A stretch of DNA of 41,290 bases from positions 1 to 41,290 of the forward strand of contig JAGTUY010000273.1 in assembly GCA_018224455.1 (NCBI GenBank). Reading direction: 5' to 3'. Made by a program: the position numbers and the translations under genes. This document shows, piece after piece, positions 1 through 41,290 of the stretch. How positions within the stretch are numbered: the first letter of the stretch is position 1; each line of letters opens with the position of its first letter. The notes beneath the pieces were generated by a model, which was given only the letters and a program-made list of their open reading frames with translations, searched no databases and was not told the DNA's origin. Source of the stretch: Desulfosarcina sp. Lineage in GTDB: Bacteria > Desulfobacterota > Desulfobacteria > Desulfobacterales > Desulfosarcinaceae.

Positions 1-1040
1 CATTGTATGAAAAACTGGGCTTCCAACGGGTACCGGTCTTTTGCATCAAACGCAAAAACCAGATCAACGAGCCGTATTTTACGGCATCTGCGCCGGAAGA
101 AAAACTCAACCCCTACGCCCGCATCATTACCGACGAAGCCCGGCGGCGTGGCATCGGCGTGGCGGTGCTCGATGAGAAACACAACTATTTTAAACTGATG
201 CATGGCGGCCGATCGATGGTCTGCCGCGAATCGCTGACTGAACTTACCTCGGCGATTGCCATGAGCCGTTGCGATGACAAGCGATTGACCCATGGCCTGC
301 TGAGGGCGGCCGGGTTGAAGGTTCCCCGACAATTCACGGTAAAGGTGGACGATGGTGAAAGCAATACTGCCGTTTTGGAAGAACTGAAACGGGTGGTGGT
401 CAAGCCAGCCCGGGGGGAGCAGGGCAACGGCATCAGTGTCGATGTGCGGTCGCCGGAAGCCCTTGAAAAAGCGGTCGCATGGGCCGGTCAATTCTGCCCG
501 GACATCATTGTCGAGTCTTACGTGCAAGGCGAGGATCTTCGCCTGATCGTGATCGATCAGCAGGTGGTCGCCGCAGCGGTCCGCCGGCTGCCGGTAATCG
601 TCGGCACCGGGCGCCACAGTATCAGCGAACTGATTCAAAAATATAATCGTCGCCGAGCCAGCGCCACCGATGGAGAGAGCCGGATACCGCTGGATGACGA
701 AACCCGGCGCTGCATCCGACAGGCCGGGCATAATCTGGATGACGTCATCACTGCCGAAAAAAAAATAACGGTGCGCAAAACCGCCAATCTGCATACCGGC
801 GGCACGATCGAAGATGTGACCGACATCATTCATCCGACAGTAGTCGAAGCCGCCGAACAGGCGGCCACGGTTCTGAACATCCCCGTGACCGGGTTGGATA
901 TGATTGTTCCCAATCTAAAGGAGTCCGAATACGTCATCATCGAAGCCAATGAACGCCCGGGTCTGGCCAATCACGAACCGCAGCCCACCGCCGAACGATT
1001 TATCGATCTGCTTTTTCCCCAAACCGCCACGTCAGCCTGA
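1..1040 (+). CDS. ngg: N-acetylglutaminylglutamine synthetase (GNAT acetyltransferase + cyanophycin-synthetase-like ATP-grasp), 5' truncated by window edge
   Basis: Begins with the GNAT C-terminal motif LYEKLGF, followed by ATP-grasp motifs VVKPARGEQGNGISV, EDLRLIVID, ANLHTGG and IIEANERPGLANH. Directly upstream of an M42 peptidase, as in NAGGN clusters. Confidence 0.85.
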   Translation, partial: LYEKLGFQRVPVFCIKRKNQINEPYFTASAPEEKLNPYARIITDEARRRGIGVAVLDEKHNYFKLMHGGRSMVCRESLTELTSAIAMSRCDDKRLTHGLLRAAGLKVPRQFTVKVDDGESNTAVLEELKRVVVKPARGEQGNGISVDVRSPEALEKAVAWAGQFCPDIIVESYVQGEDLRLIVIDQQVVAAAVRRLPVIVGTGRHSISELIQKYNRRRASATDGESRIPLDDETRRCIRQAGHNLDDVITAEKKITVRKTANLHTGGTIEDVTDIIHPTVVEAAEQAATVLNIPVTGLDMIVPNLKESEYVIIEANERPGLANHEPQPTAERFIDLLFPQTATSA

Positions 1041-1056
1041 TTGGAGGTTGTGATCA

Positions 1057-2193
1057 GTGAATCCCATTGCCATCGACATCGACTATCTCAAGCAGATGCT
1101 TATTTCGCTGCTGAATATTCCCAGCCCATCCGGCTACACGGACCAGATCGTTCATTTTGTGGGCCAGGAGCTGCAACAGCTTGGCATCACCTATAATGTA
1201 ACCCGTCGCGGGGCGATCCGTGCCACATTGAAGGGTCGCAGTCGCAATGCGCTGGATCGTGCCATTGCTGCCCATCTGGACACCCTGGGTGCCATGGTCC
1301 GGCGGGTGGAATCCAGTGGTCGTCTGGCTATCTCTCCAGTAGGAACCTGGTCCAGCCGCTTTGCGGAAGGGGCCCGTGTAACCGTCTATACCGAGAGTGG
1401 ACCGATCCGCGGAACAGTGCTGCCGCTGAAGGCATCCGGACACGCATACGGGGAAGCGGTGGACGCCCAACCTGTTGGATGGGACCATGTGGAGGTCCGC
1501 GTCGATGATGACACCCGTATCCTCGATCGGTTGAGAAAAACCAATGTCCAGGTCGGTGATTTTGTGGCCTTTGATACGCTGCCGGAAATTTCCACCGATG
1601 GATTTATCAACGCTCGCCATTTGGATGACAAAGCCGGTGTCGCCATCCTTCTATCAACCGCCAAAGCGATCATTGACGCCCGGATTGTCCTGCCCATCGA
1701 TTGCCATTTGATTTTCACCATTTTCGAAGAGGTTGGATCAGGTGCATCCGCGGCGGTTTATGGCGATGTTGCCGAAATGGTGGTCATCGATCATGCCCCG
1801 GTCGCCCCCAACCAGAACGCCACGGAATTCAGCGCCGTAATCGGCATGATGGACCAGACCGGTCCCTTTGACTATCATTTGAACCGTAAGCTGTTTACCC
1901 TCGGCAAGGAGAATGAAATTGCGCTGGTAAAGGATGTTTTCCGCTTCTATCGCAGCGATTCGGCATCAGCGATCGAGTCTGGAAGCGACACACGTACCGC
2001 ATTGGTATGTTTTGGGGTGGATGGATCACATGGATACGAACGGACGCATATGTCTTCATTGACGGCGGTAGCTGACCTGGTGGTTAATTATATTCAAAGT
2101 GAGCCGACCTTCATGCGAGACAAAGATGAAATGTCGTCCTTGAATGGATTTCCGCACCAGCCGGACAGAGAAGTCATTCAAATTAAAACCTGA
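1057..2193 (+). CDS. M42 family metallopeptidase, osmoprotectant NAGGN system type
   Basis: IPSPSG, AHLDTLG, RHLDDKAG, FEEVG and SHGYERTH metal-ligand motifs. GTG start with GGAGG RBS upstream. Adjacent to ngg. Confidence 0.88.
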   Translation: MNPIAIDIDYLKQMLISLLNIPSPSGYTDQIVHFVGQELQQLGITYNVTRRGAIRATLKGRSRNALDRAIAAHLDTLGAMVRRVESSGRLAISPVGTWSSRFAEGARVTVYTESGPIRGTVLPLKASGHAYGEAVDAQPVGWDHVEVRVDDDTRILDRLRKTNVQVGDFVAFDTLPEISTDGFINARHLDDKAGVAILLSTAKAIIDARIVLPIDCHLIFTIFEEVGSGASAAVYGDVAEMVVIDHAPVAPNQNATEFSAVIGMMDQTGPFDYHLNRKLFTLGKENEIALVKDVFRFYRSDSASAIESGSDTRTALVCFGVDGSHGYERTHMSSLTAVADLVVNYIQSEPTFMRDKDEMSSLNGFPHQPDREVIQIKT

Positions 2194-2510
2194 TTCATAC
2201 ATACAAACGCCCCCGTAGCCGTTCCGGCCTTCTTGCTCATTAGCAAAGATTGGGCAAAATCTAAAAACAGCCAAAACATACAACGATGTCCACACCTGCC
2301 ATCCTCTTCAAGATGAACAATTTTCCGTTGGCTGCCAACCGTGTGGTCATTCCCATTCATGATCTGGTTCTCCCGAAACAATTCTATCATTTTTTTTAAT
2401 GCCGTCATTGGTTTTTTCGCTTTACGCCTTAAAATCTTATATTTCCTCATTTGAATGTGAGATAGTCGAAAATCAGAAGCAGCTGACCAAAAAAATGAAA
2501 ATGCGGAGCC

Positions 2511-4697
2511 ATGAAACTATCCCAAACCAAGCTTTCAGAAAAATCGATGCGACTGCTCAACAAGCTGTTGCGTGAAAATCCAAGGCTTCGAGCCATCTAT
2601 GAAAACGCCGATTGTGAGGATGCTTCTCGGCACGCCTTGCGAGAATGGGCACAGGAAGTCATCGCCGACCATCCGACCGCCCGACGCTACTATCGGCGGG
2701 AAGCGGCAGGGCCGCGAACGTACACTGAACTCAGGTGGGCAGACCTGGCTGCCATTCGCATCCTGGACTACCTGGACCATGCCGGCCTGGAGTTTAAAAA
2801 CCCCTTTCGGGTGAGCAAACCGATACGCAACGATCCCTTCCAGTTCGTATGGCTGGGGGTGAAAACGGGCAGAGGCGGAGCCAAGCCGCTTTTCTTTGAA
2901 GACATGATTCAACTGTTTCGTCAGTTGACCGGCCAGCTGCCTCAGCCAAGACCCGATCGCCAGACTCTTCTGCGCTGGATGTCACGCTGGAAGCACGGCC
3001 AGGAACCGGATGTGGTCAAGCAGCAGGAAGCCAATAAAGAGCGAATCATAAAAATCCTGATCGACCGAATTGAGAGCTGTGAACCCGGCGACAGCCGGTA
3101 TGCCTTCAAAACGGGGATGACCCGGTCGGAAAAATTGGCGAAAGTCAGGCAATGGTGGGGCGATTACCGCTTTCACCTCAGGTTTGCGGTTCGCTCCCCA
3201 GGCTTGCTCAATGAACTGTTAGATGACTCGTTAGACGCCAATACACAAAAACTTCTCGATAAAGCAGAAAAAAAGGGAATCCCCTTTTTCGTCAACCCGT
3301 ACTATCTTTCCCTGTTGAGCGTCAAACACTCTGATTTTATGGCTGGTTCCGACATGGCCATCCGCCACTACGTGATCTATAGCAAACAACTGGTCGACCA
3401 ATTTGGCAATATCGAAGCATGGGAGAAGGAGGACAAGATAAAGCCGGGCAAGCCCAATGCAGCGGGGTGGCTGCTGCCCTCAACCCAAAATGTTCATCGC
3501 CGCTACCCCGAAGTCGCCATCTTGATACCGGAAACAATGGGTCGTGCCTGCGGGGGCCTGTGTGTCTCCTGTCAACGCATGTACGATTTCCAGAGGGGGG
3601 GGAACCTTGGTTTCAACCTGGAAAAGCTCCATCACAATGAGACCTGGGAAGAAAAATTGCGGCGTTTACTGGACTATTACGAACAGGACACCCAGCTGCG
3701 GGACATACTGATTACCGGCGGTGACGCCTTGATGAGCCGCGATCAATCCCTTGAAAATATCCTGAATGCCGTTTATGAGATGGCGGTTCGTAAAAAAGAG
3801 GCCAACCTATCCCGGCCGAATGGTGGTAAATATGCGGAGATAGTCAGAATAAGGCTCGGCACCCGCCTGCTGGCATATCTGCCGCAACGGGTTACCCCGC
3901 AACTGGCGAAGATTCTTGGCCAATTCAGGAATCGGGCATTGGATGCAGGCCTGAAGCAATTCGTCATTCAAACTCATTTTGAAAGCCCTATCGAGGTAAC
4001 CCCCGAAGCCTGCAAGGCGGTCAGGCGGCTGTTGTCCGCCGGCTGGATGGTTGTCAATCAGCTGGTATTCACCTCGGCTGCATCCAGACGGGGGCATACC
4101 GCCATGCTTCGCAAGGTTTTGAATGATATCGGTGTAATAACTTACTACACCTTCTCGGTAAAAGGGTTTCTCGAAAACACCTTCAATTATGCAACCAATG
4201 CGCGGGCTGTTCAGGAACAGGACGAAGAGAAGTGCTTTGGACGGATACCGGAACAATTCCGGGATGCCATCAGCGCTTTGCCCTTTGAAACCCTAAGAAT
4301 GGTCGAAAAGCTGGCCACATTGCGGCAGCAGGCGGACATTCCGTTTGTGGCGACGGACCGAAATGTAATCAACCTTCCGGGCATCGGCAAAAGCATGACC
4401 TTCCGTACGATCGGGCTTACCCGTTGGGGCAGGCGAATACTTGAGTTCGACCATGACCACAACCGTTGGCACAGCCCTATCATTGACCGGATGGGCAAGA
4501 TCATCATCATCGAAAGCAAGCCGGTCGGCGCCTATTTGCATCAACTTGAGGAAATGGGGGAAAATGTGGCCGAGTATGAGAGCCTGTGGGGATATTCGAT
4601 CGGTGAAACCGAATCCAGACCGCCCCTGTTTGAATACCCTCGCTATGATTTCAAGGTTACGAAAAAAATTTCCAACCTTGCCCTGACGGGTGGATGA
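2511..4697 (+). CDS. Large KamA-family radical SAM/PLP 2,3-aminomutase-like protein
   Basis: HRRYPEVAIL, CGGLCVSC (CxxxCxxC, 3549-3572), LITGGDALM, IRLGTR, QTHFESP, NQLV and LPGIGK (putative PLP Lys). Long N-terminal extension. Confidence 0.85.
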   Translation: MKLSQTKLSEKSMRLLNKLLRENPRLRAIYENADCEDASRHALREWAQEVIADHPTARRYYRREAAGPRTYTELRWADLAAIRILDYLDHAGLEFKNPFRVSKPIRNDPFQFVWLGVKTGRGGAKPLFFEDMIQLFRQLTGQLPQPRPDRQTLLRWMSRWKHGQEPDVVKQQEANKERIIKILIDRIESCEPGDSRYAFKTGMTRSEKLAKVRQWWGDYRFHLRFAVRSPGLLNELLDDSLDANTQKLLDKAEKKGIPFFVNPYYLSLLSVKHSDFMAGSDMAIRHYVIYSKQLVDQFGNIEAWEKEDKIKPGKPNAAGWLLPSTQNVHRRYPEVAILIPETMGRACGGLCVSCQRMYDFQRGGNLGFNLEKLHHNETWEEKLRRLLDYYEQDTQLRDILITGGDALMSRDQSLENILNAVYEMAVRKKEANLSRPNGGKYAEIVRIRLGTRLLAYLPQRVTPQLAKILGQFRNRALDAGLKQFVIQTHFESPIEVTPEACKAVRRLLSAGWMVVNQLVFTSAASRRGHTAMLRKVLNDIGVITYYTFSVKGFLENTFNYATNARAVQEQDEEKCFGRIPEQFRDAISALPFETLRMVEKLATLRQQADIPFVATDRNVINLPGIGKSMTFRTIGLTRWGRRILEFDHDHNRWHSPIIDRMGKIIIIESKPVGAYLHQLEEMGENVAEYESLWGYSIGETESRPPLFEYPRYDFKVTKKISNLALTGG

Positions 4698-4874
4698 ATT
4701 CGCAAAGGCAGTCTTTTTTTTGGGGGGTTACGGACGTGCAACGATGGCGGATATCTCAAAAGATGCAGAATTGAGTGCCGAAATTCCGTATTCTAAGAGA
4801 AAGAATGAATTAGGGTTAAAAATTTGGGTTTAGCGGCAATTCACATCCCAGGTTCCTTTGCGGCGAATGTTTCG

Positions 4875-4904
4875 TTGACACATTTGCCCTGGTGCCGCTA
4901 TGGT
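4875..4904 (+). promoter_or_regulatory. Candidate sigma70 promoter for cinA-manC
   Basis: TTGACA-N18-TATGGT about 50 bp upstream of the cinA start. Confidence 0.45.
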
Positions 4905-4955
4905 CCTATGCGATGATCCTATTCGAGATATCTGAGCATTAAAGGGAGCCGTCAA

Positions 4956-6203
4956 ATGAAAGCGGAAATACTGGCGACGGGAGATGAGATCCGGTCCGGC
5001 GCCCTGGTGGACAGCAACTCGGCGTATATTTCGGAAAAGTTGGAGGAAAACGGCATCGAAGTGGTGCGACACACCTGCGTGGGGGACGATCTGCCCCTGT
5101 TGGTCGCAGCCCTTCGTGAGATCGGCGACCGTGTGGATCTGGCGGTGGTCACCGGTGGACTGGGGCCCACCAGCGATGATCTCACTGCCGAAGCGGCAGC
5201 CAGAGCCGCCGGTGTTGAACTGAGATTCAATCAGCCCGCCTTTGAAAACGTCGAGAGCTTTTTTAAAACGTTCAACCGCCCCATGACCGAATCCAACCGC
5301 AAGCAGGCGCTGCTTCCCGACGGCAGCAACCTATTGTACAATCCGGTGGGTACAGCACCCGGGTTTTCCCTGACCATGCAGAAGTGTCGGTTTTTCTTTC
5401 TTCCGGGGGTGCCCTATGAGATGAGACGCATGCTGACTGAGCAGGTGATGCCTGAAATGCTTTCGCTGCAGGGCGATGCGGCCATGCACAGCCGGGTGAA
5501 GACCATTACCACCTTCGGGCTGCCTGAATCGCTGGCCGGTGAAAAAGTGGCCGGTGTGGAAGCCGCTTTTCCGGGCGTCAAGCTGGGCCTTCGTGCCAAT
5601 TTCCCGCAGATCCAGGTCAAGCTCTACGGGCGGGACACGGATCCGGCCCTGCTGGATCAACGGATGGACCAGGCGGGTCGGTGGGCGCTGCAACGGTTGG
5701 GACAAAACGTGATATCTGAAAACGGCGAACGGATGGAAGCCGTGGTGGGAAGACTGCTGTTGGAACGATCGGCCTCCATCGGACTGGCGGAAAGCTGTAC
5801 CGGCGGGCTGCTGGCCAACTGGCTGACCAACGTGGCCGGTAGTTCGGACTATTTTCTCTTTTCCGGCGTCACCTATTCAAACCGGGCCAAGATCGATGTG
5901 CTGGGTGTCCGGCCCGAAACGCTGGAAAGACATGGCGCGGTTCACGAAAAAACGGCCCGGGAGATGGCCGAAGGGGCCCGGCGGGTAGCCGGCAGCACCT
6001 ACGGGCTTTCCACCAGCGGCATTGCCGGCCCTGACGGTGGAACCGAAGACAAACCGGTGGGAACCGTGTGTGTCGGATACGCCGGGCCGGATCGGTCTTT
6101 CGGCCGTCGGCTGTACTTCCCATTCGGAAAGCGCCTGATGAACAAGAAAATATTTACCATGGCGGCGCTGGATATCCTGCGCAAGGAGTTGTTAAAAATA
6201 TGA
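4956..6203 (+). CDS. cinA: CinA family protein (MoCF-like ADP-ribose pyrophosphatase domain + PncC NMN deamidase domain)
   Basis: TGDEIRSG..DSN, GGLGPTSDDLT and PGVPYEM in the N-terminal domain; AESCTGG, YSNRAK and SGIAGPDGG..KPVGTV in the C-terminal domain. Confidence 0.93.
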   Translation: MKAEILATGDEIRSGALVDSNSAYISEKLEENGIEVVRHTCVGDDLPLLVAALREIGDRVDLAVVTGGLGPTSDDLTAEAAARAAGVELRFNQPAFENVESFFKTFNRPMTESNRKQALLPDGSNLLYNPVGTAPGFSLTMQKCRFFFLPGVPYEMRRMLTEQVMPEMLSLQGDAAMHSRVKTITTFGLPESLAGEKVAGVEAAFPGVKLGLRANFPQIQVKLYGRDTDPALLDQRMDQAGRWALQRLGQNVISENGERMEAVVGRLLLERSASIGLAESCTGGLLANWLTNVAGSSDYFLFSGVTYSNRAKIDVLGVRPETLERHGAVHEKTAREMAEGARRVAGSTYGLSTSGIAGPDGGTEDKPVGTVCVGYAGPDRSFGRRLYFPFGKRLMNKKIFTMAALDILRKELLKI

Positions 6204-7636
6204 TTCTACCGGTAATTCTTGCAGGCGGCAGCGGCACCCGACTCTGGCCGCTTTCCCGAGCCCTTTATCCCAAGCAGCTCATCAGCCTGGTTGACCGGCA
6301 CACCATGCTTCAAAATACGATCCTTCGGCTGGATGGCTTGGACGGTGCAGAAAAACCGGTCGTGATATGCAACGACGAATACCGGTTCATGGTGGCCGAG
6401 CAGCTTCGTCAGATCGACATCCAGGCCGATTCGATCATTCTGGAACCGGTGGGCAGAAATACCGCTCCCGCCCTGGCCGTGGCGGCCATACGGGCAATGG
6501 AGACGGGTCACGATCCCGTGCTGTTAATCCTGCCGGCCGATCACCACATTCAGCGAACTGCTGAATTTCAGCGATTGATCGAGTCGGGGCATGCATACGC
6601 TCAGGCGGGACGAATGATTACATTCGGCATTGTGCCGGATAAACCGGAAACCGGATATGGCTACATTAAAATGGGTGGCCCGTTACCCCCGGCAGGCGGG
6701 GATGCAACGGCCGTGAGCATTGCGGCTTTCGTGGAAAAACCGGATCTGGCGACCGCCCGGCGATATGTAACCTCAAAAGCCTATTGCTGGAACAGCGGCA
6801 TGTTCATGTTCAAGGCGTCACAGGTAGTCAGGGAATTGGATAAGTTTGTTCCCGACATCGTTGCTGCCTGTCGGCAAGCCATCGAAAAAGGGCGGGCCGA
6901 CCTGGATTTTTTCCGACTCGATAAAGCGGCTTTTGCTGCCTGCCCCAGCGATTCCATCGATTATGCCGTGATGGAAAAAACGGATAGCGGTGCCATGCTG
7001 CCCATGGCGGCAGGATGGAACGATCTGGGATCGTGGGAAGCGCTGTGGCATGTTGGCCAGAAAGACGATCTAGGCAATGTGGTCAAGGGAGATGTGGTGC
7101 TGCACGACGTGGGGGATTCCTATCTGCACGCCGAACACCGCCTGATCGCAGCGGTGGGATTGAAGGATCACATCGTTGTGGAGACCTCGGATGCGGTGAT
7201 GATCTCCCCCCGTGACCGGGTCCAGGATGTCAAGGGGCTGGTGGATCAACTCAAGTCCCAGAATCGGGAAGAAACGCGCACGCATAAGCGGGTTTACCGG
7301 CCGTGGGGCACGGTGGATCAATTGGTAACAGGGAACCGTTTCCAGGTGAACCGGATCACGGTCAAGCCCGGCGGCGTGTTGTCTCTTCAAAAACATTTCA
7401 ACCGGTCCGAGCACTGGATCGTCGTTCGCGGGTCTGCGCAGGTCACCAAGGCCGACGAACGTCTGTTGCTCAAAGAGGACAGTTCGACCTACATTTCCGC
7501 CGGTATTGCCCATCGACTTGAAAATCCGGGGAAAATCCCGCTGGAACTGATCGAGGTGCAGACAGGCGGGTATATCGGAGAGGATGATATCACCCGGCTT
7601 GAGGATATCTACGGCCGGCACCGGCAGGATGAGTAA
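6200..7636 (+). CDS. manC: Mannose-1-phosphate guanylyltransferase / mannose-6-phosphate isomerase
   Basis: PVILAGGSGTRLWPLSR..PKQ, EPVGRNTAPA, FVEKPD, WNSGMF, SIDYAVME and a C-terminal cupin (RPWG). ATG at 6200 overlaps the cinA stop (ATGA). Confidence 0.93.
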   Translation: MILPVILAGGSGTRLWPLSRALYPKQLISLVDRHTMLQNTILRLDGLDGAEKPVVICNDEYRFMVAEQLRQIDIQADSIILEPVGRNTAPALAVAAIRAMETGHDPVLLILPADHHIQRTAEFQRLIESGHAYAQAGRMITFGIVPDKPETGYGYIKMGGPLPPAGGDATAVSIAAFVEKPDLATARRYVTSKAYCWNSGMFMFKASQVVRELDKFVPDIVAACRQAIEKGRADLDFFRLDKAAFAACPSDSIDYAVMEKTDSGAMLPMAAGWNDLGSWEALWHVGQKDDLGNVVKGDVVLHDVGDSYLHAEHRLIAAVGLKDHIVVETSDAVMISPRDRVQDVKGLVDQLKSQNREETRTHKRVYRPWGTVDQLVTGNRFQVNRITVKPGGVLSLQKHFNRSEHWIVVRGSAQVTKADERLLLKEDSSTYISAGIAHRLENPGKIPLELIEVQTGGYIGEDDITRLEDIYGRHRQDE

Positions 7637-7640
7637 ATGT

Positions 7641-8081
7641 TTATCGACTGTGAACCAGCAGGGTCACCGGTCCGTCATTGACGATCTCGACCCGCATCAT
7701 CGCACCGAATCGGCCGGTGTGGGTGTCGACGCCCAGCTTTTCCAAACGTTCCACAAAATGCTGGTAGAGTCGCTGGGCCAGAACCGGTTCGGCGGCATCG
7801 ATGAAGGAGGGCCGCCTGCCTTTGCGGCAGTCCGCCAGCAGGGTGAATTGGGAAACCACGAGTATCTGCCCCCCCATCTCCATCAATGAGCGATTCATTT
7901 TGCCTTGCTGGTCTTCGAAGATGCGCAGGTTGACCACTTTGGCGGCCAAGTATTCGGCATCGGTTTCCCCATCTCCATCGGCCACCCCCAAAAGGACATT
8001 GAGGCCGGGGCCGATAGCGTCCACCAACAATCCGTCAATGGTGACGCTGCTGCTTATGACTCGCTGAACCACGGCGATCAA
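7641..8081 (-). CDS. dtd: D-aminoacyl-tRNA deacylase
   Basis: [23 protein letters not shown] and NDGPVT motifs. Confidence 0.95.
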
Positions 8082-8093
8082 AGGGAACCCTTT

Positions 8094-10436
8094 CTATCGG
8101 CCGGACCTTTTTTGAAAGGCGTCGGCAAAAGGGTTGTTGAAGGGCATTGGCGATGCCGGTTTGGGTGCAGTTTTTGGCTTGGGCCGGTTGCCGGCCGGCC
8201 GTGTCTTCCGGGGATGATCGGCCCGGGGCTTCGGTTCCGGTCTTTTTCCCGGTTGACTTTTCATGGACAGCGAGATGCGTTTGCGGGGCAGGTCCACATC
8301 CATTACGGTGACGGTGACTTTTTGCTGAACACTGACCACATCTGACGGGGTTTTCACGAATCGGTCACACAGCTCGCTGATATGGACCAACCCGTCCTGG
8401 TGAACGCCGATATCCACGAAGGCGCCGAAATTGGTGACGTTGGTCACGATTCCGGGCAGCTTCATGCCCGGTTCAAGATCCTGGATGGCAGAGACGTTCG
8501 CGTCGAAAGAAAAATGCTCGAAGGGCTCCCGGGGATCCCTGCCGGGCTTGGCCAGCTCGTCCAGGATGTCGGTAAGGGTCGGCAGTCCGATGGTATCGGT
8601 GACATAGCGGTGCAGATCGATTTTTTTGCGCAGGCCGGCATCGTTCATCAGCTCGGCCACGCTGCAGCCCAGGTCTCCGGCCATGGCCTGGACCACGGGG
8701 TAGCTTTCCGGGTGGACCGCACTGGCATCCAGTGGGTTTTTTCCGCTTTTGATCCTTAAAAAACCGGCGCATTGCTCGTAGGCTTTGGGTCCCAGCCGTT
8801 TGACCTTTTTCAGGTCTTCGCGACCGGTAAAGGCGCCATGTTCGTCCCGGTGGCCGACGATGTTTTTGGCCAGTTGTGGCCCTAAGCCGGAGACATACGT
8901 GAGCAACTGGACGCTGGCCTGGTTCACTTCCACCCCCACGCCATTGACACAGCTGGCCACCACGTCGTCCAAGGACCCTTTCAGGGCGAACGGGTCTACG
9001 TCGTGCTGGTACTGACCCACGCCGATGGACTTGGGGTCGATTTTAACCAATTCTGACAAGGGGTCTATCAGCCGGCGTCCGATGGAAACGGCGCCGCGCA
9101 CGGTAAGGTCGTGCTCGGGAAATTCCTGGCGGGCGATTTCCGATGCCGAGTACACCGATGCCCCGCTTTCGTTGACCATGATCACCGGCAGCGATTTTGC
9201 GTCGACGGTTGCTTCCACGAAGGCCTGGGTCTCCCGGCTGGCGGTGCCGTTGCCCACGGCCACCGCTTCGATGTCAAATTGACGGCATAATGCAAAGAGG
9301 GTCTGTGCGGCGACGGCTGCCTGTCGCTCCGAGGTGTGGGGGTAAATGGTGTCGTTGTGCAGCAGCTTTCCCTGGCGGTCGAGGCACACGACCTTGCAGC
9401 CGGTTCGAAAACCCGGGTCGATGCCCATGACCCGTTTGGCCCCCAGGGGGGAGGCCAGCAAGAGTTGGCGAAGGTTGTCGGCAAAGACGCGGATGGCTTC
9501 GGCATCGGCCCGTTGTTTGACGGCTACCCGTACCTCGGTTTCCATGGAGCGGGACAGCAGGCGTTTATAGGCATCATGAGCCGCGGTCCGCACCTGCTCG
9601 GCATCGGGGCCGTCGCCCGTTACGAAAAGATCCTCTAAAATGGCGATGGCCAGCTCCGGAGGCGGGGCAATGGACAGACCCAGTATCTCCTCCTTCTCTC
9701 CACGACGCATGGCCAGGATTCGGTGGGATGGTGATGTTGCCACGGGTTCCTCCCACTGGAAATAGTCTTTGTACTTGGCCCCTTCGCCCTCTTTGCCGGC
9801 CACTACGCGACTGGTGATAACCCCTTTTTCAAAAAACAGGTGGCGAACCCGAGACCGGGCCTGCTGGTCTTCGTTAATCGTTTCGGCAATGATGTCCCGT
9901 GCGCCGGACAGGGCCGCTTCAACGCAATCTACGGTTTTTTCAGGGTCCACATAGCCATCGGCCAGCGCGATCGGGTCCGCCCCGGCTTGGGCCAGAATGG
10001 CCAGGGCCAGGGGTTCCAATCCCTTTTCGCGGGCAATCGTGGCCTTGGTCCGCCGCTTGGGCCGGTAGGGCAGGTAGATGTCCTCCAAACGGGTCATCGA
10101 TTCAGCGGCCTGCACCTGGGCTTTGAGATCCTCGGTCAGATGGCCGTGCTGCTCCAGAGAATTCAGGATGGCTTCCCGCCGGCTGTCCAACTCCTGCAAC
10201 TGGGTCAGCCGGTCCCGGATGGTGGACACCGCTACTTCATCCAGACTGCCGGTGGCCTCTTTGCGGTAGCGGGCAATGAAGGGCACGGTGGCGCCATCTT
10301 CCAGCAGCTGGGCGACGGCTTTGATCTGCGCCTCATTCAGGCGCATTTCTGCGCTGATCGCGTCGATATGGGAAAGGTTCGTTGGGTTTGTTGAGTTCAT
10401 TGAGTTTGTTGAGTTTATTGGGTGTGTTGAGTTCAA
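8094..10436 (-). CDS. tex: Tex family RNA-binding transcription accessory protein (start uncertain: TTG 10436 or ATG 10400)
   Basis: GATVPFIARYRKEATG, LEDIYLPY, IDPGFRTGCK, NESGASVYSAS, IGVGQYQHDV and a C-terminal S1 domain (FGAFVDIGVHQDGLVHIS). Confidence 0.95.
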   Translation of the reverse strand: MNSTHPINSTNSMNSTNPTNLSHIDAISAEMRLNEAQIKAVAQLLEDGATVPFIARYRKEATGSLDEVAVSTIRDRLTQLQELDSRREAILNSLEQHGHLTEDLKAQVQAAESMTRLEDIYLPYRPKRRTKATIAREKGLEPLALAILAQAGADPIALADGYVDPEKTVDCVEAALSGARDIIAETINEDQQARSRVRHLFFEKGVITSRVVAGKEGEGAKYKDYFQWEEPVATSPSHRILAMRRGEKEEILGLSIAPPPELAIAILEDLFVTGDGPDAEQVRTAAHDAYKRLLSRSMETEVRVAVKQRADAEAIRVFADNLRQLLLASPLGAKRVMGIDPGFRTGCKVVCLDRQGKLLHNDTIYPHTSERQAAVAAQTLFALCRQFDIEAVAVGNGTASRETQAFVEATVDAKSLPVIMVNESGASVYSASEIARQEFPEHDLTVRGAVSIGRRLIDPLSELVKIDPKSIGVGQYQHDVDPFALKGSLDDVVASCVNGVGVEVNQASVQLLTYVSGLGPQLAKNIVGHRDEHGAFTGREDLKKVKRLGPKAYEQCAGFLRIKSGKNPLDASAVHPESYPVVQAMAGDLGCSVAELMNDAGLRKKIDLHRYVTDTIGLPTLTDILDELAKPGRDPREPFEHFSFDANVSAIQDLEPGMKLPGIVTNVTNFGAFVDIGVHQDGLVHISELCDRFVKTPSDVVSVQQKVTVTVMDVDLPRKRISLSMKSQPGKRPEPKPRADHPRKTRPAGNRPKPKTAPKPASPMPFNNPFADAFQKRSGR
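10377..10436. repeat. Degenerate 9-bp tandem repeat (consensus GTTTGTTGA / TCAACAAAC), about 6.5 copies
   Basis: gttcgttgg gtttgttga gttcattga gtttgttga gtttattgg gtgtgttga gttcaa. Encodes the NST/NSM/NPT triplets at the Tex N-terminus. Confidence 0.85.
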
Positions 10437-10440
10437 ATTG

Positions 10441-10468
10441 GCTCATGGCTCAAAGCCGAGAGCTCATG
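10441..10468. repeat. Degenerate 7-bp tandem repeat (GCTCATG-like), 4 copies
   Basis: gctcatg gctcaaa gccgaga gctcatg. Confidence 0.65.
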
Positions 10469-10481
10469 GAAGAAAGATTTA

Positions 10482-10516
10482 TCCGATCTCCGTCCGCTGA
10501 CTTCAGTTTTCCGGAT
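10482..10516. repeat. Highly degenerate 7-bp tandem repeat (TCCGACC/TCTGACC-like), about 5 copies, overlapping the topA stop
   Basis: tccgatc tccgtcc gctgact tcagttt tccggat. Confidence 0.4.
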
Positions 10517-12797
10517 GTTCAACAGGCGCCATGCGGTGCCGGCAGTCGCGGTTGGGGCAGACGTGCGAGGTGCCGTCCCGCTTGGTCGTTTTTTCCACCA
10601 TGTAGGCATTGCCACACGCGGGGCAGGGGATTGCCACCGGCTTGTCCCAGCTGGCAAAACTGCATTTTGGATACTGGTTGCACCCGTAAAAGATTTTACC
10701 CCGCTTGGAGGATTTTTCCACGATCTCGCCGCCACAGCCCTTTTCGGGGCAGGCGACCCCAGTGGGCTTGGCATTGGGTCCACCGCTGAGGGACTGGGTA
10801 TGTTTGCATTCCGGGTAGCCGGTGCAGGCGAGAAAATCCCCATATCTGCCCCGTTTGACCACCATGGGCTTGCCGCACAGCTCGCAGACTTTGTCGGTCG
10901 CTTCGCTTTGTTGAACCGGTGCCACCGGGGCGATGATGCCCTTTTCATCCCGCTCGTAATCACTGGAGTAGGTGCATTCCGGATAGGCGGAACAGGCCAG
11001 AAAATGACCGTTTTTACCCATCTTGATGCGCAGGGCGTTTTTTTGGCACAACGGGCAGGTCAGGTCCGTGGGCATGCCCACGCCCTTGACGCTGAGCATG
11101 CTTTCACCGGCTTCTGCGAGCTTCCGGCTGAAGGGGCCGTAAAACTGGTTGAGGATGGTCAATGCCTCCACCTCGGATTGTTCCACCCGGTCCAGGTCGG
11201 TCTCCAGGCGGGCCGTGAACTCTACATCGAGGATTTCCGGGAAGCTGGCAATCAGCAGATCGTTGACGATGAATCCCAATTCCGTGGGCCTGAAATACCT
11301 GTTGATCAGTTCCACGTAGCCTTTGCCTCGAATGGTAGAGAGAATGGCCGCATACGTGCTTGGCCGGCCAATGCCGTTTTCCTCCAGCTCTTTGACCAGG
11401 GAGGCTTCTGAAAATCGTGGCGGGGGCTGGGTAAAATGCTGCTTGGGTTCGATTCCCAGCAGTTTTAGCGGGGACTTTTCCGCCAGTTCCGGCAGCGGCT
11501 GGCTTTTCTTGTTGCTTTCCGCTTCGTCATCGGCACTTTGATACACGGCGAGAAAGCCGGGAAATTTTACCGAGGAGCCGCTGGCAGTGAATGTATAGTC
11601 ATCGGCGGCGATGGAGAGGGTCTTCTGATCGATGAGCGCCTGGGCCATCTGGGACGCGACGAAACGCTGCCAGATCAGGGTATACAAGGCCAGCTGATCT
11701 TTTGACAGATAGCGTTTGACTTGATCCGGCGTGTGATAGACCGAGGTCGGACGAATGGCTTCATGGGCATCCTGCGCCTTGTTCTTATTCTTGAAAAAGC
11801 GTGGCCGGCTGATGGCGTACGCCTTACCGAAACGCTGGTTGATCAACGCCAACGCCTCCTGTGCCGCCTCGTCGGCGATGCGGGTGGAGTCTGTGCGCAT
11901 GTAGGTGATCAAACCAACGGGCTCACCCGGCCCCAGGTCGATGCCTTCATAGAGCTGTTGAGCAACCATCATGGTTTTTTTGGCGGAAAAGCGAAGTTTT
12001 TGAATCGATTCCTGTTGGAGCTTGCTGGTGATAAAGGGTGGCAGGGGATTGCGCCGTGTGGTCCGTTTGATGACTTTGTCAACGACGAATTGAGCTGTCT
12101 CCAGCTCCTTTAAGATGGCCGTGGCTGCAGCTTCATCCGGAATTTCTATTTTTTTTCCATTTTTGCGCACCAGCCGGGCCGCAAATGCCGGTGGTACCAT
12201 TCCCTTCAGATGGGCGGTGATGGACCAGTACTCCACGGGTGTGAATGCCTGAATGGCCCGTTCCCTGTCGCAGATAATGCGCACGGCCACGGACTGAACC
12301 CGGCCGGCACTGAGGCCTCCTTTCACCTTTCGCCAAAGCAGGGGCGAGATCTGGTAACCCACCAATCGGTCCAGGATGCGGCGGGTTTGTTGGGCTTCAT
12401 ATTTGTCCCGGTCCATATCCTTGGCCTTTGACATGGCCTCGAGAATCGCCTTTTTGGTCAGTTCGTGAAACAGCACCCGGTGAAAAACGCGGCCCTTTTT
12501 TTTAAGCACTTCGGAGGTGTGCCAGGCAATGGCCTCCCCTTCGCGGTCCGGGTCAGGGGCGAGATAGATGTCTGTCGCATCGCCGGCGGCCGACTTCAAC
12601 TGGCTCAACACTTTTGTTTTTCCGGGAATCGTCTTGTATTGCGGAGCGAAGTCGTTTTCGATGTCGATGCCCAGGTCTTTGCTGGGCAGGTCCTTGATGT
12701 GTCCCACGGTTGCGGCCACGTTGTAGTCGTTGCCGAGATATTTTTTAATGGTTCTAACCTTTGTGGGTGATTCTACGACCACCAGGGGTTTACTCAC
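10503..12797 (-). CDS. topA: DNA topoisomerase I (type IA)
   Basis: VVESPTK, DPDREGEAI, SAGRVQS, GLITYMRTDS (catalytic Tyr), GIGRPSTYA and three C-terminal C4 zinc ribbons. Confidence 0.97.
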   Translation of the reverse strand: MSKPLVVVESPTKVRTIKKYLGNDYNVAATVGHIKDLPSKDLGIDIENDFAPQYKTIPGKTKVLSQLKSAAGDATDIYLAPDPDREGEAIAWHTSEVLKKKGRVFHRVLFHELTKKAILEAMSKAKDMDRDKYEAQQTRRILDRLVGYQISPLLWRKVKGGLSAGRVQSVAVRIICDRERAIQAFTPVEYWSITAHLKGMVPPAFAARLVRKNGKKIEIPDEAAATAILKELETAQFVVDKVIKRTTRRNPLPPFITSKLQQESIQKLRFSAKKTMMVAQQLYEGIDLGPGEPVGLITYMRTDSTRIADEAAQEALALINQRFGKAYAISRPRFFKNKNKAQDAHEAIRPTSVYHTPDQVKRYLSKDQLALYTLIWQRFVASQMAQALIDQKTLSIAADDYTFTASGSSVKFPGFLAVYQSADDEAESNKKSQPLPELAEKSPLKLLGIEPKQHFTQPPPRFSEASLVKELEENGIGRPSTYAAILSTIRGKGYVELINRYFRPTELGFIVNDLLIASFPEILDVEFTARLETDLDRVEQSEVEALTILNQFYGPFSRKLAEAGESMLSVKGVGMPTDLTCPLCQKNALRIKMGKNGHFLACSAYPECTYSSDYERDEKGIIAPVAPVQQSEATDKVCELCGKPMVVKRGRYGDFLACTGYPECKHTQSLSGGPNAKPTGVACPEKGCGGEIVEKSSKRGKIFYGCNQYPKCSFASWDKPVAIPCPACGNAYMVEKTTKRDGTSHVCPNRDCRHRMAPVEHPEN

Positions 12798-13929
12798 TGG
12801 ATACCTCTTGGTTGTGTTTGTGTTGTCGATCGATGCCGGGCGTCAGGCAAAACCGTTTGCCCGGCGACTGGACCACCAGTCCTTTGAGTTCCAACTGAAG
12901 CAGCAGCCCGGACAGCCGGCCTGACGAAAGCGTCAGACGCCTGGCCAGGTCATCGATGTGAACGGAGTCGGCTTCAAGACTATCGAAGACCATGGCTTCG
13001 TCATCCGTCAATGCCGGTGCTGCCGGTTTCGGCGGCTTTGATACGTGCTGCGCATGCGGTTGAATGTGCTCAAATTCATCCAGAACATCCCCGGCATGCA
13101 CCACCAGTTTGGCACCTGCTTTGATCAGGGTGTGGGTACCGACGCTTTTGAACGAATGAATGTTTCCGGGAACGGCAAACACCTCCCGATTCTGTTCGGC
13201 GGCCAAGCGGGCGGTGATCAGCGATCCGCTTCGGCCAGTGGCCTCCACCACCACCGTTCCGTGGCACATGCCGCTGATGATCCGGTTGCGCGCAGGAAAA
13301 TGGTGCGCGTCTGGGCCGGTGTCGAGGGAAAATTCGGTGATCACGGCACCATTTTCGGCGATCTGGTGGAACAGGCGTGCATTTTCCCTGGGATAAATCT
13401 GATCCAGACCGGTACCTAAGACGGAGACCGTACACCCGCCGGCGGCGATGGCACCGGAATGGGCTGCGGTATCCACCCCCCTGGCCATACCGCTGACGAT
13501 ATTTACCTGCTGCCTGGCCAGGTCCATGCAAAGCTGCCGCGTGGTGGAGATGCCGTAATCGGTGGCATTGCGGGACCCCACGACGGCGATGTTCAGCCCG
13601 GTGGCCGGCAGCGACCCGTAAACGTATAAAAAGGGCGGCGGGTCCGGAATCTGGTGCAGAAGCGGGGGATAGCCAGTGTCTGTCTGGGTGACGATGGTGT
13701 ATCCTTTTTGGTGGACCGCATCCAGTTCCCGGTCAACCGCATTCGGGACTCGGTGGCGTTGTATGGATGCGGCCAAACGGGTGGTAACCCCCTGGACCGC
13801 CTGTAACGCAGGACCGTCTGCGCACAGCACGGCTTCGGGTGATCCGAACTGCTCCACCAGACGTCGAAACAACAGATTGCCTACCCCTGGCACGCTTTTC
13901 AGGGCGAACCAGGGTCGTAGTGAATCCAT
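12790..13929 (-). CDS. dprA: DNA-processing protein DprA
   Basis: VVGSR, VSGMARGVDTAAH, FPARNRIISG, SGSLITA, REVFAVPG and a C-terminal winged helix. Canonical dprA-topA pair. Confidence 0.95.
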   Translation of the reverse strand: MDSLRPWFALKSVPGVGNLLFRRLVEQFGSPEAVLCADGPALQAVQGVTTRLAASIQRHRVPNAVDRELDAVHQKGYTIVTQTDTGYPPLLHQIPDPPPFLYVYGSLPATGLNIAVVGSRNATDYGISTTRQLCMDLARQQVNIVSGMARGVDTAAHSGAIAAGGCTVSVLGTGLDQIYPRENARLFHQIAENGAVITEFSLDTGPDAHHFPARNRIISGMCHGTVVVEATGRSGSLITARLAAEQNREVFAVPGNIHSFKSVGTHTLIKAGAKLVVHAGDVLDEFEHIQPHAQHVSKPPKPAAPALTDDEAMVFDSLEADSVHIDDLARRLTLSSGRLSGLLLQLELKGLVVQSPGKRFCLTPGIDRQHKHNQEVSSE

Positions 13930-14964
13930 CTATTTTCTCCGGGTCTGCCATGCCAGCAGGATGGGACTGGCCACGAAGATTGACGAATAGGTGCCGATCA
14001 TTATCCCGACGAGGAGGGCAAAGGAAAAATCGTGGATGATGCCGCCGCCGAGGATGAACAGGGCCAACACGACGATCATCGTCGTTCCTGAAGTAAGAAT
14101 GGTGCGGCTCAGTGTTTCATTGATGCTCTTGTTTAAAATAATGCTCAGGGGCTCTTTGTGATACTTGCGCAGGTTTTCCCGGATGCGGTCGAATACGATG
14201 ATGGTGTCGTTGAGGGAATAACCGATGATGGTGAGCAGCGCAGCGACGATGGGCAGGGTGAATTCTTTATCGAATATGGAGAACATGCCAACGGTAATGG
14301 TGACGTCATGGATCAGCGCCACAATGGCCCCCATGGCATATTTGAATTCAAAAAACCAGAAGATGACCAAAGAGACGACCAGGGCGGCCAGCATGAGAAA
14401 GGGAACGGAGACTTGGAAAAGGGAGAGCAGGTAGACCGCCCCCATGATGGCGGCCGCCACGATGCCGCTCATGGCCCACTTGAGTTCAAAACGGCCGGAG
14501 ATGTAAACGGTAATCAAGAGCAGGGCGTAAAACATGGCGAACAGGGCCTTTTCCCGCAGGTCCTGCCCCACTTGGGGGCCGACCATTTCGACGCGACGGA
14601 TCTCCACCGGCACATGGGTGGCCTCCTTGAGGTTTTTTTCGATCCTTTCTGACAGCCCTTCCATCACCGGGTTGCTGGCATCGGTGCGGATGAGGTATTC
14701 ATGATCGTCCGCCTGGCCGAATTGCTGCACCGCAGAAGCGGCCAGCTCCATTGCTGCCAGTCCGGACTTGATTTGGTCGATGGTGACGGATGCCTCGAAT
14801 TTGACCTGGACCAGGGTGCCGCCGGCAAAGTCGATCCCGTAGCGGGGGCCCCCGTTGACCACCAGTGAACCGATGCTGATCAGGATCATCACCAGCGAGA
14901 GAACGAAGGCGATTTTGCGTTTTCCAATAAAATTGATATTGATACCCGGTTTGATAAACTGCAT
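13930..14964 (-). CDS. secF: Protein translocase subunit SecF
   Basis: GIDFAGG, VGPQVG, ALIHDV, IGYSLNDTIIVFDRIRE and GTYSSIFVA. Confidence 0.96.
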   Translation of the reverse strand: MQFIKPGININFIGKRKIAFVLSLVMILISIGSLVVNGGPRYGIDFAGGTLVQVKFEASVTIDQIKSGLAAMELAASAVQQFGQADDHEYLIRTDASNPVMEGLSERIEKNLKEATHVPVEIRRVEMVGPQVGQDLREKALFAMFYALLLITVYISGRFELKWAMSGIVAAAIMGAVYLLSLFQVSVPFLMLAALVVSLVIFWFFEFKYAMGAIVALIHDVTITVGMFSIFDKEFTLPIVAALLTIIGYSLNDTIIVFDRIRENLRKYHKEPLSIILNKSINETLSRTILTSGTTMIVVLALFILGGGIIHDFSFALLVGIMIGTYSSIFVASPILLAWQTRRK

Positions 14965-15037
14965 GAATCAAGTCCTTGATTGTGGTTTTGCGTTGACGGC
15001 CAGGGGACAACTGCCTGCTCGGACCGGGGCATCAGGC

Positions 15038-16615
15038 TTAGATGCTGATGGTTCGAACTTTACGATTGATCAGAAAGTAATCGAATATGGCGCGCGTCAG
15101 CACCAACGCGGTGAACAGGCTGGCCACCACCCCAAGACTCAAGGTGACGGCAAAACCCTTCACCGGACCCGTGCCGAATTGAAACAGCACCAGGGCGGCG
15201 ATCAGGGTGGTGACGTTGGCATCCATAATGGTCAAGGTCGCTCGCTCGTAGCCGGCATCCACCGCGGCCCTGGGCGTTTTGCCCAGGGTCATCTCTTCCC
15301 TGATCCGTTCAAATATCAAAACGTTGGCATCCACGGCCATGCCAATCGTCAGGATGATGCCGGCGATACCGGGCAGGGTGAGTGTGGCACCGAATCCAGC
15401 TAATCCGCCGGCGATGAGCAGGATGTTGAGAATCAGGGCGCAATCGGCAATGATCCCCGATCCTTTGTAGTAGACGACCATGAACAGAATCACCAGGATG
15501 CCCCCCACACCCATGGAAAGCAGGCCCATTTGGATGGAGTCAGTTCCCAAGGATGGGCCGACGGTCCGTTCTTCCAGAATCTGGACGGGTGCCGGCAGCG
15601 CACCGGCACGCAGCACGATGGCCAGGTCACGGGCTTCTTCGGTAGTGAAATTTCCTGTAATTCGGGCCTCTCCGCCGGCGATTTTGTCCTGTATGACCGG
15701 TGCGGAGTAGACGTTGCTGTCCAACACGATAGCCAGGCGTTTTTTGACGTTTTCACCGGTAATGCGCTCGAAGAGCCGGGCCCCTTTTTTGTCGAACGTG
15801 ATCGAGACATACGGTTCATTGTACTGACTGTCGATTTGCACCCGCGCATCGGTCAGATACGCCCCGGTCAGGGACGTGCGCTTTTTGATCAGATAGGGAA
15901 TCTTCTGGACGCGGCGGGTCGTCTGGTCTTCTTTGGTTTCGTAAAGGATCTCGCTGCCGGTGGGTACGTTTCCGCTCAGAGCGGCATTCACGTCGTGATC
16001 CTCGTCCAGCAGTTTGAACTCCAGCAGGGCGGTCTTGCCGATCAGTTCTTTGGCACGCTGGGTGTCTTTGATGCCCGGCAACTGGACCAGAATGCGTTGT
16101 TCTCCCTGAATGCGGATGTCCGGCTCGCTGACCCCGAACTGGTCAATGCGGTTGCGGATGGTCTCCAGGGCCTGATCCACGGCCAGCTTGCGTATATGAT
16201 CGGTTTCCTTGTCGGGAAGGTCTAAGACGATCCTCAGCACACCATCCCTGACGGTCCGGTCGGCAATCCGGAGATCGCGGAATTCTTCGTCCAGCAGGTC
16301 CTCGAAACGCTGGACGTTGTCCGCTTCGGCGACCTTAACGGCCAACTTGACGGTTTCCACCCGTTCGATGCCCAAGGTTCGAATCCGTTCCTTTTTCAAC
16401 AGATCCCGCATCTCCTGACCCACCCGCTCGATGGTGTTTTCAACGGCCTTGTCCGCATCAACCTCCAGCACCAGGTGCATGCCGCCCTGAAGATCGAGGC
16501 CCAGGTTGATTTTATTATGGGGCCAGACACCGGGCTGAATTGTCGGAATCACATACACCACGGCGGCAATGATGACCGCCGCAATCACGATGAGCCTCCA
16601 CGAAAGATTCTTCAA
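15038..16615 (-). CDS. secD: Protein translocase subunit SecD
   Basis: LGLDLQGG, RIDQFGVSEP, LRAGALPAP, VGPSLG, GMAVDANVLIFERIREE and DANVTT. Confidence 0.97.
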   Translation of the reverse strand: MKNLSWRLIVIAAVIIAAVVYVIPTIQPGVWPHNKINLGLDLQGGMHLVLEVDADKAVENTIERVGQEMRDLLKKERIRTLGIERVETVKLAVKVAEADNVQRFEDLLDEEFRDLRIADRTVRDGVLRIVLDLPDKETDHIRKLAVDQALETIRNRIDQFGVSEPDIRIQGEQRILVQLPGIKDTQRAKELIGKTALLEFKLLDEDHDVNAALSGNVPTGSEILYETKEDQTTRRVQKIPYLIKKRTSLTGAYLTDARVQIDSQYNEPYVSITFDKKGARLFERITGENVKKRLAIVLDSNVYSAPVIQDKIAGGEARITGNFTTEEARDLAIVLRAGALPAPVQILEERTVGPSLGTDSIQMGLLSMGVGGILVILFMVVYYKGSGIIADCALILNILLIAGGLAGFGATLTLPGIAGIILTIGMAVDANVLIFERIREEMTLGKTPRAAVDAGYERATLTIMDANVTTLIAALVLFQFGTGPVKGFAVTLSLGVVASLFTALVLTRAIFDYFLINRKVRTISI

Positions 16616-16644
16616 CGCTTCGTTCCTTTCACGATATACATACC

Positions 16645-16734
16645 AAAGCCCCAGCCGCCGTTTTACCCCTGGACCGACAGCAGGTGAAACGGCGGTCGAA
16701 TCAGGTTAATGGTCCGGTGGCAATGGGGCTTTTT
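16645..16734. other. Intergenic structured element (nested inverted repeats)
   Basis: Outer perfect 9-bp stem (16645-16653 with 16724-16732) and inner 13-14-bp stem (16654-16667 with 16683-16696). Confidence 0.5.
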
Positions 16735-16753
16735 AGGAGAAACCGATTTAGAT

Positions 16754-17125
16754 TTAGGATTTGCCGTTGTCGGTTTTGTCTTTCTTTTCTTTTTTGGGCG
16801 CGGCCGGGGGCGGGGAGGTCTGCATCAACCCGGACACGCTGCTCCGGTTGACTTTCACGCGAACTTTTTCAGCGATCTCCACGGTCAACGCGCTTTCCGA
16901 GACGCCGGTGATCCGTCCGTGAAGGCCGCCACTGGTGATAATCCGGTCACCGGTTTTCAGGTTGTCAATCATCTGCCGGTGCTCTTTGGTTTTTTTCTGT
17001 TGGGGACGGATCAGCAGAAAATAAAAGATGACAAACATGAGAATCAGCGGAATAAACGACGCGAATCCTCCCGAACCACCTGGGGCGCCTGCCCCCCCCT
17101 GTCCCATAGCGTAAGCGATATTCAT
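16754..17125 (-). CDS. yajC: Preprotein translocase subunit YajC
   Basis: IFYFLLIRPQQKK and GDRIITSGGLHG. AGGAGG upstream of ATG 17125. Upstream of secDF. Confidence 0.95.
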   Translation of the reverse strand: MNIAYAMGQGGAGAPGGSGGFASFIPLILMFVIFYFLLIRPQQKKTKEHRQMIDNLKTGDRIITSGGLHGRITGVSESALTVEIAEKVRVKVNRSSVSGLMQTSPPPAAPKKEKKDKTDNGKS

Positions 17126-17229
17126 TGGTATCAAAACCTCCTGTCAGATATTTCAAGCGGTTGCCGGTGAATTCTTGAAATCGCGTTTACCGGCGTCACG
17201 CTTGTTTGGCAACCGTTAAAAGTGGCGCT

Positions 17230-17258
17230 GATATACTTCAAATCACCCGCCCCGTCAA
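17230..17258 (-). promoter_or_regulatory. Candidate sigma70 promoter for yajC-secDF
   Basis: TTGACG-N17-TATATC on the minus strand. Confidence 0.45.
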
Positions 17259-17309
17259 TTAGTTCCTTTGGATGGGCAATGATCCTGGCAATTCAATAGC
17301 GCAAAACCC

Positions 17310-18803
17310 CTATATGGGTGGGGTCTCCACGGCTTTGGTTTTTTTGTCATAGACAACCTCCATCTGGCCTGGGATCAGGTCATCCCGGCCGATAATGGTG
17401 ATTCCTATCGACCGTTTGCCCTCCAGGTCGCTCAGTTCCTTGCGTTTGCGGTTGAGCAGGTAGGCGGCTACCGGGGCGGGCAATTGTGCCGTGACCTGAA
17501 AAATATCCGCTTTCAGGGTGTCCAGTTTCAGCTTCCTTAAAATACTCAGCCCTAAGGATTCCGTGGACGACACCTGGCCTTTTCCGCCGCAACGCGAACA
17601 GGTTTCCATGCTGCCAAAATCGATGGATGGCCGCAGGCGCTGGCGGGAGAGCTCCAGCAGGCCGAATTTTGAAATTTTTCCGATTTTTATCCTGGCGCGG
17701 TCCTGTTTCATGCCGGCGCGAAGGGTCTTTTCCACCTGGCTGCGGTGCTTTTGTTCGCGCATGTCGATAAAATCCACCACGATGAGGCCCCCTAAATCAC
17801 GAATCCTGAGCTGCCGGGCGATTTCAACCGCGGCTTCGAGGTTGGTCATCAATGCAGTCTCTTCGACATTTTTTTTCTGGGTCCCTTTGCCGGAATTGAC
17901 GTCGATGGCCACCAACGCTTCGGTGCGCTCGAGGACCACCGATCCGCCGGACTTGAGCGTCACCCGGTTGTCGAAAATAGTCGCGATCTGGTCTTCCAAC
18001 TGGAATCGGGTAAAAAGGGGTTTGTCGGACTTATGGAACTTGACGATGCTGGTCTGCTTCGGCGCGATGATGTGGACGAAGCTTTTCACTTCCTGGTGGA
18101 CGGCCTCATCGTCGATCAGAATTTCCTTGATGTCGGGCGTAAAGTGGTCGCGGATGGAGCGGACGGCCAGGTTTCGATCCTTGTAAAGGGCCGAGGGCGC
18201 ATGCGCCTTGACGGCCCGGGCGGTGATGCTTTTCCACAGGCGCAGCAGGTACTGGATATCCTTGGCCAGCATGGTTTTGGTGCATCCCTGGCCGGCGGTG
18301 CGGATAATAATGCCGAAGCCATCGGGCAGATCCAACTTGCCAACGATTTCCTTGAGCCGGTTGCGTTCAGTTTCGTCTTCGATCTTGCGTGAGATGCCCC
18401 GGCTGTCGCTTCCCGGCATTAGCACGGCGTAGCGACCGGGCAGAGAAATGAAGGTGGTGAGCATGGCCCCTTTTTTCATGATGGGGTCCTTGGTCACCTG
18501 CACCATCAACTCCTGGCCACGCTTCACCAGGTTTTGGATGGCGTTGCCGTTGGCCGGTGGGCCCTGAAAATAGTCGCTGTGGATTTCCTGCTTTTGCAAA
18601 AAGCCATGACGTTCGGCACCGAATTCCACGAATACGGCCTGAAGGCTGGGCTCGATGCGGGTGATTAAACCTTTATAAATGCTGCTGTGCAGAATTTCCC
18701 TGGCTGTGCTTTCGATGTGAAATTCTTCCAGGCAGCTGTCCTTGACGATGGCGAGGCGAACCTCTTCGGGGTCCACGGCATTGATGAGAATTTTACTGGA
18801 CAT
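17310..18803 (-). CDS. Rne/Rng family ribonuclease (catalytic domain only, about 497 aa)
   Basis: ILINA..EEVRLA, S1 domain (SIYKG..EPSLQAVFV), KGAMLTT..SLPGRY, IDVNSG, DLGGLIVVDFIDM and a CxxCxG zinc link. Likely ATG at 18803. Confidence 0.93.
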   Translation of the reverse strand: MSSKILINAVDPEEVRLAIVKDSCLEEFHIESTAREILHSSIYKGLITRIEPSLQAVFVEFGAERHGFLQKQEIHSDYFQGPPANGNAIQNLVKRGQELMVQVTKDPIMKKGAMLTTFISLPGRYAVLMPGSDSRGISRKIEDETERNRLKEIVGKLDLPDGFGIIIRTAGQGCTKTMLAKDIQYLLRLWKSITARAVKAHAPSALYKDRNLAVRSIRDHFTPDIKEILIDDEAVHQEVKSFVHIIAPKQTSIVKFHKSDKPLFTRFQLEDQIATIFDNRVTLKSGGSVVLERTEALVAIDVNSGKGTQKKNVEETALMTNLEAAVEIARQLRIRDLGGLIVVDFIDMREQKHRSQVEKTLRAGMKQDRARIKIGKISKFGLLELSRQRLRPSIDFGSMETCSRCGGKGQVSSTESLGLSILRKLKLDTLKADIFQVTAQLPAPVAAYLLNRKRKELSDLEGKRSIGITIIGRDDLIPGQMEVVYDKKTKAVETPPI

Positions 18804-18854
18804 TGGGAGACGATTCTGTTCCTTCCGCTTTGGGCTGTCAGCATTAAATTCGTA

Positions 18855-18883
18855 TAGATAAGGAATTGTTACAATCAAGTCAA
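18855..18883 (-). promoter_or_regulatory. Candidate sigma70 promoter for the rne/rng gene
   Basis: TTGACT-N17-TATCTA on the minus strand. The spacer contains the palindrome ATTGT-T-ACAAT. Confidence 0.35.
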
Positions 18884-19106
18884 CGGATTTTTAGGCAATA
18901 TCCATAAAAAGGGGGCGGCGAAATCGATAAACGATCGACCGATGGCCGGCCGGATCGTCCATAAACCCCGGCAGACGGCAGCAATGAGGGTGTTCTCGGC
19001 CCGTTGGATGGTCAGAACGGCTCTTGATCTTTACCGGGCTTTATGGCATGAGGATGCACGCAAGCCTAACCAAATTAATAATATTCGCAAGAAGATAGGA
19101 AGATTC

Positions 19107-21701
19107 ATGGATTCACGGTATGATCCCCAAACCATCGAAGCCAAATGGCAGAACCGCTGGCAGGACAACCGACTGTTCAATGTCATCGAGGAGCCTGACC
19201 AGAAAAAATACTACCTGTTGGAAATGTTTCCCTATCCATCGGGTAAAATTCATATGGGACATGTGAGGAATTATACCATTGGAGACGTGGTGGCCCGCTA
19301 CAAGCGGATGCGCGGATTCAATGTCCTTCACCCCATGGGTTGGGATGCCTTCGGTATGCCGGCTGAAAACGCGGCCATTGCCAACGACACCCATCCGGCC
19401 AAGTGGACCTATGAAAATATCGACGCCATGCGGGCCCAGCTCAAGCGACTGGGCTTCTCCTATGACTGGGGCCGGGAACTGGCCACCTGTCGTCCCGAAT
19501 ACTACCGCTGGGAGCAGTGGCTTTTCCTCAAGATGGTCGAGCGGGGCATGGCCTACCGCAAAGAATCCTATGTGAACTGGTGTGAACCCTGCCAGACGGT
19601 GCTGGCCAACGAGCAGGTGGAGGCGGGTTTGTGCTGGCGCTGCGGCAAAGCGGTTCGCCAGAAGAAGTTGTGGCAGTGGTTTTTCAAAATTACCGACTTT
19701 GCCGAAGACCTGTTGGTCCATTGCGACACGCTTCCCGGTTGGCCGGACAAAGTGACCACCATGCAGCGCAACTGGATCGGTAAAAGCGTCGGCGCGGAGA
19801 TCCGTTTCCCCGTGGCGGAGAGCGAGGCGGTCATCAGCGTATTCACCACCCGCCAGGACACGGTCTTTGGGGCCACGTTCATGTGTCTGGCGCCTGAACA
19901 CCCGCTGGTCCCCAAACTGGCGGCTGGAACGGACCAGGAATCTTCCGTAACGGCTTTTGTCGAGCGCATCTCCCTTCAGGACCGCTCCACCAAGGCCATC
20001 GAAAACTATGAAAAAGAAGGCGTGTTCACCGGCTCCTATTGTATCAACCCCATGAACGGCCGCAGAATGCCCATCTATACGGCCAACTTCGCCCTAATGG
20101 AATACGGTACCGGCGCCGTCATGTCCGTTCCGGCCCACGACCAGCGGGATTTCGATTTTGCCCACAAATACGGTCTGCCGGTTATCGTGGTGGTCAATCC
20201 TCAGGACGATGAACTGGACGGCGACACCATGACTGTCGCCTATACCGGCGACGGCACCATGGTCAATTCCGGGGATTTCAACGGATTGGGCAACCGGGAT
20301 GCTATGGACATCATCGCTGCATTTATGGATAAAAACGGCATCGGCAAGAAGACCATCAGCTTCCGGCTGCGGGACTGGGGCATCTCCAGACAACGCTACT
20401 GGGGCGCGCCCATTCCCATGATTCACTGTGACAGCTGCGGCATCGTTCCCGTACCCGAGGCGGACCTGCCCATCGTGCTGCCGGAAGACGCCGACCTGCT
20501 GGAAGGCGGACGCTCACCGCTACCGGTGCTGACTGCTTTTAGCAAGGCCCGTTGCCCCGGTTGCGGGCGAGACGATGCCCGGCGGGAGACGGACACCATG
20601 GACACCTTCGTGGAGTCTTCATGGTATTTCGAGCGCTACTGCAGCCCCCGGTGCGACACGGCCATGTTCGACACCCGAGCGGTCGACTACTGGATGCCGG
20701 TGGATCAGTATATCGGCGGTGTAGAGCACGCCATTTTACATCTGCTCTATTCACGCTACTTTACCCGGGTGCTTGAATCGTTGGGACTGGTGACATTCAA
20801 GGAGCCGTTTACCCGGCTGCTCACCCAGGGCATGGTCTGCAAGGAGACCACTGCCTGTGCGGAACATGGCTTCCTTTTCCCTGAACAGGTCGCGGAAGAC
20901 GGCGATGCCCGGCGGACCTGCCGGCAATGCGGCCAGCCGGTGGCGATCGGGCGGGTCGAAAAGATGTCCAAATCCAAAAAGAACGTCATCGACCCCAACA
21001 TTTTGCTCGACGAATATGGGGCCGATACCACCCGGCTCTTTTGCCTGTTTGCCGCGCCGCCCGAACGGGATCTGGAGTGGAGCGAACAGGGTGTAGAGGG
21101 AAGCTTCCGCTTCCTCCAGCGGGTCTGGCGGTTGGCCGAACGTTGGCTTCCGCTGCTGGATGACGGTGAATCCAACCCGAGCGACATCCAGGATTTAAAT
21201 CAACCCTTCCGGGAGCTCTATCGAAAAACCCATGCAACCATCAAGCGGGTCACCCAGGATATCGAGGACCGGTTTCATTTCAACACGGTCATCAGTGCCG
21301 TCATGGAACTGGTCAACGCCATGCAGGCCATCGACGAATCTGACTCGGATGGCCAGGGGAATCGGACCATGCGTTTTGCCCTGGAGACGACCGTCCTGCT
21401 GCTGTCTCCCATCGTTCCCCATTTCTGCGAAGAGCTGTGGGAGGCCCTTGGCCATGCGGAAAGTATCTTGCTGAGCCGCTGGCCACGTTTCGACGACGCG
21501 GCCACGGTAAAAAAAGAGGTCGAAGTGGTGGTCCAGGTCAACGGCAAGCTGCGCAGCCGGTTCGCCGCCGCTCTGGATACGGACGACAAGACGCTGGAGC
21601 AACAGGCTTTGGCCGACGAACGAATCGTCCGATTTATCGACGGAAAGCCTGTAAAAAAGGTGATTACCATAAAAAACAAGCTAGTGAATATTGTTATTTA
21701 A
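19107..21701 (+). CDS. leuS: Leucine--tRNA ligase
   Basis: MFPYPSG..HMGH (HIGH motif), GWDAFG, editing domain FTTR..T and VPAHDQRD, and KMSKS. Start taken at MDSRY (AGGA upstream). Confidence 0.97.
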
Positions 21702-21734
21702 AGTAACACATAACACTATATACCGAGAGAAAAG

Positions 21735-22253
21735 ATGCAGAACGGATGGAAACGAAGAGCGGCGGTCGTATCGATGCTGCTGCTAACCGCGTGCGGCTAT
21801 CATTTTACTGGCAGCGGCGACTTTCCGGCGGGCGTATCCCGGGTGTTTATACCCATCCTGGAGAACCGGTCTGCCGAAACCGGCGCGGAAAGCCTCTTCA
21901 CCAACGACCTGATCTATGAATTCACCAGGAACCGCAAAGAAAGTCTGGCCCAGGACCGGTCTTCGGCCGATGGTATTCTGACCGGGACCATTGTTTCAAT
22001 CTTGGTGGAAAATATTTCCCGCTCCACGGTTTCGACCGCAGTGGAGCGACGTGTGACCGGCATACTGAACCTGCGGCTGGAATCTCCGGCGGGTCGGATA
22101 CTCTGGTCGTCGGGAAATATCGTCGAGCGCCAGGCCTATTCGGTTGTGGATGGAAATAAAACGGCAACGGATCGGAACAAGTCCGATGCCATTGCCGTCG
22201 TTTCCGAAAAACTGGCAGAATCCGCCTTCAGCCGGCTGACGGATGATTTCTGA
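21735..22253 (+). CDS. lptE: LPS assembly lipoprotein LptE
   Basis: Lipobox LTAC followed by GYHF. Position directly after leuS. Confidence 0.8.
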   Translation: MQNGWKRRAAVVSMLLLTACGYHFTGSGDFPAGVSRVFIPILENRSAETGAESLFTNDLIYEFTRNRKESLAQDRSSADGILTGTIVSILVENISRSTVSTAVERRVTGILNLRLESPAGRILWSSGNIVERQAYSVVDGNKTATDRNKSDAIAVVSEKLAESAFSRLTDDF

Positions 22254-22342
22254 TGATTGAGAACCCCTGCAGCCGCAGTCGAAGCGCATCCGGCAATGAC
22301 CATTCACCGCCGCTTCTTCCTGCCCGCGGATGCCGGGACGGG

Positions 22343-22606
22343 TCAGGCTTGCTGAGCGTTGACCTGTCGGTTGAGACGGGAAACTTTGCGGGAGGCGGTT
22401 TTTTTGTGGAGCACCCCTTTTTTTGCCGCTTTGTCGATGGCCGATTTGGCCGCGTTGAGCTGCTCAACGGCATTTTCCGCACCCTGAACCACGGCAAGGC
22501 GCACGTCCTTGACCACGTTTTTTACCCGAGTTTGAACTGCTTTGTTCCGCAGGCGCCGACGCTCATTCTGGCCGGCGCGCTTCAATGCTGATTTATGGTT
22601 GGCCAC
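22343..22606 (-). CDS. rpsT: 30S ribosomal protein S20
   Basis: ANHKSALKR, IDKAAKKGVLHKKTASRKVSRL. AAGGAG RBS and GTG start. Confidence 0.97.
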   Translation of the reverse strand: MANHKSALKRAGQNERRRLRNKAVQTRVKNVVKDVRLAVVQGAENAVEQLNAAKSAIDKAAKKGVLHKKTASRKVSRLNRQVNAQQA

Positions 22607-22652
22607 CTTCTGTTACTCCTTTCGGAAATTTATTGGGAAAACATAAATCTTC

Positions 22653-22681
22653 CTGATATCCAAAAAAATTGGGCAAGTCAA
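22653..22681 (-). promoter_or_regulatory. Candidate sigma70 promoter for rpsT
   Basis: TTGACT-N17-TATCAG on the minus strand in the rpsT/murJ divergent region. Confidence 0.45.
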
Positions 22682-22716
22682 GGGTTATTGTGCCTTCCAC
22701 ATGAGATCAGGACCCT

Positions 22717-24324
22717 ATGCATTCCGACACCAATCACCAGGTAAAAAGTGAGAACCGCAATGTCACCCGCGCCGCCGGCGTGGTAGGGGTGGCGACCCTG
22801 CTCAGTCGTGTCTTCGGCTACCTACGGGATATGGTATTGGCTTCTTTTTTTGGTGCCGGGATGACGGCGGATGCCTTTATTGTTGCATTCAGGATTCCCA
22901 ACCTGATGCGCCGCCTGTTCGGGGAGGGATCGCTGAGCATTGCCTTTGTGCCCGTTTTCACGGAAACCCTGCTCAAGGGGGGGCGCGAGGATGGTTTTCG
23001 CCTGGCCGTGAGCGCCTTGAAACTGCTGCTGGTCTGCCTGTCGGTCGTATCGATCATTGGCGTGGTCGCTGCGCCAACCCTCATTCAGGCGGTCGCCCCC
23101 GGGTTTTCCGACCTGCCGGAGAAGATGGGCCTGACGGTCACATTGACGCGTGTCATGTTTCCCTATGTCGCCCTGATCGGACTGGTGGCCCTGTGCATGG
23201 GCATTCTCAATGTGCTGGGTCATTTCGCGGCCCCGGCCATCGCGCCGGTGCTGTTGAACCTGGCCATGATCGGCGCCGTTTTTGCCGTTTCCCGGTTTTC
23301 GGATTCCGAAACGGTTCAAGTCATGGGGCTGGCCGGCGGGGTGCTGTTGGGCGGAGTCCTGCAACTGGCCCTGCAGCTGCCTTATCTGGTCAAACATGGC
23401 GTCCGGTTCTGGGTACGGTCCGGCCTGTGGCATCCGGCGATGAAAAAGGTCGGCATCCTCATGCTGCCTACCATTTTTGGTGCGGCGGTCTATCAGATCA
23501 ATCTCTTGGTCGGAACCCTGCTGGCTTCTCTGCTTCCCGAGGGCAGCGTTTCTTATCTGTATTATGCCGACCGCCTGGTTCAATTCCCCTTGGGTATATT
23601 CGCCCAGGCGGCAGCCACGGCTGTTTTGCCCAGCCTCTCGCGGCAGGCTGCCAGCGGCGATCAGGCAGGCATGGGAGATACCTTCGGCCATGCCATGAGC
23701 CTGGTGCTGTTCATCACCATCCCAGCCATGGTGGGACTCATCGTGCTTCGAGACCCCATCGTTGCGCTGTTGTTCAAACGCGGGGCCTTCGATGCCCAGA
23801 CCACGCGATTGACCTCCGATGCCCTTTTGTATTATGCTTTGGGACTATGGGCCTTCGCTGCCGTGCGTATTGTGGTTTCAACGTTTTACGCCATGCAGGA
23901 TACCCGAACGCCGGTCAAAACCGCCACGATCTCCATCGCCGCCAACATCCTTTTAGGAACGGTGCTCATGGGCCCGATGAAGCACTGTGGGCTGGCTCTG
24001 GCCACCTCGCTGGCCTCCATGGTCAATCTGGTGCTTCTGGTGGTTGTGCTGAGAAACAAGCTGGGGGTGATCCGGTGGCGGCTCATCTTTTCCAGTTGCC
24101 TGAAGACGCTGACCGCATCGGGACTTATGGCTCTGGGTGTGGTGATGACCTGTCGGCTTCTCATTCCTCCTGAAACCGAAACGGGCAGTCTGCGGCTCCT
24201 GGCGGGAATCAGTGGCGGCATCGTCGGTGGCATCGCTATCTTTTCCTCGGCGGCCTGGATGATGAAGGTTCCGGAATGGCAAAAAGTGATGGTGTTGATC
24301 AGAAGGAGTTTGAACCGGTCATGA
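22717..24324 (+). CDS. murJ: Lipid II flippase MurJ (MviN)
   Basis: SRVFGYLRD, DAFIVAFRIPN..RRLFGEG, LYYADRLVQFPLG and FYAMQDTRTP. Divergent from rpsT, as is typical. Confidence 0.96.
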   Translation: MHSDTNHQVKSENRNVTRAAGVVGVATLLSRVFGYLRDMVLASFFGAGMTADAFIVAFRIPNLMRRLFGEGSLSIAFVPVFTETLLKGGREDGFRLAVSALKLLLVCLSVVSIIGVVAAPTLIQAVAPGFSDLPEKMGLTVTLTRVMFPYVALIGLVALCMGILNVLGHFAAPAIAPVLLNLAMIGAVFAVSRFSDSETVQVMGLAGGVLLGGVLQLALQLPYLVKHGVRFWVRSGLWHPAMKKVGILMLPTIFGAAVYQINLLVGTLLASLLPEGSVSYLYYADRLVQFPLGIFAQAAATAVLPSLSRQAASGDQAGMGDTFGHAMSLVLFITIPAMVGLIVLRDPIVALLFKRGAFDAQTTRLTSDALLYYALGLWAFAAVRIVVSTFYAMQDTRTPVKTATISIAANILLGTVLMGPMKHCGLALATSLASMVNLVLLVVVLRNKLGVIRWRLIFSSCLKTLTASGLMALGVVMTCRLLIPPETETGSLRLLAGISGGIVGGIAIFSSAAWMMKVPEWQKVMVLIRRSLNRS

Positions 24325-24620
24325 CCCTTCGCCGGAAAATCATCGTCGCAGGAGCCGTCGTTGCGCTGTTAAATCTGATGCTGCTGATCGTCTTCGGCGA
24401 CAATGGACTGGTCGAAATGCACCGGCTGCGTGAAAAAGAGCAGACCATGGTGCGGCAAAACGAGACACTGGCCAGGGAGAATGTCAGCCTGTATCGGACC
24501 ATCGGGCGGCTGAAAAGCGATCCGGCCTTCATCGAGAGCGTGGCCCGCAATGAACTGGGCATGATTGGCAAAGATGATATAATCGTTATTCTTCCAGGTT
24601 CCACAAGGCAAAGGAAATGA
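24321..24620 (+). CDS. ftsB: FtsB/DivIC family septum formation initiator
   Basis: One TM segment, FGDNGL, coiled coil and IESVARNELGM. ATGA overlap with the murJ stop. Confidence 0.8.
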   Translation: MTLRRKIIVAGAVVALLNLMLLIVFGDNGLVEMHRLREKEQTMVRQNETLARENVSLYRTIGRLKSDPAFIESVARNELGMIGKDDIIVILPGSTRQRK

Positions 24621-24621
24621 T

Positions 24622-24903
24622 ATGGAAGGTACAGGGGACAAGACCTTTTACACGGTGACGATGGCCCGCGTGTACGCCGATCAAGGCCGATATGAGGAGG
24701 CTGCCCGGATTTACCGTTATCTGCTGGACCAGACCCCCGACCGGTCGGATCTTAGACAGGCATTGGAGGCGGTGACATCCAAATGGCCGGCCCCCCCCGC
24801 TCACTGGCATGACATTTCCGGTCTGATCGAGCGGTGGGTTCGCTTGATGGTCAGGCGCAATGCACTCCGGCGCCTGCAACAATGCCGTGTTCGAAAACAG
24901 TGA
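24622..24903 (+). CDS. Small tetratricopeptide-repeat protein
   Basis: TVTMARVYADQGRYEEAARIYRYLLDQTP is a TPR pattern. Fills the ftsB-coaBC gap exactly. Confidence 0.7.
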   Translation: MEGTGDKTFYTVTMARVYADQGRYEEAARIYRYLLDQTPDRSDLRQALEAVTSKWPAPPAHWHDISGLIERWVRLMVRRNALRRLQQCRVRKQ

Positions 24904-24913
24904 TCTGAGTGAC

Positions 24914-26131
24914 ATGAATAAAAACGTTCTGTATGCAAAAAATATCGTTCTCGGCGTATGCGGTGGAATTGCCGCCTATAAGAGTGTAGAGCTTCTCAGG
25001 CGGCTGGTGAAGCTGGGAGCCAGCGTGCGGGTCATCATGACCCGCAGTGCCACCCGATTTGTGAGCCCCATGACCTTTGAGGTGCTTTCGGAAAACCAGG
25101 TGTGTGTCGATCTTTTCGATGCGAAAGATGACGCGGCCATCCGGCATATTGCCTGGGCGGCAGCGGCCCATGGCGTAATCATCGCGCCGGCTACGGCCAA
25201 CATGGTGTCCAAACTGGCCCATGGCATCGCCGACGATGCCCTGAGCACGTTCATGCTGGCGGTGATCTGCCCGGTGATGATATGTCCCTCAATGAACTCA
25301 AACATGTTCGAACACCCCGCCCATCGACGCAACCTCAAACAGCTTGAAGCGGATGGCTGCCACATTCTGGCACCCGGCGAAGGATCGCTGGCCTGCGGCA
25401 CCGTCGGACCGGGCCGGCTGCCGGAGCCCGCAGCAATCGTTGACCGGCTGGCCAGCTTCCTTACGCCCGACGACCTTGCCGGCAAAAATGTATTGGTCAC
25501 CGCCGGGCCCACCCGGGAAGCCATCGATCCGGTTCGGTTCATCAGCAATCCCTCTTCCGGCAAGATGGGCTACGCCATCGCCCGGGCCGCTGAATACCGC
25601 GGTGCCCGCGTAACCCTGGTAACGGGTCCCGTGTGTTTAGATCCACCGCAAAACGTCGAGGTGGTGCCCGTCGTCACCGTGGACGATATGGCCGCCGCCG
25701 TATTTGCCCGTTTCGAACAGTCCCATGTGGTCGTTAAGGTGGCGGCGGTTTCAGACTATCGGCCCGTCAAAACCGAAGCCCACAAGATCAAAAAGCGTCA
25801 GGACCGCATGCAACTGACCCTGGAGCGGACCCCGGACATCCTGAAAACCGTCGGGCAACGGAAAAATGGTCAGATCGTGGTCGGGTTTGCCGCAGAGACC
25901 CGGAACATGGAAACCCATGCGCGCCAAAAACTTGAAGAGAAGCATCTGGACATGATTGCAGCCAATCTCATCGGTCCACCCGATTCCGGATTTGCATCCG
26001 ACACCAACCGCATGACCCTGTTTTTTGCAGACGGCCGAAAAGAGACGCTCGATGTGATGGACAAGGATGCGGTGGCCCACCTGATTCTTGACCGGGTGGC
26101 CGAACTGGTCAAACAGAGCGCCGTTCCTTGA
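24914..26131 (+). CDS. coaBC: Bifunctional phosphopantothenoylcysteine decarboxylase / phosphopantothenate--cysteine ligase
   Basis: GGIAAYK, APATAN, PSMNSNM, LACG..GPGR, TAGPTRE.IDPVRFISNPSSGKMG, AAVSDY and GFAAET. Confidence 0.96.
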   Translation: MNKNVLYAKNIVLGVCGGIAAYKSVELLRRLVKLGASVRVIMTRSATRFVSPMTFEVLSENQVCVDLFDAKDDAAIRHIAWAAAAHGVIIAPATANMVSKLAHGIADDALSTFMLAVICPVMICPSMNSNMFEHPAHRRNLKQLEADGCHILAPGEGSLACGTVGPGRLPEPAAIVDRLASFLTPDDLAGKNVLVTAGPTREAIDPVRFISNPSSGKMGYAIARAAEYRGARVTLVTGPVCLDPPQNVEVVPVVTVDDMAAAVFARFEQSHVVVKVAAVSDYRPVKTEAHKIKKRQDRMQLTLERTPDILKTVGQRKNGQIVVGFAAETRNMETHARQKLEEKHLDMIAANLIGPPDSGFASDTNRMTLFFADGRKETLDVMDKDAVAHLILDRVAELVKQSAVP

Positions 26132-26826
26132 GACCGCTGATTCCATATCAAATCATCCGGGACATTCGAAACACGCTGTGCTATCTTAAGCAAAGCGGTT
26201 GCAAAGGTTTTGACTGCAGCGAGGCGAGCCTGAAGATCCTGAATCGGCTGGGGCTGCCGTGTCAGGGTGCAGGGGTTGATCGGGAAACCTTGGCAGACAT
26301 CTGCACCGACCTGGGCGACTGTACCCGATGCGGGCTGTGTGAATCGAGAACCCATATCGTGTTTGGTGAGGGCAGCCCCAAGGCGCAATTGGTATTCGTG
26401 GGCGAAGGACCGGGCTTCGATGAAGATAAATGCGGTCAGCCTTTTGTGGGAGCGGCAGGACAGCTGTTAACCAAAATCATTGCCGCCATGGGGCTGACTC
26501 GGGAGACCGTTTATATCGGCAATATTGTCAAATGCCGGCCCCCGAAGAACCGGAACCCGGAACCAGAAGAGATCCGCCAATGCCTTCCGTTTCTCAAGCG
26601 GCAGTTGGCCGCTATCAATCCGCGCGTTATTTGTGCTCTGGGACGTGTGGCTGCCCGGGCCCTGCTGGACACCGAGACGCCCATCTCCCGCCTCAGGGGA
26701 CGGTTTTATGAGTTTTCGGGTATTCCGGTGATGCCGACCTTTCACCCGGCATACTTGCTGCGCAACCCGGAAAAGAAAAAAGACGTGTGGGAAGATGTTC
26801 AACAAATCATGAAAATGCTGGAATAA
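26128..26826 (+). CDS. Uracil-DNA glycosylase, family 4 ([4Fe-4S])
   Basis: CTRCGLC, VGEGPG..ED..G.PFVG, KCRPPKNRNP and FHPAYLLR. Confidence 0.92.
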   Translation: MRPLIPYQIIRDIRNTLCYLKQSGCKGFDCSEASLKILNRLGLPCQGAGVDRETLADICTDLGDCTRCGLCESRTHIVFGEGSPKAQLVFVGEGPGFDEDKCGQPFVGAAGQLLTKIIAAMGLTRETVYIGNIVKCRPPKNRNPEPEEIRQCLPFLKRQLAAINPRVICALGRVAARALLDTETPISRLRGRFYEFSGIPVMPTFHPAYLLRNPEKKKDVWEDVQQIMKMLE

Positions 26827-26865
26827 CTGCCACCCATGCCCCTTCCCGCCTTCAAGGGGGTTTTA

Positions 26866-28179
26866 ATGAGAAATCGATCCATCACCGTAAGCGTATTCGT
26901 CGCCTTGTTAATGCTGCTATCGATTCGTCAGACCGATGCCGGATCGGCACCGGTCTATTTGGTTCGGATCAGCGGAGCCATCTCTCCCGGCAATGCCGAT
27001 TTTCTGGATTTGGCCATCCACAAGGCCAATGCGGAAGGCGCCGGCTGTCTCATCGTGATGCTGGACACCCCCGGCGGCCTGGCCGAATCCATGCGCAAGA
27101 TGGTCATGGCTATCTATGAAAGCAGGATCCCGGTGGTCGTTTACGTAGCGCCTTCGGGCGCCCGGGCGGCATCCGCCGGGGTGATGATCACCATGGCCGC
27201 CGATGTGGCCGCCATGGCGCCGGGGACCCACATCGGGGCTGCCCACCCGGTCAACGCCGGCGGCAAGGATCTGGGTGAAACCATGGCCGAGAAGGTCACC
27301 AACGACATGGTGGCCTTCGTGAAAAGCATCGCCGAAAAGCGTGAGCGGAACATCGAGTGGGCCGAGAAGGCGGTGCGTGAAAGCGTGTCGGTGACGGAAA
27401 CCGAAGCCCTTGAGAAAAAGATTATCGACCTGGTGGCCAGGGATGTGGACGACCTGGTCGCCCAGATCAACGGTCTCGAGATCAAGGGTAAAGCACTGGT
27501 CGATATCGACCCGGCCAATCGGATATGGATTGCCGAATCGATGAGAACCCGGATCCTCAAAGCCCTCAGCGACCCCAATATCGCTTACATCCTGATGATG
27601 ATCGGCCTGGCCGGCCTCTATTTCGAGTTGTCCCATCCGGGCGTTATCCTGCCGGGGGTCATCGGCAGCATCGCCCTCATCCTGGCCTTTTACTCTTTTC
27701 AGACCCTGCCGGTGAATATCGCCGGCGTCCTGCTGATCCTGCTGGCCCTGATCTTTTTTATCATGGAAATGAAAATCGCCAGCTACGGCCTGCTCAGCGT
27801 GGCGGGCCTCATCAGCCTGCTGTTGGGATCCTTGATGCTTTTTGACCGGACGGGCGGGCAAATCGGTATTTCGTGGACCGTCATCGTGCCGACCATCAGC
27901 CTCGTGGGGGGCTTTTTCGTGGTGGTGGCCGGGCTGGTATTTCGCTCCCGAATCCGCCGGCCCATGACGGGGGAGTCGGGGTTGATCGGTGAAACCGGTG
28001 TGGTGAAAACGCCCTTGACACCCACAGGCCGGATTCAGGTTCACGGTGAAGTGTGGTTCGCCCGATGCCGAACGCCGCTGACCGTCGGTCAGCGGGTCCG
28101 TGTGACGGCGGTGGACGGCCTGACCCTGGAGGTGGAACCGGAGGCATCGGTCGCAGGACCCAAAGGGATCTCGCCATAG
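26866..28179 (+). CDS. nfeD: NfeD family membrane-bound serine protease (long form)
   Basis: Signal peptide, LDTPGG, ARAASAG, IGAAHPV, TM region and C-terminal OB fold (VHGEVW). Paired with a stomatin gene. Confidence 0.9.
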   Translation: MRNRSITVSVFVALLMLLSIRQTDAGSAPVYLVRISGAISPGNADFLDLAIHKANAEGAGCLIVMLDTPGGLAESMRKMVMAIYESRIPVVVYVAPSGARAASAGVMITMAADVAAMAPGTHIGAAHPVNAGGKDLGETMAEKVTNDMVAFVKSIAEKRERNIEWAEKAVRESVSVTETEALEKKIIDLVARDVDDLVAQINGLEIKGKALVDIDPANRIWIAESMRTRILKALSDPNIAYILMMIGLAGLYFELSHPGVILPGVIGSIALILAFYSFQTLPVNIAGVLLILLALIFFIMEMKIASYGLLSVAGLISLLLGSLMLFDRTGGQIGISWTVIVPTISLVGGFFVVVAGLVFRSRIRRPMTGESGLIGETGVVKTPLTPTGRIQVHGEVWFARCRTPLTVGQRVRVTAVDGLTLEVEPEASVAGPKGISP

Positions 28180-28272
28180 CCGGCGGTACCGGACGGATCG
28201 CCTCCAATTGGTTCTCACCCTTTACTCATCAATCGCGCCATCAGTCGCCCAGTCGGGCTAAAGGAGGAATTC

Positions 28273-29031
28273 ATGCTTCCAACCATCGGTGCCGTTGTCT
28301 TGGTCGTTATTTTTCTTTCCGCCGCCCTCAGGATCCTGAACGAATATGAGCGGGGGGTCATTTTTCGCCTCGGCCGGGTCATCCAGGCCAAGGGGCCGGG
28401 GTTGATCATTCTTATTCCCATCGTGGACAAGATGGTCAAGGTGAGCATGCGGCTGGTGGCCATGGATGTGGACCCCCAGGACGTGATTACCCTGGACAAT
28501 GTGTCGGTGAAGGTCAACGCGGTGATCTATTTTCGGGTGATCGGCCCCATCAAGGCCATCGTGGAGGTGGAAGACTACTCCTATGCCATCGCCCAGCTGG
28601 CACAGACCACCCTGCGCAGTGTCTGCGGCCAGGCCGAACTGGACGAACTCCTCTCGGCCCGGGAGAAAATCAACGCCAAGCTTCAGGAGATCCTGGACAC
28701 CCACACCGACCCCTGGGGCATCAAGGTGGCCAACGTGGAGCTCAAGCACATCGACCTGCCCCAGGAGATGCAGCGGTCCATGGCCAAGCAGGCCGAGGCC
28801 GAACGGGAACGGCGGGCCAAGGTGATCAACGCAGAAGGCGAATTCCAGGCTGCCGACCGCCTGGCCGCGGCGGCCAAGATCATCGACCAGTATCCCACCG
28901 CCATTCAGCTGCGCTACCTGCAGACCATGCGGGAGATGTCCGCCGAGCAGAACACGACCACCATTTTTCCCCTGCCCCTGGATCTGTTCAGGCCATTCCT
29001 GAAGTTGGTGGAAAAGGGAAACAAAGATTGA
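28273..29031 (+). CDS. SPFH/stomatin (slipin) family protein
   Basis: [46 protein letters not shown] and LRYLQT. AAGGAGG RBS. Confidence 0.95.
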
Positions 29032-29037
29032 TCCCTA

Positions 29038-29067
29038 TTGACACGTTAGGTGGGATGGGATTACTAA
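29038..29067 (+). promoter_or_regulatory. Candidate sigma70 promoter for the HAD-xerC-hslVU-arg run
   Basis: TTGACA-N18-TACTAA immediately after the stomatin stop. Confidence 0.35.
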
Positions 29068-29138
29068 GATGGTTTTTGCTGAAAATGGTGACCGATTTGG
29101 CGGGGTGCGCGTGGTACCCACGATCGGGGTTTCGTTAA

Positions 29139-29255
29139 ATTCGGGAAATCAAAGCCCTTAAAAGGGAAATCGCGGCAGAAAAAGACCGCAAGAAATCCGG
29201 CATTCTGCGCCGCCAGATCTCGCGGTTGAAGAAAAAAACACGCAAAGTGGCCTGA
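29139..29255 (+). pseudogene. Start-less coding remnant: basic helical C-terminal tail (IREIKALKREIAAEKDRKKSGILRRQISRLKKKTRKVA*)
   Basis: 38 protein-like codons ending in TGA shortly before the HAD RBS, preceded directly by an in-frame TAA (29136-29138). From recall it resembles the C-terminus of small Rho-N-domain proteins of Desulfobacterota; not verified. Confidence 0.45.
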
Positions 29256-29287
29256 AGGGCCGACAGTTGGGAGGCCAGGAAAGACCG

Positions 29288-29860
29288 ATGATTGATCCGG
29301 CGGCACTTGCCTTTGACATCGATGGTGTAATCGCCGACACCATGCACCTGTTTCTGGATATCCTCAGGGATCACTACGATGTCCACACGGTGCGATACGA
29401 CGACATCACCTGCTACCGGCTGGAACATTGCCTGGATCTGGACGGGGACGTTCTGGAGGGGGCGGTAGCCCGGATTCTCGACGGGGGGTACCGGGCGGTG
29501 CTGAAACCCATTCCCGGCGCCGGGCCGGTGTTGAGGCGCATCGGTGAGGCGACGGGGCGCATCTTGATGGTGACGGCCCGGCCCGAGCCGGGTCCCATCG
29601 AGCGCTGGATGAACCACCTGCTCGATGGTCAGTATCGCCGGGCCAGAATCGTGGCAACCGGTTCATTCGAGGCCAAAACCGACGTGCTGCTGGAAAACGG
29701 GATCAAATGGTTCGTGGAGGATCGCCTGGAAACCTGTCACCTGCTCAACGCTGCCGGTATCGCGCCCGTCGTGTTCCGCCAGCCATGGAACCAGGAACCC
29801 CATGATTACCTTCAGGTGGAATCCTGGCAGGAACTCGAACAGCGGATCGCTTTCCCATGA
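29288..29860 (+). CDS. HAD-superfamily hydrolase (5'(3')-nucleotidase-like)
   Basis: FDIDGVIADT (motif I), VTAR (II), K (III), VEDR (IV) and PWN. Confidence 0.82.
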   Translation: MIDPAALAFDIDGVIADTMHLFLDILRDHYDVHTVRYDDITCYRLEHCLDLDGDVLEGAVARILDGGYRAVLKPIPGAGPVLRRIGEATGRILMVTARPEPGPIERWMNHLLDGQYRRARIVATGSFEAKTDVLLENGIKWFVEDRLETCHLLNAAGIAPVVFRQPWNQEPHDYLQVESWQELEQRIAFP

Positions 29861-30786
29861 CGCGGATCGAGCTGACAGAACAGATTGACTTTTTCCTGCA
29901 GTCCTTGGCTGCGGAAAAGGGCTATTCCACCCACACTATTCGGGCGTACGGCCATGATCTGGCAGAGTTCGCCGCCTATGCCGCCCGCACGGCAGGCCTG
30001 TCCGGAGAAGCAACCAAACGGTCGCTGACCATTGGCGACGTCGACAACCTGACGGTGAGGGGGTACCTGGGGCTTCTGCACCGCAAGAACGAGAAGGTTA
30101 CCATTGCCCGCAAACTGTCGGCGCTGCGATCCTTTTTTCGTCACCTGGTGAGACACCGCTTGACCGATGAAGATCCCACGGCCGCCATCCTGACGCCCAA
30201 GCACAGTCGGCGGATGCCATCCTACCTGTCCGTTGACGACATGTTTCGCCTGCTGGATCAGACGGCCGACGACACCGTGCTGGGACTGCGCAACCGGGCT
30301 CTGTTTGAAACGCTTTACGGATCGGGAATCCGGGTGTCAGAACTGACCGGCCTGAATGTGTTCGATGTCGATTTTTCCTCAGGATGTCTACGGGTGTCGG
30401 GAAAAGGGGGCCGTGAGCGAATCGTGCCGGTGGGTGAAAAAGCGCTGAATCGCATTCAAACCTACCGGGATCGGCTCTTTGCCCGGACCGGCATCGGCAT
30501 GGCGGTCGATGGCCCGCTCTATTTAAACAAGAACAAGGGCCGGCTGAGCTCGCGTTCCGTGGCCCGGATTCTGGAAGCATTGATTCGCAAGTGCAGTCTG
30601 GCGGTGCCGATTTCCCCCCACGGCATCCGGCACAGCTTCGCCACCCACATGCTGGACGCGGGCGCAGATCTGCGCACCGTTCAGAAACTGCTGGGTCACA
30701 AGAGCCTGTCAACTACCCAAAAATACACCCATGTAAGCATTGACCGACTGATGGCGGCTTACGACAGCGCCCACCCCAGGCGATAG
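29857..30786 (+). CDS. xerC: Tyrosine recombinase XerC
   Basis: GIRVSEL, GKG..ER, HGIRHSFATH, LGH and TTQKYTH. Canonical xerC-hslV-hslU context. Confidence 0.92.
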   Translation: MTRIELTEQIDFFLQSLAAEKGYSTHTIRAYGHDLAEFAAYAARTAGLSGEATKRSLTIGDVDNLTVRGYLGLLHRKNEKVTIARKLSALRSFFRHLVRHRLTDEDPTAAILTPKHSRRMPSYLSVDDMFRLLDQTADDTVLGLRNRALFETLYGSGIRVSELTGLNVFDVDFSSGCLRVSGKGGRERIVPVGEKALNRIQTYRDRLFARTGIGMAVDGPLYLNKNKGRLSSRSVARILEALIRKCSLAVPISPHGIRHSFATHMLDAGADLRTVQKLLGHKSLSTTQKYTHVSIDRLMAAYDSAHPRR

Positions 30787-30806
30787 AAAGGATCCGGGCT
30801 TCATTC

Positions 30807-31370
30807 ATGTCCCATCATCCCAAGCAACATTCACCGCGATTTCATGGCACCACCATCCTGGCTGTCCGGTCGGAGAAGGGGGTGGTCATGGCTGGTGACG
30901 GCCAGGTGACCCTGAACAACACGGTCATCAAGCACAATGCCCGCAAGGTTCGGCGTATTTACAACGACACCATTCTGGTGGGGTTTGCCGGTGCCACTGC
31001 CGACGCCCTGACCCTGACCGAGAAACTGGAGCAGAAACTGGAGCGCTACAACGGGAACCTAACCCGGTCGGCCGTTGAACTGGCCCGAGATTGGCGGGCG
31101 GATAAATACCTGCGCCGCTTAGAGGCCTTGATGATTGCCGTGGACGGCACGTCCATGCTGCTCATATCGGGAAATGGGGATGTCATTGAACCAGACGAGG
31201 GCATTGTGGCCATTGGTTCGGGCGCTGTGGCCGCCCAGGCCTCGGCTACGGCCCTTTTCCATCAGACCGAATTGGACGTGCGCCGGATTGTCGAGGTGTC
31301 CATGCAAATCGCCGCGTCCCTGTGTGTATTTACCAACGATCGTATTACCATTGAAGCGATTGATCCATGA
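30807..31370 (+). CDS. hslV: ATP-dependent protease peptidase subunit HslV
   Basis: [35 protein letters not shown] and AIGSG. Confidence 0.96.
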
Positions 31371-32731
31371 ATGACTTAAAACCCATTGATATTGTGGCCG
31401 AACTGGACAAATACATCATCGGCCAGAATGATGCCAAGCGATCCGTCGCCATCGCCTTGAGAAACCGATGGCGTCGCCAGCAGGTGCCTGATTCGCTTAG
31501 GGATGAAATCGCCCCCAAGAACATTATCCTGATCGGCCCCACCGGGGTGGGCAAGACGGAAATTGCCCGGCGCCTCTCGCGGCTCAGCGACTCACCGTTT
31601 TTCAAGGTGGAGGCGTCCAAATTCACCGAGGTGGGATATGTGGGTCGGGATGTGGAGTCCATGGTCCGTGACCTCTTGGAACTGACGGTCAACGCTGTTC
31701 GCACAGCCGAGCAGGAGGCTGTCACGGACAAGGCATGGCGCATCGCCGAAGAGCGGATGTTGGACCTGCTGCTGCCCAAGGCCGATCGTGGTCGAGCGGA
31801 CGCGGCGGGAGAAGGCGGACTGGAAGTGGTCAACACTTCCGCTGACGCGGCTTCGTCCACACGGGAGAAGCTGCGTAAGATGCTGCAGGCAGGAAAAATG
31901 GACAGTCGTTATGTCGACCTGGACGTGGCCGAGCGCAACATGCCCATGGTCGAGATTTTCTCCAACGTCGGCATGGAGGAGATGGGATTCAACTTCAAGG
32001 ATATGCTGGGTTCCCTGCTGCCCAAGAACACCCGCCGCCGAAAGATCAAAGTGCCCGAAGCCATGAAGACCATGGCGGCGGAAGAGGCCCAGAACCTGGT
32101 GGACATGGACAGGGTGATCCAGGATGCGATCGCCAAAGTGGAACAGTCCGGAATCATTTTCCTGGACGAGATTGACAAGATCGCCGGCAACGGCAAAGGG
32201 CACGGTCCGGATGTCTCCCGGGAGGGGGTTCAGCGGGACCTATTGCCCATTGTGGAGGGTTCCACGGTGAACACCAAGTACGGACCGGTGAAGACCGACC
32301 ACATTCTGTTCATCGCTTCCGGCGCCTTTCACACCATCAAGCCCTCTGACCTGATCCCGGAGCTCCAGGGACGGTTTCCCATCCGGGTGACCCTGGATGC
32401 GCTGAACCGCATGGATTTTGTACGCATTCTGACGGAGCCGAAGAACGCGCTGCTGCTGCAGTATATCGCCTTGCTCAAAACAGAGGGCGTGGAACTGGTC
32501 TTCTCCGACAACGCGGTCGAAAGGATTGCCGAGATTGCCGAGGAGGTGAATGTCCGTACGGAGAATATCGGTGCCCGGCGCCTTCACACGCTCATGGAAC
32601 GCCTGCTCGAAGACGTCCTTTTCGACGCCCCCGATGTGCCGCATGCGCACCTGACGGTGGATGATGCATACGTTGGGGAAAAGCTCAAAGCGATTAAGGA
32701 TGATGAGGATCTGAGTCGGTATATACTCTAA
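31367..32731 (+). CDS. hslU: ATP-dependent protease ATPase subunit HslU
   Basis: [17 protein letters not shown] pore loop, [23 protein letters not shown] and DLSRYIL C-terminus. Confidence 0.97.
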
Positions 32732-32744
32732 TAAAGGATCCGCC

Positions 32745-33641
32745 ATGACAGCAGACCCCACCCCCCCCCACTCAACCGTCGCGGACATCCTCATCGAGGC
32801 GCTGCCTTATATCCGCAAGTTCTCCGGTATGACCGTGGTGGTGAAGTACGGCGGCCACGCCATGGTTGACGAGCAGCTGAAAACCGATTTTGCCCGGGAC
32901 ATCACCCTGCTCAAGTTCATCGGTCTTAATCCGGTTGTGGTTCACGGCGGTGGCCCCCAGATCAACCGGGTTTTGGACCAGATGGGCATTCGTCCCCAGT
33001 TTGTGCGTGGTATGCGTCTCACCGACGGCCCGACCATGGACGTGGTGGAGATGGTGCTGGGCGGCAAGGTGAACAAAAGCATCGTGGCCCAGATCAACCA
33101 GCAGGGGGGCAAGGCCGTGGGGCTGAGCGGCAAGGACGGCGGGCTCATTGAAGCCAAAAAGATGCGCATCCTCCATCAGGAGGACGCGGGCAGCCCGCCC
33201 GAGATCATCGATCCGGGAATGGTGGGAGAGGTGACCCGGATCGACCCCCAGATCATCCACACCCTCTCCGAAAAGGGGTTCATCCCCATCATTGCCCCGG
33301 TGGGCGCGGGTATGGAAGGGGAAACCTACAACATCAATGCGGACCTGGTGGCCAGCCACATCGCCACGGCCCTGTCTGCCGGCCGGTTGATCCTGCTCAC
33401 CGATGTGGACGGCGTGATGGATGCCGGTGGTCGGCTGATATCCTCCATTGATGCGGCCACCATCAGCCGCATGATCACTGACGGAAGCATCAGCGGCGGC
33501 ATGATTCCGAAGATCGAATATGCCCTTTTCGCCCTGAGAAACGGCGTGAAAAAGGTGCCCATCATCAACGGCAAGCGCCGCCACGCGATACTGCTGGAGT
33601 TGTTTACTGATCGGGGGATCGGTACGGAGGTGATTGAATAA
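32745..33641 (+). CDS. argB: Acetylglutamate kinase
   Basis: EALPYI, VKYGG, VHGGGP, NINAD, LTDV, GGMIPK and GIGT. Confidence 0.96.
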
Positions 33642-34838
33642 ATGACCGACACCATTATGCATACGGCGGACCGGGTCATTGCAGCGACCTACAAACGATT
33701 CCCCGTGGTGATGGAACGGGGCCAGGGGTGCACGCTCTGGGACACTCAGGGCCGCCGTTATACGGACTTCGTCGCCGGCTTTGCCGTGTGCAATTTAGGC
33801 CATGCCCACCCGCGTATTGCCGATGCGGTGGCCCGCCAGGCCGGGCGCCTGGTGCATGTGTCCAACCTTTACTACACCATTCCCCAGACCGAACTGGCCC
33901 GGATGTTGGTGGAACACAGTTTTGCGGACCGCGTCTTTTTCGGCAACTCCGGTGCAGAGGCAAATGAAGCAGCCATCAAGTTGGTCCGAAAATACTTTAA
34001 GGACGATGGTCAGCCGGAACGGTTTCGCATCGTTTGCATGGAAAAGTCCTTTCACGGGCGCACCATGGCAACCTTGTCCGCCACAGGGCAGGATAAAATC
34101 AAGCAGGGCTTCGACCCGGTTCTGGAAGGTTTTTCTTTCGTGCCTTTTAATGACATCGACGCCCTGGAATCGGCTATTGACGACCGCACCTGCGCCGTGA
34201 TGCTCGAGCCTATCCAGGGAGAAGGGGGCATCCGCTGCCCGGGTCCCAATTATCTCCAGAAGGTTCGACGGCTGTGCGACCAGCGCGGCGTGCTGATGAT
34301 CCTGGACGAGATCCAGACGGGCATGGGCCGAACCGGAACGCGCTTCGCCCACGACCAATACGGTGTGACGCCGGATATCATGACCCTGGCCAAGGCGCTG
34401 GCCAACGGGCTTCCCATCGGCGCTATGCTGGCCACTGAACGGGTGGCGGCCGCTTTCGGGATCGGCGCCCACGCCTCCACGTTCGGCGGGACCCCCCTGG
34501 TGGCGGCCGCCGCCCTTGAGACCCTGAAGATCATGGATGAGGAAAGGATCGTGGATCGTGCCCGGGACACCGGGACCTATTTCAAGGACGCGCTGGAACG
34601 GCTGAAGCTTCGTCACCGCCGGATTGCCGAGGTGCGGGGCAGGGGGTTGCTGCTGGGCATTCAACTGAACGGACCGGCCGATCGACTGGTCCCGGTATTG
34701 ATGGAAAAGGGTTTTTTGGTCAACTGTGTTCAGGGGGACACCCTGCGGTTCGTTCCTCCCCTGATCATCCGGCAAGATGAAATTGACGCGATGATCCAGT
34801 GCCTGGATGAGGTGCTGACGCAATCATTGGATCGGTGA
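33642..34838 (+). CDS. argD: Acetylornithine aminotransferase
   Basis: NSGAEANEAA, SFHGRT, EPIQGEGG, DEIQTG.GRTG, LAKAL (PLP Lys) and STFGG. Confidence 0.94.
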   Translation: MTDTIMHTADRVIAATYKRFPVVMERGQGCTLWDTQGRRYTDFVAGFAVCNLGHAHPRIADAVARQAGRLVHVSNLYYTIPQTELARMLVEHSFADRVFFGNSGAEANEAAIKLVRKYFKDDGQPERFRIVCMEKSFHGRTMATLSATGQDKIKQGFDPVLEGFSFVPFNDIDALESAIDDRTCAVMLEPIQGEGGIRCPGPNYLQKVRRLCDQRGVLMILDEIQTGMGRTGTRFAHDQYGVTPDIMTLAKALANGLPIGAMLATERVAAAFGIGAHASTFGGTPLVAAAALETLKIMDEERIVDRARDTGTYFKDALERLKLRHRRIAEVRGRGLLLGIQLNGPADRLVPVLMEKGFLVNCVQGDTLRFVPPLIIRQDEIDAMIQCLDEVLTQSLDR

Positions 34839-34999
34839 CGATCCAGAAAGGCATCTTTCGGCCCAGGCCGGTGTTTTCCCGATTCTGAACACGTCGTGAA
34901 GCTTTTGCGCTTTCCTCGACGCAGCGCTGCTACACCTCCGGTTTCAACATCGCTGCGGCCTTGGACTGAACCAAAATCTACCCTTTCTGAATGGTCACC
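34834..34999. mobile_element. 166-bp palindromic MITE/REP-like element
   Basis: 18-bp terminal inverted repeats: GGTGACGATCCAGAAAGG versus reverse complement GGTGACCATTCAGAAAGG (16/18). Further imperfect subterminal pairing and an internal hairpin around CGCAGCGCTGCTACA. Non-coding. Confidence 0.7.
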
Positions 35000-35026
35000 A
35001 AGAATAGAAAAACAAGGAGATCAACA

Positions 35027-36235
35027 GTGACTGAGAAGATCAATAAAGTGGTGCTGGCTTACTCGGGCGGATTGGACACATCGGTGATCCTGAGATGGCT
35101 CATCGAAACCTACGATTGCGAGGTGGTCACCTTTTCCGCTGACATCGGCCAGATCGATTCGTTGGAAAACGTGGAGGCCAATGCCATGAAAACCGGTGCG
35201 GTCAAGGCCTACGTGGATGACCTCAAGGAGACCTTCGTGAAGGATTATGTGTTTCCGGCTTTTCGGGCCAACGTCATTTACGAAGGGCAGTATCTGATGG
35301 GCACCTCCATTGCCCGGCCGCTCATCGCCAAGCGGCAGATGGAGATTGCCGCCCTGGAAGGCGCCGATGCGGTCAGCCACGGCGCCACCGGCAAAGGCAA
35401 CGACCAGGTTCGCTTTGAACTGGGTTACTACGCCATCAACCCGGATATCAAGATCATCGCGCCCTGGCGCGAATGGGACCTGAACTCTCGGACCGCGCTG
35501 ATGGTCTTCGCCGACCGTCACGGCATTCAAGTGCCCACCACCCATGCCAAACCCTACAGCACCGACGGCAACCTGCTGCATATCAGCTACGAGGGAGGTA
35601 TTCTGGAAGACCCCTGGGCCGCTCCACCGGACGACATCTTCACCATGACGGTTTCGCCCAAGGATGCCCCAGACACGCCAGAGACCATCGAGATCACCTT
35701 CGCCGACGGCGATCCGGTGGCGGTCAATGGCACTGCTCTTTCACCGGCCAACCTGCTGGCCGAGTTGAACCGCCTGGGAGGCAAACACGGCATCGGCCGC
35801 ATCGACATCGTGGAAAACCGGTTCGTGGGAATGAAATCCCGCGGGGTTTATGAAACACCGGGCGGCACCATTTTACGGCAGGCACACATCGCCATGGAAT
35901 CTATTACCATGGACCGTGAAGTCTTGAACCTGCGGGACTCTCAGATTCCGCGATATGCTCAGCTCATCTACAATGGGTTCTGGTTCTCCCCGGAGATGGA
36001 GGTGCTGCAGGGCATGATCGACAGCGCCCAGAAAAACGTATCCGGTGTGGTGCGCCTGGAGCTTTACAAAGGCAACTGCGTTGTGCGCGGCAGAAAGTCA
36101 GACCAATCCCTGTACAGTGAAGCCCACGCCACCTTCGAGGACGATGATGTTTACAGCCAGGCGGATGCCGAAGGGTTTATCCGTCTCAATGCCCTACGGC
36201 TGCGCATCCGTAAACTCATGCAACGGAAAGGGTAG
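35027..36235 (+). CDS. argG: Argininosuccinate synthase
   Basis: [31 protein letters not shown] and [21 protein letters not shown] start at 35027 with AAGGAG RBS. Confidence 0.97.
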
Positions 36236-36244
36236 GCGTGGATC

Positions 36245-37639
36245 ATGGCTGAAAAACCCTGGGACGGACGGTTTTCCGAGAAAACCGACAAAAGCGTGGA
36301 GGCGTTTACCGCCTCCATCGCCTATGACTGCCGGCTATACCCCTACGACATCGCCGGCAGCATTGCCCACTGCAGGATGCTGGCCGCAGCCGGTATCATC
36401 ACCGACGAAGAGGCCATCGGCCTGGTGGAAGGGCTGGGAATTATCAAACGGGAGTTGGATCGGGGCGAGTTCATCTTCGACGACAGCCTGGAAGACATCC
36501 ACATGCACATCGAGGCCCGACTGCTTCAAGTGGCGGGGAAGGTGGCGCAGAAGCTGCATACCGCCCGCAGCCGCAACGATCAGGTCGCCCTGGACGTGCG
36601 CATGTATCTGCGCGACGAGACGCATCGAACCATCGATCTGCTGCATACGCTGCGGACGGTGCTGGTGGATCTGGCCAACGGGCACCAGGATGTGGTCATG
36701 CCCGGTTACACCCATACCCAGCGGGCCCAGCCGGTACTGTTTGCCCACCACATGATGGCCTATTACGAGATGTTCACCCGGGATCAGGCACGCTTCTCCG
36801 ACTGTCTTGACCGTATCAACGTGATGCCGCTGGGCGCCGCGGCACTGGCAGGCACCACCTATCCCATCGACCGGCGCTATGTGGCCGATCTACTGGATTT
36901 TTCCCAGGTCAGTGCCAACAGCATGGATGCGGTGTCGGACCGTGATTTTGCTATGGAATATCTTGCGGCCGCAAGCATCTGCATGGTTCATCTGAGCCGG
37001 TTGTCCGAGGAATTGGTGCTGTGGTCCACCTCGGAATTTGGCTTTATCACCCTTTCGGATGCGTTTGCCACGGGTAGCAGCATCATGCCCCAGAAAAAAA
37101 ATCCGGACGTTCCGGAGATTGTTCGAGGAAAAACCGGTCGGGTGTTCGGTTCGCTGATAGCCCTGCTCACCCTCATGAAAAGCCTGCCCATGTCCTACAA
37201 CCGGGATATGCAGGAAGACAAGGAACCGCTCTTCGATGCCGCTGACACGATCAAGGCCTGCCTTTCCATCAACATCCAGATGATCCCCCGGATCACCGTT
37301 AACCGGGAGATCATGCGCAAGGCCGCGTCCGTCGGATTCCTCAACGCCACGGACATGGCCGATTATCTGGTGAACCAGGGCATGCCCTTTCGAAAAGCCC
37401 ACGCTTGTGTCGGAGGCGCCGTGGCCTATGCATTGGACAAGGGCAAGGAGCTGGACCAACTGACCCTGGATGAGCTCAGATCATTCTCGCCCTTGATCAA
37501 GGCGGATATTTTCGATCACCTGACCCTGGAGTTCATGATCGACCGCCGGCGGAGCCTGGGGGGAACGGCAACGGAAAACGTGGCCCGGGCGATTGCGGAG
37601 GCCAGAAAGGCGCTGGCCGGTGAAGCGAACGGTGACTGA
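36245..37639 (+). CDS. argH: Argininosuccinate lyase
   Basis: W.GRF, EDIH, HTARSRNDQ, PGYTH.Q.AQP, GSSIMPQKKNPD and YNRDMQEDK. Confidence 0.97.
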   Translation: MAEKPWDGRFSEKTDKSVEAFTASIAYDCRLYPYDIAGSIAHCRMLAAAGIITDEEAIGLVEGLGIIKRELDRGEFIFDDSLEDIHMHIEARLLQVAGKVAQKLHTARSRNDQVALDVRMYLRDETHRTIDLLHTLRTVLVDLANGHQDVVMPGYTHTQRAQPVLFAHHMMAYYEMFTRDQARFSDCLDRINVMPLGAAALAGTTYPIDRRYVADLLDFSQVSANSMDAVSDRDFAMEYLAAASICMVHLSRLSEELVLWSTSEFGFITLSDAFATGSSIMPQKKNPDVPEIVRGKTGRVFGSLIALLTLMKSLPMSYNRDMQEDKEPLFDAADTIKACLSINIQMIPRITVNREIMRKAASVGFLNATDMADYLVNQGMPFRKAHACVGGAVAYALDKGKELDQLTLDELRSFSPLIKADIFDHLTLEFMIDRRRSLGGTATENVARAIAEARKALAGEANGD

Positions 37640-38132
37640 ACGGACAGCGGTGAGACGACGCGTTTGGTCCGCAAAAGGACCGATTCTGGCGGGGCTTTTT
37701 TTAATGCTCAACGTCGGTTATTTGGGTTGCGGGGTCAAGGGGCCTCCGGTGCCGCCCAGACAGCCGCCGGTGCCGGCGGTGGCGGATCTGGCATACGCGG
37801 TGACTGACCAAACCGTCACACTGACCTGGCGTCTGCCGGGGGCGCTTTCGGCCAAACAGGCAAAAAATGCGGCATTCGGCGTCTACCGCTCCCGGACAGC
37901 ACTTGGGGAATCGGACTGCGATGGTTGTCCCCTGGCATTTGAAAAAGCGGCATCGGTGCCATATGTTGATACGCAATCCAACCGGTTTTCCATCGACGCC
38001 CCCCTGGAACCCGGTTATCGCTATGTATTCAACGTGCGGCTGGAGACGGACGGCGGTGCCGGACCCGATTCAAACCCCGTGCAGGTCGACCATCTGCCCG
38101 ATATGCCCTCCGGAGTGTTGGAGACCCCATGA
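37632..38132 (+). CDS. Lipoprotein with LppL/LptM-like N-terminal motif and FN3-like beta domain (start uncertain)
   Basis: Basic N-region, hydrophobic core, YLGC lipobox, CGVKGPP, LTW, CxxCP and YRY. Overlaps both the argH stop and the dapF start. Confidence 0.7.
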   Translation: MTERTAVRRRVWSAKGPILAGLFLMLNVGYLGCGVKGPPVPPRQPPVPAVADLAYAVTDQTVTLTWRLPGALSAKQAKNAAFGVYRSRTALGESDCDGCPLAFEKAASVPYVDTQSNRFSIDAPLEPGYRYVFNVRLETDGGAGPDSNPVQVDHLPDMPSGVLETP

Positions 38133-38956
38133 AAACCATTCCCTTTTTAAAAATGAGCGGCAGCGGCAATGATTTTATCATTATCGACAACCGGGAGGCG
38201 GTGGTGCCAGAAGCCCAGCTAACACGTCTGGTCATCGGGGCCTGCCGCCGTAAAATGTCGGTCGGCGCCGACGGCATGATCTTCATCGAACGGTCTGCCA
38301 ACCTCGATTTCAAGTGGCGCTTTTTCAACGCCGACGGCAGCCTGCCGGATATGTGCGGCAACGGCGCCCGTTGTGCGGCCCGTTTTGCCTTCATGCACGG
38401 AATCGCCGATCGGCAGATGGCCTTCGAAACCCTGGCCGGAACGATCGAAGCCACCGTGGGTGACAATACCGTGAAGATCCGCATGACTGAGCCCAGGGAT
38501 CTTAAGACCGGAACCATTTTGGACGTAGAGGGAACACCAACTGCCGTTGGCAGCGTCAACACCGGGGTGCCCCATGTGGTGATGGTCGTGGACGACATCG
38601 AGGCGGCGCCGGTGACCAAAACGGGGCGTCTGATCCGTTATCACCCGAATTTCGCCCCTGGCGGCACCAATGCGAATTTTGTGGCTGTCAAAGAAAACGG
38701 GACGATTTTTATCCGTACCTATGAGCGCGGTGTCGAGGATGAGACCCTGGCCTGCGGAACGGGCAATGTGGCCGCAGCGCTGATACTGGCCCATGAATGG
38801 GGGCTGACATCGCCGGTTACGCTGACAACCCGCAGCGGGGAAAAACTAACGGTTCATTTCAGCACACAAGGCGGCCGCTACCAGGATGTGTTCCTGGAAG
38901 GCGATGCCCGGGTGATCTATCGCGGCGACCTGTGGGAGGAAGCATGGCGGCCGTAG
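38129..38956 (+). CDS. dapF: Diaminopimelate epimerase
   Basis: KM.G.GNDF, GADG, NADGS..MCGNG.RC, GVPH, RTYERGVE.ETLACGTG. Confidence 0.96.
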   Translation: MKTIPFLKMSGSGNDFIIIDNREAVVPEAQLTRLVIGACRRKMSVGADGMIFIERSANLDFKWRFFNADGSLPDMCGNGARCAARFAFMHGIADRQMAFETLAGTIEATVGDNTVKIRMTEPRDLKTGTILDVEGTPTAVGSVNTGVPHVVMVVDDIEAAPVTKTGRLIRYHPNFAPGGTNANFVAVKENGTIFIRTYERGVEDETLACGTGNVAAALILAHEWGLTSPVTLTTRSGEKLTVHFSTQGGRYQDVFLEGDARVIYRGDLWEEAWRP

Positions 38957-39471
38957 AGACGGACCACGTCGTATTCATTTCCGTCGGGTCTAATATGGGC
39001 GGCAAGCTGGACAACTGCCTGAGAGGCATCGCCGCCCTGACCGAATCCGCTGAATCGTCGCTTCTGGCGGCCTCCCGGTTTTTCCGGACATCGCCGGTGG
39101 ACTATGCGGATCAGGAATGGTTCGTCAATGCGGCAGTGAAAATCAGGACAACGATGGCGCCATTGGCGCTGATGGATAAACTGGTTGCCATTCAGCGGCA
39201 GATGGGGCGAAAAGCCGATGCAATCCGGTTCGGTCCGCGGGTGCTGGACCTGGACATCCTGTTATACGACGACTGGATCGTCCGCACCCAGAGGCTGACG
39301 ATTCCCCATCCGCGCATGCACAAAAGGGCTTTTGTCTTGCAGCCCATCTGTGATATAAACCCGTCGGTCGTTCATCCGGAGTTGGGACAAACCGTTGCCG
39401 ATCTGCTATGCCACCTTGACGATGAAAACCAGCGGGTGATTCTATTGGAAAACCAGCCCATACTGCTATAG
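38944..39471 (+). CDS. folK: 2-amino-4-hydroxy-6-hydroxymethyldihydropteridine diphosphokinase
   Basis: SVGSN.G, FVNAAV, FGPRVLDLDIL and IPHPRMHKRAFVL. ATG at 38944 with GGAGG RBS. Confidence 0.94.
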   Translation: MAAVETDHVVFISVGSNMGGKLDNCLRGIAALTESAESSLLAASRFFRTSPVDYADQEWFVNAAVKIRTTMAPLALMDKLVAIQRQMGRKADAIRFGPRVLDLDILLYDDWIVRTQRLTIPHPRMHKRAFVLQPICDINPSVVHPELGQTVADLLCHLDDENQRVILLENQPILL

Positions 39472-39473
39472 GG

Positions 39474-39576
39474 ATAGGGATTAAGACAGTTAATTTGGCA
39501 AGGCAGATGGAGGATGCCGTGGGGTAATGCTTCCACGACCGATAAGGCAGGCCAAATTAATGATCTTAACACCTAT
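39474..39576. mobile_element. 103-bp palindromic MITE/REP-like element
   Basis: 26-bp terminal inverted repeats (39474-39499 with 39551-39576), 21/26 identical, including a perfect TTAATTTGGC/GCCAAATTAA core. Internal hairpin CGTGG..CCACG. Confidence 0.68.
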
Positions 39577-39591
39577 AAAAGGCAGGGTGCC

Positions 39592-39855
39592 GTGAAACTG
39601 ATTCTGCTGATCACTATCGCCTACCTGGCCTACCGGGCTGCCAAATCGTGGGTGAGGCGAAATCTTCAGGCCCCCGGCCAAAACGGATCAAGCCATCCCA
39701 GCATCGATGACGTGATGGTCAAGGATCCCGTGTGTGGCATTTACTTTCCCCAACGGGAAGGGGTGGCGTTAGAACGTGGTGGGCAGACTTTTCTGTTTTG
39801 CTCTGCAGCCTGCCGTGACCGGTTTTTGGATGAACAGAAAGGAATCCGATTATGA
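39592..39855 (+). CDS. Small membrane-anchored YHS/TRASH-domain protein
   Basis: N-terminal [11 protein letters not shown] and [13 protein letters not shown] start. ATGA overlap with the next gene. Confidence 0.8.
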
Positions 39856-40496
39856 AATTCTTTATTGATACCGCCAATGTGGATGAAATCAAAGAGGCCC
39901 TGAGCATGGGCATGGTAGACGGGGTGACGACCAACCCGTCGCTGATCGCCAAAGAGGGGCGCGTGTTCGAAGACGTCATCAAGGAGATCAGCGAAATCGT
40001 GGACGGCCCCATCAGTGCCGAGGTGATCAGCCTGGAAGCCGCGGGCATGGTCAAGGAGGCAAGGGAACTGGCCAAAATTCACAGGAATATTGTCATCAAG
40101 GTGCCCATGACCGTGGATGGTCTCAAGGCCACCCGTCAGCTCACCGAAGAGAACATCAAGACCAACGTCACCCTGGTTTTCTCACCACTTCAGGCATTGA
40201 TGGCGGCGAAGGCCGGGGCCACCTATGTAAGCCCCTTCGTCGGTCGGCTGGACGACCTTTCGCAGGACGGCATGCAGCTGGTTGAACAGATCGTTGAGAT
40301 CTTTTCCAATTACGCCTACGATACCGAGATCATCGTGGCCAGCATCCGTAATCCCCTGCATGTGCTGGACGCAGCCTTGGCCGGGGCGGATATCTCAACC
40401 ATCCCATTCAAGGTGTTGAGCAAACTGGCGGCTCACCCGCTGACAGACAAGGGCATCAGCGCCTTTCTGGCCGACTGGGACAAGGCCCAAAAATGA
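39852..40496 (+). CDS. tal: Transaldolase (small MipB/TalC/FSA-like subfamily)
   Basis: [24 protein letters not shown] (Schiff-base Lys), NVTLVFS, SPFVGR and ASIR. Confidence 0.9.
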
Positions 40497-40557
40497 AGGG
40501 TTCACAAAAAATAACGGTCAACCTTCCCATGATGAATGGACGGTCCATCTAAATCAA

Positions 40558-41121
40558 ATGAAAAACGAGCGGATCAACTCACTTCTCACACACCCCAACA
40601 CCCTGACGCTGTTCAGGATCATCGCGGTGCCGATCATCGTGCTGCTGTTGATGGTTCCCAACCGTTTCACGGCACTGTTGGCCGGACTTATATTCAGCGC
40701 CGCTGCCATCACCGACTATTTTGACGGATACCTGGCGCGCCGATACGGCCTGGTCTCCAACCTGGGCAAGGTCATGGATCCGGTGGCGGACAAACTGCTG
40801 GTCTCCTGCTCGCTGATCATGCTCACCGCACTGGGATGGATGCCTGCCTGGATCGCCTGCATCATTGTCGGCCGGGAGCTGGCCGTCACTGGGCTCAGGA
40901 ATATCATTGCCCAGAATAAAATCGACGTCTCCGCATCCAGTTTGGGCAAATACAAGACCGGTTTCCAGATTGCGGCCATTATCCCCTTGATGTTTCATTT
41001 TCCGGCCTTTGGATTGGACTTTCACGCCGTTGGTATGTTTTTCCTTTGGGGAGCCCTGATATTTACGCTCTGGTCGGGGACGGATTACTTCCTGCGGTTC
41101 AGAAAATTACTTCACGGCTGA
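40558..41121 (+). CDS. pgsA: CDP-diacylglycerol--glycerol-3-phosphate 3-phosphatidyltransferase
   Basis: PNTLTLFR, TDYFDGYLARR....S.LG..MDPVADK and RE....GLR. Confidence 0.95.
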   Translation: MKNERINSLLTHPNTLTLFRIIAVPIIVLLLMVPNRFTALLAGLIFSAAAITDYFDGYLARRYGLVSNLGKVMDPVADKLLVSCSLIMLTALGWMPAWIACIIVGRELAVTGLRNIIAQNKIDVSASSLGKYKTGFQIAAIIPLMFHFPAFGLDFHAVGMFFLWGALIFTLWSGTDYFLRFRKLLHG

Positions 41122-41130
41122 AATTTTATG

Positions 41131-41159
41131 TTGACATTGAAACCATTAATTTATAGAGG
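41131..41159 (+). promoter_or_regulatory. Candidate sigma70 promoter for the tRNA operon
   Basis: TTGACA at 41131-41136, AT-rich spacer, and TATAGA/TAGAGG just upstream of tRNA-Gly. Confidence 0.5.
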
Positions 41160-41174
41160 TACCACTTCACCTGA

Positions 41175-41249
41175 GCGGGAATAACTCAGTGGTAGAGTGC
41201 GACCTTGCCAAGGTCGAAGTCGCGGGTTCAAATCCCGTTTCCCGCTCCA
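41175..41249 (+). tRNA. tRNA-Gly(GCC)
   Basis: Acceptor stem GCGGGAA/TTCCCGC, anticodon arm CGACC-TTGCCAA-GGTCG, T loop GGTTCAAATCC and encoded CCA end. Confidence 0.97.
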
Positions 41250-41263
41250 TTTTTTTTTATACG

Positions 41264-41290
41264 GGCGGCATAGCCAAGTGGTAAGGCAGA
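41264..41290 (+). tRNA. tRNA-Cys, 5' part only (truncated by window end)
   Basis: GGCGGCATAGCCAAGTGGTAAGGCAGA is a typical tRNA-Cys 5' half. The pgsA-Gly-Cys order is as in E. coli pgsA-glyW-cysT. Anticodon not visible. Confidence 0.75.

Follow-up and report, generated by a model that had tools for sequence, protein, structure and literature searches.

A gene in the 41,290-nucleotide window analysed here, the whole stretch from Desulfosarcina sp., encodes a long KamA-type radical-SAM/PLP aminomutase that probably converts glutamate to beta-glutamate and was likely acquired from Bacteroidales. The gene consists of a single open frame on the forward strand, and its 728-aa translation is referred to as P0001 (Table 1). 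The residues Lys551 and Asn621 replace the two aspartates that bind lysine in lysine 2,3-aminomutase (LAM), and P0001 is therefore likely a glutamate 2,3-aminomutase. What appears to be new is a Bacteroidales-centred branch of ~730-aa long Lys/Asn aminomutases, one member of which was likely imported beside an osmolyte operon. Misassembly at this site was considered and rejected, as the gene lies whole within public contigs that connect it to its neighbours on either side, with no joints listed; the contigs come from three runs of a single study, which may be the source.

Table 1. Mapped features of the aminomutase gene and its borders (positions within the window)
Feature	Position	Strand	Basis
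End of NAGGN osmolyte operon: N-acetylglutaminylglutamine synthetase, C-terminal part (3-1040); M42 peptidase (1057-2193)	3..2193	+	NCBIfam; context
P0001, long KamA-type radical-SAM/PLP aminomutase, ~730-aa Bacteroidales-centred branch	2511..4697	+	Translation, NCBIfam, homologue search, AF2
N-terminal domain, residues 1-172, mostly helical, absent from LAM	2511..3026	+	pLDDT mostly high; alignment to 2a5h begins at residue 173
CxxxCxxC [4Fe-4S] motif, C347, C351, C354; Ser353 non-aromatic; Arg356 next	3549..3578	+	Motif itself 3549-3572; census
TGGD motif (LAM SGGD 169-172)	3714..3725	+	Homologue alignment, census
YYTFSVK, residues 545-551; Lys551 (4161-4163) at LAM Asp293 position	4143..4163	+	Alignments, census
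Family-specific helical insertion of ~32 aa, residues ~577-610	4239..4340	+	AF2 model, MAFFT, hhalign
INLPGIGK, residues 620-627; Asn621 (4371-4373) at LAM Asp330; Lys627 (4389-4391) at PLP-binding Lys337	4368..4391	+	Alignments, census
C-terminal tail, ~33 aa past the end (WYY) of the ~600-aa family; without Cys cluster	4596..4694	+	Translation, MAFFT, hhalign
cinA, native, right edge of inserted stretch	4956..6203	+	75-84% nt identity to five genus relatives

By its modelled fold, together with the CxxxCxxC and GGD motifs, the substrate Arg and the PLP Lys, P0001 is placed in the KamA-like radical-SAM/PLP aminomutase superfamily. The AF2 model (pLDDT 74.5, falling below 50 around residues 299-374 and 623-626) superposes on LAM (2a5h) with a Z score of 17.9 and an rmsd of 3.0 over 312 residues, other radical-SAM folds reaching Z up to about 11. 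LAM is also the sole solved relative by sequence (2a5h, E 5e-11). In the structure search with the full-length model, residues 1-172 matched no fold. Among NCBIfam models, P0001 remains below the cut-off of the KamA family (TIGR00238, 141 bits against 199.2), which ~600-aa relatives exceed with 325-331 bits. The glutamate 2,3-aminomutase model (TIGR04368) gave 106 bits against a cut-off of 650, with 404 model positions against 728 aa; the lysine model (TIGR03820) gave 89 against 525.4 and the arginine aminomutase model 87 against 600. The glutamate model was the top substrate-specific HMM for P0001 and for the long proteins tested, although P0001 scores far under the cut-off of each of these models. 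Pfam, including Radical_SAM, returned no match in P0001, and DUF8427 occurs in about half of the members of the family's nearest ESM Atlas clusters. The homologue search found at least 7992 proteins, the best 120 of these having 59-99% identity, and many homologues are labelled 'lysine 2,3-aminomutase' by JGI.

The first-pass annotation had located the Cys triad, YYTFSVK and INLPGIGK at coordinates that prove exact in the translation. It had also described an N-terminal extension of more than 200 aa; the extension is present, its size being corrected to about 170-210 aa, as the structural alignment to 2a5h begins at model residue 173. The insertion it had noted between the latter two motifs was recovered by MAFFT and hhalign as ~32 aa at about residues 577-610. 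The C-terminal Cys cluster is indeed missing: the translation contains no Cys beyond Lys627, and of 204 family members with a match to that motif, 194 likewise have none. Absence of these zinc cysteines had further been taken as a mark of the enzyme type, a criterion that fails, since the Asp/Asp proteins L001, L087 and L107 also lack them in their last 60 residues.

All direct searches of P0001 or its family against LAM end ahead of the key sites, the direct hhalign comparison with the Asp/Asp set stopping at residue 523, and the register is therefore based on chained and multiple alignments. In chained profile alignments anchored on LAM (PDB 2a5h), Lys551 corresponds to Asp293, Asn621 to Asp330 and Lys627 to the lysine that binds PLP. 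By phmmer, the Lys of YYTFNMK in a ~600-aa relative (L088) falls on Asp293 of 2a5h, counted back from E299. When the ~600-aa family was aligned with 12 Asp/Asp KamA proteins (hhalign, E 8e-61), its Lys fell on that Asp and its Asn on the Asp of DAPG. The ~730-aa and ~600-aa profiles align over 560 columns (residues 6-695, E 1e-73) with K551, N621 and K627 in register, and a joint MAFFT alignment gives the same register for all three. The by-eye reading of Lys and Asn, not Asp, at these two positions is thus upheld. Conservation was assessed in a redundant census of 205 ~730-aa sequences: P0001, the best 120 homologue matches and locus ORFs >690 aa, to which three representatives and two named gut proteins were added; partial ORFs were dropped. 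K551, N621, K627, R356, the three Cys and TGGD are present in 205/205, and the ~600-aa family has Lys in 240/240 and Asn in 239/240 at the same positions. Because both Asp sites are replaced throughout the census, the many homologues called 'lysine 2,3-aminomutase' are very likely mislabelled, as had been suspected from the sequence. The mapped substrate contacts Arg356, Lys551, Asn621, Phe548 and Gln355 are identical to those of the ~600-aa family; residue roles follow those of LAM, including binding of the alpha-carboxylate by Arg134 (Arg356 here). The SAM loop of the ~730-aa branch is atypical, with Ser before the third Cys (197/205 sequences; aromatic in none), a 3-residue insertion and Val335 at LAM Arg116, and family-specific insertions occur at about 190-212, 425-441 and 577-610.

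A search of 1.84 billion representatives returned, as the best full-length matches outside the family, proteins of 566-625 aa, the inspected ones being of the ~600-aa type. The ~730-aa and ~600-aa families form one clade (SH-aLRT 98) in a tree of 49 proteins, a quick IQ-TREE search with SH-aLRT support only and a midpoint root. These two results indicate that the extension is inherited from the ~600-aa family rather than new. The N-terminal domains of the two families are homologous (hhalign coverage from residue 6), identity between the families is 26-31%, and the ~730-aa family sits on a long branch of 2.4 changes per column in the same tree. The ~600-aa family itself is likely the methanogen-type glutamate 2,3-aminomutase; a structure model of this type reached pLDDT 91.8. 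Two automatic labels serve as leads only: in the ESM Atlas, a cluster close to the ~600-aa query has Methanobacteriota as its most frequent phylum, and another, of Bacteroidota and 699 aa, carries the name 'Glutamate 2,3-aminomutase'. No Eam above the TIGR04368 cut-off was found in the 151, 301 and 121 genomes searched. The proteins nearest this model are short Clostridia proteins (L100, L101 and L178; 574-602 bits, below cut-off) that carry Lys/Thr, not Lys/Asn, and may represent a further specificity variant; in the midpoint-rooted tree they diverge basally among the short enzymes, on the side of the long clade. The second site is consequently no strict signature. A separate protein of 1357 aa (P0468) contains a ~600-aa-type aminomutase in its middle, preceded by a DnaJ-like stretch and followed by a metalloprotease-like HExxH tail, as judged by eye.

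Altogether, the residue pattern supports the original interpretation that the substrate is an acidic or amide amino acid and not lysine, with glutamate much more likely than glutamine or aspartate. The glutamate assignment is favoured by the charge reversal of the side-chain-binding positions in 205/205 sequences with the catalytic residues kept, and by the Lys that the short proteins most similar to the curated glutamate model have at the Asp293 site. Counting against it are the sub-cut-off scores, the 26-31% identity, the long branch, the atypical SAM loop, the missing Radical_SAM match, the low-confidence parts of the AF2 model, the lack of a conserved partner gene and the Lys/Thr proteins. 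By analogy with LAM chemistry, a reduced [4Fe-4S] cluster on C347, C351 and C354 would cleave SAM to a 5'-deoxyadenosyl radical, while L-Glu would displace Lys627 from PLP and form an external aldimine. The alpha-carboxylate would be held by Arg356 and the gamma-carboxylate by Lys551, with the help of Asn621. Hydrogen abstraction at C3 would then allow a 1,2-imine shift via an azacyclopropylcarbinyl radical, and return of the hydrogen would yield beta-glutamate, which may serve as a salt-protection solute.

The host, a sulfate reducer, has dsrA. The ~730-aa gene was found in 0/60 relatives and 0/400 genomes of the phylum (two candidates per genome scored, among the matches listed), as opposed to 36/151 Bacteroidales genomes. 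Its occurrence in 2/301 genomes of a phylum-wide Bacteroidota draw indicates a family centred on one order and patchy in distribution. P0001 and its three closest homologues are nested among Bacteroidales sequences (FastTree 0.996), and the flanks of the gene are native, with 74-93% nt identity to genus relatives. On this distribution, nesting and flank evidence, import from Bacteroidales is likely, most simply as the transfer of one gene. A metagenome locus (L140) has 86% nt identity over the gene alone, with different neighbours. Codon use provides weak evidence for import, since it is only mildly atypical (GC3 at the 9th percentile) and resembles that of the adjoining M42 gene. Named gut members of the family occur in Bacteroides finegoldii, Parabacteroides distasonis and Phocaeicola massiliensis. 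L039, L047, L057, G065 and G061 have the gene in tandem or in a second copy, divergent in some cases; in the first three (7000-11550), both tandem ~730-aa genes encode Lys/Asn, the second having ARTC vs GRAC before the Cys triad. In addition, large Vibrio and Pseudomonas phages (H51, H53, H56-H59) carry distant KamA-like genes with 24-26% identity to P0001.

The aminomutase gene begins 317 bp past the NAGGN operon, the rest of which, with its amidotransferase, MscS and HAD genes, lies on an overlapping contig (C265); these genes were annotated on a relative (L167) and mapped back. The operon was rejected as a conserved partner because NAGGN genes occur in 0/85 related family loci, and the pairing is thus local; the NAGGN peptidase was found in 10 of the 60 relatives, none of the 60 having the ~730-aa gene. 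ORF clustering across 80 loci revealed no conserved partner, the most recurrent cluster being sigma-54/response regulators (10 loci), and Pfam assigned unrelated functions to 66 chosen ORFs of the 591 neighbours. At the site corresponding to window 4866-4955, three relatives (L173, L175 and L176) have a divergent TrkH potassium-uptake gene upstream of cinA. In G009, ORFs there resemble a transposase by eye; in the window the place is taken by NAGGN and the aminomutase. Elsewhere in the window, five ORFs without an NCBIfam match lie amid housekeeping genes (16709-17170, 21735-22591, 29267-29860, 37593-38132).

Several observations bear on an osmotic function. An MscS channel gene adjoins or lies near the family gene in L019, L033, L034 and L052, from different taxa (4/76 loci with neighbours). 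This amounts to 4/591 neighbour ORFs vs 4/3634 in the host genome, a post hoc comparison whose profile was built from those same four; MscS proximity is therefore a weak osmotic hint and a lead only, and the four loci may have inherited the arrangement from a common ancestor. In other systems, eam/ablA are under the control of Na+ riboswitches (PMC9337991). A riboswitch search of positions 1-6000 gave no Rfam match up to E 1. Promoter and terminator scans were at chance (5 vs 3.2 expected; 7 vs 4.9 expected). The ectoine synthase search gave no match anywhere, controls included. The ~600-aa type, found in 16/60 relatives, is absent from the host genome. Furthermore, ablB, the gene for beta-lysine N-acetyltransferase, is a pseudogene (G000:C306:5349-5540, L184), with ~630 bp deleted relative to G018 and a ~60-codon C-terminal remnant; 11/24 genus relatives kept it. 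The position of the gene after the NAGGN operon, the absence of the ~600-aa type and the loss of ablB are hints that fit an osmolyte role without proving it. The host also has a separate Asp/Asp KamA (L001 at G000:C274, L001:1288-2583; 495 bits, below the AblA cut-off) without C-terminal Cys, followed by a D-Ala-D-Ala-ligase-like ATP-grasp gene (L001:2742-3758). A further KamA-like protein of 835 aa (G000:C549, L003:100-2607) consists of two aminomutase-like halves with CxxxCxxC in the first only; its YIYIPCS and ATPIGK motifs are neither Asp/Asp nor Lys/Asn, and the next gene is M23-peptidase-like by eye.

Two roles can be considered for a glutamate 2,3-aminomutase, which a recent paper associates with fermentation in bacteria and, in archaea, with the making of an osmolyte (10.1101/2025.11.21.689712). 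The status of beta-glutamate as a compatible solute is well established; early NMR work spoke against an aminomutase route in methanogens (PMC1224877). Overall, a salt-protecting role is conceivable at slightly less than an even chance; it is less obvious in gut Bacteroidales, where the family is common, which counts against it. Catabolic use, via beta-glutamate to glutaconyl-CoA and crotonyl-CoA, would differ in role only and falls within the glutamate assignment. It is rather unlikely, and given that assignment fermentation has about half the probability of the osmolyte role. The bacterial enzyme has been described for glutamate fermentation (10.1101/2025.11.21.689712) and the genome has CoA-transferase family genes, but none of the flanking genes here encodes a CoA-transferase, lyase or decarboxylase. 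Similarly, a divergent crotonase / carboxyl-transferase / biotin-carboxylase cluster lies nearby, upstream, in L039, L047 and L057, yet these are 3/80 loci with near-identical gene order, and the gene moves alone, L140 having only the gene in common.

The same radical/PLP chemistry could act on another acidic or amide substrate, converting glutamine to beta-glutamine or 2-aminoadipate to 3-aminoadipate, or acting on aspartate, where a 2,3-shift gives aspartate back and could only scramble or invert it. Such a substrate is unlikely. The long branch would suit it, as would changes peculiar to the family around the pocket and SAM loop (Ser353, Val335 and the three insertions), but all mapped substrate contacts equal those of the ~600-aa family, and Lys fits a carboxylate better than an amide. 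The tandem and second copies might likewise suggest divergence in specificity, yet both tandem copies retain Lys/Asn; the adjoining NAGGN pathway uses glutamine, but this link is not conserved. The fuller scenario, equally improbable, is that the ~730-aa branch is a new-substrate aminomutase (glutamine in one step, or 2-aminoadipate) imported beside the glutamine-based NAGGN operon, with loss of the beta-lysine acetyltransferase. Less probable still is a diverged KamA-fold protein with no free amino acid substrate, acting on protein- or carrier-bound Glu or in non-mutase radical chemistry, with extra domains that bind a partner. Large conserved additions, the atypical SAM loop and the missing Pfam match point that way; against this, the PLP and substrate residues are all invariant, the extension is common to the ~600-aa family and no partner gene is conserved. 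A lysine 2,3-aminomutase, as in the JGI labels on many homologues and with LAM 2a5h as the only solved relative, is hardly credible given that 205/205 sequences retain neither of the amine-binding Asp and have Lys in place of one, that the lysine model reaches 89 bits against a cut-off of 525, and that a separate Asp/Asp KamA exists in the genome.

The consequences reach beyond this locus. The names 'lysine 2,3-aminomutase' and 'KamA family' are attached to thousands of proteins (at least 7992 matches) that are probably not lysine enzymes, and such mislabelling would lead to errors in assigning pathways of lysine fermentation and beta-lysine osmolytes. The ~730-aa branch occurs in about a quarter of Bacteroidales, gut Bacteroides, Parabacteroides and Phocaeicola among them, and if it makes beta-glutamate, this solute would be extended to all of these. 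The branch would then also offer new scaffolds for a reaction that is sought for the design of synthetic carbon fixation (10.1101/2025.11.21.689712). Since the reasoning and the reaction are in print already, as is a long-form enzyme, the surprise is limited. A literature search, conducted mostly outside subscription papers and supplements, found no study of the ~730-aa branch, which the sequence tables of a 2022 paper could include. The first-pass annotation's suggestion of a large, perhaps uncharacterised subfamily accordingly stands for this branch and falls for long Lys/Asn enzymes in general, the methanogen enzyme having been published in 2022.

Three known systems offer the closest comparison. 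LAM (KamA/AblA of Clostridium subterminale, 2a5h; TIGR03820) shares with P0001 the fold, the Cys triad, Arg134, GGD and the equivalents of His230, Gln258, Tyr287/288 and the PLP Lys. P0001 differs from it in Asp293 to Lys, Asp330 to Asn, His131 to Ser and Arg116 to Val, in a PLP loop one residue shorter, in the long N-terminal domain, in the missing C-terminal Cys cluster and in overall sequence (about 20-23% identity). The glutamate 2,3-aminomutase Eam of Clostridioides difficile (TIGR04368), reportedly characterised by Ruzicka and Frey in 2007, resembles P0001 in the Lys at the Asp293 site, the missing C-terminal Cys cluster and the Lys/Asn pair that Eam reportedly has at LAM 293/330; the closest Eam-like proteins found, in contrast, have Lys/Thr and about 25% identity to P0001. 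The third is the glutamate 2,3-aminomutase of the methanogen Methanococcus maripaludis, said to have been reported by Tunckanat et al. in Biochemistry in 2022 as a long form with a ~160-aa extension. The ~600-aa family (L088, L120, P0289), which probably represents this enzyme, differs from the P0001 branch in that the latter is Bacteroidales-centred, has 26-31% identity to it, is about 100-130 aa longer owing to three insertions and a C-terminal tail, and has Ser instead of Tyr before the third Cys. The ~600-aa family shares with P0001 end-to-end homology including the N-terminal domain (E 1e-73), a WYY/WGY C-terminal end, the Lys/Asn pair, CQR after the third Cys, a PxxGK PLP loop and membership of one clade.
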